In this document: positions 1 through 64,000 of the stretch, piece by piece
How positions within the stretch are numbered: the first letter of the stretch is position 1
How the letters are laid out: each line of letters begins with the position of its first letter
Origin: a virus
IMG/VR virus record: IMGVR_UViG_3300034069_000432
Coordinates: 9,219 to 73,218 of that record
DNA: 64,000 bases
Reading direction: 5' to 3' (one strand)
The notes under the pieces: generated by a model
Database searches by the model: none
What the model was told of the DNA's origin: nothing
The model's input: the letters and a program-made list of their open reading frames with translations, nothing else
Position numbers and translations under genes: made by a program

Positions 1-179
1 TCCACGCTGTCAGCAGGGAACAGGGCCATCTTCAGGCGGCGAGGACGGTCTTCAAGGCGCCCTTCCCGGTCTGCTTCTGTCCACAAACCGATGAATAGCA
101 GTCGAGTGGCGAAGTCCAGCTCTGCCAGGTGTTCGTTCGAGAAGAACCCCGGTTTGATGTTTCTTGATCTGGCCATCAT
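1..179 (-). CDS. Phage replication initiator (O-like), N-terminal part, truncated by window edge
   Basis: Own translation MMARSRNIKPGFFSNEHLAELDFATRLLFIGLWTEADREGRLEDRPRRLK, a typical lambdoid replisome-organiser N-terminus; ATGA overlap with upstream gene. Confidence 0.8.
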   Translation of the reverse strand, partial: MMARSRNIKPGFFSNEHLAELDFATRLLFIGLWTEADREGRLEDRPRRLKMALFPADSV

Positions 180-478
180 TGGGCCTCCGGTGTGTTCTGT
201 GTGGCGTTGTAGCGCTGATAGCCTTCGCCATACTCATGGCAATAGGTGGCAGGCCAAGCGCCTCTTGTGCCGGGCTCAACGAACACGTAGCGCATGCTGA
301 ACTCGCCAGATCGGTCGGGCGTGGACTTGACCCAAACGTGTACCGGTCCACCCAAGAACCACCCTGGGCACTCTTTCACGGCCTCGGCCATAAACAGGTC
401 AAGGTCGTGATGACCGCGACTCATGGCTATGTAGGTGTCACTGCCTACGGATTCGATTTCAAGTGGATAGGTCTTCAT
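176..478 (-). CDS. Hypothetical phage protein
   Basis: ORF 176..535 with likely start MKTYPLEIE at 478; ATGA-coupled on both sides. Confidence 0.7.
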   Translation of the reverse strand: MKTYPLEIESVGSDTYIAMSRGHHDLDLFMAEAVKECPGWFLGGPVHVWVKSTPDRSGEFSMRYVFVEPGTRGAWPATYCHEYGEGYQRYNATQNTPEAQ

Positions 479-1284
479 GCAGCACGACCTTTGCCGACAA
501 GGCCGGCCAGTTCGAGGAAGCGGTCGACGTACCAATGTGGCTGCGTCTCGCGAGGGGATTGAGGACTGGTCAGGTTCTTGCCGTAGGAGAGGCCCTTATC
601 AGTGATCGACCAGAACGGTACGACTTCCTGCTTCGAGTTCTTGCGGGTCAGCTCTTTGAGGTAGCCAGCGGCTTCAAGGCGCTTGTTGAAGGCCACGACC
701 GAACCGCCCAAGCCGTTGTCTTTCAGCAAGGCGGTGGCAGATTTGGTGGGCATTGAAGAGCCGCCAGCGGCATCAGGCGCAGCATCAACGGCGTAACCGG
801 GGAGAAACTTCGGATCGAGGCCGTTGTTCTCAGCGATCTTCGTGAGCATGAGCATCTGACTGGATGGTGCAGGCTTCAGCAGGCGCGTGAAGCACTCCAT
901 GATGGCGATCTCGCCGATGACCTTCGTACCGTTCGCCGTGACGGCTTCGCGTGACGAAGATCGTTGTTCGAGTTCGTGCCAGCGTCGAATCACCTTCATG
1001 CGCAGACCGGCGCTGTATCCGGTAAGCAGGCAATCTGTGTGCTCGCGGTCCAGCAAATACTCGGTTTGCTCCCGATTACGCCCATCAAAATAGATGTGAG
1101 CAAAACTGCTCACATTGATCTTCAGTTCGGCGGACATGATCTGAATGTCTCGCTTCACATCGGGGTGACGCTTGCCAGTAAGATTCGCGATTTCACGCGA
1201 CGACATCGTTCGCGCCACGATTTGCAAAGGTGCAATTTCGTGGCGCGGATTGCCGTAGTTGACGCTTGGCTGTGAATTTGCCAT
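475..1284 (-). CDS. Rha-family regulator / antirepressor with KilAC-like C-terminus
   Basis: TMSSREIANLTGKRHPDVKRDI (Rha N-term) and FNKRLEAAGYL...ITDKGLSYG C-terminal domain. Confidence 0.85.
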   Translation of the reverse strand: MANSQPSVNYGNPRHEIAPLQIVARTMSSREIANLTGKRHPDVKRDIQIMSAELKINVSSFAHIYFDGRNREQTEYLLDREHTDCLLTGYSAGLRMKVIRRWHELEQRSSSREAVTANGTKVIGEIAIMECFTRLLKPAPSSQMLMLTKIAENNGLDPKFLPGYAVDAAPDAAGGSSMPTKSATALLKDNGLGGSVVAFNKRLEAAGYLKELTRKNSKQEVVPFWSITDKGLSYGKNLTSPQSPRETQPHWYVDRFLELAGLVGKGRAA

Positions 1285-1321
1285 TATTCGCTCCAGAACG
1301 TTGTTTTAAGCGCTGCACAAG

Positions 1322-1348
1322 AAGCCACCCTTGCCCGGTGGCTTTTTT
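1322..1348. terminator. Intrinsic terminator-like hairpin
   Basis: AAGCCACC-7nt-GGTGGCTT followed by TTTT on + strand; weaker U-tract on - strand. Confidence 0.55.
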
Positions 1349-1407
1349 GTGCGTCCGATTTGATGCTTGGTTGTTTCATTGGTAGTTCCTCAATAGTCCC
1401 TGAGGGG

Positions 1408-1599
1408 CTAATCAGCCCTTCGGCCGATGGATCTCACCTTGCCCCTGCTTGGGGGTGGCCGAGACATTCGGTCCAGGTGCTTGTTGATGATCTTTGCGGC
1501 CAACTCTTCGGGGGTGATGCCTTGCTTTCCGGCCAGCAGCGCCAGATCGCTTACACCTTCCGCGTCGAGCTGGATTTCCAGCTCTTTTCTTTCAGGCAC
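1408..1599 (-). CDS. Small ribbon-helix-helix-like protein
   Basis: 63 aa, ELEIQLD...ITPEELAAKIINKHL pattern, in P_R operon. Confidence 0.6.
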   Translation of the reverse strand: MPERKELEIQLDAEGVSDLALLAGKQGITPEELAAKIINKHLDRMSRPPPSRGKVRSIGRRAD

Positions 1600-1617
1600 A
1601 GGGTCTCCTCCGCCACT

Positions 1618-1806
1618 TCAGGCGACATCAGTCTTTGCGTTAAGCTCTTCCATCATCTGGTTCAGCCCACGCTCAAGAATCTCGCGGGCCAAAACGGCTT
1701 TTTGGGTGCGTTGATACCTGGCCATTGCGGTCAGCAAATCGTCGGCCACTTCATCGAGGCGGACTTTGGTGGGCTTGTCGTGCATGTGGCTTGGGTCGAA
1801 GTGCAT
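1618..1806 (-). CDS. Small DNA-binding protein (RHH/CII-position)
   Basis: MHFDPSHMHDKPTKVRLDE...QKAVLAREILE, GGAG RBS, directly downstream of cro. Confidence 0.65.
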   Translation of the reverse strand: MHFDPSHMHDKPTKVRLDEVADDLLTAMARYQRTQKAVLAREILERGLNQMMEELNAKTDVA

Positions 1807-1837
1807 CGTTTGTCTCCAGTGGCTTATGAAGTTGGTT

Positions 1838-2032
1838 TTAGGCTGCGGATTTTTGTGAAGGGAACGGGCGCTGCTCTTTGGCCTGAAAGCTGCCGTCAGG
1901 AAGCTCAAGCACACGGATGTCCCGTTTGGCGGAAAGCGCTTTGTGAATTGCCGGGGCCGTCACACGGAGAAGCCGTGCGGCTTCGGACTGCCCTTTTTCA
2001 GCAACGAACTTGTCGAGGGGTGTCTCGTTCAT
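1838..2032 (-). CDS. cro: Cro repressor
   Basis: 64 aa, GQSEAARLLRVTAPAIHKAL HTH, ends RPFPSQ like lambda Cro; divergent from cI. Confidence 0.9.
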   Translation of the reverse strand: MNETPLDKFVAEKGQSEAARLLRVTAPAIHKALSAKRDIRVLELPDGSFQAKEQRPFPSQKSAA

Positions 2033-2059
2033 GATCTGGCCTCGGTTGTAGATGAGGCG

Positions 2060-2088
2060 ATATTAACCATCTGTTAACGATTAATCAA
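2060..2088 (-). promoter_or_regulatory. P_R-like sigma70 promoter
   Basis: TTGATT-17-TAATAT on - strand upstream of cro. Confidence 0.75.
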
Positions 2089-2124
2089 CACCGATGGTTT
2101 CTTCACCACATTCACCGTTGGTAA
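2064..2124. promoter_or_regulatory. O_R operator triplet (consensus WAACC-N3-GGTTW)
   Basis: TAACCATCTGTTA 2064-2076, ACACCGATGGTTT 2088-2100, TCACCGTTGGTAA 2112-2124; 24 bp period. Confidence 0.8.
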
Positions 2125-2137
2125 TAAATTAACAACA
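2102..2137 (+). promoter_or_regulatory. P_RM-like promoter, probably leaderless cI mRNA
   Basis: TTCACC-17-TAAATT, then 6 nt, then ATG; no SD before cI. Confidence 0.55.
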
Positions 2138-2916
2138 TGACCAGAAAACGAATTTTGCCCCCCGATCGCCTCGCTGAATGCAAGGCAGCCCACGAACTGT
2201 TCCTGTCGAAAAAGAAGGAGTTGGGGCTGAGCCAGAAGAAAATTGCAGACGCCGCCGGTATAACGCCGGCCGCCGTGAACCTCTACTTCAAGGGGATCAA
2301 TCCCCTCAACGCGCAATTTGCCGCCATACTGTCCGAACAAATAAAGGAGCCTGTGGAGCGATTCAGTGCGCGCCTGGCTGCCGAAATAGGAAAGCTGACG
2401 CGTGCAACCCCAGACCGCGCCGCTGTTGCTTCGAACGCCGAGCTGCTTGGGCCAATTGATCTCTGGGATGACGACACGCCGCTCGATGACGATGAGGTGT
2501 ATGTGCCATTTCTAAAGGAAGTAGAGCTCTCGGCTGGCAAGGGACGCACCGCCGTAGAGCAGTCTCATAAACAGAAGTTGAGGTTCGGCAAGCTGACACT
2601 TCGCAAGCAAGGTGTTCAGCCGTCAGACGCTGTGTGCGTCACGGTGAGCGGGAATAGCATGGAGCCGGTATTGCCTGATGGCAGTACGGTAGGGGTAGAT
2701 CAGGGCACCACATCAATCACGGACGGTAAGATGTATGCCATCGACCACGGCGGGCAGCTTCGCGTGAAGACGCTATATCGTCTCCCAGGAGGAGGAATGC
2801 GGATGCGCAGCTTCAATCGAGATGAGCACCCCGACGAGGAATACTCAGCCATCGAGATGATCGAGATGGAAATCATTGTTCTGGGCCGGGTGTTCTGGTC
2901 TTCAGCTCTCTGGTAA
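2137..2916 (+). CDS. cI: CI repressor (XRE HTH + S24 peptidase)
   Basis: LSQKKIADAAGITPAAVNLYFKG HTH; VSGNSMEP and RVKTL Ser/Lys dyad. Confidence 0.95.
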   Translation: MTRKRILPPDRLAECKAAHELFLSKKKELGLSQKKIADAAGITPAAVNLYFKGINPLNAQFAAILSEQIKEPVERFSARLAAEIGKLTRATPDRAAVASNAELLGPIDLWDDDTPLDDDEVYVPFLKEVELSAGKGRTAVEQSHKQKLRFGKLTLRKQGVQPSDAVCVTVSGNSMEPVLPDGSTVGVDQGTTSITDGKMYAIDHGGQLRVKTLYRLPGGGMRMRSFNRDEHPDEEYSAIEMIEMEIIVLGRVFWSSALW

Positions 2917-2945
2917 AGCCCCGCGCGCCACGCGCTCAATAAAGG

Positions 2946-2972
2946 ATCCCGCCACGCGAGCGGGATTTTTTT
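2946..2972 (+). terminator. Intrinsic terminator after cI
   Basis: ATCCCGC-7nt-GCGGGAT-TTTTTT. Confidence 0.85.
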
Positions 2973-2990
2973 CGCCCACAGAAAAATAAT

Positions 2991-3031
2991 TAACCATCGG
3001 TGTTGACTTGGCAATAAACCGATGGTTAACT
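2991..3031 (+). promoter_or_regulatory. P_L promoter with two O_L operators
   Basis: TAACCATCGGTGT 2991-3003 and AAACCGATGGTTA 3016-3028; TTGACT-17-TTAACT (weak -10). Confidence 0.75.
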
Positions 3032-3079
3032 ACACCCATCGAAACGAATCAGCCCCTACCAAGGGCCTCCGGATCGAAC

Positions 3080-3088
3080 CGCTCTTTA
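3080..3088 (+). promoter_or_regulatory. boxA-like antitermination element
   Basis: CGCTCTTTA about 45 nt downstream of P_L, matches lambdoid/rrn boxA. Confidence 0.55.
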
Positions 3089-3351
3089 TCACCGCCAAGA
3101 TCCGCCCGAGGGAATCCCGGTTAGCCGGTACAAATGGGCGCAAAACATTCCCTCCCGAGCTGCGACGCGATGCGCAGTCACTGAAGCCCATGCATTCAGT
3201 GCGAACCAGGTGAGCACCTTCGAAGCGCCAGTAGCGCATAGAGGGCATCGGCAATGAGGGCCGAGTGCAGAAAGCCTGGGGAGAAACAGACTTCCTCGAT
3301 GACCTTGGCGACAGGGTCATCCGGAAAATCAACCTACGGAGAGACCCCGAA

Positions 3352-3483
3352 ATGACCACCAACAGAGTGCAGTGCCGCGATCAGGCCGAAGTGACCGAAG
3401 TCGCCGAGATGTGCACCGCTACCGGCTACCTCTACAGCGTCGATGAGCAACTGATGCTCACCTTCTGGAAAGCCCAACAGTAA
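3352..3483 (+). CDS. Small hypothetical protein (43 aa)
   Basis: MTTNRVQCRD..., GGAGAG RBS. Confidence 0.55.
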   Translation: MTTNRVQCRDQAEVTEVAEMCTATGYLYSVDEQLMLTFWKAQQ

Positions 3484-3500
3484 CCACCTGGAGAAGCGCC

Positions 3501-3581
3501 ATGAGCCAGAAACAAGAACCAGTATTCGTCGGCTACACCGAAGACGGCATGGCGATCTACCGGCTGCCGTTTCAGCTGTGA
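3501..3581 (+). CDS. Very small hypothetical protein (26 aa)
   Basis: MSQKQEPVFVGYTEDGMAIYRLPFQL, GGAG RBS; not in ORF track. Confidence 0.5.
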   Translation: MSQKQEPVFVGYTEDGMAIYRLPFQL

Positions 3582-3651
3582 ACCAAGCCGAACGATTTCT
3601 GAAACGCCTGGGCGACCGGGCGTTTTGGAAACAGAACGGGAGACACCGGAA

Positions 3652-3855
3652 ATGCTGGACAAGAAAGACATTCCCCGCTTCCGCGCCGAAGCAAAGATGT
3701 TCAGGGCTCATGCCAAAGCAGCCCGAGCCGACCTCGCGAAGTGCAAAGCCGCGGGCGATTGGGTCGGCAAGCTGAAAGCTGAGTGCCGGGTAAACGAATA
3801 CGTCCGCGACGCTCAGGCGAGGGACAGATGGATCAAGGAAATTCAGTCAACTTGA
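3652..3855 (+). CDS. Hypothetical protein
   Basis: MLDKKDIPRFRAEAK..., GGAG RBS. Confidence 0.65.
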   Translation: MLDKKDIPRFRAEAKMFRAHAKAARADLAKCKAAGDWVGKLKAECRVNEYVRDAQARDRWIKEIQST

Positions 3856-3868
3856 AAGGAGAGATGTG

Positions 3869-3958
3869 ATGACACCAGAAGAAATAGCCCAGGCGCTGGC
3901 CGAGTGGGAAGCACACCAACAACGTAAGGCTGAAGTCGCGAAACGCGCAAGGAAGTGA
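3869..3958 (+). CDS. Very small hypothetical protein (29 aa)
   Basis: MTPEEIAQALAEWEAHQQRKAEVAKRARK, AAGGAG RBS. Confidence 0.55.
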   Translation: MTPEEIAQALAEWEAHQQRKAEVAKRARK

Positions 3959-3959
3959 A

Positions 3960-4058
3960 ATGCCAACCCTCCCCTCACCCCCACAAGCATGGGGACTGCT
4001 GACAGCAATACTTTCGCTGCACGCCCTCGCGCTGGGGCTGATGGTGGCTTGGTCTTGA
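3960..4058 (+). CDS. Small hydrophobic peptide (32 aa, one predicted TM helix)
   Basis: MPTLPSPPQAWGLLTAILSLHALALGLMVAWS, starts 1 nt after previous stop. Confidence 0.4.
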   Translation: MPTLPSPPQAWGLLTAILSLHALALGLMVAWS

Positions 4059-4067
4059 AGTTGCGCC

Positions 4068-4707
4068 GGCCTTTGCGAAAGGGCCTATCGGGAAGTGATC
4101 GGAGTACCGCCAGCCAGCGCGGGAGCAAAGGCAGACAAACGTCATGCCGATCACTTCACCGATGCAGGACGCTAACCCCGCACAAGCGGGCCACCTTGCA
4201 TCGAAATCGCCCGACCGAGGGAGCTCTTAAGTTGGGAGGAAATGGTGACGGCCGTGGAACTCGGCGCCGGATGACGTGACCGGTAACCCAAGGAAACCGT
4301 GGGCAACGGAACCAGCCAGAGCGTTACGAGGAAAATTTTTTACATCTTTATCCTCCCTCGGCCAGTTGAAACGACCATGTGGGTGCCGCCAATGCGGATA
4401 AGCCTGTGTGAATCGACGATCTGGTGCGTGATCTGGCCCGATCACCTTGCTGGAGCTTTTTAGCTGCGAAGGCGAGGCTGCATCGGAGTGTTAACTGAAT
4501 GGTTGCAGAGTAGGCCCCGGCCGAGAGTGCAATAAACCCTCACCAGTTAACACCCCGATGCAGAAGCGGCGTTGAAAGCTGGGTTGAACGCTTCGGCGGC
4601 CCTAGAGAAACGCAGGTTCGATAGGCGCCATCTTCGGATGGTTTGCCCCTCCGAGCGGTCGTCCCGAAAGGGTCCGCTCTATCCGGGTTCGCGTCCGGAC
4701 TTCTGCA
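4068..4707 (+). ncRNA. Candidate structured RNA region (chain of long stems, cUUCGg and GNRA tetraloops)
   Basis: 11+5 bp, 9 bp, 19/20 bp and 8 bp stems; two CUUCGG loops, GAAA and GCGA loops; no credible ORF. Confidence 0.6.
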
Positions 4708-4762
4708 CCCCATTCAACAGGTAGCCACTGCCTTTCCAGTGAGCAATCAATAGGAGATCGCG

Positions 4763-5020
4763 ATGAGTGCTAACGACGGCGGCAACGCCTTTCCAGTCGC
4801 CGACTACGACCATCAAACTATTCAGCCTAAAGACGGCAATGAGTGTAAGCGGCAGCTGTTAGGCATGAGTCTTCGAGATTACCTAGCCGCCAAGGCCGTT
4901 GCAGCCCTTGAAGCTCCTTGTGACTACGTAGGGCGTAGCGAGACACAAAGATCGTATCGCGAGTGGGCAGAAAAGGCTTATCGAATGGCCGACGCCATGC
5001 TGGCCGCCCGGAACGCTTAA
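4763..5020 (+). CDS. Conserved phage hypothetical protein (GMSLRDYxAA...AYxMADAMLAAR family)
   Basis: Family motif recognised; AGGAG RBS. Confidence 0.8.
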   Translation: MSANDGGNAFPVADYDHQTIQPKDGNECKRQLLGMSLRDYLAAKAVAALEAPCDYVGRSETQRSYREWAEKAYRMADAMLAARNA

Positions 5021-5145
5021 CACCCCGCCTACAACCACCCCTCCCGAACATATCGCACTGCCCATCCACCGCTGCCTATCTGGCCGATCGCGTTCTTGGC
5101 TTGGGCAGTGCCGTGTGTTTGGTTAATCAGCAAGGAGATTGAGCC

Positions 5146-5400
5146 ATGGCTGCTACAGCCGAGTATGCATGCCTTCGATGCAAGCAGCCTTTCATTGCCC
5201 GAACGGCTGACCGCAAGCGCGGCTGGGCTCGCTTCTGCTCAAAGTCATGCAAGGCCAGCAGGCAGGAGCAGCGGACCGGCCAGCACGCCTCCTATCAAGA
5301 ACGGCAGCAGCGCAGATCGGAGGGGCACGAGGGTGGCGAGTTCACTGATGCCCACCTGTTCAGCAATGAAGACCACGATTGCAGTAAATCACCGGATTAA
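5146..5400 (+). CDS. Small Cys-rich protein
   Basis: CLRC...FCSKSC; AGGAG RBS. Confidence 0.7.
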   Translation: MAATAEYACLRCKQPFIARTADRKRGWARFCSKSCKASRQEQRTGQHASYQERQQRRSEGHEGGEFTDAHLFSNEDHDCSKSPD

Positions 5401-5423
5401 AAAACCCGCCGACGGAGGCGACC

Positions 5424-5837
5424 ATGAATGCTTTAAGCGCAGCACAGTTCGAGTATGACAACCTCCTCCCGGTGGACATCTGCTCAAGCGCGGAACGGGT
5501 TTGGATCGACGACGCAGCGGAGCAGTTGCTGCTCGGCGCTGACGTGACGTTCAAGCGCGAATTCCAATCTCCCCAGGGCGTCACCTACGAACAGTTCGCC
5601 GCTGCGGTGGATGAGTTCGTGATGGGTCAGCTCTCGGCTTTCGGCATCAGCAACTCGGTATTGGGCCGACTGGTGCTGGCCGCCAAGCGCCGCGCATCGT
5701 CAGACGCCTGCACTGCGGCCTCTGAGGCCCTGAACAGTCCCAACCCTGACGAGGCGCTGCGCCAGATCGCCGTCACGCTGCTGACGCCGCTGGCTAAGGA
5801 TGCGCTGATAGCCCAGGCCGAGGATGAGGCGCTGTGA
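5424..5837 (+). CDS. Hypothetical phage protein
   Basis: GGAGG RBS, coupled to next gene. Confidence 0.75.
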   Translation: MNALSAAQFEYDNLLPVDICSSAERVWIDDAAEQLLLGADVTFKREFQSPQGVTYEQFAAAVDEFVMGQLSAFGISNSVLGRLVLAAKRRASSDACTAASEALNSPNPDEALRQIAVTLLTPLAKDALIAQAEDEAL

Positions 5838-6028
5838 GCCCTCACATCCACCTCGACGAAGAGCTGGAGACAATCGAGTCTCCTGCCTGCCCCGCCATGT
5901 ACGAAGTGATCGTCATGCGCAACATTACGCGACTGATGAGCGAAGGCCAGATCACCCCCGAAGAATTCACCCACTACTGCAAACGACTTTATGCCGCACT
6001 TGATCGTCGGCAAGGGAGAGCGGCATGA
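5834..6028 (+). CDS. Hypothetical protein
   Basis: GTGA overlap; MSQGQITPEEF-like motif. Confidence 0.65.
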   Translation: MSPHIHLDEELETIESPACPAMYEVIVMRNITRLMSEGQITPEEFTHYCKRLYAALDRRQGRAA

Positions 6029-6210
6029 ACGCCATGTACCAGATCGGAATCACCGTCCAGCGCCCGGCTCGACCTGTAAAGGCGCCCCGCTTCTGCCCGC
6101 CCACCCTGGACATGATGCGCCTTGAGGCTGCTGTGACCGCCGCCATCGCCCAGCGCGACAAGGCTTGGTCGGAAGCTGTTCGGGTTGCTGGTGGGATGGT
6201 GCAGTCATGA
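6025..6210 (+). CDS. Hypothetical protein
   Basis: ATGA coupling both ends. Confidence 0.55.
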   Translation: MNAMYQIGITVQRPARPVKAPRFCPPTLDMMRLEAAVTAAIAQRDKAWSEAVRVAGGMVQS

Positions 6211-6431
6211 GTAAGCGAATCAGACTGGCAGTTACAGCAATCAATGGTCGCGTAGTTGCGGGCTTCGAGAATGCCAAGGGCACCGAAATCACCGAAGGCT
6301 CGCGGCAGGATGTCACTAGCGATTTTATGAAGGCGTTGATCGACAAAGGTGAGCACCACGACGGCGAGTTTGAAATCGGCGGCGGCGGTGAGTTGTGGGA
6401 TGTGACGGTCACGAAGAGGGTGAAGCCATGA
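6207..6431 (+). CDS. Hypothetical protein
   Basis: MSKRIRLAVTAINGRVVAG..., ATGA coupling. Confidence 0.65.
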   Translation: MSKRIRLAVTAINGRVVAGFENAKGTEITEGSRQDVTSDFMKALIDKGEHHDGEFEIGGGGELWDVTVTKRVKP

Positions 6432-6625
6432 GCCAGCCCATCGTCAAATCCCTGATCGACGAGCAGGTTGAAGAGGTCGAGTTCGCAGGCAAAACCAAAG
6501 AGTCTGCACAGCGTCTCGCCCAGCGCCTTGGGTTCGACGGCCCGCCAGCGCGTTACGGCTGGGTTGCGCCAGGTATCTGGCTGTTGTGCTATCAGGCTCC
6601 GACCTCCCCTCGCCACCCTCAGTGA
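6428..6625 (+). CDS. Hypothetical protein
   Basis: MSQPIVKSLIDEQ..., ATGA coupling. Confidence 0.55.
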   Translation: MSQPIVKSLIDEQVEEVEFAGKTKESAQRLAQRLGFDGPPARYGWVAPGIWLLCYQAPTSPRHPQ

Positions 6626-6681
6626 ATCCCACCCCATTCAATCGCAGCGCCCCGGCACACGGATGGCGCGGGAGACTCCGC

Positions 6682-7839
6682 ATGTCTGCAACTCAGCAAG
6701 TCATCACCATCGACGACATCAGCGCCGACAACGCGCCGGTCATCTACGTCGCCGGCGGCCTCAACCAGTTCCTGGAAGCCGTGAAGGCTGAGGTCACCAG
6801 TGAAGTGCCGGACCTTGCCACGGCAAAGGGTCGTGCACGGATCGCCTCGCTGGCAAACAAAGTCAGCAAGTCGAAAACTGCTGTCGAAAAGCCCGGCCGC
6901 GACTACCTGAAGCGCCTGAAAGAAATGCCGAAGGTCGTCGAGACCGAGCTGCGCGAGTTCGTCAACTCGATGGATGCGCTGCGAGACGCAACCCGCCAGC
7001 CGCTTACGGACTGGGAGAAAGCGGAAGACGCCCGTGTCGATGCGCACAACGACGGCATCCGGCTGATCAAGGACCTGGCGGCGTTCGAAGAGGTGCCAAC
7101 AGCTGCGCGCGTCGCCCAGGTGATCGCCGATCTGGAGCTGGTCGCCATCGATGACAGCTGGCAGGAGTTTTTGCCGGAAGCCGCTCAGGCCAAGGATCAG
7201 GCGCTGACCAAGCTTCGCGCCCTTCTCGCTGATCGAACAAAGCACGAAGCCGAGCTCGCGGAGATCGCCAAGTTCAACGCCGAGAAGGCCATCCGCGAAC
7301 AGCAAGAGCGTGATGCAGCAATCGCCAAGGCGGCGGCAGAGCAGGCCCAGCGTGATGCCGAAGCGAAAGCTGAAGCAGAGCGCAACGCCGCCGCAGCCCG
7401 TGAGAAAGCTCTGAAAGATCAGGCTGAAGCCCAGCAGCGCGCCGCCGAGCAGAAGCTTCGCGACGCAGAGGCAGAAGCCGAACGCCAGCGCTTGCAGATC
7501 AAGCTGCAGGAGGAGCAGGCCGAGCGGCAGAAACTCCAGGCGGAGCAGGATCGGCTCGCAGGCATTCAGCGCGCCGAGCAAGAACGTGTCGCCGCCGAGC
7601 AGCGCCAAGCGGAAGCAGTTGAACGCGCCCGCCAGCAAGAGGTGGAGCGCCAAGCCGCCGCAGTCGCGTTTGAGCTAAAGCAGGCGCAGGCCCGCGAGGC
7701 CGATCAGGCCCACAAGATCAAGATCATGGGCGCTGCCAAAGAGGCGCTGATGGGCATGAATATCAGCGAGGAGCTGGCGAAGGCCATCGTCCTCAAGATC
7801 TGCCGCCGCGAAGTGCCCCACATCACCATCAACTTCTGA
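6682..7839 (+). CDS. Long coiled-coil phage protein (often auto-labelled TolA-like)
   Basis: VPDLATAKGRARIASLA N-term, Ala/Glu/Gln heptads, IPHITINF-type end; usual position before erf. Confidence 0.8.
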   Translation: MSATQQVITIDDISADNAPVIYVAGGLNQFLEAVKAEVTSEVPDLATAKGRARIASLANKVSKSKTAVEKPGRDYLKRLKEMPKVVETELREFVNSMDALRDATRQPLTDWEKAEDARVDAHNDGIRLIKDLAAFEEVPTAARVAQVIADLELVAIDDSWQEFLPEAAQAKDQALTKLRALLADRTKHEAELAEIAKFNAEKAIREQQERDAAIAKAAAEQAQRDAEAKAEAERNAAAAREKALKDQAEAQQRAAEQKLRDAEAEAERQRLQIKLQEEQAERQKLQAEQDRLAGIQRAEQERVAAEQRQAEAVERARQQEVERQAAAVAFELKQAQAREADQAHKIKIMGAAKEALMGMNISEELAKAIVLKICRREVPHITINF

Positions 7840-7849
7840 GGAGGGCAGC

Positions 7850-8608
7850 ATGTCCACCGAGATCTATGTTCCTGAGCAGCGCAGCCAGGTAGTGAAGTCG
7901 ATCACTACCGACAACAGCATCATGGCTGTCATCAGCCGTGCCGCTGCCGACCCGACTTGCGACATCGAGAAGATGGAGCGTCTCTTAGCCATGCACGAGC
8001 GGATGCAGGCCAAAACGGCTGAGCAAGCGTTCAACGCTGCAATGGCGCAGATGCAGTGCGAGATCCCGACCGTATTCGAAGCCGCGGTGAATCTCCACAC
8101 CGGCAACGCTTACGCCACCCTGGACGACATTTCCCGGATCGTGAAACCGATCATGCAGAAGCACGGCTTCGCCATCACCTTCAAGGTCGAGAACCTCGAC
8201 GGGGCGATCAGCGTGACCGGAATCCTGATGCACCGGGATGGGCACCGCGAGCAAACAACGATGACCTTGCCGGCCGATATCGGCAAAGGCCGCAACGATG
8301 TGCAAGCGGTTGGCTCGTCGACCACCTACGGCAAGCGCTATGTCATGAGCGCTCTGCTGAACATCACCACGGGCGAAACCAGGGATGACGACGGGCAATC
8401 TTCTGACGGTTCAGAGACCGCCGATATGCGAGCCCAGGTCGTTGAGGACATCCTTGAACGCATCGGACAAACAACCACTCCCGAAGAGCTCAAGGACGTC
8501 TGGCAGGCAAGCCTGAAGGTCCTGCAGGCATCGGGTGACACGAACGGCTACTCGAAAGTGAAGACTGCGGTTACCGTCCACAAAGCCAAGTTGGAGGCTC
8601 CTCAATGA
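7850..8608 (+). CDS. erf: ERF-family single-strand annealing protein
   Basis: YATLDDISRIVKPIMQKHG and GSSTTYGKRY motifs. Confidence 0.9.
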   Translation: MSTEIYVPEQRSQVVKSITTDNSIMAVISRAAADPTCDIEKMERLLAMHERMQAKTAEQAFNAAMAQMQCEIPTVFEAAVNLHTGNAYATLDDISRIVKPIMQKHGFAITFKVENLDGAISVTGILMHRDGHREQTTMTLPADIGKGRNDVQAVGSSTTYGKRYVMSALLNITTGETRDDDGQSSDGSETADMRAQVVEDILERIGQTTTPEELKDVWQASLKVLQASGDTNGYSKVKTAVTVHKAKLEAPQ

Positions 8609-9372
8609 TCGTCGTCAATTGCACCCAAGGCTCACCCGAGTGGCTTCAGGGCCGCGCCGGCGTGATCACCGCCAGCATGTTCAGCACCGCCCGCGCCAAG
8701 GTGAACGGGCTTAACGCACAGCAGAGGAAGTACGTAGACGCGATGCTTGCCGGAAAAGGCGAGACAAAGGCGATGGAGTTGGCCGGCTACAAGGCAGGGC
8801 CGAAAGCAGAGGTCGTGCAGCGGGCTTTAGATGGTGAAACCGTAGGCGAGCCATCAAATGCAGCGCTCACCTACGCATTCGAGCTGGCGGTGGAGCGTAT
8901 CGGCGGCACGCCACTGGATAACGGCTTTGAAACATGGCAGATGCGCCGAGGCCACGAGCTGGAGCCTGAGGCTCGCATGGAGCACGAGATCAAGACAGGC
9001 CTAATCGTCACTCAGGTGGGATTGGTTAAAACCGATGATGAGGCGTTCGGCGCGAGTGCCGATGGGTTCATCGGCGAGGACGGGGGCAGCGAATATAAGT
9101 GCTTTCTCGCACCCGACAAGTTGCGCGCCTTCCATATCGACAATGACGCCAGCGAGGTGATCGATCAAGTGCAGGGTTGCATGTGGATCACCGGGCGAAA
9201 GTGGTGGCACATCGGGATGTACTGCCCGCTTCTTAGGCCGGTCGGCAGGCAGCTCTGGCTGCAAGAGTTTAAGCGCGACGACGACTACATCGAAAAGCTT
9301 GAGCAGGACCTCTGGGAATTCAAGCTCCTGGTGGACGGCTACGAGCAAAAGCTCAGGAGTAAGGCAGCATGA
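8605..9372 (+). CDS. YqaJ/lambda-type exonuclease
   Basis: [44 protein letters not shown]. Confidence 0.9.
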
Positions 9373-9872
9373 GAGGCGTGAACAAAGTCATCCTGGTGGG
9401 AACATGCGGGCAAGACCCCGATGTCCGCTACATGCCCAACGGCAACGCAGTGACAAGCCTGAGCTTGGCAACCAGCGAGCAATGGACCGACAAACAAACC
9501 GGTCAGAAGGTCGAGAAGACCGAATGGCACCGGGTTTCGCTGTTCGGGAAGGTCGCCGAGATCGCCGGGGAGTGGCTGAAGAAAGGATCGCAGGTCTACA
9601 TCGAGGGCAAGCTGCAAACCCGCGAGTGGGAGAAAGACGGCATCAAGCGCTACACCACAGAAATCATCGTGGACATGCAAGGAACAATGCAGCTGCTCGG
9701 CGGAAAGCCGCAGGACGGCCAGCATCGCCAAGCACATCCGCAGGCAGCAGCAGCGCGCCAGCAGCCACGTCAGCAGCAGGCAGCGCCGCAACAAAGCCAG
9801 CAAGGCGCGCCGCCGGATGACTTCGATGACGACATTCCGTTCTTTCCTGTGCACTACCTCGCCGGAGTCTAG
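9369..9872 (+). CDS. ssb: Single-stranded DNA-binding protein
   Basis: [11 protein letters not shown]...KTEWHRV...EGKLQTREW; DDDIPF near C-terminus. Confidence 0.97.
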
Positions 9873-9874
9873 CC

Positions 9875-10561
9875 ATGCACATCAGCCTTGAGTTGAGCAG
9901 CATCCAGCACAACAGCATCCAGTCGGCGGAGATTGCCGCGGCCGTCGCAGAGTACGAGCGCGGCGGCGGCGTCATCCACAAACTGGAAACCACGCAGCGG
10001 GTTGCGCTGCCCTTTAACAGCGAAACGATCGCCTACGGCTACAAGACGGCCGGCCAGAGTGAGCGCAAGGCGCAGGAGGCGCTGGCGCTTGAGCGGCGCA
10101 CCGTCGAGCAGCTCAGGACTCTTGCCAGCCTTGGGCTGAAGGCTGCCGCGGCGCAGATCGGCGTCAGCTCGACGCGCCTCGGGCATCTTGCTAAGGAATA
10201 CGGGGTCACCTTCCCATCCAAAGTAAGACCGGCCTCGCCCTTGGCGCTCAAGCGTGAAGCAGAAGCATTGCTGGTGCCGGACATCACGCGTCGATTTGCC
10301 GAAGGCGCAAACCAGCAAACTGTGATTCGGGAGTTCGGTCTGACTCGCGAGCGGCTGGTGAGAATGGCGAAGCACCACTGCTTTGACCTGCCCGGCGCCG
10401 TCGATGAGGAAGCAGACCGCAAGCTGGTCGAGCGCATCAAGGCCTTCAGTGAACTCGGCGTGCCGCGCACCACCTGCGCCAAATGCATGGGGATCAGCCA
10501 GAAGAAGCTCTGGCGGATCATCGACACCTACTCTGTCCACTACCCGTTGAAGCCCAAGTGA
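9875..10561 (+). CDS. Hypothetical protein with repeated HTH-like segments
   Basis: AAAQIGVSSTRL, CAKCMGISQKKL. Confidence 0.7.
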   Translation: MHISLELSSIQHNSIQSAEIAAAVAEYERGGGVIHKLETTQRVALPFNSETIAYGYKTAGQSERKAQEALALERRTVEQLRTLASLGLKAAAAQIGVSSTRLGHLAKEYGVTFPSKVRPASPLALKREAEALLVPDITRRFAEGANQQTVIREFGLTRERLVRMAKHHCFDLPGAVDEEADRKLVERIKAFSELGVPRTTCAKCMGISQKKLWRIIDTYSVHYPLKPK

Positions 10562-10636
10562 AAAGAAACGCACCCCAGCGCCGCAAACGTGCGGCACAAC
10601 ACCACCTCCCACCCAGCGGACTCAAGGAGGCAGAAC

Positions 10637-10969
10637 ATGGGAATCGCATCGTCGGGCGTCGTCACCCTTCCCTCCTGGATGAGGTCAGTCAAGAAGCTCT
10701 ACAACACCCGCAGCGGCGGGCAGTACCGGCCGGAGGATGTTGCGCTGGTCTTCGCGCTGAGTCTGCGGACACATAACAGCGCTGACGAGCTGCGCAAGTT
10801 GGCCTGGCGGCTCGTGGACAAGGTCTGCCTTGAGCATCAGCCGAACATGAAGCGCCTGAGCCGCGAGCCGGATGACGCGAAGGTGTTCGACGCCGCTTTG
10901 CGCATCATCAATCGCGTTTGCTCGATGCTGAACTGCGGCGAAGGGTCATTTGAACGGAGTAATGAGTGA
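10637..10969 (+). CDS. Hypothetical phage protein
   Basis: AAGGAGG RBS before MGIASSG. Confidence 0.7.
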   Translation: MGIASSGVVTLPSWMRSVKKLYNTRSGGQYRPEDVALVFALSLRTHNSADELRKLAWRLVDKVCLEHQPNMKRLSREPDDAKVFDAALRIINRVCSMLNCGEGSFERSNE

Positions 10970-11280
10970 TGGCAATGACCCAACAGCAGCGCGACGAGAA
11001 GGCAGCGCTGAAACGCAAGGCGCTCGGCGAGGAAGAGCTGAGGCTGCGGGTTCGGCCGGGAACCAAGCAAGCCCTCGCTGAGCTGATGGCCTGGGCAGAG
11101 ATTGAGGAGCAAGGCGAAGCGCTGACGGTGATGATTCACCGGCTTCACGAATTAGGGCCTGATCGGGCCCTGCCGCTGCTTGAGGTGCCGCGCCACGAAA
11201 TAACGATATCCCCTGCTGTGGCGCGGCGTCTTGAGCTTGCCTACAACCGCGAGTCGCTGCGCATTTCTTACGACGCATAA
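10966..11280 (+). CDS. Hypothetical phage protein
   Basis: EEELRLRVRPGT motif, coupled start. Confidence 0.7.
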   Translation: MMAMTQQQRDEKAALKRKALGEEELRLRVRPGTKQALAELMAWAEIEEQGEALTVMIHRLHELGPDRALPLLEVPRHEITISPAVARRLELAYNRESLRISYDA

Positions 11281-11340
11281 CTAAATCCCACCACCAGCCA
11301 CCGAACCTTCGGAGGCCATCACCTGCACGGGAGCATCACC

Positions 11341-11535
11341 ATGAAACCCAACAAACTGAAGCTCGACCCCAATGGCCCGTGGGAACCAACGTGCTGGGTG
11401 GGTGATGGACCTGCTGTACCTCTGGCGAAACTCGATGATGGCAGCCGGCGCAAGTATGCGGGCATGAAGGCCATTGCCGCGATCATGCGGGCAAAGCGTG
11501 TGCCGTTCTCTGCCGACGGTGGAGTTGAGACGTGA
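11341..11535 (+). CDS. Hypothetical protein
   Basis: GGGAG RBS; GTGA coupling to methyltransferase. Confidence 0.6.
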   Translation: MKPNKLKLDPNGPWEPTCWVGDGPAVPLAKLDDGSRRKYAGMKAIAAIMRAKRVPFSADGGVET

Positions 11536-12299
11536 CCTACGAACTGCACCTGGGCGATTGCCTTGAAGTACTGCAATCAATCCCGGACGCCAGCGTCGAC
11601 ATGGTGCTGGCCGACTTGCCTTACGGCACGACGCAGTGTGCGTGGGACGTGATCATCCCGTTCCCACCACTCTGGGCGCAGTACTTGCGAATCGCGAAAC
11701 CAGAAGCGGCAATCGTCCTGTGCGCGGCCCAGCCGTTCGCATCACTGGTGGTGGCGAGCAACCCGGAGCACTACCGGTACGAATGGATCTGGGAGAAAGG
11801 CAACGCGACCGGTTTTCTCAACGCTAAGAAGCAGCCTTTGCGCGCGCACGAAAGCGCTCAGGTGTTCTACCGGCGCCAGCCTGTCTACAACCCACAGATG
11901 TCCGGCGGCCACCAGCGGCGCACCGCGAAACGGAAGACGGTCAACTCGGAGTGCTACGGCAAAGCCCTGGCGCTCACCGAATATGACTCGACAGACCGGT
12001 ACCCGCGTTCGGTGCAGTTCTTTTCGAGCGACAAGCAGACCGCGAACTACCACCCCACGCAAAAGCCTGTTGCATGGATGGCGTTTCTCGTCAGCACCTA
12101 CACCAACCCGGGAATGACAGTACTCGACAACACCATGGGCAGCGGCACGACAGGTATCGCCTGCCAGCAGCTCGGTCGACGCTTTATCGGCATTGAGCAA
12201 GACGAGCAGATCTTTCAAACAGCCACCGACCGGATGCGCGACGAGCAAATCAGGCTTTCAACTCCTGAACCGCAGATCGATCTGTTCGGTACCGCCTGA
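11532..12299 (+). CDS. DNA amino-methyltransferase (N6A/N4C, beta class)
   Basis: LGDCLEVL, DLPYG (motif IV), HPTQKP, VLDNTMGSGTTG (motif I). Confidence 0.93.
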   Translation: MTYELHLGDCLEVLQSIPDASVDMVLADLPYGTTQCAWDVIIPFPPLWAQYLRIAKPEAAIVLCAAQPFASLVVASNPEHYRYEWIWEKGNATGFLNAKKQPLRAHESAQVFYRRQPVYNPQMSGGHQRRTAKRKTVNSECYGKALALTEYDSTDRYPRSVQFFSSDKQTANYHPTQKPVAWMAFLVSTYTNPGMTVLDNTMGSGTTGIACQQLGRRFIGIEQDEQIFQTATDRMRDEQIRLSTPEPQIDLFGTA

Positions 12300-12345
12300 A
12301 CCCTTCCCAACTTTGAATCACGCCACTGGCGACACGGAGGAACCC

Positions 12346-13113
12346 ATGCACGTTCTGTTCTGCAGTTACGGAAATGATTCAATCGCACTGATCCAGTGGG
12401 CGCACGAAAATCAGCTGAAGGACGTTACATGCCTGTACTCAGACACCGGCTGGGCGGCAAAAGAATGGCCGGAGCGCGTAGCCCGCGGCGAAGCGCTAGC
12501 CCAGCATTATGGTTTCCGTACTGTGCAGACCAAGTCCGAGGGGATGGTCGCCTTGGTAAAGCGTAAGCGTGGCTGGCCGGGTGCCGGTGGGCAGGGTCAG
12601 TTCTGCACTGCCGAGCTCAAGGTGCAGCCTGCCTTATCGTGGCTTGATGAGCATGATCCGGACAAGCAGGCAACGGCGATGACGGGCGTTCGCAGATCCG
12701 AAAGCGCGCATCGATCTGACGCTCCAGAACATGTGGTCGAATCGGAGCGGCATGGCGGTAGGGAATTGTGGCAGCCGCTGGTCCGCCATGATGACGCGAT
12801 GCGCAACCAGTTGCTGTTTCGGGCAGGATTCGAGCCTCTGCCTCACCGTTCAAATGAATGCTATCCCTGCATCAACGCAAACATTGACGAACTCCGGCTA
12901 CTCACTGAGGACCGGATAAAGATTATCGACATCACCGAGCAAGAGCTTGGCTTCACAAAAAATGGCAAAGCCAGGGTGATGTTCAGGTCCGGTCGCCGAA
13001 AGAACGCTGTCGGTATTCGCGCTGTTTTGAAATGGGCCGAGGCGCCCAGGGCACGGGACCAGATGCAGCTGTTCCCGATCAATAAGTGCGATTCCGGATA
13101 CTGCGGCGGCTAA
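12346..13113 (+). CDS. PAPS-reductase-family (PP-loop adenine nucleotide alpha hydrolase) protein
   Basis: CSYGNDS PP-loop, FCTAELK, TGVRRSES, ECYPC; GGAGG RBS. Confidence 0.85.
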   Translation: MHVLFCSYGNDSIALIQWAHENQLKDVTCLYSDTGWAAKEWPERVARGEALAQHYGFRTVQTKSEGMVALVKRKRGWPGAGGQGQFCTAELKVQPALSWLDEHDPDKQATAMTGVRRSESAHRSDAPEHVVESERHGGRELWQPLVRHDDAMRNQLLFRAGFEPLPHRSNECYPCINANIDELRLLTEDRIKIIDITEQELGFTKNGKARVMFRSGRRKNAVGIRAVLKWAEAPRARDQMQLFPINKCDSGYCGG

Positions 13114-13183
13114 TCACTGCGCCATCACGCACCCATCGTTCTCTCTTCTCAACTCTCAATCACGCCATCGGCGAGGTGCTGCC

Positions 13184-13393
13184 ATGCCCGAACCCATCGA
13201 ACCCGTCCCGCGCGTCCGAGCCACCGTATTCCCGGGCCTGGACGGCAATCACCGCATCAGCCTTCACTGGTTCCATCAGATTCATCTGACACCCGCTGAA
13301 GCGCTATCCGTAGCCAGAGAAATCAACCAATACGCCATCGACGCCATGCGGGCTGACGGTGAGCGGGAGGAAGTGAGCCATGAATCAATGTAA
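13184..13393 (+). CDS. Hypothetical protein
   Basis: GAGGTG RBS. Confidence 0.6.
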   Translation: MPEPIEPVPRVRATVFPGLDGNHRISLHWFHQIHLTPAEALSVAREINQYAIDAMRADGEREEVSHESM

Positions 13394-14252
13394 GCGTTTG
13401 AGCGATTGCCCGGCAGAGCGGTTGGCGCAGTGTCGCGGTGAGCCTGTGCCGCCTGCTGGCGGCGTGCAGTTTGTCGGCTATCCACCAGTGCCAGAAGATC
13501 GCAAGTTGCCGCCTGCTGGCGATGTGGAATGCGCCATCTGCTTAAGCCTCGGCGACCAGTGCGTAACGTGCGAGGAATCAGAATTCAAGGCTTGGGCCGA
13601 AAAGCACTTCGCGTCGCCTGATTACAGTCAGACCTCGGCAGGCGTTTTCATCAAAGACTGGATGCGCCACTCGTTCGCGGCATGGCAGGCACGATCGAAG
13701 GTCGTCACCCGCCTGACCGCCGAGCGTGACGGGCTTCTGGAAAAACTTGCGGATACCGAAGAATGCTACCGATCCGCCGCCCAAAGAACTGACCTTTATG
13801 GGGAAGAACTTAAATCAACGTCAGACGAACTGACCAAGGCGCGGGAGCTGCTCTTGCACATGCAGAAATACTCGAACAAATACCCGACATCGCCAATCGT
13901 TGAATACAAAAAACAGATTGCTGAAGTGCTGGGCAGCCAAACCGCCAACTTCATCGCCTGCAAAGTCGACGAGAGCTGCGGGCAAGATGCAGAAGCGGCG
14001 AAGGGGGTATTCAACGATCCTCTCTATAACGCTGAATCCGATGCCCGCAATGCGGCTGCAATGCTTGAAGAGGTGCTTGAGTTTTACGACGACGGGGTCG
14101 GCAGAAGCGCCGAGGAGTTCAAGCTGATGCGCAAGATCGGGGATTGGCTGGGAAGAAGCGTCCCGGAAATCGAGCATGGCGCTGATGAGTGCGCTCACAG
14201 TGAGGCGAACAAAATCGGTTGTCCCGAATGCGGGAAGGAGTTCAAGGCATGA
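13380..14252 (+). CDS. Mosaic hypothetical protein (Ea22-like accessory type)
   Basis: EFKAWAEK, coiled-coil, ends CPECGKEF. Confidence 0.65.
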   Translation: MNQCKRLSDCPAERLAQCRGEPVPPAGGVQFVGYPPVPEDRKLPPAGDVECAICLSLGDQCVTCEESEFKAWAEKHFASPDYSQTSAGVFIKDWMRHSFAAWQARSKVVTRLTAERDGLLEKLADTEECYRSAAQRTDLYGEELKSTSDELTKARELLLHMQKYSNKYPTSPIVEYKKQIAEVLGSQTANFIACKVDESCGQDAEAAKGVFNDPLYNAESDARNAAAMLEEVLEFYDDGVGRSAEEFKLMRKIGDWLGRSVPEIEHGADECAHSEANKIGCPECGKEFKA

Positions 14253-14833
14253 ACAAGACAGTCGAACTTTTGCCTTGCCCGTTTTGCGGGAATGACGAGC
14301 TGACCGCCGAGCCCGAAACGACATACGTCATGTGTCACGGCTGTGATGCGGACGGCCCAATGACAAAGCCCGGTGAAGCTCTAAAAGCATGGAACAGCCG
14401 CCCCGCCCCTGCCGAGGATGTCCGCGCAGTGGGGGAGGAGCCGGTAGCCTATGTGATGCCTTCCCAGATTGATGCTATGCAATCCATAGGATGGATGCAT
14501 GCATCTCGGGATAGGGGGCGGACAGGCCTTGAGGTGGCGCTTTACCGCCGCCCTCCCCGGCTGGGCGTGCCGAGCGAATGCCCACTAGGCTACGGCCATG
14601 AAGGTCATTGGTGTGGCCAAGAATACAATTGCTGGCTTGATCCACGTGGACGCAAAGAGCGGGATGAGGATTTCGAGCGCCGCAAAAGTGCAGACTCGCA
14701 GCGCCCGGTCGTGTTGCCGAAATTCAATGATTGGTATGCGAAGAACATCGGCGTTCTCGGAACAGCTTCGGCGAAGCATGACGAATCAGTGTGGCGAGCC
14801 TGCCTGGATGCGGTCGAGGAGCTGAACAAATGA
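14249..14833 (+). CDS. Lar-family restriction alleviation domain protein
   Basis: ELLPCPFCG...CHGC...ALKAWNSR at N-terminus. Confidence 0.8.
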   Translation: MNKTVELLPCPFCGNDELTAEPETTYVMCHGCDADGPMTKPGEALKAWNSRPAPAEDVRAVGEEPVAYVMPSQIDAMQSIGWMHASRDRGRTGLEVALYRRPPRLGVPSECPLGYGHEGHWCGQEYNCWLDPRGRKERDEDFERRKSADSQRPVVLPKFNDWYAKNIGVLGTASAKHDESVWRACLDAVEELNK

Positions 14834-14994
14834 CCGCAGGCCGTCCACGCCAGCACTCCGTAGAAACCCTAGTGCTGGCCTACGAACTCCACACCGAGGG
14901 CGTCTCATGGCGCCGTATAGAGCGAATCCTAGGCGCCGGCGTGCACAACGCTGTGCGCTGGGCCAAGCGAAGAGGAATCCGACATGCAAGATAA
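14830..14994 (+). CDS. Small HTH-like protein
   Basis: GRPR...GVSWRRIERILG. Confidence 0.6.
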   Translation: MTAGRPRQHSVETLVLAYELHTEGVSWRRIERILGAGVHNAVRWAKRRGIRHAR

Positions 14995-15199
14995 CAGCCG
15001 CTATGCGGATACGTCTCAGGCGCGCGAGGTTGATGCGGGCTCGCGTGAGCGGGGATATGATCCATTCCATCCGGATAACCCTGACCTGACGGATTGCTCC
15101 GCTTTAAAACAGCGCCAGCAGGCTGAGGATGAATCGCGGCGGGCTCGCATGGCTATAGCTATGGGTCAGCTCGAGGCGTTTTTCGGGGCCAGGCCATGA
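14984..15199 (+). CDS. Hypothetical protein
   Basis: GAGG RBS, coupled. Confidence 0.55.
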   Translation: MQDNSRYADTSQAREVDAGSRERGYDPFHPDNPDLTDCSALKQRQQAEDESRRARMAIAMGQLEAFFGARP

Positions 15200-15462
15200 G
15201 CGCGCGTATTGAGTGGAGCAATGACATGGCGACCACGCACCCACGGCGGTCGGGTCAGCTTCCGAAAAAGGCTGTCCACTGGATTGGGGAGATTTGGCTG
15301 CTGCTGCCATCCGGTGAAAAGGACATCCGATCGTTCCGCACGAATAACCCTCTAAGTACCGGTCATGTGCAGGTAGTGTTAGGTCAGCTTCTGGATCGGC
15401 TGGTGGGCGAGCACGGTAAAGAATCGGCGGTGTCGTCCGGCTTCTGGTGCAAATCGAGATGA
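15196..15462 (+). CDS. Hypothetical protein
   Basis: ATGA coupling both ends. Confidence 0.6.
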   Translation: MSARIEWSNDMATTHPRRSGQLPKKAVHWIGEIWLLLPSGEKDIRSFRTNNPLSTGHVQVVLGQLLDRLVGEHGKESAVSSGFWCKSR

Positions 15463-15605
15463 ATTCACGCAAGGGCAAGCTCATGCACGGAGCTCTCGAT
15501 ACCCCATATCTCTGCGACCAATGCCAGCGGCCGCGCGGCCATGGCAACCATCATAAATGCTCAAAGCGCCGGCAGGAGTTTCACAATGGCTCACGACCCA
15601 GTTAA
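15459..15605 (+). CDS. Mini Cys/His (zinc-finger-like) protein, copy 1
   Basis: YLCDQCQRPRGHGNHHKCSKRRQ; homologues at 26502 and 47756; not in ORF track. Confidence 0.65.
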   Translation: MNSRKGKLMHGALDTPYLCDQCQRPRGHGNHHKCSKRRQEFHNGSRPS

Positions 15606-15819
15606 TAACCCAGCTCACTATGACCTATTCCCGGGGCAGCAGTCGATCGATGTCATCCAGGCGGCGCTGACGCCAGAAGAGTTCGCGGGATTCTGCAAGG
15701 GAAATTTCCTTAAGTACCGGCTGCGCGCCGGCGAGAAGGGAGACCCTATCCAGTGTCTGGCAAAGGCGAACTGGTACCGCGACAAACTCCGCTCCCCTGT
15801 TGACGAGCCATCCCGCTAA
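15586..15819 (+). CDS. DUF3310-like protein
   Basis: DPVNNPAHY...GFCKGNFLKYRLRAGEKG...LAKANWY. Confidence 0.85.
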   Translation: MAHDPVNNPAHYDLFPGQQSIDVIQAALTPEEFAGFCKGNFLKYRLRAGEKGDPIQCLAKANWYRDKLRSPVDEPSR

Positions 15820-15989
15820 CCGCCATACTCGCCACACGTCGCTGCCTCCCCGTGGGAGGCCGTTAGGGCTGGTCCATCAGACCAGTATCGGAGTTGCTGA
15901 ATCCTCCGTAAACCGCGCTCCCCGTAAGCGCCGAGGCACGCTGTAAGCACGCTGGCAGCCCTCCAGTGCCGAAGATGGGCAACTAATTA

Positions 15990-16060
15990 GCGGGTAAGTA
16001 CAGGGTATTAATCAGCCTTCCAAGCTGATGATTAGGGTTCGATTCCCTATATCCGCTCCA
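15990..16060 (+). tRNA. tRNA-Gly (anticodon TCC), shortened D-arm, encoded CCA
   Basis: Acceptor GCGGGTA/TATCCGC, anticodon arm TCAGC-CTTCCAA-GCTGA, T-arm TAGGG-TTCGATT-CCCTA, TCCA end. Confidence 0.8.
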
Positions 16061-16084
16061 GAACGACCAACGCCAGCGCTGCAC

Positions 16085-16107
16085 AGCCCTCTCCGGAGGG
16101 CTTTTTT
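16085..16107 (+). terminator. Intrinsic terminator after tRNA
   Basis: AGCCCTC-TCCG-GAGGGCT-TTTTT. Confidence 0.85.
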
Positions 16108-16115
16108 ACGCCCAC

Positions 16116-16140
16116 AAAAAACCCGGCGCGGGGGCCGGGT
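16116..16140 (-). terminator. Intrinsic terminator of the convergent methylase/helicase operon
   Basis: AACCCGGC-5nt-GCCGGGTT-TTTT on - strand. Confidence 0.8.
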
Positions 16141-16157
16141 TGGTTTCTCGATGTGTC

Positions 16158-16898
16158 TTATTTTAAATGACGGGCGTTAGCTAAGAATACAGCTTCTGCA
16201 AAACCAGATGGAGTTGCACTTCGAAAGTTTGCGCGGTTAGGACCAGGAGGACACTTGTGCACACGGTCATCCGGATAGAAATCCAATTCTAATCCTGTCA
16301 GCTGCTGTGCTTTCTTCTTCGGTGGCATTTTTCCAGTAATTGTCTTAACGGCAGAGACATCCGCGGCAACGCGAGGATCAAGCCGCGCCGCAGGCATTGC
16401 GAATCCCCCGCCAGTCCAAAGGCATGTCCGCTTCGTGTAGTTATCTTCAATCTGCAGGGCGGTGAACTGGAAGGGGTGGAACGTGTGCTGAGGTTTGCCG
16501 AATATCGAGCTGAATACGCTGACCGGGTTTTCGAAAAACCACGGCGCGCCGGTGATCTGACCAATCACGCGGCACTGCTCGGCGACCAGCGCTGCCTTTG
16601 CCTGGAATTGAGGGTCTCGCGCGAACTTGGCGGCGAAGTGCGGCGTACCAGATACCGCGACATCGGTGCAAGGCGGGAACCCTGCGACGAACTCAACGCA
16701 ACCGCTGCTCACGGCCTCGCGAATCACTCTCCAAGATTCTGGGTGATTGATGATGTAACCCACTTTTGTGATTGCGCCGGCTTTATTAACGCCTTCTGGG
16801 TGTTGAGGGTCTATGAGGATTGCTTTATAGCCGGCATTGACCCATGGTTCAACCATGGCTCCGGTAAGGTCGCATAGGGAAATAATAATGTTATTCAT
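16158..16898 (-). CDS. C5-cytosine DNA methyltransferase (short phage type)
   Basis: ISLCDLTG (motif I-like), AGFPPCTD (PC), FFENPV (ENV), RSATPSGFAEA. Confidence 0.8.
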   Translation of the reverse strand: MNNIIISLCDLTGAMVEPWVNAGYKAILIDPQHPEGVNKAGAITKVGYIINHPESWRVIREAVSSGCVEFVAGFPPCTDVAVSGTPHFAAKFARDPQFQAKAALVAEQCRVIGQITGAPWFFENPVSVFSSIFGKPQHTFHPFQFTALQIEDNYTKRTCLWTGGGFAMPAARLDPRVAADVSAVKTITGKMPPKKKAQQLTGLELDFYPDDRVHKCPPGPNRANFRSATPSGFAEAVFLANARHLK

Positions 16899-16924
16899 GC
16901 TGAATCTCTCGGGATTATGGTGGA

Positions 16925-17347
16925 TTACGGCAACTCAATCTCAATCTGATCCGGATCATTCACGATCAACGCAATGCCGCCAGCAGCCTGGACTTGGTCG
17001 CGCCAGTTGAGTTGTTCTTTGCTGGGGCGGCCGGTTTTGGTCTTAGCTTCCAGCGATAGGAACTGTGCGATACGCAGCCCCTCGGCCGGCACGTCGCTAG
17101 GCATGATCGTCCGCGCTTTCCAGCCGATCCCGTCACCCGAGCCGACCATCAGCCCGAATTCAATCCTGCTGGCGTGCGTAAGAACTCGCTCGCCGCCCTT
17201 GGCCGTGTACGTCTGCCCTGGCTTCATAGTGAAGCCCGGGCCAGTCCAACCCGTGCCGACGTTGTTGCGAAACACACGCGAGCCTTTCCAAAACTTGCAC
17301 ACGCGCATCACGCACTCTTTGAAAACGTTGTTCTCCTTGACACCCAT
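16925..17347 (-). CDS. VRR-NUC domain nuclease
   Basis: FRNNVG, GSGDGIG, LEAKTKTGRPSKEQLNW. Confidence 0.9.
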   Translation of the reverse strand: MGVKENNVFKECVMRVCKFWKGSRVFRNNVGTGWTGPGFTMKPGQTYTAKGGERVLTHASRIEFGLMVGSGDGIGWKARTIMPSDVPAEGLRIAQFLSLEAKTKTGRPSKEQLNWRDQVQAAGGIALIVNDPDQIEIELP

Positions 17348-17348
17348 G

Positions 17349-19178
17349 TCATGCCCTCTGCTGATCTAGGAATTGGTTTTCGCAGGCCTGATCTAGAAGC
17401 GCCTGCAGTTGGTCTGCGGTCAGGTCAGCGTATGAGTCCTCCGACATCAATCGGCCTTCCATTACGGTGTTGATCTGGTTTGCGATGCCGACGCGCTGGA
17501 TATTCAGGCCCAGCTGCTTTGGCTTCATTTCCCGGATGTCGCTCATGTTGAAGCCCCAAGCGTCTCGGATCCCACGTCCGGTGCTTGTCGACCAATTGAT
17601 AAGCTGCTGACGCAGTTCTATTTGCTGAGCCTCCTTGGCTCGCCTGGCTGCGAGAATGTGGTCGGCGCGGGCTCCGCTGATGCCAAGGTCTTTAAAGTCC
17701 TCCTTGGTCTGAGCCATGCCGGTGCGCACGCGAGGTTTTTGCTGGCCGTCGTCAGTGGTCTCCAGCAACTCGCCATGCATGACCTCGACAACCGCATGAC
17801 GCTTGACATAGACGTGGCCGCAGTCAGGGCATTTAGGCGCCGGGTCATGAGTGCAGTAGCATTTCGGGCACTGCATGTCTTTTACGGCAGGCTCGGTCTC
17901 GCCCCTGCTACGCTTGCTGCCACCTTCTAGCGTCCACTCGCGATCCCAGTGCGGGAAGCCATGCTTAGCCTGGAATCCCTCGGCAGTCTGGGCGCCTACG
18001 TTGCCGACGTGGTCGAACAGCCAGCCGTGAGTCTTCCCCGACGCTTGAATGGCCGCCAGTCGACCTTCACGTGTGCGCAGATCAAACCCTGGCGCATACA
18101 CCGGCCGACCTACTCGGCACGCCTGCTGTATGAACAAGCCTTCAGAGTCAGTGAGCCGAAGCATGATGCCGACCGTAGCGCAGGGGATGTCTGTGCCTTC
18201 CCCAGCGATATCGACCGTCACAATACCTTGTAGCTCGCCAGTTTCTAAGCCGCCGATACGCGCATCACGAACGTCTTCTTCAGTGTTTCCGAACACAGGC
18301 TCAAAGCGGTACCCGGCAGATTTGAACTCGGTTGCAACGTCCTCGGCGTGCTTCAGGTCACAGCAGAACACGATCGCTTCTTTGCCGGCAGTCAGTTCGG
18401 TGTAGTGCTGGAGCGCGCTGCCAGTCACCTTCTTGGTATTGACTCGCTTTTCCTGATCCTTGGCGTCGATATCCCCGCCGCGGTGCTTCATCTTGGTAGC
18501 GTCGAACTGGCGCGGTGGGCAGAAGACTTTGAACGGCAACAGATAACCGTCTTCGATAAGCTCGCTCATAGTCGGGCCAATCACCATGCAGTCGAAAACA
18601 TCGCTAAGGCCTTGGCCGTCACTGCGGCACGGAGTAGCGGTAACGCCGATGATGATCGCGTTCGGGCACGCATCAATGATGCGCTTCCAGGTTCCCGCGA
18701 CGGCGTGGTGCGCCTCATCAATAACGATGATGGTGGGGTCGAATTCTTCAAGCCACTTCATGCGGCCTTTCATGGCAAGCGTCTGCACGCTGGCGACGGC
18801 CACGGTTGAATCGTTGGCGACCATGGGCCAGCCGATTTTCTTGATGTGCACTCGGCGGATGGCAGCGACCTTGTCCGGCGGGGAAACCACTTGGTGCTTG
18901 ATACCCATATTGCCGACAGCGGTGCTGGCCTGTCTTACGAGCTCTTTACGGTGTTCAAGGATGAGAACTCGGTTACCTTTTGACGCAGCGCCGGCAGCCA
19001 TCGCGGCGTAAGTAACTGTTTTCCCCGCGCCGCACGGGAGCACGTACAGAACGGCCTTTTTGCCTTCCTGCAGCTTTCTGCGGATGTCATTTAGCCCTTT
19101 GTCCTGATACGGCCTCAGCGTGAGGTTTACACCTATCGCCACTGGCCGCATTGGGCTCGGCGGTGACGCGAAACTCAC
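17349..19178 (-). CDS. SF2 DEAH helicase with C-terminal zinc ribbon
   Basis: LRPYQ, PCGAGKT, IDEAHH, GVTATP, QQACRVGR, CPKC...CPDC. Confidence 0.95.
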   Translation of the reverse strand: MSFASPPSPMRPVAIGVNLTLRPYQDKGLNDIRRKLQEGKKAVLYVLPCGAGKTVTYAAMAAGAASKGNRVLILEHRKELVRQASTAVGNMGIKHQVVSPPDKVAAIRRVHIKKIGWPMVANDSTVAVASVQTLAMKGRMKWLEEFDPTIIVIDEAHHAVAGTWKRIIDACPNAIIIGVTATPCRSDGQGLSDVFDCMVIGPTMSELIEDGYLLPFKVFCPPRQFDATKMKHRGGDIDAKDQEKRVNTKKVTGSALQHYTELTAGKEAIVFCCDLKHAEDVATEFKSAGYRFEPVFGNTEEDVRDARIGGLETGELQGIVTVDIAGEGTDIPCATVGIMLRLTDSEGLFIQQACRVGRPVYAPGFDLRTREGRLAAIQASGKTHGWLFDHVGNVGAQTAEGFQAKHGFPHWDREWTLEGGSKRSRGETEPAVKDMQCPKCYCTHDPAPKCPDCGHVYVKRHAVVEVMHGELLETTDDGQQKPRVRTGMAQTKEDFKDLGISGARADHILAARRAKEAQQIELRQQLINWSTSTGRGIRDAWGFNMSDIREMKPKQLGLNIQRVGIANQINTVMEGRLMSEDSYADLTADQLQALLDQACENQFLDQQRA

Positions 19179-19543
19179 GCCTGCGCCGCCTTCAATTCCT
19201 GCTCCATCTGGTCGGCGCGATCACGCAGGCGCTGGATGACGGCTGGGCGAGGCAGTGGGCGAGTTGGCGGAGCGCCGCGGAAGACTGCCAGCACTGCGAC
19301 CTGCTCGGGCGGGATGGTGCCGGCCTGCTCTGCCAGCTCCAGCACTGCCATAGTCAGCAGGTTGACGCGCCACGGCTCAGGGTTGACCTTATCGTTCTTC
19401 CAGCGATGCGGCGTGCTCTGCGCCATACCGATGCGCTTCATCGCCAGGTAAGCGGGAACCTTGCATTTCTTGCATAGGCGCCGGAAGTCTTTCTCCGCCT
19501 TCACACCATTAACTGAATCTTCTACCGCTCGCTTGTGGACCAT
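19175..19543 (-). CDS. Putative HTH transcriptional regulator
   Basis: LAMKRIGMAQSTPHRWK; first gene of divergent operon. Confidence 0.55.
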   Translation of the reverse strand: MVHKRAVEDSVNGVKAEKDFRRLCKKCKVPAYLAMKRIGMAQSTPHRWKNDKVNPEPWRVNLLTMAVLELAEQAGTIPPEQVAVLAVFRGAPPTRPLPRPAVIQRLRDRADQMEQELKAAQA

Positions 19544-19591
19544 GGGAATTCCTGCTGGGTTGGTTATTGCGGAAATTATCTACTAAACAGA

Positions 19592-19620
19592 TTGCGCAAT
19601 GCAAGGCGAGCAGGTAATAA
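19592..19620 (+). promoter_or_regulatory. sigma70-like promoter (rightward early operon)
   Basis: TTGCGC-17-TAATAA; TTCCGCAATAA motif on - strand at 19564-19574. Confidence 0.55.
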
Positions 19621-19666
19621 TCTGTCGGACAGCGGGGATTGGCTCTGCTGATGCAGGTGAGATTCA

Positions 19667-19900
19667 GTGATGAGTGACGCAGTTGAAATTTCGGTTCGAT
19701 TTAACATGAGCGAAGATCAGTGCAACGCATTGCTTCGCTTCAATGATACATGCGAAGACAGCCAGCCTTATGACGTGCGCCGACCGATGATGAAGTCGCT
19801 AACCTATGTAGGCATGGTGCGCTGGTGTGGGGGCTCCCGCTTTGAAATTACTGACGCCGGTATCGCAGCGGTTGAGTTTTTGCAGGAGCGTGCCAAATGA
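19667..19900 (+). CDS. Hypothetical protein (winged-helix-like)
   Basis: MSEDQCNALLRF...FEITDAG. Confidence 0.65.
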   Translation: MMSDAVEISVRFNMSEDQCNALLRFNDTCEDSQPYDVRRPMMKSLTYVGMVRWCGGSRFEITDAGIAAVEFLQERAK

Positions 19901-20079
19901 GCAAGCCAGACTGGAAGGATGCGCCGGATGGCGCTACACATCTGATCGTCAAGCGGCATGAGCCGGGGAAAGGTAAGTATTTTTTTGCCTTTTACGATGG
20001 CATTGATTTCAAACATACCAAAGACGGGAATCTGTGCTTTCATCCTGACGCCTATGACATCGTGAGCACGCGCCCATGA
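19897..20079 (+). CDS. Hypothetical protein
   Basis: PDWKDAPDGATH motif; coupled. Confidence 0.7.
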   Translation: MSKPDWKDAPDGATHLIVKRHEPGKGKYFFAFYDGIDFKHTKDGNLCFHPDAYDIVSTRP

Positions 20080-20957
20080 TCCCCCTAGGCCTGCACCCAG
20101 ACCTGCCGGACGCTGAGTACCGTGCTGACCCGGGCATTAACGCAAGCCTGCTGAAGGCGGTTGACCGAAGCCCGGCATATGCACTGCACTTAGCCGACCA
20201 GCCAAGCGACAAGCCATGTTTTACCGACGGCCGCGCGATCCATTCTGAGGTGCTGGAGCCGGATCACTTTGATGCCCGCTACATCGTCGTGCCGGACGAT
20301 GCGCCGCGCAAGCCCACGAAGGCTCAGTGGGGCGCCAAGAAGCCGTCCAGCGAGTCGATGGAAGCGATGCTGTATTGGGACGAGCTGAATTCGACCGCTG
20401 CGGGCCGCTCCATCATCGGCGCCGACGATTACGAGATGTATCGTGGCATAACCGATGCGGTCTGGTCGCACGCCGGCGCGCGCACTCTGCTGGAAGCTAA
20501 GGGCTACGCCGAAGCCTCAATGTTCTCCGACTGCCCGGTTACCGGCATCCGCCAGAAATGCCGGTGGGACAAGCTGCTTGAAGACATGCCGGTCGGTATT
20601 GACTTGAAGTCGACCACCGACGCCAGCGCCGAAGGCTTCCAGCACGCTTTGAAGAAGTTCGGTTGGGGCATCCAGGATGCGCACTACTCGGCGACCTTCA
20701 ATGCACTGTTCGAACAGGAATTGGAGGCCTTCTTGTTCATCTGCGTCGAAAAAACCCCGCCGTATCTTGTTCAGATTCACCGTATCGAAGAGGATGACCG
20801 CGCGTTGCTCAGGCTGCGCCGCGATCAGCTCATGCTCAAAACCCAGCAGTGCCGGACATCTGGCATCTGGCCTGGCTACTCTTCACAGATCCAAACCACC
20901 CGACTCTCCGGCTACCACCGGAACACACTTTCAGCACAGATAGGAAATGACCAATGA
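20076..20957 (+). CDS. RecE/ExoVIII-like PD-(D/E)xK exonuclease (DUF3799 type)
   Basis: YRADPGINASLLK, KCRWDK, IDLKST, QDAHY, FICVEKTPPY. Confidence 0.9.
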   Translation: MIPLGLHPDLPDAEYRADPGINASLLKAVDRSPAYALHLADQPSDKPCFTDGRAIHSEVLEPDHFDARYIVVPDDAPRKPTKAQWGAKKPSSESMEAMLYWDELNSTAAGRSIIGADDYEMYRGITDAVWSHAGARTLLEAKGYAEASMFSDCPVTGIRQKCRWDKLLEDMPVGIDLKSTTDASAEGFQHALKKFGWGIQDAHYSATFNALFEQELEAFLFICVEKTPPYLVQIHRIEEDDRALLRLRRDQLMLKTQQCRTSGIWPGYSSQIQTTRLSGYHRNTLSAQIGNDQ

Positions 20958-22000
20958 GTGATTTTATGACACTGAACGAAGACGGCAGCGCTGCGTCGAA
21001 GACGATCGTTAACGCCGGTTCGGTATCGATCGAGCAGGAGCGCGCGATTGCCGAGGCGCGCGGGCAGATCCAGATTGCTAAGATGTTCCCGCGCAACCTG
21101 AATGCCGTGTACGCCGAAGTGATGGAGGCCTGCAAACTCAAGGCGCTGGCCGAAATCGCTTTCTACACCGTGCCGCAGGGCGGGCAGAAGGTAACCGGCC
21201 CTAGCATCAAGCTAATCGAGCAGGTTGCCAGCGCGTGCGAGCACTTCATCTGGGGCCACCGCGAGCTGAGCCGTACTGAGGCAGGTATCGGCCCTAAAGA
21301 CTTCGGCCGCTCAGAGGTCGAGGTTTACGCGTGGGACATGCAGAAGAACAACAAGTCCCTGCGCCAGATCACCGTGCTGCACGTGCTGGACACGAAGGAA
21401 GGCCCGCGCAAGCTGCGTGACCAGCGCGATATCGACAACAAGATCGCCAACGTCGCCAGCAAGCAGATGCGGGGCCGGTTGCAAGCGCTCCTGCCTAAGT
21501 GGCTGATCCAGGCGGCGGTCGAGCAGTGCCAGCAAACACTGCTGGGAAAATCAGACGAACCTATCTCGGTGCGCGTGCGCAAGATGACGCAGGCGTTCTC
21601 AAAATATGGCGTGACTGCCGACCACCTTGAGCGCTACCTGGGCCACGGCCTCGATGACGTGATGATTGACTCGCTGGTTGATCTGACTGGCGTGTACAAC
21701 GCTCTGAAAGACGGCGCCAGCCCTTCGGAATACTTCGATGCGGCAGAGACCAACGTGCGCACCATAAATGCAACGGTCGACACGCTGAACGAGAAGATCG
21801 TGCAGCAGGAGAGCAAGCCAGCACCCAAGCCCGCCGCTAAGCCGAAGGCGGAGCCAAAGCCTAAGGCTGAACCGAAGCCAGAGCCCGAGCCGGAGGCGGT
21901 GGTGGAGCCTGAACCGGTTGTTGAGCAGGAGCCGGAGCCCGAAGCCGAGCCCGAAGCCGACGCTGCCCCATCCGCCGACAAACCAGTAGACCTGTTCTAA
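20954..22000 (+). CDS. Putative ssDNA annealing protein with Pro/Glu/Lys-rich tail
   Basis: AKMFPRN...FYTVPQGG...TGPSIKL family; follows exonuclease. Function inferred from position. Confidence 0.6.
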   Translation: MSDFMTLNEDGSAASKTIVNAGSVSIEQERAIAEARGQIQIAKMFPRNLNAVYAEVMEACKLKALAEIAFYTVPQGGQKVTGPSIKLIEQVASACEHFIWGHRELSRTEAGIGPKDFGRSEVEVYAWDMQKNNKSLRQITVLHVLDTKEGPRKLRDQRDIDNKIANVASKQMRGRLQALLPKWLIQAAVEQCQQTLLGKSDEPISVRVRKMTQAFSKYGVTADHLERYLGHGLDDVMIDSLVDLTGVYNALKDGASPSEYFDAAETNVRTINATVDTLNEKIVQQESKPAPKPAAKPKAEPKPKAEPKPEPEPEAVVEPEPVVEQEPEPEAEPEADAAPSADKPVDLF

Positions 22001-22015
22001 TTCCGCAATATTATG

Positions 22016-22044
22016 TTGACGCTCGGCGACGGGCGTTGCATATT
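22016..22044 (+). promoter_or_regulatory. sigma70-like promoter flanked by inverted CCGCAATAT motifs
   Basis: TTGACG-17-CATATT; motifs at 22000-22012 and 22039-22049. Confidence 0.6.
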
Positions 22045-22073
22045 GCGGGCGACATAACCAACCGAGACTCAGC

Positions 22074-23732
22074 ATGAAAATCGAAATCAAGAACTACCGC
22101 GGCATCGCGTCAGCTAGCCTGGAGCTCGCCAACATCGCCCTCGTATGCGGCCCTAACGGCGCAGGCAAATCATCCATCGCCGAGGCCGTAGCCGCCTGCG
22201 TCACTCGCAACCCGGTCCCACTTACCGGCCTCAAAAAGAAAGACGCCAGCATGCTGCTGCGCGACGACCAGAAGCGCGGCACCTGCACGGTCGGCGATGA
22301 TACGGGCAGCGTGACGGCTAACTGGCCGGGCGGATCAATCACCAGCCAGGATATCGGACCGCAAGCTACTCCGGTTGCTGCTGGGCTGGAGTCTCTGGTT
22401 GATTACAGCCCGGTTAACCGCGCCGAGCACCTGATCCACTACATGAAGGCGCTGCCGACCGAGGAAGACCTGCGCTCCGCATTGCCACGCACGCCAGCAG
22501 ACACAGTCTCGGCGGTGTGGACAGTCATCCTCGAACACGGATGGGACGCCGCCCACGACCGATCCAAAGAGCGCGGCGCCAAGATGAAAGGCGCCTGGGA
22601 GCAGATCACCGGCGAAAACTACGGCGGCGCAAAGGCTAACGGCTGGATTCATCCGCTGTTGACCAGTTGGGCGGATGTGACGCTTGAGGATCTGCAAGAT
22701 GCAGCAGCAGACGCCAAGGCAACTAACGAGAAGGCTATCGCTAATCGCGGCACCGCTCAGATGGTGCTGGACGCCATGAAGGAGAAGGTTCGGATTGGTG
22801 AGGTATCCGGGCCTTTTATCGAATCACTCGGCGCCGAACTGGAAGAGTTGCAGGCTAAATCTCGCGCGCTCGAAGATGTGATCGTTAATCTGCCGGCGCC
22901 AGAAACGCAGCAGGCTTACGTGGAATGCCCGCACTGCAAGGGCCATCTGGTTGTCATGTCGCGCACGGTCGTCAACAAGCCTCAGGAAGGCGGCGTATCC
23001 GACGAGGAGAATCAGAAGCGCCAGCAGGCTATCAGCGATAAGCAAACCGAGCTGGCAGGCCTGGATGCGCAGCGCGACGAGCTCACTCAAGCTCTAGCCG
23101 TCTACCGCAAGCAACAGGCAGACGGCATCAAGGCCGCCGCCGACCTGGAGAAGCAGCCGAAGGGCAATGCTACGCATCAGGAGCAAGTGGAGTCCGCGCA
23201 GCTCGCCGCGTCGACCGCCAAAGACCTGCAGGACTTCATCAATGCGCACGACGCCACCGACCGCGCCGGGGCGATGCAGCTGCAGATCCTGGATAACGTC
23301 AACATCCTTGAGCAGCTAGCGCCGCAGGGCCTGCGCCAGGCTGTGCTGACGCGCAAGATGGTCGAGTTCAACGGCATGCTGGCGCGGATGTGCAAGGTCG
23401 CTGGCTGGGCCTCTGTAGTGGTGGCTGATGACTTGTCTATCACGTTCGGCAGCCGTCCACTGATCCTGTGCAGCAAGGGCGAGCAGTATCGCGTGCGCGC
23501 TATCCTGCAGTTGGCGGTTGCCGATCTTGACGGCTCCGACATGGTTATCTTTGACGGCGCCGACGTGCTGGACCGGTTCGGGCGTAACGGTCTGTTCAAG
23601 ATCCTCGTTGAGGCGAAGATAAAGGCGCTCGTCTGCATGACGATCGACGGACAGGACAAGGTGCCGAACATCAAGGCCGCTGGGTTTGGGCTGGCTTACT
23701 GGATCAACGACTCGGTGCTCTCGCCCGTATAA
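22074..23732 (+). CDS. Rad50/SbcC-like ABC ATPase with coiled coil and CxxC hook
   Basis: GPNGAGKSS, CPHC mid-protein, CSKGEQ signature, VIFDGADVLD. Confidence 0.85.
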   Translation: MKIEIKNYRGIASASLELANIALVCGPNGAGKSSIAEAVAACVTRNPVPLTGLKKKDASMLLRDDQKRGTCTVGDDTGSVTANWPGGSITSQDIGPQATPVAAGLESLVDYSPVNRAEHLIHYMKALPTEEDLRSALPRTPADTVSAVWTVILEHGWDAAHDRSKERGAKMKGAWEQITGENYGGAKANGWIHPLLTSWADVTLEDLQDAAADAKATNEKAIANRGTAQMVLDAMKEKVRIGEVSGPFIESLGAELEELQAKSRALEDVIVNLPAPETQQAYVECPHCKGHLVVMSRTVVNKPQEGGVSDEENQKRQQAISDKQTELAGLDAQRDELTQALAVYRKQQADGIKAAADLEKQPKGNATHQEQVESAQLAASTAKDLQDFINAHDATDRAGAMQLQILDNVNILEQLAPQGLRQAVLTRKMVEFNGMLARMCKVAGWASVVVADDLSITFGSRPLILCSKGEQYRVRAILQLAVADLDGSDMVIFDGADVLDRFGRNGLFKILVEAKIKALVCMTIDGQDKVPNIKAAGFGLAYWINDSVLSPV

Positions 23733-23739
23733 ATACCAC

Positions 23740-23768
23740 TTGCGCAGTGCAGATAATTGCGGAATACT
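23740..23768 (+). promoter_or_regulatory. sigma70-like promoter with operator in spacer
   Basis: TTGCGC-17-AATACT; ATAATTGCGGAAT at 23753-23765. Confidence 0.6.
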
Positions 23769-23798
23769 GCGCAGGTCAACCAACCAACGGAGCGAACC

Positions 23799-24074
23799 AT
23801 GGCCTGCACATGCATCAAAGATACTGTCGATATTATCGTCAAGGAAATATCGGAAAGCGTTCCCGGCTCCGCATCAATCAGGTTCCACGCCGAGGGCAAT
23901 GCGATCTGCTTCAACACCGAATCAGGGAAAGTGCAGCAACGCTATTGCGTTCAGGTTGCTGGCCACTACATGGCGCCAAAGAAGGCTGGAGGCTTGAAGA
24001 GGGTATCTAAGACAGTTCAGGTCGCTGCCAATTTCTGCCCATTCTGCGGTATTGCTTGTTCTGATTCTTTGTAA
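23799..24074 (+). CDS. Small Cys-rich hypothetical protein
   Basis: MACTC...ANFCPFCG. Confidence 0.75.
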   Translation: MACTCIKDTVDIIVKEISESVPGSASIRFHAEGNAICFNTESGKVQQRYCVQVAGHYMAPKKAGGLKRVSKTVQVAANFCPFCGIACSDSL

Positions 24075-24128
24075 TTTTACCAGTGCGCACCATTCAGACT
24101 TTAACCCACCCACACAGCGAGATTCAGC

Positions 24129-24482
24129 ATGGCAACTCAAGAGCATAAAACGTTCAGCCTTTTCCTCTCAGTCTGCGTGAGCGGCTATGCGCGAGGAAAA
24201 TACAGCCTTAACGACTTCGACCGTTCTCCGTTCTCTTCGGAGTGGCGCGTCGTGAGCAAGATAGACGTGCCAGTCGTGATACCACAGCTCGACCTAGACA
24301 CACTGGAAATCGAAGGCCTCGAAGCCGCCCTCCAGAAAGACCGCGCCGAGTCTCAGTCGCGGCAGAACATCCTGCTCGACCGCATCAGCAAGCTTAAGGC
24401 GATTGGGCATGATGGGGCGGATGATGTGGTGCTGGCGGCTTTTGGGATGGATCGCAGTGACCTGCAGGAGCCAGCACAATGA
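24129..24482 (+). CDS. Hypothetical protein
   Basis: LEAALQK...ILLDRISKLKAIGHD family pattern. Confidence 0.7.
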   Translation: MATQEHKTFSLFLSVCVSGYARGKYSLNDFDRSPFSSEWRVVSKIDVPVVIPQLDLDTLEIEGLEAALQKDRAESQSRQNILLDRISKLKAIGHDGADDVVLAAFGMDRSDLQEPAQ

Positions 24483-25150
24483 GCAACGTAAAAGAACGTC
24501 CGATCTTGTTCTCGGCGCCGATGGTGCGCGCCATCCTGAAAGGCCGGAAGACGGTCACCCGGCGGCCCATCAAAGCATGGCAACACCCTCAGATCGAAGA
24601 TGACGGCTCGTGGTTCGCAGTCGCTCAACGTCATCCACGGTGGGGATTTGGAGTGAGTGGGGTCGACGCGAAGGAGTGCGCCGCAGAACTGGCTCGCTCA
24701 GGCTGCTGTCCCTACGGCCGCTCAGGCGAGCGCCTTTGGGTGCGCGAGACCTGGGCCCAGCCCGCGAACCTTGATCCCGGCCCTACGGTTTACCGTGCGA
24801 CTTATCCCGATTGCATCAAGGGTCAGGGCTGGGAAAATGTTCCACCATCGAGCGAGATCCGCTGGAAACCCAGCATCCACATGTTCAGACGTGACAGCCG
24901 CATTCTGCTGGAGATAACCGACGTGCGCGTCGAGAGGCTGCACGACATCAGCCATGATCAGGCCAAGGCAGAGGGCGTGCGGCTCTACACCGATCATGCC
25001 GAGCTGGGTGACTGGTGGCACGTTGAGGGAATTGAGACCTACAGCGCTGACCCTCGAAAGTCTTTCGAGTTGCTCTGGTCATCCGTCGGCGGCGACTGGA
25101 ACGCCAACCCGTGGGTCTGGGTCGTCGAGTTCAAGAGGGTTGCACAATGA
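24479..25150 (+). CDS. ASCH/PUA-like conserved phage protein
   Basis: ERPILFSAPMVRAILKGRKTVTRR, LWVRETW, WKPSIHM, WNANPWVWVVEF. Confidence 0.85.
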   Translation: MSNVKERPILFSAPMVRAILKGRKTVTRRPIKAWQHPQIEDDGSWFAVAQRHPRWGFGVSGVDAKECAAELARSGCCPYGRSGERLWVRETWAQPANLDPGPTVYRATYPDCIKGQGWENVPPSSEIRWKPSIHMFRRDSRILLEITDVRVERLHDISHDQAKAEGVRLYTDHAELGDWWHVEGIETYSADPRKSFELLWSSVGGDWNANPWVWVVEFKRVAQ

Positions 25151-25356
25151 TCACCGACAAACAGCTAGACGAAACGCTAGTGGAGCTGCTGCGGACTAAG
25201 CGGGCGCTGGAGGCTCTGCGCACTGCGCGTAAGCGCTGGACAGGCAAGGCGACGTCATGGCAGTACAGCGATCAGATCAAGGAGCACGCCAGCGCGCTGC
25301 GCGCCTCTCTCGATTTGACGCGCGCGCTGGCCAAGCTGCGTAAGGGGGATGTATGA
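25147..25356 (+). CDS. Hypothetical protein
   Basis: ATGA coupling. Confidence 0.65.
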   Translation: MITDKQLDETLVELLRTKRALEALRTARKRWTGKATSWQYSDQIKEHASALRASLDLTRALAKLRKGDV

Positions 25357-25571
25357 CTCCGCTGACCTTGGATCAAGCACTACTGGTAAGTGCCTACACT
25401 GGCTTTTTGATTGTTAGCGATTTCGGTCAGGTGCACGAGTACGTCGAAAAGGTTATGGGTCGTTCGGTTTGGACGCATGAGTTCGCCGAAAAGTCTTTCC
25501 GCGAGGAACTCAAGGAGAAACTTAAACCTGATTTCCTTCTTTTGGTGCCTGACGCAGGGGGTAAGCAATGA
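25353..25571 (+). CDS. Hypothetical protein
   Basis: VSAYTG...EKVMGRSVWTHEF. Confidence 0.7.
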   Translation: MTPLTLDQALLVSAYTGFLIVSDFGQVHEYVEKVMGRSVWTHEFAEKSFREELKEKLKPDFLLLVPDAGGKQ

Positions 25572-25807
25572 CCACCGACTTCTCCGACCTAGAGGACCTG
25601 CCGGCAGAGTTTCCAGAGCTGGTCCGGCCGATGCATCAGCCAGTACCAGGCCGCACTACGTACCGCCACGCAACCTCAGTACGGCGCTACGTGGTCGCTT
25701 CGGTAAGCGCAACCTCAGTCATCTTGGAGGCCATATCCGGCCACGCCCGCGACATCGCCCCGGACGTGCTGGCTAAATCCGACATGTGGGAGCTGGTGAC
25801 AGCATAA
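25568..25807 (+). CDS. Hypothetical protein
   Basis: ATGA coupling. Confidence 0.6.
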   Translation: MTTDFSDLEDLPAEFPELVRPMHQPVPGRTTYRHATSVRRYVVASVSATSVILEAISGHARDIAPDVLAKSDMWELVTA

Positions 25808-25814
25808 ATACCGC

Positions 25815-25843
25815 TTGTATTCCGCAATTATCCGACCTATAGT
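25815..25843 (+). promoter_or_regulatory. sigma70 promoter with operator in spacer
   Basis: TTGTAT-17-TATAGT; ATTCCGCAATTAT at 25819-25831. Confidence 0.75.
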
Positions 25844-25877
25844 CCCTCTCAGTTAACACAAATGAGAGGGATTTTTT

Positions 25878-26099
25878 ATGAAACCTGCAAAGATTCAGAA
25901 GATCAGCCGGCAGCAGCTTGAGGCTTTGCTGACTCCGCACATGCTGATGGGATTGGTGAGGACTACGTACAACGCTGGCACGACCGCGTTTGAGTACCGT
26001 CTGCCTAACTGCAAGCTGCTCGCCGTCAGTGTGGCTGACAACCATTTCTGCGAGATTGGGCGGGTGCCGATGGTCAACGTTGTGGCTGGGGTGGTGTGA
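25878..26099 (+). CDS. Hypothetical protein
   Basis: GAGGG RBS after promoter. Confidence 0.65.
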   Translation: MKPAKIQKISRQQLEALLTPHMLMGLVRTTYNAGTTAFEYRLPNCKLLAVSVADNHFCEIGRVPMVNVVAGVV

Positions 26100-26100
26100 T

Positions 26101-26382
26101 ATGGCGAATTTTAAGGCTGGGGATTTGGCGGTACTGATGCCTAACGGCGTCACTGTTGAGGTTCTTGAAGCTCTTGGCAACCCGCAGTTCGTTCATTGGC
26201 GCGGACTAGTCTTGGCTAATTCGCGGCGGGATCAAGCTTTTGTGGTTAAGTTTATTAGCGGACCGATCAGAAATTGCGTAGGGGATTCGATGCACCTCGG
26301 TCCAGTAAGCGCTCGACGCCTCATGCCCCTGCGCGGCGACGAACAGCCCGCCCAGCAACGCAAGCAGGAGCAACCGGCATGA
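26101..26382 (+). CDS. Hypothetical protein (SH3-like FKAGDLA...LMPLRGD family)
   Basis: Motifs typical of phage accessory genes. Confidence 0.7.
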   Translation: MANFKAGDLAVLMPNGVTVEVLEALGNPQFVHWRGLVLANSRRDQAFVVKFISGPIRNCVGDSMHLGPVSARRLMPLRGDEQPAQQRKQEQPA

Positions 26383-26501
26383 AACGCTGCTGGCTAGTCC
26401 GAGTACCCGGCTACGCACCCTTCATGATGATCATGATGTCGGACGATGACGACCCGCTCCGCATCGCCCGCCTAACCTGGCCCAACGCAACGGTGGAATA
26501 A
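26379..26501 (+). CDS. Small hypothetical protein
   Basis: AGGAG RBS, ATGA coupling. Confidence 0.55.
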   Translation: MKRCWLVRVPGYAPFMMIMMSDDDDPLRIARLTWPNATVE

Positions 26502-26654
26502 ATGACTCACGTCGTATGCCCCAGCTACCTGTGTGATGTCTGCAACAAAGCGCGGCGGAATGGAAAGCACGATAAGTGTTCGAAGATCCGCCAGAAACTT
26601 AACGAAGATCGCCGGGCGCGTGAAGCGGCTGCGGCGGAAGGATCAGTGAAATGA
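26502..26654 (+). CDS. Mini Cys/His protein, copy 2
   Basis: YLCDVCNKARRNGKHDKCSKIRQ; not in ORF track. Confidence 0.7.
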   Translation: MTHVVCPSYLCDVCNKARRNGKHDKCSKIRQKLNEDRRAREAAAAEGSVK

Positions 26655-27037
26655 GTGAATTTCTGGAAGTGGAGACGGCGGATTTGTTTGGATCGGCTCT
26701 GGACTGGGCGGTTGCTCAGGTGGAAGGGCGAAAGACTCGAATCTATCTTTGTCCCGTCGAAGGCCTAAGCCGTGTAGCCGTGAACGTCCCTGATGGCGAC
26801 CTAGAATGTGCTTGGTTACCGTCACTAGATTGGGATCAGTGCGGCTGTCTGATCGAGAAGTACCGGATCAGCTTCGAAGATGAAGACTACTGCTTCAGCG
26901 CGCTTATGGCCCTTGAGTCCCCGACGATCTTGGTAGGCTCTGCCTTTGGCGAAACCCACCTCATAGCCGCCTGCCGCGCCATCGTGTGTGCCAAGTTTGG
27001 CGACACCGTCAGAGTTCCAAAGGAGCTGCTGCAATGA
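26651..27037 (+). CDS. DUF2591/NinX-like protein
   Basis: LFGSALDWAVAQVEG, DWDQCGCLIEK, LIAACRAIV. Confidence 0.85.
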   Translation: MSEFLEVETADLFGSALDWAVAQVEGRKTRIYLCPVEGLSRVAVNVPDGDLECAWLPSLDWDQCGCLIEKYRISFEDEDYCFSALMALESPTILVGSAFGETHLIAACRAIVCAKFGDTVRVPKELLQ

Positions 27038-27243
27038 ACACTAGCCTGATAGAACGACAGCAAGGCCGCCAGCACGCGCTGAGTATGTTCACGTCGATCA
27101 ACACCACTACCGTCGAGACATTCAAGATCAGCGGCGCGCAGTTCATCGTGCAGAACCTTGAGCAGTCGCTTCCGGAATGGCCTGCAGGCTATGCGCTGGG
27201 AATTACTGACGTGATCAACTCGGTTAAGGAGCTGCTGAAGTGA
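27034..27243 (+). CDS. Hypothetical protein
   Basis: AAGGAG RBS, coupled. Confidence 0.65.
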   Translation: MNTSLIERQQGRQHALSMFTSINTTTVETFKISGAQFIVQNLEQSLPEWPAGYALGITDVINSVKELLK

Positions 27244-27536
27244 TCGGTGCTATGGCGTTAGCGCTGCTGGCCAGCACTGCGCAGCCGGTATCGGATAAAT
27301 GCCGCTGGGTCGCGCACGTCGCCGAGGCTACCGCCGAGCTCCGCGACTCCGGCCGCTCGCTTCGCGTCACCCGCGCGGCAATCAGTACCAATCCAACAAT
27401 CGACCGCGACACAGCAGCCGGCATGCAATCCATCGCTGGCTACGTCTACGCACACCCCGAGCAAACGCCTACTCAGGCGCGCGCAAAACTCCAGGCGGCT
27501 TGCCTGGCTTACTATGATGATGAGGAGATTCAGTGA
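27240..27536 (+). CDS. Hypothetical exported protein
   Basis: N-terminal hydrophobic signal-like MIGAMALALLASTAQ. Confidence 0.6.
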   Translation: MIGAMALALLASTAQPVSDKCRWVAHVAEATAELRDSGRSLRVTRAAISTNPTIDRDTAAGMQSIAGYVYAHPEQTPTQARAKLQAACLAYYDDEEIQ

Positions 27537-28042
27537 TGGTTGATATTGATTGGAGCAAGGCGCCGGAAGCTACTCATTATGACTTGCGGCCAGGATGCGA
27601 ACCGGCATTTATGCGTAAAAACCACAACGGTCGCGACTGGGAATTTCTCGGTATGGGCGGGAATTGGATCATGTACGGGCCTATCCGAGATAGCGATTTG
27701 GTTGGTTTGATCAAGCGCCCAGCACAATGGGTAGGCGAAGGGCCGGCACCAGCCGGCACTCTCTGCAATCTGAAAACAGAGCAGGGCACCATGCATGAAG
27801 CAGAAATCATGTACAGCAGCAAAACTGCTGTGGTCTGGCGCTGGAAGGGTCACACAGAGGAGTTTGGAAGCGAGTGGGATGTGGTCACCGTAACTCCAAT
27901 CCGCACCGCCGAGCAGATTGCTGCTGACGAAGAACTCGGTCGAGCGCTAGCCATGATGCTTAATGATTCCCTTGGCGAGGATGGATCAGCCGTTCAGGAC
28001 GCTGTAGCACGCAGGCTTTACGCTGCTGGGTGGCGGAAATGA
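27533..28042 (+). CDS. Hypothetical phage protein
   Basis: IDWSKAPEATH, VARRLYAAGWRK. Confidence 0.75.
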   Translation: MMVDIDWSKAPEATHYDLRPGCEPAFMRKNHNGRDWEFLGMGGNWIMYGPIRDSDLVGLIKRPAQWVGEGPAPAGTLCNLKTEQGTMHEAEIMYSSKTAVVWRWKGHTEEFGSEWDVVTVTPIRTAEQIAADEELGRALAMMLNDSLGEDGSAVQDAVARRLYAAGWRK

Positions 28043-28458
28043 CCCGAGCACCCCTGCCACCCGGGATCATCCCAGTCGGCGCAACGCACTTCTACTTCGA
28101 CCCAGCGCGCCGGACGCCTGTCACCAACCCATGGCGGCGCCTAGAGGATGACGGCACGTGGCACATGATGCGCGGCGATAGCTGGGGCCGTATCACTGGG
28201 ACCAGCCGGCACAAGTTCTTCTCTATCACTGAAGCATTGCAGGCGCCGCCGTCCGATCTGGCTGCGGACACGCTGACGTTGCGGGACGACCTCGCGAAGA
28301 ATGCACCTATCACGTTTGAGCAGGCGATGATGCTATGGGGCGATGAAGGTGCAAACCTGAATGACGACACGACGCGCAAGTGCTTTTACGCGGTATGGGC
28401 TGGGCTGCGCTACGAGTTTGCAGATGAAATGCTCGCCGCCCGGAGGGCCAAGACATGA
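28039..28458 (+). CDS. Hypothetical protein (TLRD...YEFADEMLAAR family C-terminus)
   Basis: Related motif to 4763..5020. Confidence 0.7.
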   Translation: MTRAPLPPGIIPVGATHFYFDPARRTPVTNPWRRLEDDGTWHMMRGDSWGRITGTSRHKFFSITEALQAPPSDLAADTLTLRDDLAKNAPITFEQAMMLWGDEGANLNDDTTRKCFYAVWAGLRYEFADEMLAARRAKT

Positions 28459-28742
28459 CGGCTGACCTGAACTACCTGCGCGCCGAACTGCATCGAGCCA
28501 TGCAGCAAGGCGCCCGCAGCATGAACGTCGGCATCGAAGAACTGAGCTCTATGCTGGCAACCATCGACTCGAACAAGGAGCGCGAGGCTCGCGAGTTCCA
28601 AGGCAAGCTGTTCGGCTTCGTTAAGATCCACAAGGCCCGCGCGATGCTGTCGGGATCGCGCGTCTACCTAACAGTCAGCCACGTCAAGCATGCCGACTTC
28701 GCGATGCCGCTCTACTTCACAGGAATACCAGAGGCGCCGTGA
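28455..28742 (+). CDS. Hypothetical protein
   Basis: ATGA coupling; last gene before convergent terminator. Confidence 0.7.
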   Translation: MTADLNYLRAELHRAMQQGARSMNVGIEELSSMLATIDSNKEREAREFQGKLFGFVKIHKARAMLSGSRVYLTVSHVKHADFAMPLYFTGIPEAP

Positions 28743-28754
28743 GGCGCCTTTTTT
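28732..28754 (+). terminator. Intrinsic terminator between convergent early and late operons
   Basis: AGGCGCC-GTGA-GGCGCCT-TTTTT. Confidence 0.8.
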
Positions 28755-30411
28755 ACACCACTTTAACTTCGCGGTTCTTCATGATCCTGAACCGGAACAC
28801 GCCGGACGGAGCGACATCTGTAGCCAGATATGCCGACAACCTGAAGCGGTGATCAGTGATCCCGTCGATCGATGTAAACGGCGGCGTCCGCTCGCGCCCA
28901 GTCCGTGCCAGCGCGCTCATAGGTTGAGTGGCGTACCGGTTGTTGTCCCAGTTGATCAGCGTGCTGCTGCCGGCTTCCTGCATACCGAGCTGAACCGATA
29001 GCACGCCCGCAGTTCCAGGGTCGAAGTCGTACTCGATCCAACCCTCATAGGTCTTGCCAGTCACCAGGCCGCCCTGCAGGCCGATCTGGCGCAGCATATC
29101 CACCGCAGCGTTTGCGGTCGCGACGGTACCGCTCAGGCGAACCTCGCACCAATCAACGCCGTTCTTCGTGACTCTCCGGTACTCGATGACCGTGCCAGTA
29201 GTGCCGGTGGCCTTTGCGTTCGTGTAGCCAGTCGGCGGCGTGGTGCTGTAGGTAGTCGTCAGGCCTGCCAGCAGCGACACGTTCGTGTTCAGCGCGCCTG
29301 TATCGGTAGCGTCTGGCAGGTCCATAGGCCCGCTGGAGTAGATCTGTTTGAGTACGATCGCGTCTGCCGGCGCCGTGACTTCCTGCACGTACAGGTTGCC
29401 CGGATGCTTGCCGTCTTGTGGTGACCACTTCTCGAGCAAGTCGAAATCGGTGCCAGCCTTGAGAAGCTGAGCGAAGCAGTCGACGACGTAAGAGCCAGGC
29501 CCAGGCAGCTCTGCCAGCATCCTGGCGTTGCGCGCCTTCATATCGGCAGCGACCGCAGTCGTCGGGCGGTTAGCCGGGAACGCATCGTTACCGCATGGCG
29601 CGATCGTGTGGAAAATGATGTTCGTCTTAGCGGCGAATGCCTTCTGCTTCCAGGTCAGCATCTTCGACAGCGTCTGATCTACTGTCAGCAGCGCATCGTT
29701 AATGCCGTTCCATACGTACAGCGTGCCGCCAGTGCAGGCAGCTAGTGCCGCGTCGAATCGAGCATCAATCTGGTTGGTGTCATCGCCACCATTACCGAAA
29801 GCGCCAGCAGGGCCCAGACGACGAACAACCTGTCCCGACTCATCGGCCGCACCAGTAGCCACACCGTAGGATCGGTATCCGTCAGTCGTGTACTGCCCGT
29901 TGGAAATGAATGAATGGCCGAGCTCTGCCATAAGGTTGTTCGCCGGCGCGCCAGCCCATGCGGAAACGCCGGCAGGCAGTCCGGTCCAGATCCACCCATT
30001 ACGACCGGACGCAGTCGTAGATGCCCAGCGAGCATCAGGGATCAGCGCGTTGCCAGAAGCCTGATTAGTAAACAACCCTGCCGGCGTCACATACACCATA
30101 TCGCCAGCAGCGACCGAAGCAGACGCAAGCACCGCAACCGGCCCGCGCTTGATGATCCTCGCTGATTCAAACTGCGAGAAATGGTTGCCGCGCGTGACTG
30201 AGCGATCCATGACAGCGATGCCAAGGTACTGCAAGCCGGTGTAGACGACGCAACCACGCGGATCAGCGCCCTGCGACACGGGCATCCCCATATACACGCC
30301 GGCCGCAGACTCGACGTTGCGCGATATCAGATCGCACTCCGTCATATCACGCAAAAATCCCGGTCGCAGTGCCGGGATGTTGACCAAATACTGAGTTTGA
30401 ACAGCCGGCAT
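28753..30411 (-). CDS. Capsid decoration domain-SGNH hydrolase fusion protein
   Basis: aa 1-144 align without gaps to 51878..52312 (86/144 identical by hand); then GHSF, GNGG, GIND, DGKHP SGNH blocks. Confidence 0.8.
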   Translation of the reverse strand: MPAVQTQYLVNIPALRPGFLRDMTECDLISRNVESAAGVYMGMPVSQGADPRGCVVYTGLQYLGIAVMDRSVTRGNHFSQFESARIIKRGPVAVLASASVAAGDMVYVTPAGLFTNQASGNALIPDARWASTTASGRNGWIWTGLPAGVSAWAGAPANNLMAELGHSFISNGQYTTDGYRSYGVATGAADESGQVVRRLGPAGAFGNGGDDTNQIDARFDAALAACTGGTLYVWNGINDALLTVDQTLSKMLTWKQKAFAAKTNIIFHTIAPCGNDAFPANRPTTAVAADMKARNARMLAELPGPGSYVVDCFAQLLKAGTDFDLLEKWSPQDGKHPGNLYVQEVTAPADAIVLKQIYSSGPMDLPDATDTGALNTNVSLLAGLTTTYSTTPPTGYTNAKATGTTGTVIEYRRVTKNGVDWCEVRLSGTVATANAAVDMLRQIGLQGGLVTGKTYEGWIEYDFDPGTAGVLSVQLGMQEAGSSTLINWDNNRYATQPMSALARTGRERTPPFTSIDGITDHRFRLSAYLATDVAPSGVFRFRIMKNREVKVV

Positions 30412-30920
30412 CAGCCACCTACCTTACATTTTGATTCCAGCGATCGAACTCGATCCTGAAGGCCTATTATTTGGGCTCGCTGCTTGGCGATTCCGCTGGT
30501 GAGACTGAGATAATTGCGTTCAGCATTGGCATCAAGTCGGATGGTGGCTGCATCAGCGCTGCCGGCGTCGGCTCGGGCGACTCCAGGACTGGACACACAG
30601 ACGCCGTGGACTTGCAGCCGCTTACGAGCAGCAGCAAGGTCAGAAGAAAGGGCGAGGCTTTGCTGATCGGCGTCATTTGATGCCTCCTGGAATCGCTGGG
30701 CGGCTGCTTGAGATTCGGTGTTGAGTTCGCGCTGGAGCTTGGCGGTCGCCTGCATTGAAGCGATGCGCGCGGCGGATGTGCTGGCTTGCTGTGCGTACTC
30801 ATCGCGCTGAGCCGATATAGACTCGATGCGCGAGTGCTGGAACCATAGCGCTCCAATCACTACGACGGCCACATACAGCCACCAAGGGATCAATCGGAGC
30901 ATAGCCAGCACGGCTGTCAT
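30411..30920 (-). CDS. Rz: i-spanin (Rz-like)
   Basis: N-terminal TM, coiled coil, RLQVHGVC, DANAERNYLSL. Confidence 0.9.
   Translation of the reverse strand: MTAVLAMLRLIPWWLYVAVVVIGALWFQHSRIESISAQRDEYAQQASTSAARIASMQATAKLQRELNTESQAAAQRFQEASNDADQQSLALSSDLAAARKRLQVHGVCVSSPGVARADAGSADAATIRLDANAERNYLSLTSGIAKQRAQIIGLQDRVRSLESKCKVGG
30467..30676 (-). CDS. Rz1: o-spanin (Rz1-like lipoprotein) embedded in Rz
   Basis: GGAGG RBS, LLLLVSGC lipobox, Pro-rich. Confidence 0.85.
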   Translation of the reverse strand: MTPISKASPFLLTLLLLVSGCKSTASVCPVLESPEPTPAALMQPPSDLMPMLNAIISVSPAESPSSEPK

Positions 30921-31450
30921 GCGATGACCCGCAGAGCCTGCGCATACCGCGCCTTGCGGTCTTCAGCGCCGTTAGTGCCGCCGTTTATTTTGCGCGTGAT
31001 AGTGTCGAACTGATCAGACTCTGCCAAAGCAGTGAGCCCGCGGGAGTTCCAGAACCACACGGCAGACTTGGCGGCCCACTCCGGCTGCTCAAGAATTTCA
31101 GGAGCGGATAGCAGACGATCGTCACCGAATAGAGCCTTGCTGGTTGCCGTGTAGTTGGCGCGCCCGGTAACCTGAATCAGCCCGCGCCCGGCGAATTTGG
31201 CGCCATCGCCCGGCTTTATGTTGCCCAGGTCTTTGCGGCCGTCGTACTTCTTGAAGTAGTCGGCGCCACCCAGCTCTTTGGTGTAGTAGAACGAGCCGGA
31301 TTCGTGGCCGACTTGGGCGAGGAATGCAGCGACCGCCTTGCGGCTGGTAATGCCGCCGGCACTCATAGCAAGCTCAAGCGGTGCGGCCCACTTCTGAGCG
31401 CGAGCAAGCGGCATGTTTGGAACGGCTTTGGATAGGGTGTCTGGAGTCAT
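30917..31450 (-). CDS. Endolysin, glycoside hydrolase family 19
   Basis: AAFLAQVGHESG, GRGLIQVTGRANY, ITRKINGGTNG. Confidence 0.95.
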   Translation of the reverse strand: MTPDTLSKAVPNMPLARAQKWAAPLELAMSAGGITSRKAVAAFLAQVGHESGSFYYTKELGGADYFKKYDGRKDLGNIKPGDGAKFAGRGLIQVTGRANYTATSKALFGDDRLLSAPEILEQPEWAAKSAVWFWNSRGLTALAESDQFDTITRKINGGTNGAEDRKARYAQALRVIA

Positions 31451-31827
31451 TATTCACCAGCCTTGATCGAGTTAGACTTTGAGGCGGACTCAGCGGACTT
31501 TCCGGCAGCCTTAGCTGCCTCAATGGCAGCCTGCGCAGCCTGAGTAGCCGCGTCTGCTGACTTGCTTGCGATATCGGTAGCTTGCTTGGCGCCGGTAATC
31601 TGCAAGTCTTGCATAGCACGTAATCGAGCATCCTTGTCCCTGATTATCGCGTCTTTCTCGCCAATCACCTGAGCCTGTGTTTTGATCGTCTCAGCGTTTA
31701 GCAGTTGGGTTTCGGTCGATCCGATTCGCGCACCGATCTGCAGTCCTGTCACCAAGAAAAATACCATGGCAAGCGGTGCGGCCCAGCCTTCGTGCTTGTC
31801 CCAGAACATCTTGATTCTTCGGTGCAT
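31450..31827 (-). CDS. Single-TM coiled-coil protein (lysis cassette, holin/antiholin candidate)
   Basis: WAAPLAMVFFLVTGLQIGA TM; start MHRRIK. Confidence 0.55.
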   Translation of the reverse strand: MHRRIKMFWDKHEGWAAPLAMVFFLVTGLQIGARIGSTETQLLNAETIKTQAQVIGEKDAIIRDKDARLRAMQDLQITGAKQATDIASKSADAATQAAQAAIEAAKAAGKSAESASKSNSIKAGE

Positions 31828-31828
31828 T

Positions 31829-32197
31829 TTAATTTGCTCCTGCGAGCCTTGCTTCAAGTTTAGCCACGTTATCACTGAGGGTTTGGACCTGATCCTGCAA
31901 GGTCTTGTTCAATGACTCCATGCGAGCCATGCTGAGCGTGAACTCGTTTTGCTTCTCAAGCAGGCTTTGAACTTGCGCCTCAGCCTTCTCGCGCCTGGAT
32001 ACCTCATCCCTGAGCTGCTCTCTTTGCCAGTCGAGCATATCTTTTTGGGCTTGAGCGTTAGCATCTGAGGCCGTAGAGGCGGTTAACCCCAGCTTTTTCA
32101 GCACCAAGGTTACGCCCCAACCTAAAGCAAAAGTCACTCCGGCGCCGATTGTCCCGACAATCCCTAAGTTGCTGCTGATTTCCGCTGGGTCCGGCAT
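31829..32197 (-). CDS. Single-TM coiled-coil protein (holin candidate)
   Basis: IVGTIGAGVTFALGWGVTLVL TM followed by heptads; GGAG RBS. Confidence 0.55.
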   Translation of the reverse strand: MPDPAEISSNLGIVGTIGAGVTFALGWGVTLVLKKLGLTASTASDANAQAQKDMLDWQREQLRDEVSRREKAEAQVQSLLEKQNEFTLSMARMESLNKTLQDQVQTLSDNVAKLEARLAGAN

Positions 32198-32268
32198 TAC
32201 GCCCTCCGCTCTATCCTGCTCAAAGAAGGCACACGCTACCATTTCGCCACCTATATATCGCCAGTTTA

Positions 32269-34986
32269 TCACGCAGGCGGAAAGTTATCGTCGTCGAGGT
32301 ACATCCGCTCATCGTAGTTCACGGCTTTGACTGAGCATGTGCGCGTGCCGGACGGGCTTACTGACTGGATGAGCGCAGGGAATGCCCAAACGGATTCATG
32401 ACCAAACTGCAGGAATGGCGGCTCGCCCGGGCCGTCAATGTTCGGCTCGCCGCGCATGGCGCCAATAAAATCCGGCTCAGGGATGGTGAACCTGTTGTCT
32501 GCCAGTCGCGTGGCGATGTAAGGCCCGCACGCAGATCCATCCTTGCGCCGCACGACCAGCTTGTAGCGCCCATGCTTAGACCAGTCAAAGGACTCTGATG
32601 CGGTGAGCATCGTGACCGCGCCTACCTGCATCCATTCGGTGATGAATGCCGACTGACCATACCCCGGCGTAGTCACCCCAAGAGCCACGTAGTCTAGATA
32701 GCCAGAGTTCAGCGCGTCGAGCTCTGTCTTAAACGAGTACTGCTTCTGCCGGTAGATGTGCGACCGGCGCTGACGCATGCCTATACGCCAAGCGCGGTAC
32801 TCGTCCAGCACGCCGTTAACGGTGATTTTCTCCACGCGCTCGCCCTTGTCACCCGGAAGCCGGCACTGAACGGTCTCGTTCTGCAACGTAATCCGGCTGA
32901 AATACGTGGCGTCAACGCCGTCAAAGTCGTCAGGCTGATCTGGTGCCAGGAACTCGTACAGCAATGGGTCAAGCATGTTCTGTGGGTTGTAGACGTGATC
33001 GAACACCTCGCCGCGCGGCTGGTCGCGTACGGGCGTGATCACTCCTCGCTCGATCGTTAGCTCAGAAAATCCAACCCGGAGCGCTTCTATCAGCGCCTCC
33101 TTAACGGTGAATGAATCAGTGATGATCCGATCATAGAAGTCTCCGCGCGGTGTCCAGTACGTTCGCTCTAGGCGCTCGAGCTCCGCTATGTTCAGGTCCT
33201 GAGTGTCTGAGTAACCAATGCTCCGGCACACGTAGCCGACCCAGGCTGAAATCTCGCGCGTGGGCTGTGGCGCGCCCCACTTGCCGCCTCTCAACACAGG
33301 AAGGATGCGAGTAGATTCAAGGTTGACGAGGTTTTCAGTCTGGCTCGATATGCGGTCGCCGCCGCGAATCCTGACCGACATAACAGTTGCGCCGGCATAC
33401 GATGTTGGCGATGAGCTGGGGATAAGCGACTTAAGGCCGTACCACATTGCTGTATCGTGCACGTCATCGGTGCTACGGACTACAAGCTTTTTCAGGCGGA
33501 CTTCGAGACGCATGGGATAGGGAAGGTCGATCCGATACGTAAACCCCTTAGCATCAAGGTCGGCCCCGGACGCAGAGTACTGGCCTACAGTCCAGGTTCC
33601 AGCCAAGTCAGCATCTCGCCATTCAAATTGATGGCCCGTATTGGTCGCGAAGTACTCGCCCTTCTTTCCGATCGTGACGATGCCGCTAGGGTAGAAAATA
33701 TCCCACTCTACGGCAGTGCACTTCTCGTTTGGCGGTGTAGCCAGGAATGGACCGCGGTAGCCGCCCTCAAGGTTTGAACTGTCGAGCTGCACACGGCCGG
33801 CGTTCGAAGAATTAGAAACCCAGCCCGGCCAAGCGCTATCGGTAGTGCCGTTGGTTTTCAGGCGTTCGACGATTAGTGCCTGCGCGTTGTAACTTACGAT
33901 TCGGTAGCGCAGGCCGCGGAAACCGATAGCCATCGTCGCGTTGCCGATCGTCATGCCGGTGGCCGGAGCGCCACCTGCATAGTTCAACTGCAACTGGGTG
34001 GATGTGACGCTGAATACTTCGTACATGCCCGGGTTGTCACCCTGAATCTCGATCAGATCTCCGGCAGCGAACCCAAGGTTCGCAACGTTGCCACCGCTGA
34101 TGATGTCGCGCCCGTCGGTGCCTGTGCCGTCAGCGATGCTATAGACGTATGGATCACCAATCGCCAGCAGCAGGCCGGCAGTCCAGTTCGCAGGGAAGCT
34201 GCCGGCGCCTGTAGGGATACTCACCGTTGTGCTGTTGTACTGAAAGACCGATGCCGTGGCGCTTACCGTTAACGGTGTGCTGGCTGTCAGCTCAAGCCCC
34301 GCAGTGCCTGTCGACCCCTGCCCAACCTCAGGCGCCGGATACCAGAACAGGTGCGCAGCTTCTCCTCCGAGATAAGCGCCAGGCGGATAGATCACATAGC
34401 TTGCGTCTGCGCCGAGCGACAGAAGTGGTGTCTCGCCAACCTTGATAGTGGAAGGTTGGATCTGGTAATCACCCACGCCCACGCATAGCAACATTTCAAT
34501 CCACTGCTCTCGCGGGCCGGCAAAGTAGCGGCGCGGCAGAACTAGATAGTCCGGATAACGCGCCGGGTTGAATCCGGCAAGCTCAGGACGTACATCATTG
34601 ATCTTGACCTTGTTACCCTTGCTGGACGCCTCGTCCAGATCTTTGCCCGACTTGCGCGTCTGTGTGTTAAGGCTGGGCAGCTTGGGCATAAGGGCTGAAA
34701 GCACTGCCTTGGCGCCAAACACCAGGGCGGCCGTGATAGAGAACGGGTCCGTACCTTTGGGCATGCGGCAGATTTCGACCTTGTCCATCGGCCCGATAAC
34801 CGCTAAAGGCCACTGCGCGGGGATCAGGAAGTCGCCGTTAAGATTGATGCTGATCGGCAGGCAGTCGAGGTTGGTCTTGCGGTCAATGCCGTTATCAAAC
34901 AACCAATCTGTCACCGTCATGTTGCGATCGATTGAGTACTGCTCGTCCGGCTTGTGCGCCAGTGCGTTACCGTAGACCTCAATCAT
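32269..34986 (-). CDS. Tail tip / host specificity protein (J-like)
   Basis: 905 aa after NlpC/P60 gene; PELAGFNPARYPDYL, KAVNYDERMY end. Confidence 0.85.
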   Translation of the reverse strand: MIEVYGNALAHKPDEQYSIDRNMTVTDWLFDNGIDRKTNLDCLPISINLNGDFLIPAQWPLAVIGPMDKVEICRMPKGTDPFSITAALVFGAKAVLSALMPKLPSLNTQTRKSGKDLDEASSKGNKVKINDVRPELAGFNPARYPDYLVLPRRYFAGPREQWIEMLLCVGVGDYQIQPSTIKVGETPLLSLGADASYVIYPPGAYLGGEAAHLFWYPAPEVGQGSTGTAGLELTASTPLTVSATASVFQYNSTTVSIPTGAGSFPANWTAGLLLAIGDPYVYSIADGTGTDGRDIISGGNVANLGFAAGDLIEIQGDNPGMYEVFSVTSTQLQLNYAGGAPATGMTIGNATMAIGFRGLRYRIVSYNAQALIVERLKTNGTTDSAWPGWVSNSSNAGRVQLDSSNLEGGYRGPFLATPPNEKCTAVEWDIFYPSGIVTIGKKGEYFATNTGHQFEWRDADLAGTWTVGQYSASGADLDAKGFTYRIDLPYPMRLEVRLKKLVVRSTDDVHDTAMWYGLKSLIPSSSPTSYAGATVMSVRIRGGDRISSQTENLVNLESTRILPVLRGGKWGAPQPTREISAWVGYVCRSIGYSDTQDLNIAELERLERTYWTPRGDFYDRIITDSFTVKEALIEALRVGFSELTIERGVITPVRDQPRGEVFDHVYNPQNMLDPLLYEFLAPDQPDDFDGVDATYFSRITLQNETVQCRLPGDKGERVEKITVNGVLDEYRAWRIGMRQRRSHIYRQKQYSFKTELDALNSGYLDYVALGVTTPGYGQSAFITEWMQVGAVTMLTASESFDWSKHGRYKLVVRRKDGSACGPYIATRLADNRFTIPEPDFIGAMRGEPNIDGPGEPPFLQFGHESVWAFPALIQSVSPSGTRTCSVKAVNYDERMYLDDDNFPPA

Positions 34987-35378
34987 TTAATGTCTCGATG
35001 GTAGGTGACAGTTAGGTGATCCTTGAGCCAGTCGGCCAGCAGCATGAAGCGAGGACCGCGGACCGGGTTTATCTCCAAGATACGCAGGCGCCCCTCATGC
35101 TCCAGCACTACAGCAACGTGAACGCAGACCTTGCCATGCATGACCGAGGCAATAGCTCCGTGCTCAGGCTCGCAGGGCTCCATGAATGCGGCTTGCTCGA
35201 TGTATGCGCGGGTGAAGTCGCGCGGGTTATCGTTGCGCAGGTGGCCGTAGCTTGGTAACTCACGCATTCCGAGCTCCTTGTGCCGGACCGTTCGCACCAT
35301 TTGCCAGCAGTCCATCTCGGTGTCAGTTCGGCCACCATCGACATAGATGCACTCCAGGTAACGATTCACAAATTTCAT
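34983..35378 (-). CDS. Tail tip assembly protein K-like (NlpC/P60)
   Basis: YVDGGRT...DCWQMVR, HVAVV. Confidence 0.85.
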   Translation of the reverse strand: MKFVNRYLECIYVDGGRTDTEMDCWQMVRTVRHKELGMRELPSYGHLRNDNPRDFTRAYIEQAAFMEPCEPEHGAIASVMHGKVCVHVAVVLEHEGRLRILEINPVRGPRFMLLADWLKDHLTVTYHRDIK

Positions 35379-35863
35379 CAGACATATCTCAGCGAAGGTG
35401 CGTAGCCAGCAGTATACAAGGCGCGCGGCCAACTCACGTCGATCATGTTGAAGTAGCCGCATTGCAGCTGCGCAACTATTCCCTGTATAGAACCAGACAG
35501 CAGAGTCAGCCGATAAGGAGGCTCTGCAGGCGCGCCGGTGTTGCTAGCGAGATAGGTGCGATACGTGGCCGACACCCTGGCGCGAGCTGCCTGGCTTATG
35601 TCCACTCTTTGCGAGACCTCGCCCGTGGTGTTGTCCACAGCGAAGGCTAACGTCTGATTGCCCTTGTTATCCTTCTTCGCCAGCGCGATATCAATGTTTG
35701 CGCCACGGAACGTAAGCACTTGCCCCGCCTCCGTGGTCAGATCCCGATCAATAAAACCGGTGCTGATATTCACGGAGTCATCCCAAGCCGCACACTCAAG
35801 CTCCAGCGTGCGGATGATCACCTCTTTTCCGGCAGAGGCGTTGACCTCCTCGAGGATTGTCAC
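35378..35863 (-). CDS. Minor tail protein L-like (DUF1833)
   Basis: IRTLELEC...QTLAFAVDN...YRTYL. Confidence 0.85.
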   Translation of the reverse strand: MTILEEVNASAGKEVIIRTLELECAAWDDSVNISTGFIDRDLTTEAGQVLTFRGANIDIALAKKDNKGNQTLAFAVDNTTGEVSQRVDISQAARARVSATYRTYLASNTGAPAEPPYRLTLLSGSIQGIVAQLQCGYFNMIDVSWPRALYTAGYAPSLRYV

Positions 35864-37738
35864 TTACGTGCCCTGGTTGTATGGCATAACGAACTCTGCC
35901 GACCAAGCGAATGCGAACTGAGTGTTCGCCACAGCAGCGCCGGTTGATGGGTTGTACAGCCTTACGGTGAACGTCGTGTCGTTATGGTCGTACACTTGCA
36001 GCGCGATTGCTCCGGAGTTGTAGAGCTGCAGCAGGATAAAATTCGGGTCGGAGTGGAACCCGTGAGTCACTACGACCAAGCCGTTGGCGTTGGAAGTAAC
36101 CAGTGCTGCAACGCTTTTACCCAGCGGGCACTGAATTATGCCTGTGCCGGTGAGCACTTGGGCACCGTTACCATTGGAGCGCAGGCAACGAACACCCAGT
36201 GGCGCATAAACGGCTGCTGGAGACACCACAGCGATTGCTGGCTTGCTGTTATTGCGCTTGTTCCAGCCCTCAATATGAGGCCTGCTGCTGAAGTTCAAGA
36301 TGTTGTTATTGCCCTCAACGTAGACCGCCTGCTCAGGAATGTTGGAAGCCAGGAAGCCGTCAATTTCCATACTGGCGCCGACAGCGCTGGAGAAAATAGC
36401 GTTGCCCACAGCGACACCATCCCAGCTAGTGCAGGTCAGGTTATCGAAGAACGAGGTGCTGCCGGGCGCAGTGTTCACCACGCCGAACGCCCCACCATCC
36501 AGGTCGAGGTTCGTGCACTTCAGTCGCGATGGAACGCCTTGCACGCCTTCAGCAAGTTGCAGGCCGTAGCGGTGCGCATAGCTAAAGTTGTCCGACATGA
36601 TGCAGTTGTCAGCGCGATAAAGCGCGTAAGCGATCGTGTTGCCTCGCGTGTAGTCCATTGCGAATGTGGATTCGTCCCAATACGGCCAATGGTGGCAGTT
36701 GGTGATATGCACCACGTCGAAATTGTTGTCGATCTGGATGAAAGAACCGAACGCCTGCCCTTTGATCTGGTTCAGTACAGCCCGCTGCTCGCAGTAGATG
36801 CCGCGCGTGGCTTTCAGCACGCAGACGTTATCAATCTCGCAGGCCCCGTAACCGGCCATATAGATGTCCCAGGTGTGCCCGGTCGGCGCAAAGCTAGAAT
36901 TGGTCGGGGTCGGCTGGTCGCGGATGGTGGCAAAATCCCGCATCGTCATGCCATTGGTGTTCGATGTAACCGTAGTGCTATTGCTTTGCTCGATTCCTCG
37001 GCCGCTGTGAGCAAAGTAGAAGTAGCTGCCGTAACGGGTCTGCGCCCCCATGCTGCGGCGGTATCCGGTATCGAACCCGTCACCGATCAGGCGGAAGCTG
37101 TTCTTGATTTTCAGCGTCGCAGTGGTCTTGTACACGCCAGCAGGCATGCGAAGATAAGCGCCGGTGGTTGCAGCCCAGTCGAAAGCGGCCTGCACTGCTG
37201 TCGTGTCATCGACAATCCCATCGCCCTTGGCACCAAAGTCGTCGATCACATTACGCACATACGCCGTGCCTTTCTTCAGACTGTCGAGCAATGCTTGGAC
37301 AGTCGTCGTCGCACCCACTGGCGTAAGTGCCCCAATGCGCGCTGCACCACCTGATGCGGCCAGATCCTGACGCAGTACGAAGTCGCCACGGTTGACGAAC
37401 TTGGGCGCATCGGTAGTCCAGTTGTTGACGGTCGTGTAGGGTAACGTCAGAGCTGCCGAGGCGCTGTAGAACTGACCGCCATGCGTGAACACCTGATTGC
37501 GCCGCGTGATCGTCAACGGTCCGTTTGCATCGTAGTCACCGATATCGACAAACCCTGTGTTCACCAGCGCAGTGTTGGCTTGGTTCTCAATCCCCTTGTA
37601 AGACAGGCGCATGACGCCAAAACGATCAGGGTACTGATCCATCGGACCGTTTGCCCAGTAGTCGAGATTCTGGCCGTTGTCGTAAACGTCTTTTACCGCG
37701 TAGGAGCCCAACGGGTTCATGGTTGCGTAAGTTGTCAT
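35864..37738 (-). CDS. Tailspike/depolymerase (pectate-lyase-like beta-helix), RBP 1
   Basis: MTTYATMNPLGS...DNGQNLD virion-anchor N-term; DFGAKGDGIVDDTTAVQAA. Confidence 0.85.
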   Translation of the reverse strand: MTTYATMNPLGSYAVKDVYDNGQNLDYWANGPMDQYPDRFGVMRLSYKGIENQANTALVNTGFVDIGDYDANGPLTITRRNQVFTHGGQFYSASAALTLPYTTVNNWTTDAPKFVNRGDFVLRQDLAASGGAARIGALTPVGATTTVQALLDSLKKGTAYVRNVIDDFGAKGDGIVDDTTAVQAAFDWAATTGAYLRMPAGVYKTTATLKIKNSFRLIGDGFDTGYRRSMGAQTRYGSYFYFAHSGRGIEQSNSTTVTSNTNGMTMRDFATIRDQPTPTNSSFAPTGHTWDIYMAGYGACEIDNVCVLKATRGIYCEQRAVLNQIKGQAFGSFIQIDNNFDVVHITNCHHWPYWDESTFAMDYTRGNTIAYALYRADNCIMSDNFSYAHRYGLQLAEGVQGVPSRLKCTNLDLDGGAFGVVNTAPGSTSFFDNLTCTSWDGVAVGNAIFSSAVGASMEIDGFLASNIPEQAVYVEGNNNILNFSSRPHIEGWNKRNNSKPAIAVVSPAAVYAPLGVRCLRSNGNGAQVLTGTGIIQCPLGKSVAALVTSNANGLVVVTHGFHSDPNFILLQLYNSGAIALQVYDHNDTTFTVRLYNPSTGAAVANTQFAFAWSAEFVMPYNQGT

Positions 37739-39450
37739 TGGGCGGCCTCAAGTTTTTCCAATCGATCAGTCAATAGCGTTTGCGTGCGGCGCATGAGCGC
37801 AGATTCCAAAACCAATGCCTCTTCGTAACGAATGCCGTAACGGTCGCCGGCTTTCACTGCTGGCACCACTTGGTCGGTTTCTTCGTCTTCGGCGCCTTCC
37901 TGCGCTTCCCATTCGTCATAGCACAAAAGGCCGTAGGCAAACGCATCGAGTCCGGCTTCCTCGAAGGCCGCTTTAACGCGTTGGGCGATCACGCCGAAGT
38001 GCCAGCGCGCCTCTTTGCCCTTGCTTGCCTTGGCTTCTTTCATGCGGAACATCTGGAATTCAACAGCCTGCCAAGCATCTAGCACCTTGTCGGGAATAGC
38101 CTTAATGTCAGTCTTGAAGCGCTCGTCAGAAGTCGAGATTGTGCTCGTCGCGGCAAACACCTGCGACCATAGGTTGCCTGCTTTGCCCAGCGAAAGCCCG
38201 GAGGTGGTAAGCGGGAACAGGGCTGCCTGGTCCAGCGACATGAAGTTGTCGGCACCGGCTGCAGTCTTGGCGGACCAGTCCAGGCGGCTCGTTGCAAAGC
38301 CCCCGGAGAATGCTGCGGTCTGGTAGAGGCGCGCGGATGCCAATACAACCTCAGTGCCAGCGTTGTTGCCGCTCCAGCTATCCAGTTTGACAAGGGTGTT
38401 GTTGACAGTGGTTGCCCCGCCGCGCGTGCCCCGTGTGTAGCAAGGGCCGTCAACAGAGTATTGCTGAAGAATGTCAGACTTGACGTAGGACGCCATGCCC
38501 GAAGAGCCGGAGAGGTGCCAGCCAATCTGATACCCGTAAGGCATCGATACAACTTCACCGGTTTCTATGGAGTTCTGGTAAACCACCCAGCCGCGTTGGA
38601 ACTTGCGACCTACGGGAATCACACCGATTGCGGCGGACGAATTGTAGTCACCAAGCGCGCTCAACCACAGCCCCACTGTTACGCCAGTAGTTTCGCCTGG
38701 CTGCTGGTAGGGATTGGTTGACACCACTGGCGCATAGTTGAAAGAACTCAACTCAGCAGTGAAAGCGTTTCCGGTTCCCGCCAAGGCTCGGATCGACTCC
38801 CCGTAAAAAGCCCATCCTGTTTTTGGCGTAGCAACGTTGTCGTTGTACATCTGAGCGCCAACGCCGATGGAAGCCTGATCAGCACCATTACGCCCGGAGG
38901 TAAAGGTGAAACCAGACACGCCCCCAGCAGCACGATTCGACGCACCCATAAGCTGGGCAGCGAGCAAGCGTCCGGTTTTCTTCTGGTTGGTATATGCAGA
39001 GTCGCCCACGTAGATCGTGCCGTACTGGTCGATACCACTGAAACGAAAGATCGTGCCAGTCAGCCGAGTGGTATCGGTCTGGTACGCAGGAGCAACGCCC
39101 GGCAAGCCATTGATGTCGGTACCGGGAGGGAGCCACCAAGTGCCAGGCGGCGTGGGGCCGCTCAAGTAGTAGGACTTGTTATTTTCAAGCTCAATCGGCG
39201 GCCCGCGATGCGCTCCACCATGGCTTAGAGTTTCTGCGTAATTGGCTGCCGCAGTGAACGCCGCCAGGTCATCCGTCACACCGTCACCAACCGGATTGAA
39301 TCGGGAAATCTGAACGTTGCCGCGCTTTAGAAACGAGGCCGCAGGAATCTGCTTTGTCACGCCAGCTTGAATGCCTAGCAGCACATCGTTGTCACCGACG
39401 CTATCGGCAATGGGCAGTTCTGAGCCCTTTTTTAGTGGCAAGTCGGCCAT
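37735..39450 (-). CDS. Tail fibre with C-terminal S74 intramolecular chaperone, RBP 2
   Basis: VGDGVTDDLAAF; TSDERFKTDI, HFGVIAQRV, YGIRYEE. Confidence 0.85.
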   Translation of the reverse strand: MADLPLKKGSELPIADSVGDNDVLLGIQAGVTKQIPAASFLKRGNVQISRFNPVGDGVTDDLAAFTAAANYAETLSHGGAHRGPPIELENNKSYYLSGPTPPGTWWLPPGTDINGLPGVAPAYQTDTTRLTGTIFRFSGIDQYGTIYVGDSAYTNQKKTGRLLAAQLMGASNRAAGGVSGFTFTSGRNGADQASIGVGAQMYNDNVATPKTGWAFYGESIRALAGTGNAFTAELSSFNYAPVVSTNPYQQPGETTGVTVGLWLSALGDYNSSAAIGVIPVGRKFQRGWVVYQNSIETGEVVSMPYGYQIGWHLSGSSGMASYVKSDILQQYSVDGPCYTRGTRGGATTVNNTLVKLDSWSGNNAGTEVVLASARLYQTAAFSGGFATSRLDWSAKTAAGADNFMSLDQAALFPLTTSGLSLGKAGNLWSQVFAATSTISTSDERFKTDIKAIPDKVLDAWQAVEFQMFRMKEAKASKGKEARWHFGVIAQRVKAAFEEAGLDAFAYGLLCYDEWEAQEGAEDEETDQVVPAVKAGDRYGIRYEEALVLESALMRRTQTLLTDRLEKLEAAQ

Positions 39451-39455
39451 GCTGG

Positions 39456-39977
39456 TTACTCCGTAGTCAGGCCGAAGCCGTCTTCAGTGGTCAAAATAAA
39501 GTCGTCCTGCGTGATCAGCGCGTAGCTGATAACCAGCGGCCATTCGCGATTCATGGCGTAATCAAAAATGTCTGCGTACAAAATGTACTCCGGTAGCAAT
39601 TCAGCCCATCCTTCAACAACCAATGGCTTTTCTCTCACTTCAAGAACGGCTGTGAATCTCCATCGATCAACGCCTATAAGCACGCCGGCAGAAGGTGTGC
39701 CCGCGAATCTGACTTCCTCGTCTTGATAGGCGATTGGGCTAAGGACTGGGAATGTCCACCAGTCTGCTTTCGCCACCTGAGAAACCCAGGCCTCGTAAAG
39801 CCTTGCTTCGGGCGCCGTAAAAAGGAAAGTGACCGAGACATTGGTAGGCTTGCTGTCGAACTCCACGCGCTGCCTGGCTCGCCCCGAATCCATTTTGGTC
39901 CGGACGATCCAGTCAATGTCCTCGAATCCGTAGTCGTCCCGGATCGGCTTAGGCAGACCATCAGGATAGCGGGTCAT
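39456..39977 (-). CDS. Distal tail protein (M-like) with C-terminal extension
   Basis: RTKMDSGRARQR; follows TMP; extra ITQDDFILTTEDGFGLTTE tail. Confidence 0.8.
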   Translation of the reverse strand: MTRYPDGLPKPIRDDYGFEDIDWIVRTKMDSGRARQRVEFDSKPTNVSVTFLFTAPEARLYEAWVSQVAKADWWTFPVLSPIAYQDEEVRFAGTPSAGVLIGVDRWRFTAVLEVREKPLVVEGWAELLPEYILYADIFDYAMNREWPLVISYALITQDDFILTTEDGFGLTTE

Positions 39978-42900
39978 GAGCCCACCCGGCGCAGGCCATA
40001 CGTACGCTCAAGCACTGTAGCCGCATCGCCCTGCTGCTGGATGTTGGAAACGAATCCCACGATCTGAGTTTCTCCGTTGACTTCGCTTTGCTGAACCGTT
40101 CCGGCTTTGCTGGCGTCTTCTTTGAAGACTACCGAGACGTTGGCGCCCTGCTTGCCCTGACCGCCGGCGCCGCTGGTATATGACTGCGTATTAGCGCTGG
40201 CCTGCATATTACCATTACGCATGGCATCCAGGGCGCTAACACCGATGCGGGCAGTGCTAGCAGCATCAATTACGTACTCGCCTTTATGCACAATACCGGC
40301 CACTTCAGACTTCCCGCCGTCACCGGTGTAGCCGCCCTTCTCGAAACCAGCCACCGACCCGGCTGCCAGCGTAGCTGCCAGTGCAGTCGTGCTGGTCAGA
40401 GCAGCGGCAGCCGGCACACTGTTAGAACCAAACGAGCCAAGCGATGCCAGTGCAGCAGCAGGAGCCCACACAGCCGCCGTGGCAGTCGCGGTCGCAGCAG
40501 ACACGCCTACAGAGGCAGCAGCGATGGACTGCCCAAGCGTAGCGTTGACCGCGTACTGGATACCCAGCTTGACCAACGAGGAGATAAGCTGCGTTTCGAT
40601 CGTGGTCGCTACCGCTGCCAGGCTTGTGCGAAGGTTATCGCCCGACACAACTGAGCGCGCGATGCTGTCAGATATACCATCTGTCAGCGATGTAAATACG
40701 CCAGAGACGAGGTCTTTGGTAGTCGCCGCAATGTTCGCAGACTGGTCTAGAAAGTCCTGAAACGCGCTGCTCGCGCCATTGACCCAGTCGCCGTTCGCCG
40801 CAGTGATATCGTCGTAGTTCTTGAGGATCTGCGCGGTAGCATCGTCGTGCGCCTTCGCTAGCGCCTCAACCTTGGCTGTGTACTCCGTGTCCGACATCGC
40901 CCTGGACGGGTCAGACTGCTGATCAGCGAGCGTGGCGGATGCCGATGCGTAGCGGTCATCGTTTGAGTTCAGCTGCCCGGATAGCCCGGTCTGGCGAGTG
41001 CCACGGCCAACGTCTGCGACTGCGCGCTGCCCGGACTTAACTAGCGCTTCCTGCTGCAAGTTCAGTGCATCGACGTACTTCTGGATAGAGGCAACTTCTT
41101 TTGCGCGCGCCCCCTCCGCCTCAGTAGCGGCGATTGCCTGCTGGCTAGCATTATCCTTCGCGGCCTTGCTGGCAGCAGCTTGCGCATCAGCGATCTTCTC
41201 GTTGATCTGGATGCGCTGGGCAGCGGTGGTACTGGACTTGTCGCGGACAGCCTCAAGGGCGGTTATCTCGGCCGCGTACGCCGACTGGGTTTCTTCATTC
41301 TCCGCGCGCAGCAGGGTCAGCTTCTGATCGTTGTACTGCTGCTGACTGATCAGCCCGGCCTTACGGCTTGCATCGAGCTCTTTTTCCGCGTTGTTGTACT
41401 GTCCAACGATCGCAGCAAGGGCGTTTTTCTGGTCGTTGAATGCAGATAGGTCGACTGAGCCAGCTGCGGCCTTAGGGTCTTTGTTCTTTTCAGCGATGTT
41501 CGCCAGACCGCGCTTGACCGCATCCGGCTGCACTTCCGGAGCGTCCGGGTTAGCCAGGCGGATCTTCTCAATGTTCTTGAGGTACTTTTCGCTTTCCTTG
41601 GTCCGCTTCTCGGCGTTGGTCAGGTTGGCGTCGTTCTGAGCTTTGATTGCTATTCCAGCAGTGATGCCTTCGCGCTGGATCCGCGCATTCTCTTCCTGAT
41701 ACTGTCCCTTGGCTTTCTCTGCATCGATCTGCAGAGTTACCAGATTCAATTCGGCCTTAAGTGAGTCTTGAGACCTGCCACCGCCGCCGCGCGGACCAGT
41801 GCCGGCGCCGCCATTATTGATGGCCGCCTGCAGCTCAGCCTGACGCGATGCGAGTGTCTGGTCACGACCAACGCTCAGCGTCGCATCAAGCGCTCCTTTA
41901 GCAGCGTTCTTGACAGCCAGCCAACCGCGCTCGATGTAGCCAAGGTTCTGCGTAATCTCGCCGGCACGCTCTTGAACGGTGCTGGCATAGGTATCAGTCA
42001 GCAGCTTGACCGCGCCGACCTCATCGCCCTGCGCCTGGAGCGCGACGATCTGCGCGTATACGGACTGCGTGAGGAAGTTGTATTGGTCGTTCAGCTCTTT
42101 TGCGGCCGCTACCGGATCCTTACCGATCTTCACGAACTCGGCGACTGTCTCAGATGCGGCCTTGCCCGTGGCTTGCTCCATGCTCAGGGCAGCCCGGGTG
42201 ATTTCCTCGAATGAACTTGCAGCCACCTTGCCAGACCCAGCAAGCTGAGTCAGAACTTCAGCAGCAGCGCCAGTGGTGCCAACAGTGTTCGATATCTGTG
42301 CGGCCAGCGTGGATAGCTGATTTGCACTGGTGCCGGCAGCGTTGCCGGAAGTAATCAGCGCAGTATTGAAGGCCGTGGTTTCCTGCGCGCCTTTAGCGTA
42401 AGCCACACCTATTGCTACCGCGGCAGCTGCGGCAATCGTGAACGGATTCACCAAACCCAGGACATACCCGCCCAGCGCCCGAGCGGCATTACCAGCCCCG
42501 CCGAACATATCCTTTAGCTGTCCGCCCTGCTGCAGGAACACGGTGAGCGGAGCCTGTCCGCCTTGCAGGCTGGTCACGATGTCGGTGAACTGCGCCGGCA
42601 CACCGCGCAGGGCTGCGGCTGTCTGCTTGGCACTGATGCCGGTCTTGGTGAGAGAGTCGTCTACAGCCTTGTTGGCCGTTACGACCTTTGACGAAGCATT
42701 AGCCTGCGCGGTTGTGGCAGCTGTGACTTGCCCAATAGATGCCGCTGCGGTAGTGAACGAATGAGATGCTTTATCAACAGACGCACCTACAGTCGCCATC
42801 AGCTTAGCGGTGGTGTCCTGCTTTGCGTTTAGGAGTTGTAGCTCTCTGACGATCTGCTGGGTATCAGCCGCGATCGATGTTGCAGTCTTGTCCCAGGCGG

Positions 42901-43024
42901 CGCCGGTAGTCTTGGCGCCAACCTCGGCCTTTTTGCCAGCGTCTACCAGCTTGTCTAGGTCGGTGGCCGCTTTGTCGACACCATCTGACTTAATTTCGAT
43001 GCCGAGCTGGGCAATGTCGACCAT
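39974..43024 (-). CDS. Tape measure protein (lambda-type)
   Basis: 1016 aa Ala-rich; PAQFTDIVTSLQGGQAPLTVFLQQGGQ; GIVHKGEYV. Confidence 0.95.
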   Translation of the reverse strand: MVDIAQLGIEIKSDGVDKAATDLDKLVDAGKKAEVGAKTTGAAWDKTATSIAADTQQIVRELQLLNAKQDTTAKLMATVGASVDKASHSFTTAAASIGQVTAATTAQANASSKVVTANKAVDDSLTKTGISAKQTAAALRGVPAQFTDIVTSLQGGQAPLTVFLQQGGQLKDMFGGAGNAARALGGYVLGLVNPFTIAAAAAVAIGVAYAKGAQETTAFNTALITSGNAAGTSANQLSTLAAQISNTVGTTGAAAEVLTQLAGSGKVAASSFEEITRAALSMEQATGKAASETVAEFVKIGKDPVAAAKELNDQYNFLTQSVYAQIVALQAQGDEVGAVKLLTDTYASTVQERAGEITQNLGYIERGWLAVKNAAKGALDATLSVGRDQTLASRQAELQAAINNGGAGTGPRGGGGRSQDSLKAELNLVTLQIDAEKAKGQYQEENARIQREGITAGIAIKAQNDANLTNAEKRTKESEKYLKNIEKIRLANPDAPEVQPDAVKRGLANIAEKNKDPKAAAGSVDLSAFNDQKNALAAIVGQYNNAEKELDASRKAGLISQQQYNDQKLTLLRAENEETQSAYAAEITALEAVRDKSSTTAAQRIQINEKIADAQAAASKAAKDNASQQAIAATEAEGARAKEVASIQKYVDALNLQQEALVKSGQRAVADVGRGTRQTGLSGQLNSNDDRYASASATLADQQSDPSRAMSDTEYTAKVEALAKAHDDATAQILKNYDDITAANGDWVNGASSAFQDFLDQSANIAATTKDLVSGVFTSLTDGISDSIARSVVSGDNLRTSLAAVATTIETQLISSLVKLGIQYAVNATLGQSIAAASVGVSAATATATAAVWAPAAALASLGSFGSNSVPAAAALTSTTALAATLAAGSVAGFEKGGYTGDGGKSEVAGIVHKGEYVIDAASTARIGVSALDAMRNGNMQASANTQSYTSGAGGQGKQGANVSVVFKEDASKAGTVQQSEVNGETQIVGFVSNIQQQGDAATVLERTYGLRRVGS

Positions 43025-43034
43025 GGTGGTACCC

Positions 43035-43741
43035 TTATTTAGACGGCGGTTTCATTTCTTCGATCACGCTGAGCGCTTCCGACTCCATAATTTGGAGGTC
43101 TGCAAACGCCTGCGACCTTGCACTCTTCTTGATGCCGATCAACTTCATCACAGTGACCAGTGGAGTGTAATTGATCCCGGTGGCGCCGCCCATGCCTACA
43201 TTCCATTGCGTCGACATTGCTTGAAAAAGGCAAAAAGAAGGCCAGTTAACTGGCCATACTTCGTAGTCGTCTTCGAGAACGTCTTCAGGCGTCAGGCCGA
43301 AAATACTCAGCTCGGTGGCTGACGCCGATCCCTGATAAAGCGCGCGGACTACGCCTCTAAGTTTCCCAGGCGGGACCGTTGGAAGGCTTCCTGATAGGTG
43401 CTGATGACGGCGGCCGGCACGGATACGGATGTCTTGACGAGGGCCATGACAGACTCATCGTTAAACTCGTCGTCGAAGTCCCATCCGATCACAATGTCCT
43501 TGATCTGCTTGCACTGAGTTTCCATCATGCCAGCGGTGAACGCAGGAAGATCAAGCTCACCCTCGGAGAACTTCTCCTGCACGGCCAGCGAGTCATCGGC
43601 CCACTGCTTAAACAGCTTAGCCAGCGCATCACGGTCCATGTACTTGAACGTGAACGGGACTTCAATCGGGTCGCCGCCGACGCGAGGGATCTTGACGAGG
43701 GAGGTAAACGTTGGCTCAGGCTGAATCTTGAACTTTGCCAT
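43035..43741 (-). CDS. Tail assembly chaperone G-T frameshift product
   Basis: G GGA AAC at 43361-43367; -1 frame open to 43035 (WPVNWP...MSTQW...GINY). Confidence 0.85.
43349..43741 (-). CDS. Tail assembly chaperone (G)
   Basis: FTSLVKIPRVGG, IVIGWDFDDEF. Confidence 0.9.
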   Translation of the reverse strand: MAKFKIQPEPTFTSLVKIPRVGGDPIEVPFTFKYMDRDALAKLFKQWADDSLAVQEKFSEGELDLPAFTAGMMETQCKQIKDIVIGWDFDDEFNDESVMALVKTSVSVPAAVISTYQEAFQRSRLGNLEA

Positions 43742-43753
43742 GGATGGGATTCC

Positions 43754-44398
43754 TTACGATGCGTAGCGGGTTGGGCGAGCGATTAGCGACACGGTGATGG
43801 TGCGCGTCATCAGTTGGTTACGAGTCAGCGCAGGGGTCTGGCTGATCGTGATGTAAGCGTTGTACAGGATCGAAGAACCGCCCGGCAGGTTCAGGCGCAG
43901 CACGCGCGGCAAACGGTCTTGGTCGGCTGCCTCACACAGGGCAACGTATGGCTGCGAAGGATCATCAGCGACGGTGAACGTCATGCTGATAGGGTTCTTC
44001 GTGGTCGGAATCTGGCGGTCGTCGTTCTCTGCCAGGAAACCGAAGGTATAGAACTGCTGGTCGCCGCCAGTGGTCGCCACGTCGGTGATCTGGTTGATTT
44101 CAGCCCAAGTCAAGACTTTGCGCGCGGAGCCGACGCCGGAACCCACTGCATAGCGCGTGGTGTCCGTGGTGTCGATGCCTTCGAGCGAGTACTGAGTGCC
44201 AGACGGCGCTGCTACGCGAACGGCGCGACCAGTCAGCGCCGACCAGCCCGAAGTCTGCTCGACGATATCACCAGCGGCGAAGGTGTTCGTTGCGGTTGCC
44301 ACTGCTGGCAGTGCGTTAGTCACTGCGGTTACGGAAACTGGGGTCGCGTAAGTCGCGGCCATTTGAAGTGTTGCACCGTTTGGGAGCCGGAACGCCAT
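43754..44398 (-). CDS. Major tail tube protein
   Basis: MAFRLPNGAT..., GGDQQF, LRLNLPGGS. Confidence 0.9.
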   Translation of the reverse strand: MAFRLPNGATLQMAATYATPVSVTAVTNALPAVATATNTFAAGDIVEQTSGWSALTGRAVRVAAPSGTQYSLEGIDTTDTTRYAVGSGVGSARKVLTWAEINQITDVATTGGDQQFYTFGFLAENDDRQIPTTKNPISMTFTVADDPSQPYVALCEAADQDRLPRVLRLNLPGGSSILYNAYITISQTPALTRNQLMTRTITVSLIARPTRYAS

Positions 44399-44449
44399 GA
44401 TTTCCTCACTTTTCTGGCTTTTGCCAGTGTCTAGATGGTTGAAGCCAGA

Positions 44450-44872
44450 TTATTGAGTGTTGACATCCGCGCGATACGACACAGACGCCGGCACAGTATA
44501 CGTCGAATCGTCCGTAATTGCAGGCCCTTGCGCGACTGGCGTGTAGACCATTACGGGGAATTTAGCTGGGTCGGGGTAGAGGTAGAGCGGGAACAGGACG
44601 CCGAGCTCTGCGACGATCTGCTTCAGCGGGCCAGAGCCCTTGCCAATAGGGGCAATGACGTTGACCTGGAAGATCCCCTGATACTCGCGATGCTGGCCGC
44701 GCAGGTCTTGGGAGTCGGTGATTGATGGCAGCGTGAAGGCGCGCAGATAGGTCTCCCCCGCTGCTGGACTGAACGCCGCATTCTGGTAAGCGATGCGAAG
44801 CGCCGGCACCCGGGCAGCGGCCCATGTCGCCAGCCTGGCTTCGAAGATCTGTTGGCAAAGTAGGTGGCTCAT
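44450..44872 (-). CDS. Tail terminator (DUF4128-like)
   Basis: IAYQNAAFSP, YQGIFQVNVIAPIGKG. Confidence 0.85.
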   Translation of the reverse strand: MSHLLCQQIFEARLATWAAARVPALRIAYQNAAFSPAAGETYLRAFTLPSITDSQDLRGQHREYQGIFQVNVIAPIGKGSGPLKQIVAELGVLFPLYLYPDPAKFPVMVYTPVAQGPAITDDSTYTVPASVSYRADVNTQ

Positions 44873-45312
44873 TTGGCCTCGTTCAGCGCTGCGGCAGCGG
44901 CTACTATTTTTTCGAATTGGGCGATGGTGATTCTAATTACGCCACTTGGAGCTTGACTAGAGTGGCCATACTCCAAACTGATCGCATAGACCAAGTTCGA
45001 CACAAAATACGCTACCTGGCTGGTATCCCACTGCGCCACTCGAGCGTTCAGCTCAGCAAGCGCTATGGTTCCTTCTTTATCGTAGCGGATCGGGCTGAAA
45101 TTGGCAGGGGCGCCGACGGTGAACTGGAAAGATCCCTTGAAGCGTCCGGTATCCACGGGCGCAAGGTTGATGATCGTCTCGCCGATCTGAATCACTACGT
45201 CTTTGATGGTCTGCTCAATCGACGCCATGGCTTTCTGCTTGAACTGGTCGAGCTGAAGGCTAAACGAACCGGTCAGTCCGCCGTAGCGTTCCTTCATGTG
45301 GTTGCCGGCCAT
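44869..45312 (-). CDS. Tail completion protein (HK97 gp10-like)
   Basis: APVDTGRFKGS, YAISLEYGHSSQAPSG. Confidence 0.85.
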   Translation of the reverse strand: MAGNHMKERYGGLTGSFSLQLDQFKQKAMASIEQTIKDVVIQIGETIINLAPVDTGRFKGSFQFTVGAPANFSPIRYDKEGTIALAELNARVAQWDTSQVAYFVSNLVYAISLEYGHSSQAPSGVIRITIAQFEKIVAAAAALNEAK

Positions 45313-45704
45313 CAGAGACGCGCCTGCACTTGGAAGCCGACTGCGAGGCCTGCGTAGTTCCACGGCTGGACGTTATGGGCCTTGTACGAGACACCGTCGA
45401 ACAGCAGGTCATCACCGAGCAGCGGCGCCGGCATATCCGAGCCATCAAGCTGCACAGGCGAAACCAGCAGCTTCACATCCGTCTGCTTAATCAGCGTGCC
45501 GTCGATATCGTCCTGAGCGTAGGTGTCGCGGAAGGCGGACCCGTCGTACTCGACTACGGTGTCGCCGGTAGTGGCGCTGGTTGCTGGGTCGTACACGCCT
45601 GGAATGGTGCGCGAGACGGTGAGCTCTAGGCCTTTGCCGCCCTTTGAGCGCGGGGATAGCAGTCTGGTGGCTAGAGCTTTGGAGCGGTCGTAGATGTCAG
45701 GCAT
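45312..45704 (-). CDS. Head closure/stopper protein
   Basis: YDPAT, IDGTLIKQTDVKL, FQVQAR. Confidence 0.8.
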   Translation of the reverse strand: MPDIYDRSKALATRLLSPRSKGGKGLELTVSRTIPGVYDPATSATTGDTVVEYDGSAFRDTYAQDDIDGTLIKQTDVKLLVSPVQLDGSDMPAPLLGDDLLFDGVSYKAHNVQPWNYAGLAVGFQVQARL

Positions 45705-46687
45705 TACCACACCACGCGATATGTGAGAGTACAGCGGCAGTTAGCCCGCTCGTTGAGTCCTGCGCCTAGCGATGAATCGCCAGGGTACATCAGCATCGCG
45801 CCCCGTGCAGTCTGAAACGGCTGCATCAGCGGAACCACGACGCCGCCAAGGATTTCATGCGTATTACGCACGCGCTCATCACCCTTATTCCGCCAGCCCT
45901 TCGTGATCGACTGAGGCGCTTTTGGCTGAAGGGATAATTGCACGTAGAGCTGGTTAAATCCAGAGTTGTAAGCCTCTAGGCCAGCGGTACGGGCGAGCAT
46001 GCGGGCGCGGGTCTTGACCTTGCGCGCGGCGTAGGCGTCGGTGATGCGCTTGATGTCGGCTGCGGCTACGGGTGTCTCGTTCTTGATGGCACGCCGGGCA
46101 ATGGGATCGAAGATCGGGTCACGGTCTACGCGGTTAAGGTACTCTTTTATCTGCGCAGGCACGCCGGAGGCCAGTTGCGTCTGAGCGTTGAGAACCGCCT
46201 GCACATCAGCACCGGACAGACCGACAACGCCGCCGAGCCGCCGCCCTGTCTGCTTGCTGGTCGTGCCGAGGATATCCCTCGCCGTCTGAGCTGCCGACTG
46301 CTGCGACATGGCGCCGGCCTGCATCGTCAGACGGATGGCTTCGGCTTGGGCTTCGTTGATGCTGGCGACTGTTGAGGCGGCTTGCTGCTGGAGGGCCTGC
46401 ACGGCTTCGGCGGTAGATGGGTCGAACTCAACCGGGCGGCCACCGGGCGGCTTCTCGCGGGGCTTGCGACCACCAGCAATGAACACTGCCCGTATCAGTT
46501 CGGCGAACAGCGCCATTGCGCCAAGCGACAGATAGTCGATCAACCCCTGCTCGTCGTTATCTTCGATGTAGCGCTGCACTGCCGCATACGTGCTCGCGTC
46601 AACGACCGCGCGCACCCGGTCAAGGTAGGCGCGCTGTAAGTCCGGGGTTAGGCCGTCGATGGCGGCTAGGATTTCTTGTTCGGTCAT
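45704..46687 (-). CDS. Head morphogenesis protein (Mu gpF / SPP1 gp7-like)
   Basis: RMLARTAG, KGWRNKGDERVRNTH, MYPGD...NCRC. Confidence 0.85.
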   Translation of the reverse strand: MTEQEILAAIDGLTPDLQRAYLDRVRAVVDASTYAAVQRYIEDNDEQGLIDYLSLGAMALFAELIRAVFIAGGRKPREKPPGGRPVEFDPSTAEAVQALQQQAASTVASINEAQAEAIRLTMQAGAMSQQSAAQTARDILGTTSKQTGRRLGGVVGLSGADVQAVLNAQTQLASGVPAQIKEYLNRVDRDPIFDPIARRAIKNETPVAAADIKRITDAYAARKVKTRARMLARTAGLEAYNSGFNQLYVQLSLQPKAPQSITKGWRNKGDERVRNTHEILGGVVVPLMQPFQTARGAMLMYPGDSSLGAGLNERANCRCTLTYRVVW

Positions 46688-47016
46688 TTACGCCGCATCC
46701 CGGTCCATAGGTCGCCGATATAGCCCCAAAGCAAAAGCGGCCAGCAAAGCGCACAAAGGAACTTGAACACCGACATGAACGGCGAGAAATTCCCCTCGTT
46801 AACTACATCTGCGTCATCGCGCAAAGCGTCCTCCTTGAATTTTGCCCAGTCAGAAGCGCTCATGAATAGAGTTGGCGACAGGACAAGGATTGCTAGCGTT
46901 ATGACGGCGCCAGCAACCCAAATCAGCATTACGTCAGCGATTGTCATGCAAAATGCCTCCCAATCAACATCCCAACCGCCACCGCCGTAATGACGATCGC
47001 GGTCAGGGCTAGCCAT
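46684..47016 (-). CDS. Hypothetical membrane protein
   Basis: Two hydrophobic segments. Confidence 0.55.
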   Translation of the reverse strand: MASPDRDRHYGGGGWDVDWEAFCMTIADVMLIWVAGAVITLAILVLSPTLFMSASDWAKFKEDALRDDADVVNEGNFSPFMSVFKFLCALCWPLLLWGYIGDLWTGMRRK

Positions 47017-47026
47017 TCGGCGTTTG

Positions 47027-47614
47027 TCATTGTACGCTCCACCATGTTTCGCTACCCTTCATTTGTAATCTTGAATGGTCGCCAGTCTTTATCTCATAAC
47101 CCTGATTGATAGCCCATTCAGCGGCTTCTTGCTCGCTTTTAAACTTTGGTCCTTCAAATCCAGAGCAAACCAAAAACCATCTTTCATCCCAGTCAGCACA
47201 GATTCTTGGCGAAATTTGATGTGCTTTCAAGGCGGCCTGCAGGCGTTCGTTCTCAGCCTTAAGTCGTGCAATCTCATCAAAGCAGTTAAGCGCCGGCGCA
47301 GCTGCAAGTCGACCCTTAAGATCTTCGTTCTCGGCCTTGAGCTGACCTATTTCTTCCCCACGCTTTATAACTAGATCGCATTGTATATCACGCTGCATGC
47401 GCGCCACTGACTTCATACCCTTCTCAGCATCGCGATCGGCGGTAATCGTTTTGATATGCCGAATCAGCCCCAGCACCACCAGCGGAGATAGCGCCATTAT
47501 CATATCAATCAGCGCCATATTAGGCTGAGGCCACGGCTTGCCGGCCTCCTCCCACTTGGTTCGCTCAGCCTGCGCAAACAACGCCAGCGCCTCGACCTTC
47601 TCAATATCAATCAT
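47027..47614 (-). CDS. Ea22-like accessory protein
   Basis: IDIEKVEALA, LSPLVVLGLI, QLKAENEDL. Confidence 0.7.
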   Translation of the reverse strand: MIDIEKVEALALFAQAERTKWEEAGKPWPQPNMALIDMIMALSPLVVLGLIRHIKTITADRDAEKGMKSVARMQRDIQCDLVIKRGEEIGQLKAENEDLKGRLAAAPALNCFDEIARLKAENERLQAALKAHQISPRICADWDERWFLVCSGFEGPKFKSEQEAAEWAINQGYEIKTGDHSRLQMKGSETWWSVQ

Positions 47615-47756
47615 CTTTAAACCCTCGCTGCTGCCGAATCTTGGAACACTTTGCATGGGAACCTGGACGGCCGCCGCGGTGCTTGCCGCAGACCTCGCAG
47701 GTGACGGGGTTTGACTCGTTTAGGTTTTGGCGGTAGATGGGTGGGGGTTGGGTCAT
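47607..47756 (-). CDS. Mini Cys/His protein, copy 3
   Basis: VTCEVCGKHRGGRPGSHAKCSKIRQ; not in ORF track. Confidence 0.65.
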   Translation of the reverse strand: MTQPPPIYRQNLNESNPVTCEVCGKHRGGRPGSHAKCSKIRQQRGFKDD

Positions 47757-47765
47757 GGTGTAGCC

Positions 47766-48014
47766 TCAGTAGGGTATGCACTGATCGCACTGCCCTGTGT
47801 ACCCTTTCGAGCCACAGCCAGTGCAGAGGTGTTCAGGAATCGCAAAGATATCCGGGTTGTTTCGTCTGGCTTCTCTTTGCATGATGATTCTCTGAGCTCC
47901 ATGGATCAAATGCATCATTTCCTGATGGTCCCAGATGTGCTGCTCTGGCAGAGTTAGAAATGAATTCCATGCCTCAGCCAGCAGGTTAATAGTGGCTTTC
48001 TCTGCTGGCGTCAT
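47766..48014 (-). CDS. Hypothetical protein
   Basis: AEAWNSFLTLPEQH...IHGAQRII. Confidence 0.7.
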   Translation of the reverse strand: MTPAEKATINLLAEAWNSFLTLPEQHIWDHQEMMHLIHGAQRIIMQREARRNNPDIFAIPEHLCTGCGSKGYTGQCDQCIPY

Positions 48015-48208
48015 ATCCGCACCTCATAGGCGCCGGCCTGCACGCACTCACGCGCAACTGAGCGGAGCGCATCCTTGGCGAACTCAAAGCCTTCACTACC
48101 CACTTTTTGGAGGTGCTTGATGGCATTCCATTGCTGGAGCAGCGAGCAGTAGGGCTCTTTTACGGAGCACTGCTTGAGCGCGCCTTCGATTTCCAGGAAG
48201 AAGATCAT
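48011..48208 (-). CDS. Hypothetical protein
   Basis: ATGA coupling. Confidence 0.6.
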   Translation of the reverse strand: MIFFLEIEGALKQCSVKEPYCSLLQQWNAIKHLQKVGSEGFEFAKDALRSVARECVQAGAYEVRI

Positions 48209-48489
48209 GGCGCCACCTTCAGGCCGGCGGCATTAATCGCCCTAACCACGGCTACATACTCCAGATCCTCGCCCGCCGGATGCTCGTAAACGCAGCCTTG
48301 GTCGTCGATGTTGAAGCGGGGCGGGAGAGTGATGGTCATGTCCGCGCGAGAGGCCTGCCACGCCAGCCAAGCTGCATGCAACTCAAGCCCGACATAACCG
48401 TCTTGCTCGTCGTAATGCATGCACTCATCGGACAGACCAAGCCACGCACAAGTAATAGCCCAAGCTTCAAACTCTTCACGACTGGTCAT
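48205..48489 (-). CDS. Hypothetical phage protein
   Basis: MTSREEFEAW...AWLAWQASR. Confidence 0.75.
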   Translation of the reverse strand: MTSREEFEAWAITCAWLGLSDECMHYDEQDGYVGLELHAAWLAWQASRADMTITLPPRFNIDDQGCVYEHPAGEDLEYVAVVRAINAAGLKVAP

Positions 48490-48632
48490 TTCACCGCCCT
48501 CAGCGAATTGGACTCGCGCCACTGCTTTGTAAACTCAGCAACCAAGCGCATCTGCCGCCAGTATGCTTTTGATTCAAGTTTGCAGGACAGGAATATGCGG
48601 CGTTCGTGCTGGATCAGTTCGAGTAGGCTCAC
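48486..48632 (-). CDS. Small hypothetical protein (48 aa)
   Basis: GTG start after GAGG, coupled at both ends; not in ORF track. Confidence 0.5.
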   Translation of the reverse strand: MSLLELIQHERRIFLSCKLESKAYWRQMRLVAEFTKQWRESNSLRAVK

Positions 48633-48946
48633 ACCTCACCTCCTGTCGCGCGGGCGATGGCGGCGCTAAGCGCGGCGATCTTGGTGCGCAGCACTGTGAT
48701 TTTGATCTGGTCATGCTTGCTCTCAGGCTTGTCTAGCTCATCACCCAGCATGGTTACCATAAGTGCACGAGATTGAATGCAAAGCGCCAACAGGTCAGGA
48801 GCGCTGGACATTACTCTAGCGTTTGCTTCCGGATCCCCACCTTGGCATAAGCCGACCTCTGCAAGATCAAGAAACTCGCCTGCCGTTACATGTAGTTTTC
48901 CGTCGGTGTCATATTCTACCGACCATGGACCTGGAGTATGCGACAT
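48629..48946 (-). CDS. Hypothetical phage protein
   Basis: MSHTPGPW...ANARVMSSAPDLL...AAIARATG. Confidence 0.8.
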   Translation of the reverse strand: MSHTPGPWSVEYDTDGKLHVTAGEFLDLAEVGLCQGGDPEANARVMSSAPDLLALCIQSRALMVTMLGDELDKPESKHDQIKITVLRTKIAALSAAIARATGGEV

Positions 48947-48991
48947 ATGCTGAACCTCTGCTGATTCGTGCAGGCGCTCAGTGGTGGCGCT

Positions 48992-49513
48992 CTACACGAC
49001 AAATACTGCGGGACCGCCGCAGCGCGTGATCAGTAGAGAGTATAGGAGGGAATTGATGGCGCTGACAACAGGAGATATTGCGGAATTGCCAGATTCGGTG
49101 GAGACGGCGTATTCCGTTTCGAGTGGGCCGACCTTTTCGCGCTTGACGAGGGATGAGGCTACGAAGTCGGGGGTGAGTGAGCCAGGGGATGCCAGCTCTC
49201 TAATACTTGCTTCATATGCAGACATCACAACCTCTGCCGGCACAGTTTCAGGATCAATCGATCCGCCCTCATCCCGGTAAAACGCTCCAACCCTAGGCCA
49301 TGATCTTGGCTGAGAAGGAATTGCTTTTTTACCTGGGAATAACATCCTGCAGCCAGCGCGGCCAGGTATTGGCATTCCATTGAGACCATCAATGTACTGA
49401 GAACCCCTAACCAGCGCCTGGATCTTTTGCTCGTCGGTTCCCGTCCAGGCTGAATTCCCCCGATCTGCGTGGTATTGGTTGGCTCCGGCGAGCGACCCAT
49501 AGAAATCTGGCAT
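48992..49513 (-). CDS. Head-tail adaptor (DnaT-like fold family)
   Basis: ANQYHADRGNSAW, ALVRGSQYID, REKVGPLETEY. Confidence 0.85.
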   Translation of the reverse strand: MPDFYGSLAGANQYHADRGNSAWTGTDEQKIQALVRGSQYIDGLNGMPIPGRAGCRMLFPGKKAIPSQPRSWPRVGAFYRDEGGSIDPETVPAEVVMSAYEASIRELASPGSLTPDFVASSLVKREKVGPLETEYAVSTESGNSAISPVVSAINSLLYSLLITRCGGPAVFVV

Positions 49514-49566
49514 TTCAAGCTCTCTCTATGATTTAATAAGTTTCACATGAAAAATCAGGTGCAAAA

Positions 49567-50268
49567 ATGAATACACAAAAACTTTGCTCTGTTGAAGGGT
49601 GCGGCAACATCCATCAATCAAAGGGCTATTGCGACAAGCATTATCGAAGGTTCCGCGCCCACGGCGATCCTCTTGTTGCAAGAATACCATTTGTAAAAGC
49701 GGTGTGCTCAGTAGAAGGCTGCCTAAGAGAATCCGAGTGCAAGGGCTTCTGCAAAAAGCACCATGCTCGTTTTGTTAGGTGGGGTGATCCCCTGATGGGG
49801 AATACTGACGTTGGCGGACCGCAAAAGTGGATTTTGGACAATGCCGGGCATGACGACGATGAATGCCTGATATGGCCTTTTGCCAGATATCCTGCCGGAT
49901 ATGGATACCTGATTGTTGGGAAAGTAAAAATGAGCGCCAGCAGACGAATGTGCATGGTGGCGCACGGCGACCCAGATTCTCCAGAATTACACGCTGCCCA
50001 TTCTTGCGGAAACGGCTTTGGAGGATGCGTGAATCCTAAGCACTTAAGATGGGCAACAAAGCTAGAAAATGAGATGGATAAAATAATCCATGGGACTATA
50101 AGAAAAGGTGAGAAACACGGCATGCACAAGCTTACCGAGGATGAGGTGCGTCAAATTAGATCGCTAAGGCCATCCCATACGGCAACAAGCCTAGGAAGAA
50201 AGTTTGGAGTTAGCAGAGCTTGCATTGACAGCATTACTAATGGAAAGAATTGGTCTTGGCTTAAATAA
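49567..50268 (+). CDS. Free-standing HNH homing endonuclease, antisense to late operon
   Basis: CSVEGC...GYCDKHY twice; HAAHSC...CVNPKHLRWAT...N; KLTEDEVRQIR. Confidence 0.9.
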   Translation: MNTQKLCSVEGCGNIHQSKGYCDKHYRRFRAHGDPLVARIPFVKAVCSVEGCLRESECKGFCKKHHARFVRWGDPLMGNTDVGGPQKWILDNAGHDDDECLIWPFARYPAGYGYLIVGKVKMSASRRMCMVAHGDPDSPELHAAHSCGNGFGGCVNPKHLRWATKLENEMDKIIHGTIRKGEKHGMHKLTEDEVRQIRSLRPSHTATSLGRKFGVSRACIDSITNGKNWSWLK

Positions 50269-50293
50269 AAAATGCGCCAAGGAAGGCGCATTT
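50267..50293 (-). terminator. Intrinsic terminator after capsid genes (possibly bidirectional)
   Basis: AAATGCGCC-6nt-GGCGCATTT with T-run on - strand. Confidence 0.7.
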
Positions 50294-50323
50294 CTGAACT
50301 GGCGCCATCCATGGCTGGGGTAA

Positions 50324-50557
50324 TTACTTGCGGTACGGTGCGGGCGCTGGTACTGGCGACGGTGCAGCTTCAGCGGCTTCAACCTGCTCAGCCTTGGAAG
50401 CGTTCACGACCAAGATGCCCTGCTCAAGATACGACTGAACGTTCTTCAGCTGCTTCAGATCAGCCCAGTCCTCACGCTCCAGCGTCTGCCCGCCGAGGAT
50501 CAGAGACCCTTCATTCAGCGGCACAGCCACGGTGCTGGTGTTCGTAATCTTTGCCAT
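50324..50557 (-). CDS. Small virion-associated protein
   Basis: Paralogous to N-terminus of 50599..50931. Confidence 0.65.
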   Translation of the reverse strand: MAKITNTSTVAVPLNEGSLILGGQTLEREDWADLKQLKNVQSYLEQGILVVNASKAEQVEAAEAAPSPVPAPAPYRK

Positions 50558-50598
50558 GCTGGTGACTCCAGAATAAATGGGGCCTAAGCCCCGGGTTG

Positions 50599-50931
50599 TT
50601 ACTCGGCAGCGGCGCCGGACTCAGCAGCAGAGGCAGCTTGTTGGGCTTCGACCAGCAGTGCTTCCAGCTTTTCAACGCTGGAGCGCTTATCGGCCTTGCC
50701 GCCCAACTCCTTGATGCGCGCGATGAGGTCGGACTTGCGATCGTCGTCCGGATCTTCATCGGCATCCTCGACCGCGCCAGTCACCAGCACACCAGAGTCC
50801 AGGTAGAACTTGGTGATAGGGTGAGCCTTGACCTTGCTCCAGTCGCTGACTTCAGTCTCGACGCCGGGGGCCAGGAAAGTGCCCCCGAGCAGTACAAGCG
50901 GCTGAACGCCGGTGTTAGTAACTGTGGTCAT
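50599..50931 (-). CDS. Small protein with HeH/LEM-like C-terminus
   Basis: LIARIKELGGKADKRSSVEKLEALL; directly after MCP. Confidence 0.7.
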   Translation of the reverse strand: MTTVTNTGVQPLVLLGGTFLAPGVETEVSDWSKVKAHPITKFYLDSGVLVTGAVEDADEDPDDDRKSDLIARIKELGGKADKRSSVEKLEALLVEAQQAASAAESGAAAE

Positions 50932-50934
50932 GGC

Positions 50935-51864
50935 TTACACCCCGTCCAAGTAACGAACAGACTGCGGTAGACGGATGTCCAGGCCGCCCAGACGGAACAA
51001 GCCCGGCACTTCCCAGCGGATCGGGCCAGCCTGATACACAGGCATGAACCGGTGAGGCATCGGGATGTACGCCTTCAGCACGCTTGGGTCGCGACGGTAT
51101 GCCACGATACGAGCAGTGCCGCCAGCGCCGGCAGTCAACAGGCCGTAGATGCCGCGGATCAACAGAGGGCGTCCAGTGGTCTGGGTGTACAGGTTCGACT
51201 GCATGATGAACTGGTACACAGTCAGAGTGGTGTTCGGCATCAGCGTCTGGTTCAGCAACTGCAGGCGTTCGAACGGCAGCAACAGGGTATCGGCGACGGA
51301 CGTGTACTGAGTGCCGGAGTAGGTCGGCATCAGTGCGGCGTTGATGTCAGCGATGATCTGCTGTGGAGTGGTATTGCCAGTCCAATTGCCGGTCGGCGCG
51401 GTGATCGCGGTCACGGCGCTGTTGCTAATCAAACCCTGGAAGCCCTTGCGAGCATCACCGCGCAGCAGCACACCGTCTACGAACTCTTCGTAGGCGCGGC
51501 GAGCAGCAGCGGCGTCATCAGCCTGAAGTGGCAGGCCCAGCATCTGAGCCTGGCTGATCTCTTCCAGACCGTAGCCGTAGCCGATACCAGCGGTGAAGAC
51601 CTGGGACTCGTACTTGGTGCGCTCGCTGCCAGCACGTGGAATGTCGTCGCTGTTGCCGTTGATCCAGTTGGCCTGACCGAACTTGTCACCCGAGAAGAAG
51701 GTAACAGTCTTGACCCACTCAGGGGCGGACGAGTCCACCGGGATCAGATCCTGATACTGGATGTCGGCGTAGACGATCTGATTGACCTGACGCTCGATGT
51801 AAGTCGTCTGGGACAGCACGAAACCCATCGCAGCCTGGGCGTCGAGCAGTTTAATTTGAGCCAT
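50935..51864 (-). CDS. Major capsid protein (DUF2184/HK97-fold)
   Basis: QTTYIERQV, GIGYGYGLEEI, RLGGLDIRLP; start MAQIKLLD. Confidence 0.92.
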   Translation of the reverse strand: MAQIKLLDAQAAMGFVLSQTTYIERQVNQIVYADIQYQDLIPVDSSAPEWVKTVTFFSGDKFGQANWINGNSDDIPRAGSERTKYESQVFTAGIGYGYGLEEISQAQMLGLPLQADDAAAARRAYEEFVDGVLLRGDARKGFQGLISNSAVTAITAPTGNWTGNTTPQQIIADINAALMPTYSGTQYTSVADTLLLPFERLQLLNQTLMPNTTLTVYQFIMQSNLYTQTTGRPLLIRGIYGLLTAGAGGTARIVAYRRDPSVLKAYIPMPHRFMPVYQAGPIRWEVPGLFRLGGLDIRLPQSVRYLDGV

Positions 51865-51877
51865 GCTTGACGCTCCT

Positions 51878-52312
51878 TTACTTAACGAAGATGTCGCCGA
51901 GGACGCCCGACGCAGTGGTCGTGTCCCAGCGGGAGTTTGGAATTGCGAAGTTGCTGGTGGCAACGTTGGTGAACAGGCCGGCAGGGGTGATATAGACCGG
52001 ATCGCCGGCTGCTACAGCAGCGGATGCCAGCACGCAGATCGGGCCTTTCTTCAGGATGCGGGCCGACTCGTAGCGGCTGAACAGCTCGCCAATCTGAACG
52101 GAACGATCGCGAACGGTGATTCCGAGGAAGCCAGTGCCTGCGTAGGCAATGCAGCCGTCTTGGTCAGCGCCCTGGGCAACCGGAACACCAAACGCGATAC
52201 CGGCTACGGTCTCAACGTTACGGCTGATCAGGTCCGCCTGGGTCATGTCCGGAATATGGCCGGCCTTGCGAGCCGGGATATTCGTGCTGTAGGTAGATTG
52301 AATGGCTGGCAT
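51878..52312 (-). CDS. Capsid decoration/cement protein
   Basis: 144 aa beta-rich protein between protease/scaffold and MCP; IAFGVPVAQG, AVAAGDPVY. Confidence 0.8.
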   Translation of the reverse strand: MPAIQSTYSTNIPARKAGHIPDMTQADLISRNVETVAGIAFGVPVAQGADQDGCIAYAGTGFLGITVRDRSVQIGELFSRYESARILKKGPICVLASAAVAAGDPVYITPAGLFTNVATSNFAIPNSRWDTTTASGVLGDIFVK

Positions 52313-52315
52313 CGC

Positions 52316-53446
52316 TTACGCTCCTTTACCGGCGGTTTTCCACGCCTCGGACTTGGATTTCTCCCAAGCATCTTGGCCGTTGTCGTTGATGGTGGTCTTG
52401 CCGTCCTGCGCGATGAAGTGCTGGCGCATCGGATCTTTGTTGGCGTCTTCCAACAGGATGTCAAAGCGGGCGTCGACGTAGGCGTCGGACTTGCCAGCCA
52501 GGGCAGCATCGCCCAGCTTAGCCAGCACTGCGGCCTTGCGGATTTCGGCGTCGGACTTGCCGGTGTAGTCGGCGTCACTGATCAGGCGAGCGTTGGTGAT
52601 CAGATCGGCGCGTTGCTTGACGCGAGCGTCGAGAGCGGCATCGGTCAAAACCTTAGCTTTCAGGCCGTCAATCTCGGCGTCTTTCTTCGCAAGATCAGCG
52701 TCTTTCAGCGCCAGCGCGGCAGCATAAGCGTCAGCCAGTGAGGTGGTTTTATCCGCGGCATCGCTGAGCTGCTTGGTCAGCTTTTCGATAGCCTGGGCGC
52801 CTTGCTCGGTCACTTCGATGGTCAGGCCATCAACAAGCAGTTTACGCAGTGCATCAGCCATGTCATGGCCTCCGTTTGGTGTTTTTGGTGCGGGATTATT
52901 ATCGCCGATACGGGTGTTGCCCGCACGTGGATTGTTGTCGGGCAGGTAGGCTACGTGATTGAACCGCAGCGGGCCTTCCTGCTTGAATTCGTAGGGGGTG
53001 CCGTCCGGGGCTGTGCCCGAGTCGCGCACGATTGCAACGCTGTAGCCGGCAGAGAGTGAGCGGGCGCCTGCGGCAATCTCTTTGGCTGCGGTTGAGTCCA
53101 TGATCGCCATCGAGGCGACCACATGCTCACCGTCGCGGCGCACTGTGCCACCCATTTGGCCGACAGCCAGATCTTTCCAGTTGTCAGCGGTTACGCCTTC
53201 ATCGGGATGGCCGCGAGTGACGGGTCGACCCGCAAGCGAAAGCATGCTGGCGTTATCGAAAACCACATCGGGATCGCGGTACACGCCGAACACCTTATGC
53301 TTTTCTTCGCCATCCAGGCCAAGCTCATGGCCGTAGTACTGCTGCACATTGCCCGCACGCGATACACGCGCATCGCCCACAAGATACCCGTCCTGAGTTA
53401 ACTTCAGGCCGGACGCATCAAGCGTAAGGCTATCGACAATGAGCAT
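52316..53446 (-). CDS. Prohead protease/scaffold (DUF2213)
   Basis: GYLVGDARVSRAG, PVTRGHP, LSAGYS, NHVA, RAG. Confidence 0.9.
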   Translation of the reverse strand: MLIVDSLTLDASGLKLTQDGYLVGDARVSRAGNVQQYYGHELGLDGEEKHKVFGVYRDPDVVFDNASMLSLAGRPVTRGHPDEGVTADNWKDLAVGQMGGTVRRDGEHVVASMAIMDSTAAKEIAAGARSLSAGYSVAIVRDSGTAPDGTPYEFKQEGPLRFNHVAYLPDNNPRAGNTRIGDNNPAPKTPNGGHDMADALRKLLVDGLTIEVTEQGAQAIEKLTKQLSDAADKTTSLADAYAAALALKDADLAKKDAEIDGLKAKVLTDAALDARVKQRADLITNARLISDADYTGKSDAEIRKAAVLAKLGDAALAGKSDAYVDARFDILLEDANKDPMRQHFIAQDGKTTINDNGQDAWEKSKSEAWKTAGKGA

Positions 53447-53514
53447 TTACGACCTCATGGTGCATATTTGATGCCCGGATATTACCACTTCCGGGCATGG
53501 TATGACATAGCCCC

Positions 53515-53715
53515 TTAGAACGGGTTGCCGGCAGCCACGATGGTCGCCACGATGCCACTAATGACTGCCAGTGGCACGCCTGCATCAAAGCTGATAACCA
53601 ACGCTGTGTTCGTCTCGTCAACGAATGACGGGAACGCTACCGAAGTTTTCCCATCAGAACCCACGCTGACCACTACCAAAGTGCCGTTTACGATGTTCTC
53701 ACCAATTACAAGCAT
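53515..53715 (-). CDS. Small hypothetical protein
   Basis: AAGGAG RBS before MLVIGEN. Confidence 0.6.
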   Translation of the reverse strand: MLVIGENIVNGTLVVVSVGSDGKTSVAFPSFVDETNTALVISFDAGVPLAVISGIVATIVAAGNPF

Positions 53716-53725
53716 GTGTATCTCC

Positions 53726-54190
53726 TTAGAGCAACGAAGAGTTGCGGATTGTGTTGAGCGCGGTTCCGTCCCACTGGTAATCAGTCCAGCTGGAGCCAAG
53801 AATATTTTTCAAGCCTGAAACCCCTGCTACCTGGATGCCAAGGGTAGTAAGCGCGGCCAGCGCTGTAGGTCTGACGATGGTCAGTTCGAAGCCTGGGTAC
53901 AGATTAGCGGTCTGCAGCGTGAGAACCATGCTGGCCGTGTTCGTGCCGGTAATCGACATGATCGTCGGGCTGAGCAGCGGCGTAATAGAGATTGCCGCAG
54001 CAGCCGGCACAGCGCCCATGAGCCCGCGCCTGATGTGCTTCCAGTTCGTGCCATCGGAAAGCACCATATCCGAGCCGCCGCCCAGATCAGTGACGTACGC
54101 GTACTTCGCCTGAAAGCTGGAAGCCGGGGGAAGGCTGGCGACCGTGTACAACCCTGGCAGAACCGCGCTGTTACCACCGAACAAAGGCAT
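53726..54190 (-). CDS. Putative minor virion protein
   Basis: YTVASLP...AYVTD...SDGTNW, motif seen in phage fibres. Confidence 0.6.
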   Translation of the reverse strand: MPLFGGNSAVLPGLYTVASLPPASSFQAKYAYVTDLGGGSDMVLSDGTNWKHIRRGLMGAVPAAAAISITPLLSPTIMSITGTNTASMVLTLQTANLYPGFELTIVRPTALAALTTLGIQVAGVSGLKNILGSSWTDYQWDGTALNTIRNSSLL

Positions 54191-54561
54191 CAGCTTAGCT
54201 CCGTGATGCGGGCGCTGCCATTGGCTGTAGTCCAGATGGCGGTGATGATGCCGGTATAACCGAATGGGATTTCGTAATAGCCGCTTGGGGCGACCTGCAC
54301 GGTGTAGCTGGTCGCCGACGCAACGGTTCCGAACTTGATGAACACGACTGACGTGGACTCGTTGTAGATCGTTGCACCCTTGCGGTTGGCGTTCGCCGTG
54401 AGCAGAGTCACCGCAGTGGCAGAGGATGCGATCGACGTGACAGCCGCCGCCGATGATGCAGGTGCCAGGTTAGCAGCCTGCCCTGCAGGGTTGACGATCA
54501 TGACCGGGTAGGCTTCGATGTACCCCTGATCGCCCTGCACTGTCGGTAACTGGTCTGGCAT
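54190..54561 (-). CDS. Putative minor virion protein (beta-sandwich)
   Basis: NANRKGATIYNEST...VAPSGYYE. Confidence 0.6.
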   Translation of the reverse strand: MPDQLPTVQGDQGYIEAYPVMIVNPAGQAANLAPASSAAAVTSIASSATAVTLLTANANRKGATIYNESTSVVFIKFGTVASATSYTVQVAPSGYYEIPFGYTGIITAIWTTANGSARITELS

Positions 54562-54567
54562 GTCTTG

Positions 54568-55911
54568 TTACTCCTCGACAGGCGCGTCCGGGGCGCCGGT
54601 AACTGGTGGTTCTTCTGGATCTTCAGGCTCAACTTCGGTGCCGAATTCTTCGATTGCCGCCTCAAGCCCGGGGAGGACATTGCCCTCGACCAGAGTGGTG
54701 GTGGCGGCCTTGCTGAGCGCTTCTTGATTGAACAGCTGCGTATCCGAAAGAGTTTTGATCGTGTCGGCTACCGTCTTTCCGATGGTTGCTCGCTCTGCCG
54801 CTGTAGGCTGCCAGAGAATGCGCCAGTCGTAATAAATCTCAGTTGGCCGCGAGCCCAGCGCAGAACGGATCAGGCACTCATCGAAGATCGACAGCGTCTG
54901 GCTCAAGCCAAGCTTCTGCAGCGCACGCACGTGGTCGTAGTAGTTGCGCAGGTCAGACTCGCCGCTAGACGATAGGCCTGCCGGCGACTGTCCAAGGAAC
55001 CGCACAGCCGGCACATCAAACGCGCCGCAGACCTTCTGGTCGAACCGATCCATGATGTCTGGAAGGTTGCTGAATGAAGCGGACTTGGTCTCATAGTCCT
55101 CCTCCTTGTCCAGCATCAGCATTCCGTTGATGCCCTTACCCGTAGCAGCCAGGCTGAGACGCTGGAGAACGCGGTTGCGATACTCCTGATCGTCCATCTG
55201 CTCCATGAAGTTCGGGATCTTGACCACGTCGACCTTGGCCTCGAAAACCATACTGGCGACGTTTGCGTCTACAGACTCAGATTGCTTTACGGTGTTGGAT
55301 GCGGCCAGCAGGATTGAATCTCCCCAGCCGCGGTCCTGCACGCCCAGTAATTCGTTATCGGGATACGGCGCGCCGATGAACACGATGACGCGCGATGGGT
55401 GGATGCGTAGCTGAGGCGAGCCAGTGGGGATGTACCATTTCGGCTTGTCGAAGTATTCGGATTGCGGATCGGTTTCGGTGTCCCCCGGAGTCAGCTGGCG
55501 CTTGCTCATGACGTTCAGGTACTTGATACCGCCAGCCTGCACGCGCTCTGGATCCAGGCGCAGCGACAGGTCACGATCTCCAGTGCCGATAAAGATCGCA
55601 GCACCGCCAAACAGGCGCGCCTTGGTCATCGCCTCCTTGACTTTGTTCTGGACATTCAGGCGCTTCTCTTCGGCCTCGATAGCCTGTATCTGCTTGCTGT
55701 CCGCCTGCCATGCGCGCCACTCGCGCGTCGCGTCAAACGGCAGAATCTCGACACCCTTGCGCGCCATCCACGACCCACGATAGGCGTTGACCAACTCCTG
55801 ATCCGTGATGAACGGCATATCGAACTGGTTGTGGCTCGCCTTGTCCCGGCCAGTGCCAAGGTTGGCAACCAGGTTGACCAGCTTGTCGTTCAGGTAGCGG
55901 ACTACGCCCAT
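54568..55911 (-). CDS. Portal protein (DUF1073 family)
   Basis: AYRGSWMARKGVEILPFDATREW, ARLFGGAAI, GQSPAGL, DLRNYYD; follows terL. Confidence 0.9.
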   Translation of the reverse strand: MGVVRYLNDKLVNLVANLGTGRDKASHNQFDMPFITDQELVNAYRGSWMARKGVEILPFDATREWRAWQADSKQIQAIEAEEKRLNVQNKVKEAMTKARLFGGAAIFIGTGDRDLSLRLDPERVQAGGIKYLNVMSKRQLTPGDTETDPQSEYFDKPKWYIPTGSPQLRIHPSRVIVFIGAPYPDNELLGVQDRGWGDSILLAASNTVKQSESVDANVASMVFEAKVDVVKIPNFMEQMDDQEYRNRVLQRLSLAATGKGINGMLMLDKEEDYETKSASFSNLPDIMDRFDQKVCGAFDVPAVRFLGQSPAGLSSSGESDLRNYYDHVRALQKLGLSQTLSIFDECLIRSALGSRPTEIYYDWRILWQPTAAERATIGKTVADTIKTLSDTQLFNQEALSKAATTTLVEGNVLPGLEAAIEEFGTEVEPEDPEEPPVTGAPDAPVEE

Positions 55912-58241
55912 TAGGAAACGCCTGCGAGTGAGTATTTGCGCCGCTTCTTGGCGACAGCGAAGTATCGAAATGCGTCGGCGGCGTGCGAGCAGTTATGCAC
56001 GACAGCGCCGTTTGCCAGAGTAAAGTGCTCTACTCCCGGCACTGTCAAGCAGTATACATCCTCAACCACCGATAGTCTTGTCACGCTTTGCACTTCGATA
56101 TGCGGAAGCTTTGCAATTTGCGTGGCAAAACCGTTGCTGGTGGCCATTGTTTCGAACAAGAGCTTCGTATTCGTTCTTGCACCAGTCGCATTTTTTGAGC
56201 TCTCGCTTCCACTTTGTCCAGCCTTGAGAGGTGATAGCGTGCTGCCTATGCCACTCTCTGCCAGCAGGCGAAGCATGCCAGTCGGCAGCAGCTTTTTTTG
56301 CATCATCGCTAAACCAGCCCTTGCCAGCTCGCATAGATTTGACTTTATCAGAAAAACCTTTACCCAAATGCTCAGACGCTGGCAAGCACTCAAGATTGCC
56401 GAGCGAGTTGTTGGTTTTTTCTTCGTCGATGTGGTGTATGTGGCATCCTTCAGGGATTTCGCCAAAGGCGTCGCGCCAAACTGCTCGATGAAGTCTTTCT
56501 CCGCCAGCAGCAAAGTATCGCTCACTCGGGTATATCCGGTAGAGCTTTCCGAGAAAGTACTGGGTTGCTGGGTCAAGCCTGACAGGATCTTGAAACCCTT
56601 CTCTAGGCTTTCTGCGGATTTCCACCCGTTCGCCGTCAAGAATTTGTGCTCCGGCGTACATCTCACTGTACTTCCGTTGGCAAATAGGACCTCCACAAGT
56701 AGGGCATCCTGCTTTGTTTTCCTCGGGTTTTGATACTTCTTCCATCCGCATAGCGTCCACACCTCTCCAGTTTTTGGTAGGTCAACTATACGTTGCATTC
56801 CGTTACGCGTCAGCAGCCGTGTATCGGACGTGAAGCACCAATCGTGGAGAGGCTTATCTTTCCAGCACCCTCTTTTGTCGTCCCACTCTTTCCGATAGCT
56901 CTCCAGCGCCTTGACACCCTGCTCCGTCTTGGCGTCGTCGAACCAGCAGTGCTGAAGTATCTCACGCACAGCTTCGATACCGTCATCGATCCCAAGCTTT
57001 GGCACGACGGTGAACTTCAGCGAGTACTTCTTGCCGTCGATTTCGTAGCCTTCACGCGCAATCTCACGGCGCGTCTTACCGTCGCTGCCAAACTCCCGGT
57101 TATCGATGTCATGCGGGCCCCAGTGCTCGCTGTAGGTGTACCCCCGGTCCTTGATTACTTTCATGTAGTGCCGCAGGCCTTCGCCTGAGTTCTCGTAGAA
57201 GTCGATGACGTGATATTCTTCACCTACCTGGCGCACGAACCAGATCGCAGTCGAGTCGCCAACGCCGATGTCCCAGATCGTGAACACGGGCTGATGCGAG
57301 TTATCCGGCAGCTTGGTTATGCGCTTCTGCTCGTAAATCTTGGCGAACTGGGTCGCGTAGTACGCCCCCTCGACCGACTGCTGGAACGCCTCAGCCGGAA
57401 TCGAGGGGTACTCACGCTTCATGTCGTCGCCAAGCGTCTTCTCCTTGGACCAGTACCAGGCGCGCTGCTCGGGAGTGGTGACCACTCCGTGCTTCTGCTC
57501 AAGCTGGGTGAAGTAGTCCGTCAGCCGCTGCGGCAGCTCAGCCAGCACAGGCTCGGCGTAACCTGCATTGCGCCACCAGGAGAAGAAAAAGAATTTCCAG
57601 TCCAGACGACCCAGCGGCCGGCCGGCTATCTGGTGCTTTTCGGCGCTGTCCGAGTAGTCGAAGAAATACCCAGCGCGCCCCTCGGCCGTCGACTCGATCG
57701 TGATGAAGCAATCGGCCGCCACCGCCTCGAACGCGCCGGTAACGATCTCCCGCGCCTTGTGCGGATACTTTGCGCAGATCTTCCCGAACTCTGAAACGTG
57801 CAGGTAGCGCAGGGTACCGCCCCGGAACGATGTCGAGACGTACAGCGACCCGCCCTTGCTGAAAACCAGCTCGCCGGCACTGTCGTTGCGCGCTGGGTTG
57901 GCTTGCTTGATTTCGTCAGGGAGATTGTCGTATGCGAACTTAACTTTCTCGCGGAACAGCCTGTGAGCGTCAGGCAGTGTATGCGCGATTAGTGCGCACT
58001 TTGCTGATTCGAATAGCGCTGCGTCTAGTTGAATAATGCATTGTTCGGTAGTGAAGCCAAGTTGTCGGGCTTTGAGGATTATGTTTCGGTTGTGCATGCC
58101 GTTGTAATAATCAAGTTGCTCCTGCGTCATCTTGAATCTTACTTTCTTCCCGGCCTTGTCTGTAATTACATACAAGTTTTGCAGGCGCCATAACTTCTGA
58201 CGCAATAGAGCCAACCACTCAGGCTTCACTTGATAACTCAT
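55911..58241 (-). CDS. terL: Terminase large subunit precursor containing an intein
   Basis: IILKARQLGFTT, LHVSEFG, ESTAEG, WDIG, HDW|...|CSHAADAFRY. Confidence 0.95.
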   Translation of the reverse strand: MSYQVKPEWLALLRQKLWRLQNLYVITDKAGKKVRFKMTQEQLDYYNGMHNRNIILKARQLGFTTEQCIIQLDAALFESAKCALIAHTLPDAHRLFREKVKFAYDNLPDEIKQANPARNDSAGELVFSKGGSLYVSTSFRGGTLRYLHVSEFGKICAKYPHKAREIVTGAFEAVAADCFITIESTAEGRAGYFFDYSDSAEKHQIAGRPLGRLDWKFFFFSWWRNAGYAEPVLAELPQRLTDYFTQLEQKHGVVTTPEQRAWYWSKEKTLGDDMKREYPSIPAEAFQQSVEGAYYATQFAKIYEQKRITKLPDNSHQPVFTIWDIGVGDSTAIWFVRQVGEEYHVIDFYENSGEGLRHYMKVIKDRGYTYSEHWGPHDIDNREFGSDGKTRREIAREGYEIDGKKYSLKFTVVPKLGIDDGIEAVREILQHCWFDDAKTEQGVKALESYRKEWDDKRGCWKDKPLHDWCFTSDTRLLTRNGMQRIVDLPKTGEVWTLCGWKKYQNPRKTKQDALLVEVLFANGSTVRCTPEHKFLTANGWKSAESLEKGFKILSGLTQQPSTFSESSTGYTRVSDTLLLAEKDFIEQFGATPLAKSLKDATYTTSTKKKPTTRSAILSACQRLSIWVKVFLIKSNLCELARAGLAMMQKKLLPTGMLRLLAESGIGSTLSPLKAGQSGSESSKNATGARTNTKLLFETMATSNGFATQIAKLPHIEVQSVTRLSVVEDVYCLTVPGVEHFTLANGAVVHNCSHAADAFRYFAVAKKRRKYSLAGVS
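55992..56837 (-). mobile_element. Intein (282 aa) in TerL nuclease motif
   Basis: C1 CFTSDTRLLT, block B TPEHKF, block F VYCLTV, block G VVHN, +1 Cys. Confidence 0.95.
56062..56760 (-). CDS. HNH endonuclease nested in the -1 frame of the intein
   Basis: LHRAVW...IPEGCHIHHIDEEKTNNSLGNLECL...H; C-terminal CDWC...FCHANC. Confidence 0.88.
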   Translation of the reverse strand: MDAMRMEEVSKPEENKAGCPTCGGPICQRKYSEMYAGAQILDGERVEIRRKPREGFQDPVRLDPATQYFLGKLYRIYPSERYFAAGGERLHRAVWRDAFGEIPEGCHIHHIDEEKTNNSLGNLECLPASEHLGKGFSDKVKSMRAGKGWFSDDAKKAAADWHASPAGREWHRQHAITSQGWTKWKRELKKCDWCKNEYEALVRNNGHQQRFCHANCKASAYRSAKRDKTIGG

Positions 58242-58680
58242 CCATCAGCACACCCAAACTAGTTGGCGAGATACTGTGCTCAGTTTGAATCTTGTCGCCA
58301 TACTTCTTCGGCGCGATTTTGGATAGGTACCACTTACGTGCGTCGGCGCGGTTCTTGGCCCAGGTTACTGCGGCAGCGTCTATTGAACCATCAGGCTTCA
58401 TCGGCGGCACTTCGTCCAGGATATCGAAATACTGTTCGGCCAGCGCCTCAGTGGCGACCTCCTTGGACTTCGCGTATTGGGTGCGAAAACTCTCGTGCTT
58501 AGCCAGCCAGCGCAACACTGCGGTCTTCGCAGGCATGTCCTCAGCCTTGCACACGGTCGTCAGCGAATCGCCAGTAGCAAGCCGGTCACAGATCCGCTCA
58601 GCCAGTTCCTCGGTGTAGTCCGAAGGTCGGCCGTGAGGTTTCTTGGGAGTGGTAGGCGCTTTTTTTTTGATTACTGTCAT
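58219..58680 (-). CDS. terS: Terminase small subunit
   Basis: GRPSDYTEELAERICDRLATGDSL, RKWYLSKIAPKKYGD. Confidence 0.93.
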   Translation of the reverse strand: MTVIKKKAPTTPKKPHGRPSDYTEELAERICDRLATGDSLTTVCKAEDMPAKTAVLRWLAKHESFRTQYAKSKEVATEALAEQYFDILDEVPPMKPDGSIDAAAVTWAKNRADARKWYLSKIAPKKYGDKIQTEHSISPTSLGVLMDELSSEA

Positions 58681-59180
58681 GCCGCAACACCCAGATAACG
58701 GTTGATAGCCGCGAGATTTTCTTTCATCTCAGCAACAAGCGCCATTGCAGGATTAGCTCGATCTGGACGAGCTACTGCGAATGCCGTGTAGTCTCTGATG
58801 AATCGCTCTGCTGCGCGCTTGGCGTGGGTGTGCTCTGATTCCTGCCCGAATAGCAAATTGGTCAGGTTTTCGTGTCCGATGCGCCAGATTTCATTCTTTT
58901 CGAATTGATATGCCGCATGCTCACTTTCGAAAGAGCGAACCATAACGCGCACGACAGTTCCGCCTTCGTCCCAGATGGACTGGATGCGTTCAATTTTTGG
59001 AGAAATCATGTAGGAGGCTTTGGCGGCCTCACGCTCATGATGCATGACGCGATCGCCAGTACCCTTGCCGACGTAGAAAACCGAACCATCCCGGGAGTCA
59101 ACAAGGTGGTAGACGTAAAACCCGGTAGCAGGGAATTTTTCTCGAATCTCTTTGGGGAGGATGCGTCGAGTGAGTGCCAT
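58677..59180 (-). CDS. GIY-YIG (LEM-3-like) nuclease
   Basis: FYVYHLVD...FYVGKG...R, E...LTN. Confidence 0.85.
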   Translation of the reverse strand: MALTRRILPKEIREKFPATGFYVYHLVDSRDGSVFYVGKGTGDRVMHHEREAAKASYMISPKIERIQSIWDEGGTVVRVMVRSFESEHAAYQFEKNEIWRIGHENLTNLLFGQESEHTHAKRAAERFIRDYTAFAVARPDRANPAMALVAEMKENLAAINRYLGVAA

Positions 59181-59332
59181 GATCCGAATCTCATCTGGTG
59201 GAGTGGTTGGTGGTCATCACGATCCGTCTTCGGTGCGCACCTGGACTGGTTACCGATGCGTTCAAGGGGTGTCGGGTTTCGTGTAGGTGACCAGTATCGC
59301 ATTTTGGTGGTGGTGGTCAAGAGCCAGCAGCC

Positions 59333-59620
59333 TGTCAGCTGATGTCTTTGCTGTCTGCATTTTTGCTGATTGATTTGCTGACAACCGAAACCCTTGTGGT
59401 ATAAGGGCTGTAGCCGTTTTAACCCCCTCTATTCTATAAATCTATACCTTTTAAAGATATATATAATAAGAGAGGTATTTCTCTCTATTCTTATATAAAG
59501 GGCTATGTTTCCAAAAAAGTGCTGACAACGCTGACTCGCCTGATTTTCGATTTTTTCCTTTTGTAATCATGTAGTTGCGACGCTGACAAGTCTCTGCTGA
59601 CACTCCAGATGTTGCTGACA
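59333..59620. repeat. Candidate replication origin: GCTGACA iterons around an AT-rich core
   Basis: GCTGACA at 59377, 59521, 59582, 59596, 59614, reverse copy 59333-59339; AT-rich about 59415-59520. Confidence 0.65.
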
Positions 59621-59664
59621 AAATGGTGAAATCTGATCATTTTTTAACCATGTGCCTTCAAAGT

Positions 59665-59714
59665 GCCATCATTGGCCTCTAAATGGCCACTACTGGCCTC
59701 TAAATGGCCATCAT
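59665..59714. repeat. 21-bp tandem repeat (about 2.4 copies)
   Basis: TGGCCTCTAAATGGCCA at 59673 and 59694. Confidence 0.85.
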
Positions 59715-59725
59715 GGAGCGTGGCG

Positions 59726-59935
59726 TCACGAAAAACGAAGGACGATTAAGGTCCGGCCAACCTGCTGGCAGGAAAATCCCTTGCCATTTTTGCTATTCCT
59801 GGAAGCCATTGTTCGAACGGATTGAAACTGAAAAGGGTCATTGACCACGAACTTTCCGCCTACCTGGAGCGCGTCAAATGGGTAAATTCGAGGGCGTTTA
59901 GTCACTGGATGGGTGTGCTTTTGGACTGTCAGCAT
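59726..59935 (-). CDS. Small putative DNA-binding protein
   Basis: YPFDALQVGGKF...ASR...FS...VLRF. Confidence 0.7.
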   Translation of the reverse strand: MLTVQKHTHPVTKRPRIYPFDALQVGGKFVVNDPFQFQSVRTMASRNSKNGKGFSCQQVGRTLIVLRFS

Positions 59936-60053
59936 GGGTGGTTTCTCCCGTTATAACGTATCCGAATTCTACCATTTTTCATTCCGGGGGTATATAAACC
60001 TTGCGAGAGTCTATAAACTCCCGATCACGCGACCACCGACAGGCACCTGAACC

Positions 60054-60356
60054 ATGCGCCAACGAAACGAACAAAATACGAACCGCCTTATCAATGCAGC
60101 CAAGCAAATCCACGCCAGTGTTGGCGAGATTCCACCTGCGCATCACAAGCTAACCTTGCGCGCTTACCAGGCGCTGAAGGCCATCCATAAAAATGGCGCA
60201 ATTTATGACTACCCTGATTTCCCTAATCCGTGGCCTATAAACCCTCAGGGTCTTGTGGGTTATCTGGTGGATGAGTTAGTTAACTATGGTTACATTTACC
60301 AAGGCCAAATAACTGCTCTTGGCCGTCACCTTATTGAAACTGTCGAAGGCAAATAG
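60054..60356 (+). CDS. Hypothetical protein (winged-helix-like)
   Basis: LVNYGYI...ITALG. Confidence 0.65.
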   Translation: MRQRNEQNTNRLINAAKQIHASVGEIPPAHHKLTLRAYQALKAIHKNGAIYDYPDFPNPWPINPQGLVGYLVDELVNYGYIYQGQITALGRHLIETVEGK

Positions 60357-60359
60357 CAC

Positions 60360-63242
60360 ATGGACTTAACCAATAAAAACCGCGAGCACCTGTGCCGTAT
60401 CGTTCCTCTCGATTCAATCATTGGTCAAGTAACTGAACTCAGAAAGTCAGGCGCAGAATGGAAAGGTCTGTGCCCTATCCATAACGACAACAACCCGAGC
60501 TTTAGTATCTTCACCGGCGACGATGGCAAAGACCGTTACCGCTGCCATGCTTGCGGCGCGGGCGGGGATGCAGTTGGTTTCCTGATCGAATACCACAGCC
60601 TTAGTTACCCAGAAGCAATGGAAATGATGCTCGACTTGTCGGGCGGCGCGGCGCTTGAGTCCAGCAGCAATCAGAAGCGGGAGACGTACAAGGCTGCACC
60701 TAAGCAGCAGGTCTGGGAGGCAATCCCGGCTGACTATGAAGTCCCTGCGCCCAAGAAGCTGGACGCGCCGAAGGATGGCAAGTGGGTGTCGACGAAGGTG
60801 CTCGGGGCCTGGGCTTACCGCAGCTACGATGACCTGCTACTGGGATACACCTGCCGCATTGAACCCACTCCCGGCAAGAAAGAAGTTCTGCCGATGACCC
60901 ACAAGGTGCACAAAGAGACCGGCGAAATGTCTTTGCGTGCCGGCGCTTTGCCTATCCCGCGCAGCCTATACGGCGCTGAAATGCTCAAGAAAATGCCAAA
61001 CTCCAACGTGATATTAGTCGAGGGAGAGAAAGCTGCCGAGGCTGGCCGGCGCCTGTTGGGCAGTTTTGGCGTGATCGTGATGACTTGGCCGGGTGGCTGC
61101 AAAGCGGTTGATAAAGCTGATTGGTCCATGCTTCACAACCGCAAGGTAGTGGGTTGGCCTGACTGCGATAGCCAGCGCGACAATGACGGCAATCTCAAGC
61201 CCTACATTCAACAGCCAGGCATGGCCGCTATGCTGCGCGTTGCTGAGTTGTTGGCAGAACACAACGCACCCATGCGGATCGTGTGCGTCCCACAGCCAGG
61301 CGAAGGTGAGGGGCATTGGCCAGCGGGTTATGACTTTGCCGACCTTGAGGGCGACGGTTGGACCGGCGCCCAAGTGATGGAATATTTGCAGACCCATATG
61401 CGCGAACCTAAGGATATTGCAGTGACGAAGAAAGATGATGACCTGAACCCGCCAGAGCTCGAAGATATCCCGCTCGACAGCTACTACGATCACCATATTC
61501 CGGAAGGTGACCCTGCGCTGGAACTGGAGGTGCCGGAGAGTTTGGTGCCGGTCGCCCCTAGGCAGTTCATTGCGCAGAGCAACCGTGAGCCGTTCCGGAT
61601 CCTGGGATGGGACAACGGGAAAGCCTACTACTTGTCTGACAGCATTTCGCAGATCGTAGTCCTGGCTGCCAGTCAGCACACCAGCCATAACCTGTTCCAG
61701 CTAGCCGACTTATCCTACTGGCAGGCTAACCATGGCGTCGAGAAGAAGTCAGGAATCGTTGTCGACTACCTGGAAGCAGCGGCAACCCTGATCAAGAAAG
61801 CGAAGGCCAAGATGGTTTTCCGTCCTGAAATGATCCGCGGCAGAGGGGCGTGGTGGGACAAGGATAAATGGGCGGTGCACCTAGGTGACCGTGTGGTTAT
61901 GGGAGACGGTGAGTTTCCGCCTGTGACCTATGAGCTCGCCGACATCGAGTCGAAGTACATTTATCAGCGCTCGGTCCCGCTGAATATCTCGTTTGCTGAA
62001 CCGTTGGGCAGTAGCGAGTCGATCAAGCTTTGCCGGCTTACTGAGCGTCTGCTCTGGGATACGCCCATCAATGGCAAGCTGCTGGCAGGATACATCTTCC
62101 TGGCGCCAATCTGCGGCGCCCTGGAATGGCGGCCGCATATCTGGATTACTGGCGGACATGGTACCGGTAAGAGCTTTGTGATGGAGAAGTACGTCACCCG
62201 GATACTGAAGGGTATTGGATTGATCCTGCAAGGCAACACATCAGAAGCCGGCGCCCGGCAGCTCCTCGAGCACGATGCACTTCCGATCGTGTGGGATGAG
62301 TTCGAGAGCGATAACAAGAAGACCGAGGCACGTACTGACGACATCATGGACATGGTGACGAGGGCCAGCTCTGAGTCTGACGCAATGCTGGCGAAGGGCG
62401 GGGCGGACGGTAAGGCGACGACCTATAAAACGCGATCTATGTTCTGCTTCTCGTCTATTTCGGTCGGTATCAAGAACCCCGCAGCCGAGAGTCGGATCAG
62501 CATTTTGGGGTTGGTAAAGGTCAAGAAGGACGAGGAGACAGTCGCTCGTTTTGAGCAGCTACGCAGCGACATCGACGCCACTTTCACGCCTGAGTTCATC
62601 CAAGGCTTGCAGGCGCGAGCTATCCGCATGATCCCTGTTATCCGCAAGAACGCCACCAAGTTCGCGAACGCACTGGCGAAGCTGAAGGACGACCAGCGCT
62701 ATGGCGACCAGCATGGTGCCTTGATCGCTGGTGCCTACGCGCTGTATCGCACTAACGAAATCGATCAGGACTACGCCGACCAGTACGTCAAGAGTCAGGA
62801 CTGGGCGAAGATGCAGGTTGACGACAAGATGAGCGACGACCGACTTTGCCTGCAGCGGATCCTTAGCTGGCAGATCAAGGTTGAGACTCACGAAGGCGTT
62901 CGCACGCGGACGGTCAGCGAGCTTATCTACCTGGTAATGGGCAAGACAGAGGCGATCGAGGACAAGATAGCTCCTGATGAAGCTAAGTACGCATTAGGCC
63001 GGTCGGGCCTTGTAGCCTTTAAGGACCGCAGCAGTGGAGAGTGGGAATTCCGCGTAGCCAAACCTCACCCTGAGGTGACCAGGATGCTCGACAACACGCC
63101 GTGGAAGGTCAGCTATCACAAAACCCTTGTTCGTATCCCTGGGTCTGTGGAGAAAAAAGCGCTCGACTTTGCCAAGCAGAAAATCAACTGCACGTGCATA
63201 CCAATGGATCAGGTTTTTATAGTGGGGGCAGAAGAAGACTAA
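60360..63242 (+). CDS. DNA primase-helicase (CHC2 zinc finger + TOPRIM + SF3-like ATPase)
   Basis: CPIHNDNNPSF...CHACG; LVEGEKAAE...WPDCD; ITGGHGTGKS, VWDEFE. Confidence 0.92.
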   Translation: MDLTNKNREHLCRIVPLDSIIGQVTELRKSGAEWKGLCPIHNDNNPSFSIFTGDDGKDRYRCHACGAGGDAVGFLIEYHSLSYPEAMEMMLDLSGGAALESSSNQKRETYKAAPKQQVWEAIPADYEVPAPKKLDAPKDGKWVSTKVLGAWAYRSYDDLLLGYTCRIEPTPGKKEVLPMTHKVHKETGEMSLRAGALPIPRSLYGAEMLKKMPNSNVILVEGEKAAEAGRRLLGSFGVIVMTWPGGCKAVDKADWSMLHNRKVVGWPDCDSQRDNDGNLKPYIQQPGMAAMLRVAELLAEHNAPMRIVCVPQPGEGEGHWPAGYDFADLEGDGWTGAQVMEYLQTHMREPKDIAVTKKDDDLNPPELEDIPLDSYYDHHIPEGDPALELEVPESLVPVAPRQFIAQSNREPFRILGWDNGKAYYLSDSISQIVVLAASQHTSHNLFQLADLSYWQANHGVEKKSGIVVDYLEAAATLIKKAKAKMVFRPEMIRGRGAWWDKDKWAVHLGDRVVMGDGEFPPVTYELADIESKYIYQRSVPLNISFAEPLGSSESIKLCRLTERLLWDTPINGKLLAGYIFLAPICGALEWRPHIWITGGHGTGKSFVMEKYVTRILKGIGLILQGNTSEAGARQLLEHDALPIVWDEFESDNKKTEARTDDIMDMVTRASSESDAMLAKGGADGKATTYKTRSMFCFSSISVGIKNPAAESRISILGLVKVKKDEETVARFEQLRSDIDATFTPEFIQGLQARAIRMIPVIRKNATKFANALAKLKDDQRYGDQHGALIAGAYALYRTNEIDQDYADQYVKSQDWAKMQVDDKMSDDRLCLQRILSWQIKVETHEGVRTRTVSELIYLVMGKTEAIEDKIAPDEAKYALGRSGLVAFKDRSSGEWEFRVAKPHPEVTRMLDNTPWKVSYHKTLVRIPGSVEKKALDFAKQKINCTCIPMDQVFIVGAEED

Positions 63243-63279
63243 CCACTCATCGCCCCGCTGATTATTCCGCAATTATTAG

Positions 63280-63308
63280 TTGACGCACGATCGTGGCGGG
63301 GTAATACT
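63280..63308 (+). promoter_or_regulatory. sigma70-like promoter with upstream operator
   Basis: ATTCCGCAATTAT 63264-63276, TTGACG-17-AATACT. Confidence 0.65.
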
Positions 63309-63334
63309 CGCCACACAGACACAGGAGACCAGCC

Positions 63335-63478
63335 ATGAACCTCATCACCCTGATCCAGCAAGCCCGCCGCATGAACCACCAAGCGATCCATTTCCGCGCT
63401 GCAGGCCGCCACCTTACCGCCAGCCTGTGCGTTGACTTCCGCAATATCAACATGCGCCACGCTCGGGAGCTGGCGTGA
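63335..63478 (+). CDS. Small hypothetical protein (47 aa)
   Basis: AGGAG RBS, MNLITLIQQARR. Confidence 0.6.
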   Translation: MNLITLIQQARRMNHQAIHFRAAGRHLTASLCVDFRNINMRHARELA

Positions 63479-63606
63479 TCACTCCAGTCCACCAGGACGG
63501 CCTTGTGCTGTTCGTGCTTACAAAATTCGCCGGCCACTACCAGCCCTTTATCTGCTGGTCCGCTGACAACGCCCACTACTGCCGCATCGACTACGGGACT
63601 ATCTGA
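63475..63606 (+). CDS. Small hypothetical protein (43 aa)
   Basis: GTGA coupling, GGAG RBS. Confidence 0.45.
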   Translation: MITPVHQDGLVLFVLTKFAGHYQPFICWSADNAHYCRIDYGTI

Positions 63607-63607
63607 C

Positions 63608-64000
63608 ATGATTCGCACAATCGCATTGCTCGCTGCCATAAGCCTCAGCGCTGGCTGCTCAACCATCATGAACGACCGCATGACTGACGTGTCTGTCACG
63701 TCAGAACCTGCTGGCGCTCACTTCACTATCACCAACCAAGATGGCGCGCCGGTTGCTTCAGGTGTGACACCTGCGCAGGTAAAGCTTGACGCTGCGGCGG
63801 GTTTCTTCGACGGCGAGAAATACCAGGTCGCTTATGACAACGGACCCACTGTCGAGCTTAACTCCCGCGTCACTGGCTGGTACTGGGTAGGCTTCTGCGT
63901 CAGCGTTGTATCCGGCCTGATCGTCGACCCAATCACCGGCGATATGTTCTCTCTGCCTGCACAGGTTAACGGCGACATGACTCCGCGCGTAGCGGCTAAA
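63608..64000 (+). CDS. Lipoprotein (PEGA-like), truncated at window edge
   Basis: MIRTIALLAAISLSAGC lipobox; VSVTSEPAGA; GLIVDPITG. Confidence 0.75.
   Translation, partial: MIRTIALLAAISLSAGCSTIMNDRMTDVSVTSEPAGAHFTITNQDGAPVASGVTPAQVKLDAAAGFFDGEKYQVAYDNGPTVELNSRVTGWYWVGFCVSVVSGLIVDPITGDMFSLPAQVNGDMTPRVAAK

Follow-up and report, generated by a model that had tools for sequence, protein, structure and literature searches.

Predicted RNA modules form a mosaic array in the early-left operon of a lambda-like Pseudomonas phage

A gene-free stretch of about 0.7 kb (4059–4762, + strand) in a temperate phage of Pseudomonas is, as judged by comparison with related prophages, a mosaic of independent RNA modules that have been recombined differently among Pseudomonas prophages. 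All positions refer to the window, the whole 64,000-nt stretch of DNA that was analysed, which belongs to a 74.9-kb virus record of IMG/VR. The comparisons indicate conservation with compensatory changes for every module other than B, the outer helix of which carries one-sided changes only. We consider the chances about even that the array consists of early-transcript RNA cassettes on the + strand, from which host RNase III and RNase P would cut out stable small RNAs. An earlier note on the same DNA had read the stretch as a chain of RNA stems, a candidate ncRNA or switch array; what emerged instead is a row of modules that are independent of one another and have been shuffled by recombination.

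Genomic setting

The phage is a lambda-like Pseudomonas temperate phage, and 4059–4762 lies inside its early-left (PL-type) operon, about 1 kb 3' of a PL-like promoter. This placement follows from the cI-like repressor, from the operators with a rightward promoter and from the recombination genes downstream. The repressor (HTH plus S24 peptidase) is encoded at 2137–2916 on the + strand. Its gene is flanked by four copies of the operator word TTAACCATCGGT in two clusters, one OR-like (2063–2101) and one OL-like (2990–3029); in the control for the operator count, seven matches were reached by 0 of 100 shuffles. The second cluster brackets the promoter, which is directed rightwards, into the array-bearing operon (Table 1).

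Several smaller features lie between the repressor gene and the array. An intrinsic terminator (2946–2975, a GC stem followed by T7) directly 3' of the repressor gene divides it from the early operon. A boxA-like word, CGCTCTTTA, at 3082–3090, about 50 nt 3' of the PL-like promoter, may be a nutL-type site, although neither a boxB nor an N-like gene was identified. Two ORFs of 26 aa (3501–3581) and 29 aa (about 3869–3958) both have ribosome-binding sites, and a 32-aa hydrophobic ORF (3960–4058), likely a small membrane peptide, is located directly 5' of the RNA array. The word CATCGG is common to the TTAACCATCGGT operator and to the ends of the clamp hairpins described below, which is probably coincidental; the clamps are kept across phages with divergent repressors.

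No plausible ORF was found between the end of the 32-aa ORF at about 4058 and the start of the 85-aa gene at 4763, so that the stretch is indeed ORF-free, as the earlier note had claimed. The genes 3' of the array follow on the + strand in the order 85-aa gene, Gam-like lead, Erf-like annealing protein, exonuclease and SSB. The 137-aa protein encoded at 5424–5837 (phrog_4801), for which a language-model look-alike search gave a weak lead to Gam/GamL (host nuclease inhibitor), is also present 3' of F in 19 of the 27 F-bearing loci. More than 15 loci share the leader of the 85-aa gene, which is outside the RNA array proper, at 80–90% identity; in some of them it is directly 3' of a clamp. The sole tRNA in the window is a tRNA-Gly (UCC) at 15990–16060, identified with ARAGORN.

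Table 1. Positions of the RNA modules and of neighbouring features in the window
Feature	Position	Strand	Description
OL/PL-like region	2990–3031	+	two inverted TTAACCATCGGT operator words around the promoter TTGACT-17-TTAACT
pre1 hairpin	4068–4085	+	GNRA hairpin (GCGA), immediately 5' of clamp H1
H1 (stem A) clamp	4087–4163	+	AUCGG...CCGAUG ends, 44-nt cargo
B	4157–4205	+	8-bp helix GAUGCAGG/CCUUGCAUC around the hairpin CCCGC-ACAA-GCGGG
spacer	4206–4247	+	taken together with X, about 83–87% identical to L226 and L147; no established structure
X	4248–4286	+	two small hairpins, GCCG-UGGAACU-CGGC and GCCGG-loop-CCGG
M3	4286–4437	+	about 150 nt, long-range closing helix, variable hairpin (GAGGA...UCCUC in the window)
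pre2 hairpin	4445–4475	+	CCUUGC...GCGAGG, 5' of clamp H2
H2 (stem E) clamp	4478–4563	+	9 bp, A.C and 10 bp, 46-nt cargo
F (F1 type)	4560–4710	+	151 nt, 7-bp closing stem GCAGAAG/CUUCUGC, four arms, ACC end
Leader of 85-aa gene	4705–4762	+	hairpin CACUG-CCUUUC-CAGUG, then GGAG; outside the RNA array proper

Modular organization of the array

Related loci, referred to here by L numbers, were fetched through the conserved downstream 417-aa gene, an F-specific word and a clamp word. In blastn comparisons the stretch broke into sharp-edged pieces, the order of which varies between phages. The piece 4087–4167(–4202) was found again in five loci (L111, L208, L095, L153 and L154) and the piece 4204–4286 in two (L226 and L147). 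X recurred in L183, L181, L157 and L182, where it immediately adjoins F, and M3 was found after B in L174, L099, L131 and phage Cruim01. F itself was found again in about 28 loci at 85–90% identity, and in L111 it is immediately adjoined by a clamp. Compared with phages such as that of L183, the window has a 273-nt insertion, comprising M3, pre2 and H2, exactly at the joint between X and F.

In two isolated phages of P. syringae the array forms an unannotated gap of 0.8–0.9 kb at the equivalent place: Cruim01 (L082, PP179333.1), at 2734–3650, and Medea1 (L083, MW862109.1), at 2671–3440. An exact 21-mer of stem E gave 0 matches in IMG/VR, and none of the 81 loci fetched via the 85-aa downstream gene had a blastn match to window positions 4000–4780 at E ≤ 0.01. 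The 74.9-kb record holds no second such locus, and none is present in the other early operon.

Folding of a 661-nt stretch against 20 shuffles for each strand gave z-scores of −3.4 for the + strand and −4.2 for the − strand. These scores alone are weak evidence and leave the strand undecided; the decisive support is the covariation in the homologues of A/E, X, M3 and F. The compensatory changes found in these four sets agree with the earlier view that the RNA structure is selected and not due to chance.

Clamp hairpins and their cargo

The hairpins H1 and H2, first noticed as stems A and E, are members of one hairpin family, and the end motifs that they were said to have in common are real. 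Stem A (4087–4102/4147–4163) consists of 11 bp, a bulged A and 5 bp, and 19 of the 20 positions of stem E (4478–4497/4544–4563) are paired, the remaining one being A.C. The GNRA hairpin in front of H1 was also located where it had been described, with 7 bp and the loop GCGA as read from the sequence. In other phages a short hairpin of differing sequence likewise precedes the clamp, and phage Cruim01 has CCUGGC...GCCAGG at the position of pre2. The clamp-plus-swappable-cargo nature of A and E was absent from the earlier description, as was the tRNA shape of F.

Among the loci fetched, 68 distinct clamp copies with 39 distinct stems were collected. The ends of the family, (C/U)AUCGG...CCGAUG, are invariant and the interiors are swappable: at each of positions 7–17 at least three Watson-Crick pair types were observed, and the AUCGG/CCGAU ends never vary. 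Over positions 7–17 of the 39 stems, 92.5% were paired as compared to 59.6±2.3% after partner shuffling, a figure that is partly circular because the copies were chosen for pairing, so that the real evidence is the diversity of the pairing stems. On the sense strand, G.U outnumbered A.C by 30 to 5 with position 7 excluded, and action of the clamps on the − strand was rejected on this tally. At position 7, 15 of the 39 stems have A.C on the sense strand, where the opposite strand would give G.U. A single variant of the clamp stem was present in more than 120 IMG/VR contigs.

The cargo enclosed by the clamps is 28–228 nt long and wholly different between phages. The type carried by H1 occurs within other clamp stems in L111, L208, L095 and L332, and the type carried by H2 occurs in L268, within a different stem. 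The T-loop word GTTCRANNC was found in 8 of the 68 cargoes, some of which also have a D-arm-like word; the two cargoes of the window have no tRNA features. No direct repeats flanking H1 or H2 were found in the sequence.

In the clamps of three related loci (L092 at 2933–3025, L206 and L208) the cargo combines a D-arm-like word with a canonical GGTTCGAATCC T-arm and has no anticodon arm. Such cargo would amount to a tRNA-like domain on an 'acceptor' stem of about 20 bp.

The tRNA-shaped element F

The consensus fold of F was obtained from an independent MAFFT alignment of 28 homologues, and the element is predicted to be tRNA-shaped, yet not a tRNA. The closing helix that had been proposed is present and is drawn here as 4560–4566/4700–4706; the two cUUCGg loops (4592 and 4633) and the GAAA loop (4666) are likewise where they had been described. 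Arm 1 carries an invariant cUUCGg, arm 2 is a variable hairpin and arm 3 is GAAA-capped. In arm 4 a 5-bp stem carries an 8-nt loop; this arm is contiguous with the 3' strand of the closing stem in the manner of a tRNA T-arm. The result is a tRNA-like minihelix, in which a 7-bp stem is continuous with a 5-bp hairpin on the 3' strand and is followed by unpaired N-C-C; the 3' tail reads ACC, AUC or CCC in the homologues. A 7-nt UUCRANY T-loop was not found; the 8-nt loop of the window reads GUUCGCGU, and that of relatives AUUCGCGC, GAUCAGCU or GGUAGCGU. ARAGORN identified no tRNA in the array when run on the window, and none in 18 related loci. A pattern search of four Pseudomonas genomes for a host tRNA with the F closing stem gave non-tRNA matches only.

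Across the 28 homologues, 99% of the cells were paired and 12 of 42 pairs had changed on both sides. Shuffled controls gave 2.8±1.1 such pairs, with 0 of 500 at the observed value, and slid controls gave 0–3. One pair is U.G throughout and three more are G.U in most sequences; read from the opposite strand, these pairs would become A.C, which places the F RNA on the + strand. All 55 of the 55 indels in F are of 1 nt, and a conserved reading frame is thereby excluded.

A covariance model of F gave weak full-length matches in 11 more loci, on the same strand and in the same syntenic position. What these matches retain is limited to the closing stem (GCAGAWG/CWUCUGC), the beginning of arm 1 and the last arm, and a pattern scan found several body types of 103–200 nt on the constant F scaffold. 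About 50 nt in the core of F do not vary even between phages that differ in flanks and downstream genes, and F is thus not tied to one neighbouring gene. Of 151 Pseudomonas genomes, one per species, the model matched only 2, and F1 is accordingly rare and prophage-borne.

Modules B, X and M3

B comes after a clamp in most related loci, and its 5' strand has GAUG in common with the 3' arm of H1. The stem B seen earlier (4160–4166/4197–4203) is present within the longer 8-bp helix listed in Table 1. In 17 aligned copies the pairing of this outer helix is kept through one-sided G-C/G.U changes, with no two-sided changes. The counts cover the outer helix only, since MAFFT misaligned the inner hairpin, in which the sequence varies and the pairing persists as judged by eye.

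For X, two of nine pairs were compensatory in nine sequences, with C-G replaced by G-C in four sequences and by U-A in two. The homologues of M3 in L174, L099, L131 and L082 (Cruim01) are 82–89% identical and lie between B and a tRNA-shaped element; in five sequences, 4 of 41 pairs were compensatory.

Two stems of the earlier description did not hold. Stem C (4215–4223/4353–4361) is not conserved: its 5' partner is missing from M3 homologues that hold the 3' partner. The two arms belong to modules that are found apart in other phages, and the stem is therefore most likely fortuitous. In place of stem D, the consensus of five sequences pairs 4361–4365 with 4421–4425, together with a long-range pairing of about 4315–4324 with about 4426–4437.

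Overlapping arms

The 3' arm of a clamp and the closing stem that follows it have 4 nt in common, GAUG in the case of B and GCAG in the case of F, where the last 4 nt of H2 are the first 4 nt of the F closing stem. These two overlaps (A/B and E/F) recur in homologues and remain of the three that had been proposed, whereas the third (C/D) falls with stem C. The mutual exclusivity of the stems thus shrinks to two 4-nt overlaps at helix junctions.

Three patterns bear on the use of the shared bases. L216 has an altered GCAG for which the clamp base compensates fully, and the F stem retains only a wobble pair. In L111 and L208 the clamp base is complete and the third pair of F is broken. L213 lacks an upstream clamp, and there the outer pairs of F covary. 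Taken together, these patterns indicate that both pairings are under selection, in different contexts. For the sequence of the window, the extended clamp is favoured by 4.5 kcal/mol over the conformer with a closed F stem. No terminator or other switch read-out was found on the + strand at 3000–6000, and a regulated switch, one of the roles that the earlier note had thought possible, is for this reason not established.

Comparison with known RNAs

A cmscan of 3000–6000 against Rfam 15, the database comparison that the earlier note had proposed as a check, gave no match at E ≤ 1. With Rfam gathering thresholds, the whole window matched only tRNA-Gly, outside the array. F was unrecognised by the Rfam tRNA model RF00005, and the models of ROOL, GOLLD and group I and II introns had no match in the window. 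Five related loci, some of them with tRNA-like cargo, gave nothing relevant; the only match was to the RT-15 RNA in L130. This reverse-transcriptase-associated RNA matched strongly (187 bits) at 10641–10833 of that related prophage locus. In the literature searched, no description of these elements was found.

The closest likenesses are to RNAs that are cut from longer phage transcripts. Species 1 and 2 of phage T4 (rnaC and rnaD) are stable RNAs of about 120–140 nt with an acceptor/T-arm-like end, cut from a longer early transcript, and we know of no function for them. Compared by description, the array resembles them in being phage-encoded RNA with a tRNA-like acceptor/T-arm end. The T4 RNAs, however, sit among real tRNA genes, whereas the array has no tRNA nearby, the last arm of F is without the T-loop consensus, and F lies in the PL operon of a temperate phage.

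The stems cut by RNase III in rRNA precursors, the lambda N leader, sib and T7 early mRNA are about 20 bp long; they surround functional RNAs or lie between them, and cutting frees the enclosed RNA. The clamp helices, of about 20 bp within a polycistronic transcript, are similar. This length is reached by H2 (9 + 10 bp) and by the family stems, which pair over at least 17 positions, whereas H1, with a bulge, stops at 16 bp. On the strength of the stem length, the RNase III processing suggested in the earlier note stays plausible. The clamps differ in their invariant AUCGG/CCGAU ends and in the frequent A.C at position 7, which to our knowledge are not features of RNase III substrates.

C4 of P1/P7, processed by RNase P, and DicF of Qin, processed by RNase III and RNase E, are small RNAs cut from a prophage immunity or early-operon transcript, and both are Rfam families. 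They are single antisense regulators with known targets, in contrast to the swappable modules of the array, which have no Rfam match. The put RNA of HK022 consists of two stem-loops of about 70 nt near both PL and PR, and acts without a phage-encoded N protein. The array is likewise structured RNA in a lambdoid early transcript, but it is one modular locus of 0.7 kb about 1 kb from PL, and no counterpart was found in the other operon, so that the paired sites of put are lacking. An attenuator or riboswitch is not indicated either: no terminator-like site was found on the + strand at 3000–6000, and the same F stands before differing downstream sequences.

In related phages, clamps with T-loop-bearing cargo resemble the YrlA-type Y RNAs, in which a long stem formed by the ends is combined with a module that is tRNA-like; RNase P cuts some of these RNAs, which then have CCA added, and they occur in phages (Chen et al. 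2014, PMC4201824). Four differences were observed. The covariance model of YrlA (RF02553) had no match in the window or in five related loci, and no rsr gene (Ro60/TROVE, PF05731), the neighbour expected of a YrlA gene, was found in the 74.9-kb phage record, while the control genomes were positive. The motif GNCGAAN0-1G, which YrlA has close to its 5' end (PMC4201824), was absent from 4059–4762 in a regular-expression search, and the cargo in the window is not tRNA-like.

Processing and alternative explanations

According to the processing model, host RNase III would cut the clamp stems of about 20 bp, and RNase P together with 3' trimming enzymes would recognise the acceptor/T-arm-like 12-bp minihelix of F with its N-C-C. 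The polycistronic early RNA would in this way yield discrete stable small RNAs, namely cargo pieces and F, and the cutting would uncouple the message segments upstream and downstream. The helix that follows a clamp would close fully only once the clamp base opens or is cut, and cleavage of the clamp would free GCAG for the F stem. Recognition of F by RNase P is plausible at best, because the last arm is not a true T-arm and both ARAGORN and the Rfam tRNA model were negative. Points against processing are the 16 bp and bulge of H1, the A.C at position 7, the equally good folding of the − strand and the advantage of 4.5 kcal/mol of the clamp base.

X and F together are present in at least eight runs on record as RNA, and X and F of L157 are covered exactly by two contigs, 174 and 258 nt long, from soil metatranscriptomes, although such contigs carry no strand, level or true ends, and their ends may follow strain variation. 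When four RNA runs were compared with L157, two long contigs from a size-fractionated library spanned everything and two short metatranscriptome contigs spanned X and F. A search with the sequence of the window itself matched no RNA run among those listed.

A different role, which is compatible with processing and which we think possible though unlikely, is that of trans-acting decoys or host-takeover RNAs. The array would deliver small structured RNAs early in infection, namely the tRNA-shaped F and, in other phages, genuinely tRNA-like cargo, and these would bind or distract a host factor; a tRNA-directed defence nuclease and a tRNA-modifying or RNA-repair enzyme are candidates. This would fit with the swapping of cargo and tRNA-shaped body between phages on constant scaffolds, with the D-arm- and T-arm-like words in some cargo, and with an F core that stays invariant for about 50 nt despite differing flanks and downstream genes. 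It would also suit the early-left operon, in which lambdoid phages keep accessory and anti-host genes. The F closing stem, however, matched no tRNA in the four Pseudomonas genomes of the pattern search, and the cargo in the window, of 44 and 46 nt, lacks tRNA features. We are more doubtful still about the specific form of this idea, in which clamp and tRNA-shaped scaffold would serve as a recombination-swappable display of changing decoy RNAs, made as infection begins and released by RNase III and RNase P, in counter-defence or host takeover.

The array may instead act in cis as a leader, its overlapping helices forming a multi-state switch, a put-like processive antiterminator acting on RNA polymerase or a translation gate for the recombination genes, an explanation that we consider improbable. 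The 4-nt overlaps of the clamps with B and F do recur in homologues, the GCAG change in L216 is compensated in the clamp base with only a wobble in the F stem, the conformers are within 4.5 kcal/mol, and the placement in the early transcript resembles that of HK022 putL. Against this, no terminator-like site was found on the + strand at 3000–6000, and the array is located about 1 kb from the promoter, after several small ORFs. The 74.9-kb record has one such locus, with none in the other early operon, and the downstream gene varies among phages with the same F. Furthermore, the modules are gained and lost freely, which an integrated switch would not tolerate.

It is very unlikely that the inverted repeats work at the DNA level, as recombination linkers or MITE-like hairpins at mosaic joints with an accidental structure. 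The module borders do fall at conserved arms, an exonuclease and an annealing protein of the Erf type are among the phage's gene products, and the − strand folds as well as the + strand. Yet the strongly one-sided G.U pairs (30 versus 5 in the clamps) and the invariant U.G in F are unexpected for DNA cruciforms or repeats, the compensatory changes in F, X and M3 belong to complex folds of several helices and not to simple inverted repeats, the UUCG and GNRA loops are invariant, and H1 and H2 have no flanking direct repeats. We find it hardly credible that the stretch holds unannotated small protein genes or is a GC-rich spacer that folds by chance: ORFs of 41–96 aa can be drawn on both strands, but the candidates span the borders of separately mobile modules, the indels in F are all of 1 nt, the ORF at 3989–4279 has no PHROG or Pfam match, and the covariation is far above that of the controls.

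Implications

Phage-encoded structured, tRNA-like RNAs embedded in operon transcripts are a kind that is already known, here in a tandem two-clamp version with an F1-type body. Lambdoid early-left operons are treated as successions of small protein genes, and nothing is entered in their gene-free gaps. The gap described here holds at least four covariation-supported RNA families that are missing from Rfam. If these RNAs are released as stable species, the tRNA-shaped element and the clamps would provide new scaffolds for RNA structural work, and the array would represent a new layer of phage biology, in which RNA cargo is exchanged like gene cassettes.

Follow-up and report, generated by a model that had tools for sequence, protein, structure and literature searches.

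The 64,000-nucleotide stretch of viral DNA analysed here (the window, from IMG/VR record IMGVR_UViG_3300034069_000432) stems from a plant metagenome, belongs to a tailed phage, and carries, on its minus strand, a gene at 28753..30411 whose 552-aa product joins a cement-like N-terminal domain to a predicted SGNH esterase and a β-sandwich resembling a carbohydrate-binding module (CBM). This fusion gene closes the late (structural-lysis) operon. Upstream of it lies the lysis cassette, composed of holin-like genes, a GH19 endolysin (30917..31450, minus strand; phrog_181, E = 2e-61), and an Rz spanin (30411..30920, minus strand; phrog_13, E = 6e-21) with an embedded Rz1-like ORF bearing the lipobox LVSGC; endolysin and Rz together make up the lysis region 30411..31450. 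The ATG of the fusion overlaps the Rz stop codon (TGATG), which implies expression from the late operon, and a consensus scan detects no promoter-like site upstream of the fusion. Four nucleotides past its stop, a GC hairpin read from the sequence (GGCGCC-TCAC-GGCGCC; 28733-28748) adjoins a T6 run on the plus strand (28749-28754). The whole element (28733..28754) is likely to be a terminator separating two convergent operons; the hairpin is absent from the list of a consensus terminator scan. No integrase adjoins the fusion in the window, the 8-kb region has no megablast match among GenBank phages, no RNA runs containing the fusion sequence were found, and profile searches of genome contigs with the esterase alignment and the portal as queries return no prophage relative. 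The host is probably a plant-associated Pseudomonas, a call made solely from the phage relatives and the plant-metagenome source.

The fusion lies 21.5 kb from a second cement gene, which encodes a plain cement (decoration) protein of 144 aa (51878..52312, minus strand; PF22758, 97.3 bits; also PF23982 and phrog_563). This paralogue, and not the fusion, occupies the slot typical of PF22758 proteins, namely that between the protease/scaffold and major capsid protein (MCP) genes. It has a strong Shine-Dalgarno sequence, AAGGAG, 8 nt upstream. Its neighbours are a head maturation protease/scaffold (52316..53446, minus strand) of the DUF2213 (Pa193_gp24) family (PF09979, E = 2e-40; phrog_530, E = 1e-89) and an HK97-type MCP (50935..51963, minus strand; PF09950, phrog_264). 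The MCP probably starts at the ATG at 51864, 13 nt past the cement stop, giving 309 aa, because the ORF has an internal Met followed by AQIKLLD and the MCP of a relative has 308 aa. The original prediction had placed the 144-aa gene between protease and MCP, taken its product for a capsid protein, and located the fusion over 20 kb from the head module, after the lysis cassette; the profile matches and the post-Rz position bear out all three points.

Residues 1-144 of the fusion (29980..30411, minus strand) form a cement paralogue domain with the predicted β-tulip trimeric decoration fold. BLASTP aligns it to the plain cement without gaps (86/142 identical, 61%; E = 3e-58), exactly the gap-free copy with 86 identities that had been counted earlier. 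PF22758 (Phage_cement) matches residues 4-137 at 71.5 bits (cut-off 27), phrog_563 matches residues 1-141, and the Pam3 cement protein (PDB 8hdt_G) is matched by sequence with an E value of 8e-10. Folded separately from the esterase part, the domain yields an AF2 model with a pLDDT of 92.8, for which Foldseek retrieves Pam3 8hdt_G (TM 0.80, E = 2e-11) and E217 8frs_f (E = 3e-7). TM scores against the Pam3 and E217 decoration proteins span 0.68-0.80, and further matches include the decoration proteins of T1, XM1, and Pa193 as well as the base of the phi29 head fibre. Family-conserved columns are largely kept, 20 of 23 in the 552-aa fusion and 18 of 23 in a second fusion described below. In cement proteins, the N-terminal arm contacts the capsid and the neighbouring trimers. 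Its residues Q5, Y8, and G18, which are 90-100% conserved among 109 plain cements, are retained in both fusions. This retention of arm and family residues points to more than a mere oligomerisation tag, which would need none of them. By profile and by model, the N-terminal region is a genuine, well-conserved domain of the trimeric cement family. A complex prediction with two plain cement chains and fusion residues 1-150 scores 0.00, a value that weighs neither way on binding.

A linker (residues 145-156; 29944..29979, minus strand) connects this domain to the enzymatic part. The module boundary lies at about residue 148, the point from which the fusion gene is homologous at the DNA level to an esterase gene on an unrelated P22-like contig (L008); esterase homologues likewise align from the linker onward and have unrelated N-termini. 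The SGNH (GDSL-type) carbohydrate-esterase domain follows at residues 157-359 (29335..29943, minus strand). It contains the four SGNH blocks that had been read from the sequence, GHSF at 165, GNGG at 206, NGIND at 235, and DGKHP at 333, and the key residues Ser167 (block I), Gly208 (II), Asn238 (III), and Asp333/His336 (V) are invariant in 18 homologues. The profile phrog_6102, a family of Pseudomonas and other phages labelled "lipase", aligns to fusion residues 147-549 over profile positions 19-439 of 442 (E = 1.1e-18). The Pfam GDSL models give no match to the fusion at E ≤ 0.1; close homologues reach 19-21 bits against a cut-off of 32.9, and the distant ones P0026, P0027, and P0030 pass. 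The SGNH assignment is thus based on motifs, PHROG 6102, and fold match, with no Pfam GDSL support. VIA-align superposes the esterase model on many SGNH esterases (Z 12-13.5; 160-181 residues; rmsd 3.1-3.4 Å), including a polyvinyl-alcohol esterase (9kqz), an acetyl-xylan esterase (7tog), a sialic-acid esterase (7pzg), and a CE3 enzyme (5b5s); for these four, rmsd is about 3.3 Å over 170-181 residues. Confidence in the model drops in the block I-II loop region (pLDDT < 50 at model residues 22-70). Motifs and model together predict an intact, sugar-deacetylating esterase.

Residues 371-552 (28756..29301, minus strand) make up the C-terminal domain, the β-rich region of about 180 aa noted earlier, which fold comparison specifies as a β-sandwich. 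Foldseek retrieves CBM70 (4d0q) and CBM4-2 (1k42/4bj0) with E values of 3e-6 to 1e-5, along with C-terminal domains of Klebsiella phage tailspikes, and VIA-align gives Z scores of 10-11.5 over 137-157 residues to 4bj0, 4d0q, 3p6b, and 2xom. The modelled domain thus resembles a CBM4/CBM70-like carbohydrate-binding module; the fusion has no Pfam CBM match. Pfam searches also find neither DUF1737 nor SASA in the fusion. Nor does the protein contain a signal peptide or a membrane segment; its start resembles that of a cement protein.

The same esterase module recurs in other phages. The nearest cultured relative, phiPSA1, has a single plain cement and, in the slot after Rz, an unfused esterase, gp16, that is 23% identical end-to-end to the esterase part (phrog_6102, E = 7e-176) and adjoins the integrase at the prophage end. 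Since the phiPSA1 group already has an unfused PHROG 6102 esterase after Rz, the esterase slot is ancestral and the cement anchor is the addition, not the other way round. The earlier suggestion that the whole gene resembles a later acquisition is therefore not supported, and the duplication is old; the innovation of this lineage lies in the joining of a cement domain to an esterase gene that was already in place. Esterase modules with 62-87% identity occur behind unrelated N-termini in other phages, one of them directly following scaffold and MCP; other homologues lie among head-completion/neck genes, far from lysis genes, and one is two genes from an alginate lyase, the single contextual pointer to alginate as a substrate. 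Within ±10 kb, tblastn identifies none of the variable N-termini of the homologues as a paralogue of a gene on its own contig, and no cement-like remnant precedes the forms with a short N-terminus. The unfused esterases in the post-Rz slot (phiPSA1 gp16 and those of P22-like contigs) have no recognisable anchor, so the family can evidently function without one. More distantly, the SGNH protein of Lyrsu01 is 29% identical to the module of the fusion, and mass spectrometry finds phiPsa374 gp053, a distant family member, in abundance in purified virions (PMC9796965).

A search for the same domain architecture in other phages, proposed as a check in the original prediction, finds it in the syntenic metagenomic contig ERR15285263_1083, which encodes a plain cement and a 567-aa cement-SGNH fusion (P0028). 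The layout of this contig runs protease, 144-aa cement, MCP, then TMP and tailspike, and finally lysis genes, Rz, and the fusion. P0028 also has SGNH blocks (GDS, TND, DGIHP) and matches phrog_6102 with an E value of 6e-42. The plain cements of the two phages are 79% identical. The two fusion N-domains form one clade (support 97/92) nested among the plain cements of these phages, a topology that indicates a single old duplication. The cement paralogues share 56% nucleotide identity with dS saturated and dN/dS about 0.2, which suggests that both domains have been maintained over a long time; gene conversion between them is not detected, sliding nucleotide identity ranging from 0.52 to 0.67. For the same phage pair, dN is 0.49 between the fusion N-domains vs 0.15 between the plain cements, a roughly threefold faster rate that could reflect a relaxed constraint on capsid binding. 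Related phages with cements 69-77% identical have no fusion, which indicates that it is dispensable.

The 552-aa protein is probably, though we say so with some reserve, a virion protein that carries a polysaccharide O-acetyl esterase outside the capsid. Its domain identities, intact catalytic residues, paralogy to the plain cement, conserved gene pair, and gene context are direct observations; we infer incorporation, stoichiometry, substrate, and benefit. On the HK97-type shell, the N-terminal 144 residues would fill cement positions on the icosahedral and quasi three-fold axes, either in trimers made up of the fusion alone or in combination with the plain cement, and the linker of about 12 residues would point outward to the SGNH esterase and the CBM-like β-sandwich. 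The fusion is probably a minority subunit, since its gene comes last among the late genes and is coupled to Rz, whereas the plain cement gene adjoins the capsid gene and is served by a strong ribosome-binding site. The enzyme would deacetylate a surface or matrix polysaccharide of the host, with O-antigen, alginate, and acetylated cellulose as candidate substrates. This activity may ease virion passage through the matrix, help the tailspike depolymerase, or lessen trapping after release; the phage has a 624-aa β-helix tailspike.

A capsid-anchored esterase is the best reading because the cement domain is genuine, its conserved residues are kept, and the gene pair recurs in a second phage. The esterase modules found near head genes elsewhere and the virion protein gp053 of phiPsa374 point the same way, as do the invariant catalytic residues and the fold matches to carbohydrate esterases and a CBM. 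Phage phi24B gp84, with the same three-part layout, offers an experimental precedent on a capsid. The capsid-displayed enzyme of the original prediction thereby gains a cement domain, an N-arm, and a conserved pair in its favour, and display itself remains an inference. Against it stand the post-lysis gene position outside the head module, the faster evolution of the fusion N-domain, the anchorless relatives, and the dispensability of the fusion; in addition, fitting three cargos of 44 kDa onto every trimer could meet steric limits at full occupancy.

Whether cement proteins carry other cargo bears on this reading. A word-based search with the N-domain (region 1-145) finds it in no other long protein, and an exhaustive HMMER search returns P0028, P0138, P0159, and P0104. 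P0138 (352 aa) is encoded at the usual cement position, immediately upstream of the MCP gene, and P0104 (240 aa) and P0159 (785 aa) have the cement fold with extensions. The cargo of P0159, about 620 aa, has weak sialidase/GH43-like features (score 0.80; weak leads), and its homologues are too few for alignment-based folding. To judge by these sequences, the cement fold tolerates C-terminal cargo. It is conceivable, if on balance doubtful, that the PF22758 fold serves as a general natural display adaptor, with plain and enzyme-bearing paralogues of this phage group forming a mosaic coat in which an exchangeable polysaccharide-modifying module sits on a minority of three-fold sites and other phages display other cargo. 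If true, the head would join the tail in processing the host matrix.

Other explanations part with stable display at different points. The esterase may be soluble, freed at lysis in the manner of free phage depolymerases to modify exopolysaccharide around the burst, the cement domain being a trimerisation module or a decaying relic. Its position after holin, endolysin, and Rz, the slot of the unanchored phiPSA1 and P22-like esterases, fits such a role, as does an N-domain that evolves faster than the plain cements. However, both fusions retain the N-arm and other family-conserved residues, the domain boundary matches exactly one complete cement protein, the N-domain is still modelled with high confidence as an intact cement fold although dS is saturated, and other esterase modules have other N-terminal domains in head/neck gene slots; we regard a soluble enzyme as unlikely. 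Quite improbable, in our estimate, is a transient anchor, whereby the fusion would assemble onto the capsid and then be cleaved, shedding the esterase and leaving a cement-like stub, as proposed for phi24B gp84. The reported processing of gp84 and loss of density beyond its anchor (bioRxiv 10.64898/2026.04.10.717836) are the models for this scheme, to which the short flexible linker and the low pLDDT of the first residues of the esterase model would be suited; however, neither an autoproteolysis motif nor a protease site could be identified in the fusion, and nothing in the sequence requires cleavage.

Two further readings assign the protein other roles. One casts it as an SGNH lipase or lysophospholipase whose targets, as lysis ends, would be the lipids of the outer membrane or the acyl chains of LPS. 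Mycobacteriophage LysB, which acts on the mycolyl layer, is the model for such an accessory. PHROG 6102 and GenBank records do name the family "lipase", and the gene adjoins Rz and is translationally coupled to it. We nevertheless hold this role to be very improbable: the protein lacks a signal peptide or membrane segment, its best fold matches are carbohydrate esterases, its C-terminal domain is CBM-like, homologues lie in head/neck modules distant from lysis genes, and the capsid-cement domain would be left without a role. The other, a lysogenic-conversion gene (moron) expressed from a prophage to remodel the host surface, seems scarcely credible. The missing promoter-like site, the late-operon expression implied by the overlap with Rz, and the absence of an export signal and of an adjacent integrase in the window count against it, whereas the unfused phiPSA1 homologue does adjoin an integrase at the prophage end and the family bears the PHROG label "moron/auxiliary".

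The common view of phage heads is that of inert containers, anti-polysaccharide enzymes being a feature of tails. Evidence for capsid-borne enzymes is very recent and comprises phi24B gp84 (a 2026 preprint) and a Hoc fusion known from sequence; among these few precedents, none has a trimeric cement anchor. The capsid-anchored esterase proposed here would add to them the trimeric cement protein of the three-fold axes, an anchor of another and very common type, with a built-in comparison, as plain and cargo-bearing paralogues reside in one genome and the pair is kept in two lineages. If confirmed, the case would show how duplication can turn a structural protein into an adaptor for an accessory enzyme already present in the genome, and that esterase modules swap between phages behind different virion anchors, like tailspike modules. 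Such a fusion would also offer a natural model for displaying enzymes on capsids, with possible use in biocontrol of plant-pathogenic pseudomonads and in biofilm penetration.

The closest architectural analogue is gp84 of phi24B (NanS-p-type, Stx phages), which decorates the capsid, as determined by mass spectrometry and cryo-EM (bioRxiv 10.64898/2026.04.10.717836). Like the fusion, it combines an N-terminal capsid-binding domain, a carbohydrate O-acetyl esterase, and a C-terminal jelly-roll/lectin domain, and its gene lies in the late cluster, apart from those of the head. In contrast, its anchor is DUF1737, a hexamer of about 55 residues that plugs hexon centres, rather than a trimeric cement paralogue; its catalysis is of the SASA/NanS type, its host is enteric, and no plain paralogue competes for its site. 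The two proteins have no detectable sequence relation, and the analogy is one of architecture only. Enterobacter phage PG7 similarly encodes a Hoc capsid-binding domain followed by a GDSL hydrolase, plus a plain Hoc-like copy; however, Hoc is a monomer at the hexon centres of T4-like heads, the phage group is unrelated, and the protein is known from sequence only (PMC10385173).

Other known systems share one part of the fusion. HMM, sequence, and predicted fold all place the N-domain and its 144-aa paralogue in PF22758, the family of Pam3 gp6 and E217 gp24, whose known members are stand-alone structural proteins with no enzymatic cargo. Conversely, phiPSA1 gp16 (PHROG 6102) and the related proteins of Lyrsu01, VCM, and phiPsa374 (gp053) have the SGNH plus β-sandwich module without the cement domain. 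The phi29 head fibre gp8.5 has a trimeric capsid-binding base of related fold (Foldseek 6qyy/6qvk) and directs its C-terminal part outward, yet it carries a coiled-coil fibre rather than an enzyme and has no plain paralogue; its occupancy is optional. Tailspike deacetylases of O-antigen or capsule (such as G7C gp63.1, those of Vi-phage, and the esterase tailspikes of Schitoviridae; Moo19/B2) are virion-borne SGNH esterases acting on host surface polysaccharide, but sit on the tail as receptor-binding proteins and not on the capsid. Finally, engineered mosaic display on lambda gpD fuses cargo to a trimeric decoration protein of the three-fold sites and expresses it together with the unfused form, which yields mixed occupancy. 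That system is man-made, and the fusion described here would be its natural counterpart.

The 552-residue product of 28753..30411 (minus strand) is most economically read as a predicted capsid-anchored carbohydrate esterase: its N-terminal domain would sit in the cement sites of the capsid, and the enzyme and a CBM-like domain would point outward. The original prediction described the N-terminal domain as a paralogue of the 144-residue protein encoded by 51878..52312 (minus strand), an observation that is exact (86/142 identities, no gaps, E 3e-58 by BLASTP), with only the minus strand left unstated. Both proteins match the Pfam family Phage_cement (PF22758; E217 gp24/Pam3 gp6), the fusion with 71.5 bits and the plain copy with 97.3 against a cut-off of 27, and a sequence search with the fusion also matches the Pam3 cement chain (8hdt_G). 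The AF2 model of residues 1-150 (pLDDT 92.8) fits onto Pam3 cement (TM 0.80, E 2e-11) as well as onto E217 gp24, and further resembles the decoration proteins of T1, XM1, and Pa193 and the phi29 head-fibre base. The PF22758 cements of Pam3 and E217 are trimers that sit on the icosahedral and quasi three-fold axes, where an N-terminal arm provides most of the contacts with the capsid and with adjacent trimers (PMC9942802, PMC10329688).

From residue ~148 onward, the DNA of the fusion resembles an esterase gene on an unrelated P22-like contig; by this boundary, the protein is an entire cement protein linked through about a dozen residues to an entire esterase module. PHROG 6102 ('lipase') matches this module nearly end to end (E 1e-18), and the Pfam GDSL models fall below threshold on the fusion protein. 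In a model of residues 145-552 built from 18 homologues (pLDDT 73.6), residues 157-359 adopt an SGNH fold similar to acetyl-xylan, sialate, polyvinyl-alcohol, and CE3 esterases (Z 12-13.5), and residues 371-552 form a beta-sandwich like those of CBM4, CBM70, CBM61, and some phage tailspike C-terminal domains (Z 10-11.5). Ser167, Gly208, Asn238, Asp333, and His336 are invariant among these homologues.

The IMG/VR virus record to which the window belongs (74.9 kb) is rated complete by CheckV, and a siphovirus late operon lies on the minus strand of the window. It opens with the small terminase, an intein-bearing large terminase, and the portal, followed by the protease/scaffold (52316..53446), the 144-residue cement (51878..52312), and the major capsid protein (MCP; 50935..51963). 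Neck and tail genes with the tape measure come next, then a fibre with an S74 chaperone, a beta-helix tailspike, and a J-like protein, and finally holin-like genes, a GH19 endolysin, Rz, and the fusion as the last gene, whose ATG start and the stop codon of Rz overlap (TGATG). The plain cement gene adjoins the MCP gene and is preceded, at 8 nt, by an AAGGAG site. Given this arrangement, with the fusion as the final late gene and coupled to Rz, its product is probably a minority capsid subunit.

The large terminase ORF (55911-58241, minus strand; 776 aa) has split PHROG matches, phrog_26724 at residues 6-194 and phrog_2472 at 185-469, consistent with an inserted intein. Within Rz, in another frame, the ORF 30467-30856 (minus strand) carries a lipobox-like LLLVSGC and a proline-rich tail and is likely the Rz1 o-spanin. 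Past the fusion stop codon, a perfect hairpin (GGCGCC/GGCGCC; 28733-28754, including a T6 tract on the plus strand) separates the convergent early (plus) and late (minus) operons; the stop codon of the plus-strand gene 28455-28742 falls within it, and a consensus terminator scan does not pick it up.

The search for the same architecture in other phages that had been proposed yields one case: P0028 (567 aa) is the sole other cement-SGNH protein found by HMMER among 1.84 billion representative proteins. Its cement domain is 49% identical to that of the fusion, and its C-terminal part is a diverged PHROG 6102 SGNH module with intact GDS, TND, and DxxH motifs. The 39 kb contig encoding it has the same gene order (portal, protease, 144-residue cement, MCP, then tape measure, beta-helix tailspike, J-like protein, lysis genes, Rz, and the fusion), and its plain cement is 79% identical to that encoded by 51878..52312. 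In maximum-likelihood trees the two fusion N-domains form one clade (support 96-97/92), nested on long branches inside the plain-cement clade of both phages (99-100/95). Fusion and plain paralogues share 56% nucleotide identity with saturated dS and dN/dS of ~0.2, and nucleotide comparison reveals no conversion tracts between them; the fusion N-domain evolves ~3 times faster than the plain copy. The nesting, saturation, lack of conversion, and dN/dS together indicate one old duplication with both domains maintained under selection in two lineages. A 233-residue Cys/His-rich HNH-like ORF (49567-50268, plus strand) lies on the opposite strand within the head-neck module, and HNH_3 genes are dispersed at comparable positions in the P0028 contig, which suggests that the structural operon hosts mobile homing endonucleases.

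The closest cultured relatives, the phiPSA1/psageB2/MR15 group of Pseudomonas syringae phages (portal 55% and endolysin 51% identical), encode an unfused 414-residue 'lipase' after Rz, adjoining the integrase. This protein is the PHROG 6102 archetype and aligns over full length with the esterase module of the fusion, and phiPSA1 has a single, distant PF22758 cement. The esterase slot is thus ancestral, and the cement domain was grafted onto a resident esterase. The original prediction likened the whole gene to a later acquisition, a view that does not hold for a slot already occupied in this group; only the cement domain would have been added.

None of the 17 close homologues of the esterase module (62-87% identical) has a cement domain. 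Their N-termini are of four kinds: ~25 residues, two unrelated domains of ~80-100 residues, and ~320 residues with Big_2 Ig domains. One homologue occupies the classical decoration slot, directly 3' of the scaffold and major head genes, and two sit amid head-completion/neck genes. Those with short N-termini lie 5' of terS in P22-like phages; P0017 is one such form, two genes past an Alginate_lyase2 gene (PF08787, 54 bits; contig L009, 2587-3441 and 3800-5071), which suggests a lyase and deacetylase pair acting on alginate. More distant relatives are frequent in Pseudomonas phages (80 of 95 records), and LC-MS/MS shows one of them, phiPsa374 gp053, to be abundant in purified virions (PMC9796965). 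In LUZ24-like P. syringae podophages (Lyrsu01; L001, 3597-7218), the gene for the distant SGNH homologue comes after that for a 'particle-associated lyase' within the structural module, another lyase and esterase pairing. A head-module ORF of 154 residues between portal and protease (53726-54190, minus strand), a slot also occupied by a 154-residue ORF in the P0028 contig, has a short motif in common (39% over 49 aa, pairwise E 2e-5) with residues 97-138 in the N-terminal part of P0003, an esterase homologue with Big_2 domains (L005); this may be another virion-attachment motif.

The PF22758 anchor tolerates C-terminal cargo, as seen in the extended cements P0138 (352 aa; L023, 1012-3088), P0104 (240 aa), and P0159 (785 aa). 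P0138 occupies the canonical slot directly 5' of the MCP gene; there the sole cement copy itself bears ~200 residues of extra domain. P0159 (L022, 4002-8441) combines a cement N-domain with ~620 residues of cargo that has weak sialidase/GH43-like atlas features, and its gene is immediately 5' of one for an Acyl_transf_3 + SGNH (OafA-like) O-acetyltransferase. Atlas clusters also include cement proteins of 244-272 residues.

That the protein is instead a soluble trimeric enzyme set free at lysis is unlikely, as N-arm residues are retained, the domain boundary is exact, and the gene pair is conserved. Shedding of the enzyme from the capsid, as proposed for phi24B gp84, is somewhat less probable again. 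Roles as a lysis lipase, which is improbable, or as a conversion gene, which is very improbable, are at odds with the failure to find an export signal or a promoter for the fusion gene. For a capsid-anchored esterase, the fold matches to carbohydrate esterases, the plant-metagenome source, and the Pseudomonas phage relatives make an acetylated Pseudomonas surface or matrix polysaccharide the likely substrate. O-acetylation hinders alginate lyases, and a single hint to alginate as a candidate comes from the alginate lyase encoded near one homologue.

Capsid-displayed esterases already have precedents. The phi24B protein gp84 (DUF1737 anchor, NanS-type esterase, and lectin domain) is found on capsids by mass spectrometry and cryo-EM (bioRxiv 10.64898/2026.04.10.717836, April 2026), and a protein of phage PG7 with a Hoc-binding domain and a GDSL domain was remarked on by Fokine et al. 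(PMC10385173). A literature search found no report of an enzyme fused to a PF22758 cement. Unlike these precedents, the present fusion has the trimeric beta-tulip cement PF22758 as its anchor, coexists with a plain paralogue predicted to compete for the same sites, belongs to a pair conserved in two lineages, and would have arisen, as reconstructed, when a resident esterase gained a cement copy.

Follow-up and report, generated by a model that had tools for sequence, protein, structure and literature searches.

A probable mobile intein in a phage terminase gene with its HNH endonuclease nested out of frame, and candidate expression signals within the splicing-domain codons

The large terminase gene (terL) on a 64,000-nt stretch of viral DNA from a metagenome assembly (the window) is very probably interrupted by a mobile intein of a non-canonical kind, whose homing endonuclease is encoded by a gene of its own that overlaps the intein in the +2 (= -1) frame of terL. 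The anatomy of this element, its conservation, the selection pattern in its two frames and its sequence signals are observed features. The out-of-frame HNH layout within the terL intein is real and widespread.

All features of the element lie on the minus strand of the window. The terL precursor ORF (55911..58241; 776 aa including the intein) matches the PHROG terminase large subunit family phrog_2 (3e-34), and its N-extein is 81% identical to TerL of Pseudomonas phage PS-1. The intein (55992..56837) spans 282 aa and matches the class-1 intein profile of Pfam, Intein_splicing, with 50.9 bits (cutoff 35.8; 1.9e-13). Residues C1 and, in block B, T61 and H64 are invariant; H281-N282 followed by a +1 Cys are present, and H281 and N282 (block G) are conserved among relatives. 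The intein ends are canonical in all 79 loci compared, with C1 in front and [HSA]N followed by [CST] at the rear. The Pfam score and these conserved boundaries uphold the 282-aa terL intein with splicing motifs that a preliminary description had reported. The insertion site lies between KPLHDW and CSHAADAF; TerL of PS-1, which is intein-less, has KPLHDWSSHGSDAF at the corresponding site, and the intein was covered by none of 650 phage TerL relatives. GC content is about 50% in the intein and 56-63% in its flanks. Given the intact motifs and the essential nature of terL, protein splicing is inferred.

The intein shows a tripartite structure, consisting of an N-terminal HINT splicing lobe (residues 1-92 with blocks A and B; 56562..56837), a stop-free linker in the host frame (residues 93-245; 56103..56561), and a C-terminal HINT lobe (residues 246-282 with blocks F and G; 55992..56102). 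In the AF2 model, pLDDT reaches 97-98 for residues 1-80, 88 for residues 81-90, and 96-98 for residues 246-282. Linker values mostly lie between 34 and 48, rising to 68-70 at residues 211-230. The model adopts a HINT fold and matches the mini-inteins gp41-1, DnaB, and RecA with E-values down to 6e-7 and, for gp41-1, a TMt of 0.85-0.87.

A complete endonuclease ORF in the other frame is located between blocks B and F (56062..56751; 229 aa plus stop), beginning 86 nt into the intein and stopping 70 nt short of its end. It matches HNH_3 (PF13392) with 53.9 bits (cutoff 24.8), the sole family assigned by Pfam, with no match to PF01844, and the HNH endonuclease family phrog_15471 (4e-27). The ORF had initially been delimited as 56062..56760; it is present (HNH_3, 1.4e-14), and its start is more likely the ATG at 56751 than the GTG at 56760, because the ATG is conserved in relatives. 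Thirteen columns are invariant in an alignment of 68 HNH sequences, including H88, H107, N119, H128, and cysteines 188, 191, 209, and 213, and H104, H106, D109, N114, and N115 are conserved in at least 90% of them; the invariant His, Asn, and Cys residues belong to the HNH and zinc-ribbon motifs. The AF2 model of the protein (pLDDT 85) contains predicted beta strands at residues 31-72 (block-mean pLDDT 84-96). Its best match in the PDB is the homing endonuclease I-HmuI of Bacillus phage SPO1 (1u3e), with a VIA-align Z of 6.9 (next entry 4.2) and an rmsd of 2.6 A over 77 residues. This characterised enzyme also ranks first in a profile search (E 0.039) and in Foldseek, where the match is weak (E 0.15), so that Foldseek by itself yields no significant PDB match. 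The aligned region comprises the HNH core and part of the N-terminal beta sheet, at a sequence identity of only 21%. The gene for I-HmuI lies in a group I intron, whereas that for the nested nuclease lies in an intein, and the C-terminal DNA-binding modules differ, that of the nested nuclease being a helical region followed by a CxxC...CxxxC zinc ribbon.

The nested layout was detected in 78 of 80 related viral contigs, in four isolated phages, and, in a search of bacterial and archaeal contigs with a 5-sequence alignment as query, in 25 of 52 related loci. The nested HNH_3 family has members in archaeal MAGs and in phages from a wide range of bacterial phyla. In 105 of the 106 nested loci the HNH gene occupies the -1 frame; the remaining locus, L056, shows the +1 phase. 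For 74 of 79 nested relatives, a single open frame contains all of the matched HNH sequence, which speaks against the objection, foreseen in the preliminary description, that homologues might have stops in the HNH frame. Among near-full-length relatives no in-frame version of the HNH family was found. The sole in-frame candidates (L136, L137, L139, and L140) are short, partial matches to the core. In the HNH family tree, nested and free-standing forms are interleaved. Annotated records of the family usually display a long terL ORF alone, and the nuclease is absent from the annotation of Tetrasphaera phage TJE1, Clostridium phage phiCDHM19, phage LS06-2018-MD07, and Acinetobacter phage Highwayman, which hides a presumably active gene of a mobile element from view.

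Both frames were said to be free of stops for about 230 codons, and indeed no stop interrupts the host frame, and the open stretch of the HNH frame amounts to 239 codons. Over the HNH ORF, host-frame stops are lacking in all 79 loci; the third frame holds 20 on average. Synonymous shuffling of the HNH codons introduces a mean of 2.7 host-frame stops across the 79 loci, with a median of 2% of shuffles remaining stop-free (4.7% of trials for the window's own codons). The host frame is thus kept open by selection and encodes no folded in-frame endonuclease domain. Codon-position variability indicates protein constraint in the HNH frame only, across intein residues 93-248: the most variable host codon position over the linker is position 2 (entropy 1.3-1.8), which is the wobble position of the HNH frame. 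Together with the low pLDDT, this marks the linker as free of protein constraint in the 79 loci. The wobble pattern changes from the host to the HNH frame at intein residue ~92, and the opposite boundary lies at ~249; in the C-terminal lobe the host wobble amounts to 1.5-1.6. Between these regimes and the start of the nuclease, intein residues 45-92 (HNH residues ~16-63; 56562..56705) form a doubly constrained stretch with low variability at all three codon positions and a host wobble of 0.60-0.94, compared to 1.5-1.7 in the extein and blocks F and G. The central intein had been characterised as sequence without a recognisable domain, but the nuclease gene overlaps more than such sequence: the ~48 codons of residues 45-92 are constrained in both frames. 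The nested HNH_3 family constitutes an extensive natural collection of genes overprinted on the same strand, in which the host frame has only to stay open and the nuclease frame is coding, and its ~48-codon stretch, with two folded domains on shared DNA, can help to study the evolution of overlapping genes.

The nested gene appears to possess its own promoter, ribosome-binding site, and start codon, all predicted from the sequence of the N-terminal splicing lobe. The start codon (56749..56751; intein nt 87-89) reads ATG in all but one of 46 distinct sequences of the clade, and in 41 loci it follows the beginning of the intein at an offset of +86; a stop in the HNH frame precedes it at a median distance of 7 codons. 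Nine nucleotides 5' of the ATG, within the intein codons for G-E-V, lies a Shine-Dalgarno-like sequence, GGAGAGGT (56761..56768), and most clade loci harbor a GAGG or GGAGG core at a spacing of 10 nt. For Glu25, 36 of 41 loci use GAG (background usage 56%). Further upstream, the block A codons contain a candidate sigma70-type promoter (56785..56813) with a -35 hexamer CTGACG (56808-56813), a 17-nt spacer, and a -10 hexamer TATAGT (56785-56790). The clade consensus at the equivalent position reads TTGACn-17-GATAAT; 31 of 45 loci match at least five of six bases in both hexamers (background 1e-5 per position), and synonymous codons are fixed there, Leu9 as TTG in 38 of 43 loci and Ile17 as ATA in 39 of 42. 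The window's own -35 hexamer matches at 4/6 positions only, and its promoter taken by itself is at chance level (one found, 1.3 expected in shuffles); the argument for a promoter is therefore a comparative one. Part of the conservation of promoter and Shine-Dalgarno sequence is inherited from the protein, because the motifs overlap the conserved intein residues LT and GEV, and the codon-bias p-values at both motifs ignore phylogenetic non-independence. A search for RNA runs containing the stretch found none.

Taken together, the conserved promoter, Shine-Dalgarno sequence, and ATG suggest that the nuclease is expressed on its own and not through frameshifting. The original proposal of a dual-coded element, in which one polypeptide splices and another is the nuclease, is supported by more than 100 loci with this layout, stop avoidance, the wobble pattern, and these conserved signals. 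An uncoupling of nuclease dose from terminase synthesis, suggested alongside, would agree with the embedded predicted promoter. The balance tips slightly towards the stronger reading that this HNH_3 intein lineage carries a complete nuclease cassette (sigma70 promoter, Shine-Dalgarno sequence, and ATG) overprinted on splicing-domain codons. If so, about 250 nt would serve up to three purposes, encoding the HINT protein and the N-terminal DNA-binding sheet of the HNH protein and providing transcription and translation signals, and the nuclease could be produced from host-polymerase transcripts ahead of late terL expression or without any dependence on it. In a low-GC sister clade, the promoter may have been replaced by a TAnnTTTG box of the Bacteroidota type; the box of this clade overlaps block B codons.

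The following course of events is proposed. Ribosomes would read through the whole terL message, intein residues 1-92 and 246-282, which form the two HINT lobes, would fold together, and the unconstrained linker of ~150 residues, predicted with low confidence, would loop out of the folded intein. Class-1 splicing via C1, T61xxH64, H281-N282, and the +1 Cys would then yield a 494-aa TerL in which the C-terminal HDW-x-SH-xx-D motif is restored. Independently of terL, the 229-aa I-HmuI-like HNH_3 nuclease would be made from the sigma70-type promoter (56813..56785), the Shine-Dalgarno sequence (56768..56761), and the ATG (56751) located in codons of the N-terminal splicing lobe. During mixed infections, it is supposed to cut or nick intein-less terL near the HDW/SSH site, and recombinational repair would copy the intein together with the HNH gene into the cut alleles, a process denoted as homing. 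In this scheme, the use of the internal promoter, the splicing reaction, the specificity of cleavage, and homing itself are inferred. For homing and site-specific cleavage, the element-free TerL relatives, the difference in GC content, and the interleaved tree provide indirect support.

Other origins of the nested frame are conceivable. It is hardly credible that two compensating indels, either errors or mutations, have displaced a once in-frame HNH intein while the host frame stayed open by chance. In-frame HNH inteins are known in phages and the window stems from a metagenome assembly; however, contigs from two source-sample runs (two independent Logan assemblies) contain no such indels, the phase and the open host frame recur in more than 100 divergent loci, near-full-length relatives include no in-frame member, stop avoidance is statistically strong, and the start codon and its signals are conserved. 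A sequencing or assembly error, which the preliminary description had listed as a threat to its reading, is rejected on the grounds that relatives keep the layout and the source-sample contigs are free of indels. Very unlikely, too, is the production of the nuclease by programmed -1 frameshifting from the terL/intein frame, giving a fusion to the N-extein and N-intein with no internal initiation. The -1 phase of 105 out of 106 nested loci would suit such a mechanism, as would the host-frame sequence G GGT TTC at 56592..56598, a canonical heptamer and possible slippery site whose -1 reading corresponds to the HNH frame. This heptamer is not conserved, a canonical one being present at that site in just 5 of 46 clade sequences, and any canonical heptamer near the ORF start in just 5 of 79 loci, for which reason a conserved -1 frameshift site was rejected. 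Moreover, the conserved ATG, Shine-Dalgarno sequence, and promoter are situated upstream of the heptamer, and both L056 and brucellaphage Tb show the +1 phase. As the HNH frame is closed about 7 codons (median) before the ATG, the conserved N-terminal 50 residues are beyond the reach of a downstream shift. In the window's phage specifically, a frameshift fusion product is possible, given the slippery heptamer.

Distinctly unlikely is also a role of the nested protein as a terminase packaging cofactor like those of the HK97 gp74 type, kept because the phage needs it and not acting as a homing endonuclease. This idea was raised in the brucellaphage study (PMC4422536), and free-standing family members adjoin terS/terL in Acinetobacter phage BP10, Lactobacillus phage CL2, and Brevundimonas phage Poludnitsa, an arrangement that would also suit a packaging role. 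The nearest TerL relatives (PS-1 and others, 75-81% identity), however, lack an intein at the site and any tblastn match to the HNH family. In PS-1, the annotated stretch around terS/terL includes no free-standing HNH gene. The gp74-type class comprises small PF01844-type HNH proteins consistently encoded beside terminase genes, whereas the nested protein belongs to PF13392 (HNH_3) and has the homing endonuclease I-HmuI as its best structural match. A mobile endonuclease is further favored by the GC content of the intein, which is unlike that of its flanks, and by the interleaving of nested and free forms in the tree, as expected for mobile genes.

The preliminary description left the publication status of this architecture unsettled. 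The architecture is not new: comparable layouts were reported in 2012-2015, in the GenBank annotation of brucellaphage Tb and the subsequent paper (PMC4422536, 2015), and in 2025 (bioRxiv 10.1101/2025.01.02.630785). The papers found describe neither the nested HNH_3 intein family nor its breadth or embedded expression signals. In brucellaphages Tb and Pr (Perisivirus), the terL intein likewise encloses an HNH gene in another frame (GenBank JN939331, ORF07/ORF08), published without analysis of selection or expression signals (PMC4422536). The Tb element shares with that of the window a complete HNH ORF (~228 aa in Tb) inside the terL intein, on the same strand and in another frame, with terL open. 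It differs in its phase (+1 instead of +2), in its nuclease, a PF01844 HNH protein with an N-terminal zinc ribbon instead of HNH_3, and in its insertion site, which is N-terminal of the sole Terminase_6N match in Tb and at the C-terminal HDW site in the window. Membership in one family was rejected, as BLASTP aligns 25 residues around the HNH motif only and the Tb protein is assigned to PF01844.

Inteins described from PhagesDB (bioRxiv 10.1101/2025.01.02.630785) resemble the window's element in concept, in phase (frame 3 = +2), in the placement of the HEN ORF between the splicing blocks, and in a host-frame stretch without recognisable fold. TerL is one of four host proteins carrying such non-canonical HEN inteins, and the text mentions neither start codons nor frameshifting. 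Their nucleases are endonuclease VII-like according to InterPro, whereas the window's is assigned to Pfam HNH_3 and is I-HmuI-like; that study covers PhagesDB only, as compared to the phages of many bacterial phyla and the archaeal MAGs of the HNH_3 family. With two family members as tblastn queries, Tetrasphaera phage TJE1 was the only actinophage matched. A common family with the endonuclease VII-like HENs is not supported, with Pfam assigning HNH_3 alone and tblastn retrieving no actinophage of the PhagesDB type. The proposed origin of such elements is an intein invaded by a free-standing HEG (bioRxiv 10.1101/2025.01.02.630785), and the nested HNH_3 family supports this model of 'splicing domain first, free-standing endonuclease invades'.

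An out-of-frame HNH ORF over an open host frame is also a feature of ShiLan-type insertions in phage DNA methylases (PMC11855218, 2025), where the insert stays in the host protein because the element has no intein splicing domain. How the ShiLan-type nuclease is translated was raised as a question; no RBS was found and leaderless initiation was proposed (PMC11855218), whereas the window's clade exhibits a conserved Shine-Dalgarno sequence and promoter. The embedded promoter, Shine-Dalgarno sequence, and ATG would provide a testable answer to the question of the 2025 papers of how hidden endonucleases are expressed. Applications are modest, namely a cis-splicing intein with a naturally long linker and possibly a new site-specific HNH nuclease. 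Fractured genes (Dassa et al., 2009; PMC2677866) likewise have a separate endonuclease gene at the position where inteins canonically carry their HEN; there, the host gene is split into two ORFs joined by trans splicing, whereas in the window the host frame is open and cis splicing is predicted.

The packaging module of the window is encoded on the minus strand and comprises terS (58219..58680), terL (55911..58241, 776 aa), and the portal gene (54568..55911). TerL harbors an intein of 282 aa (55992..56837, minus strand; Pfam Intein_splicing, 50.9 bits, gathering cutoff 35.8) with a Cys at residue 1, block B (T61xxH64), and a terminal H281-N282 followed by a +1 Cys. Without the intein, TerL is 81% identical over its full length to the 494-aa TerL of Pseudomonas phage PS-1, where the insertion site reads KPLHDW-SSHGSDAF, compared with KPLHDW^CSHAADAF in the window (^ marks the intein). 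The GC content is ~50% in the intein vs. 56-63% in the terL flanks. An ORF ending at 56062 in frame +2 (= -1) relative to terL matches Pfam HNH_3 (1.4e-14); this frame runs without a stop for 239 codons, the terL frame over its whole length. With an intein, an out-of-frame HNH_3 ORF, and both frames open, the preliminary description of this locus proved accurate. The AlphaFold2 model of the HNH-frame protein (229 aa, 56062..56751, minus strand) has a mean pLDDT of 85. Its closest solved structure is the homing endonuclease I-HmuI (VIA-align Z 6.9, rmsd 2.6 A over 77 residues; runner-up Z 4.2), which was also retrieved by profile search (E 0.039). H88, H107, N119, and H128 as well as all four zinc-ribbon cysteines (C188, C191, C209, C213) are invariant in 68 HNH sequences and found in the window, too.

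Compensating indels, which the preliminary description had itself raised as an objection, are absent: Logan contigs from two runs of the source sample, a plant metagenome, show 0 substitutions and 0 indels over the stretch, one run possibly being the window's own source. Across the HNH ORF, the host frame (that of terL and the intein) contains 0 stops in all 79 loci; the third frame has a mean of 20. When the HNH codons are shuffled synonymously, 2.7 stops arise in the host frame on average, and the share of shuffles remaining stop-free is 2% for the median locus and 4.7% for the window. The element is almost certainly a real dual-coding intein/HNH maintained by selection.

Codon alignments of 46 distinct sequences of the window's clade (44-59% HNH identity) were used to assign coding constraint to the frames. 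The extein and intein blocks F/G display normal host-frame wobble, with an entropy of ~1.5-1.7 at host position 3. At intein residues 93-248, host position 2, the wobble position of the HNH frame, is the most variable (1.3-1.8), a pattern indicating that protein-level purifying selection acts on the HNH frame only, the terL frame being merely kept open. Variability is low at all three positions over intein residues 45-92 (HNH residues ~16-63), with a host wobble of 0.60-0.94, and these ~48 codons appear to be constrained by both proteins. AlphaFold2 predictions for both frames, made with the clade alignments, agree with the codon-position picture. The host-frame intein is modeled with two confident HINT lobes (block-mean pLDDT 97-98 for residues 1-80, 88 for 81-90, and 96-98 for 251-282) that match mini-inteins (gp41-1, TMt 0.85-0.87), and residues 90-245 mostly score 34-48 (211-230 at 68-70). 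HNH residues 31-72 are modeled as beta strands, and the same DNA encodes the N-terminal HINT lobe.

An ATG at offset 86 from the intein start is conserved in 41 loci of the window's clade and lies at 56751 in the window. The ORF had previously been assigned a GTG start at 56760; the ORF itself stands, its start being replaced by the clade-conserved ATG. Across the 79 loci, the HNH frame is closed by a stop at a median distance of 7 codons before the chosen start. Most clade members carry a GAGG or GGAGG core 10 nt upstream of the ATG; the Shine-Dalgarno sequence of the window, GGAGAGGT (56768..56761), overlies the intein codons Gly-Glu-Val, and the Glu codon beneath it is GAG in 36/41. In the nucleotide alignment, the block A codons further contain, at a constant position, a sigma70 promoter close to consensus: TTGACn at intein nt 25-30 and GATAAT at nt 48-53, separated by 17 nt. 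Matches of at least 5/6 in both hexamers occur in 31 of 45 loci, whereas the other 94,293 positions of these ORFs give one. The motif is partly dictated by conserved intein residues. The synonymous codons that generate it hardly vary (TTG for Leu9 in 38/43, ATA for Ile17 in 39/42; extein usage 16-20%, p-values disregarding shared ancestry), and wobble positions elsewhere in the clade alignments are near saturation. The window copy, CTGACG-17-TATAGT (56813..56785), is the sole promoter-like site found by a scan in 3 kb.

In our reading of these signals, the nuclease would possess its own promoter, ribosome-binding site, and start codon, supporting the earlier proposal that its dose is uncoupled from terminase synthesis, and it is probably made by internal initiation from this promoter. 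Frameshifting from the host frame could likewise yield the HNH product, as the window contains a canonical heptamer (G GGT TTC, 56592-56598) whose -1 reading is the HNH frame, but a canonical heptamer occurs at this site in only 5/46 clade members and near the ORF start in only 5/79 loci, which leaves it a poor alternative to internal initiation.

The promoter spacer (window 56791-56807, minus strand; intein nt 31-47; consensus CGTTACGGAACG..TC.) shows conserved wobble positions as well, with CGT for Arg11 in 38/40 and GGA for Gly13 in 38/44. Since a spacer would not be expected to need such conservation, it may hold an operator, an RNA element, or another nucleotide-level function. In a low-GC clade (L057-L084, 31-40% GC), the Shine-Dalgarno motif is absent, and a TAnnTTTG box is conserved ~40 nt before the HNH start codon. 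We take this box to resemble the Bacteroidota -7 promoter element; it overlaps block B codons, so its conservation may stem from the protein.

Relatives were sought among isolated phages (tblastn with the nested protein), in IMG/VR (pattern search), and in species-representative prokaryote genomes. With tblastn, matches fell inside the gene annotated as terL in four unrelated phages: Tetrasphaera phage TJE1, Clostridium phage phiCDHM19, Rhodobacteraceae phage LS06-2018-MD07, and Acinetobacter phage Highwayman, each with a nested HNH in frame +2 whose stop precedes the intein end by 43-55 nt. Their GenBank records give the long terL CDS alone, leaving the nested gene unannotated in all four; in Vibrio phages 1.238 and 1.245, the annotation divides the corresponding region into separate 'hedgehog/hint domain protein' pieces. 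IMG/VR yielded 552 relatives, and 78 of the best 80, which were examined for layout, are nested in the same way (long ORF of 650-780 aa where whole on the contig). The remaining two comprise a free-standing gene and L056 (1398-3689), whose HNH ORF (2989-3501) lies in phase +1 instead of +2, the sole such case among 106 nested loci; either alternative phase can therefore be kept open. Among prokaryote genomes, 25/52 related loci are nested, in phase +2 every time, including bacterial assemblies (Bacteroides, Patescibacteria, Chloroflexota, Corynebacterium, Planctomycetota, Nitrospirota) and archaeal MAGs (Thorarchaeota, Woesearchaeota, Thermoplasmatales, Methanomethylophilaceae). The non-nested ones are mostly free-standing genes; L136, L137, L139, and L140 show short partial HNH core matches inside longer in-frame ORFs.

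Canonical intein boundaries are present in 79/79 nested loci analysed, and the inteins all seem to occupy one C-terminal TerL motif (HDW-x-SH-xx-D or equivalent), in four adjacent registers. These registers suggest a drifting target site or repeated re-invasion at adjoining positions. In the window's clade (insertion site compared across L006-L085), they read HDW^CSH.., HDWS^SH.., HDWxSH^C/S.., and DWxSHx^C/S.., +1 being Cys or Ser each. Two IMG/VR contigs, L039 (533-3910) and L041, carry terL ORFs of 1126 aa; L039 has an in-frame LAGLIDADG match (residues 162-203), suggesting a canonical intein upstream of its out-of-frame HNH intein.

The preliminary description had left open whether this architecture was published. 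It is not new but of a known, recently characterised kind: the Brucella phage Tb record (JN939331) annotates terL with 'intein present' plus a nested 'putative HNH endonuclease', an intein-encoded HNH gene out of frame within terL was reported for all brucellaphages in 2015 (PMC4422536), and a 2025 preprint presents the architecture as well, along with antisense LAGLIDADG and VSR-like HENs (bioRxiv 10.1101/2025.01.02.630785). The Tb HNH differs from that of the window in family (PF01844 vs. HNH_3) and phase (+1 vs. +2), and its intein is located N-terminally of the sole Terminase_6N match instead of at the C-terminal HDW site. The ShiLan paper by the authors of the preprint (PMC11855218) addresses the question of how hidden HNH genes come to be translated; an RBS was not found, and leaderless initiation was suggested. 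A full-text literature search and the compared papers gave no description of the HNH_3/I-HmuI-like terL family or of how widely it ranges among viruses of bacteria and archaea; the segment constrained in both frames and the promoter, Shine-Dalgarno sequence, and ATG embedded in the intein were likewise not described there. The observation is confirmed and its earlier interpretation supported, with a large lineage not met in the literature found and a concrete, testable expression mechanism as additions.

TerL homologues occur in 650 phage records; in none does the match extend over the intein portion of the query, and the nearest of them (75-81% identical) run uninterrupted through the insertion site. 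Free-standing genes of the same HNH family directly adjoin terminase genes in Acinetobacter phage BP10, Lactobacillus phage CL2, and Brevundimonas phage Poludnitsa. The nuclease very likely acts in homing, not packaging. In a FastTree phylogeny of 120 HNH proteins, the window's clade comprises 48 members, all nested (support 99), and nested and free forms are interleaved outside it. The well-supported branches require 3 or more changes of state, and parsimony counts 10, their direction not being fixed because the tree is unrooted. These results fit the published model in which free-standing endonuclease genes invade inteins (bioRxiv 10.1101/2025.01.02.630785). The nested gene of Highwayman and the free-standing one of BP10 form a sister pair (support 97). 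Both are Acinetobacter phages, the BP10 gene lying just upstream of terS and that of Highwayman out of frame in the terL intein, and the pair would be suited to studying gene movement between the two states. In the window, a 167-aa ORF directly upstream of terS (58677-59180, minus strand) encodes a GIY-YIG nuclease domain (Pfam LEM-3_GIY-YIG, 5.9e-15; PHROG family of unknown function) and may represent a second, free-standing homing-type nuclease adjoining the packaging genes.
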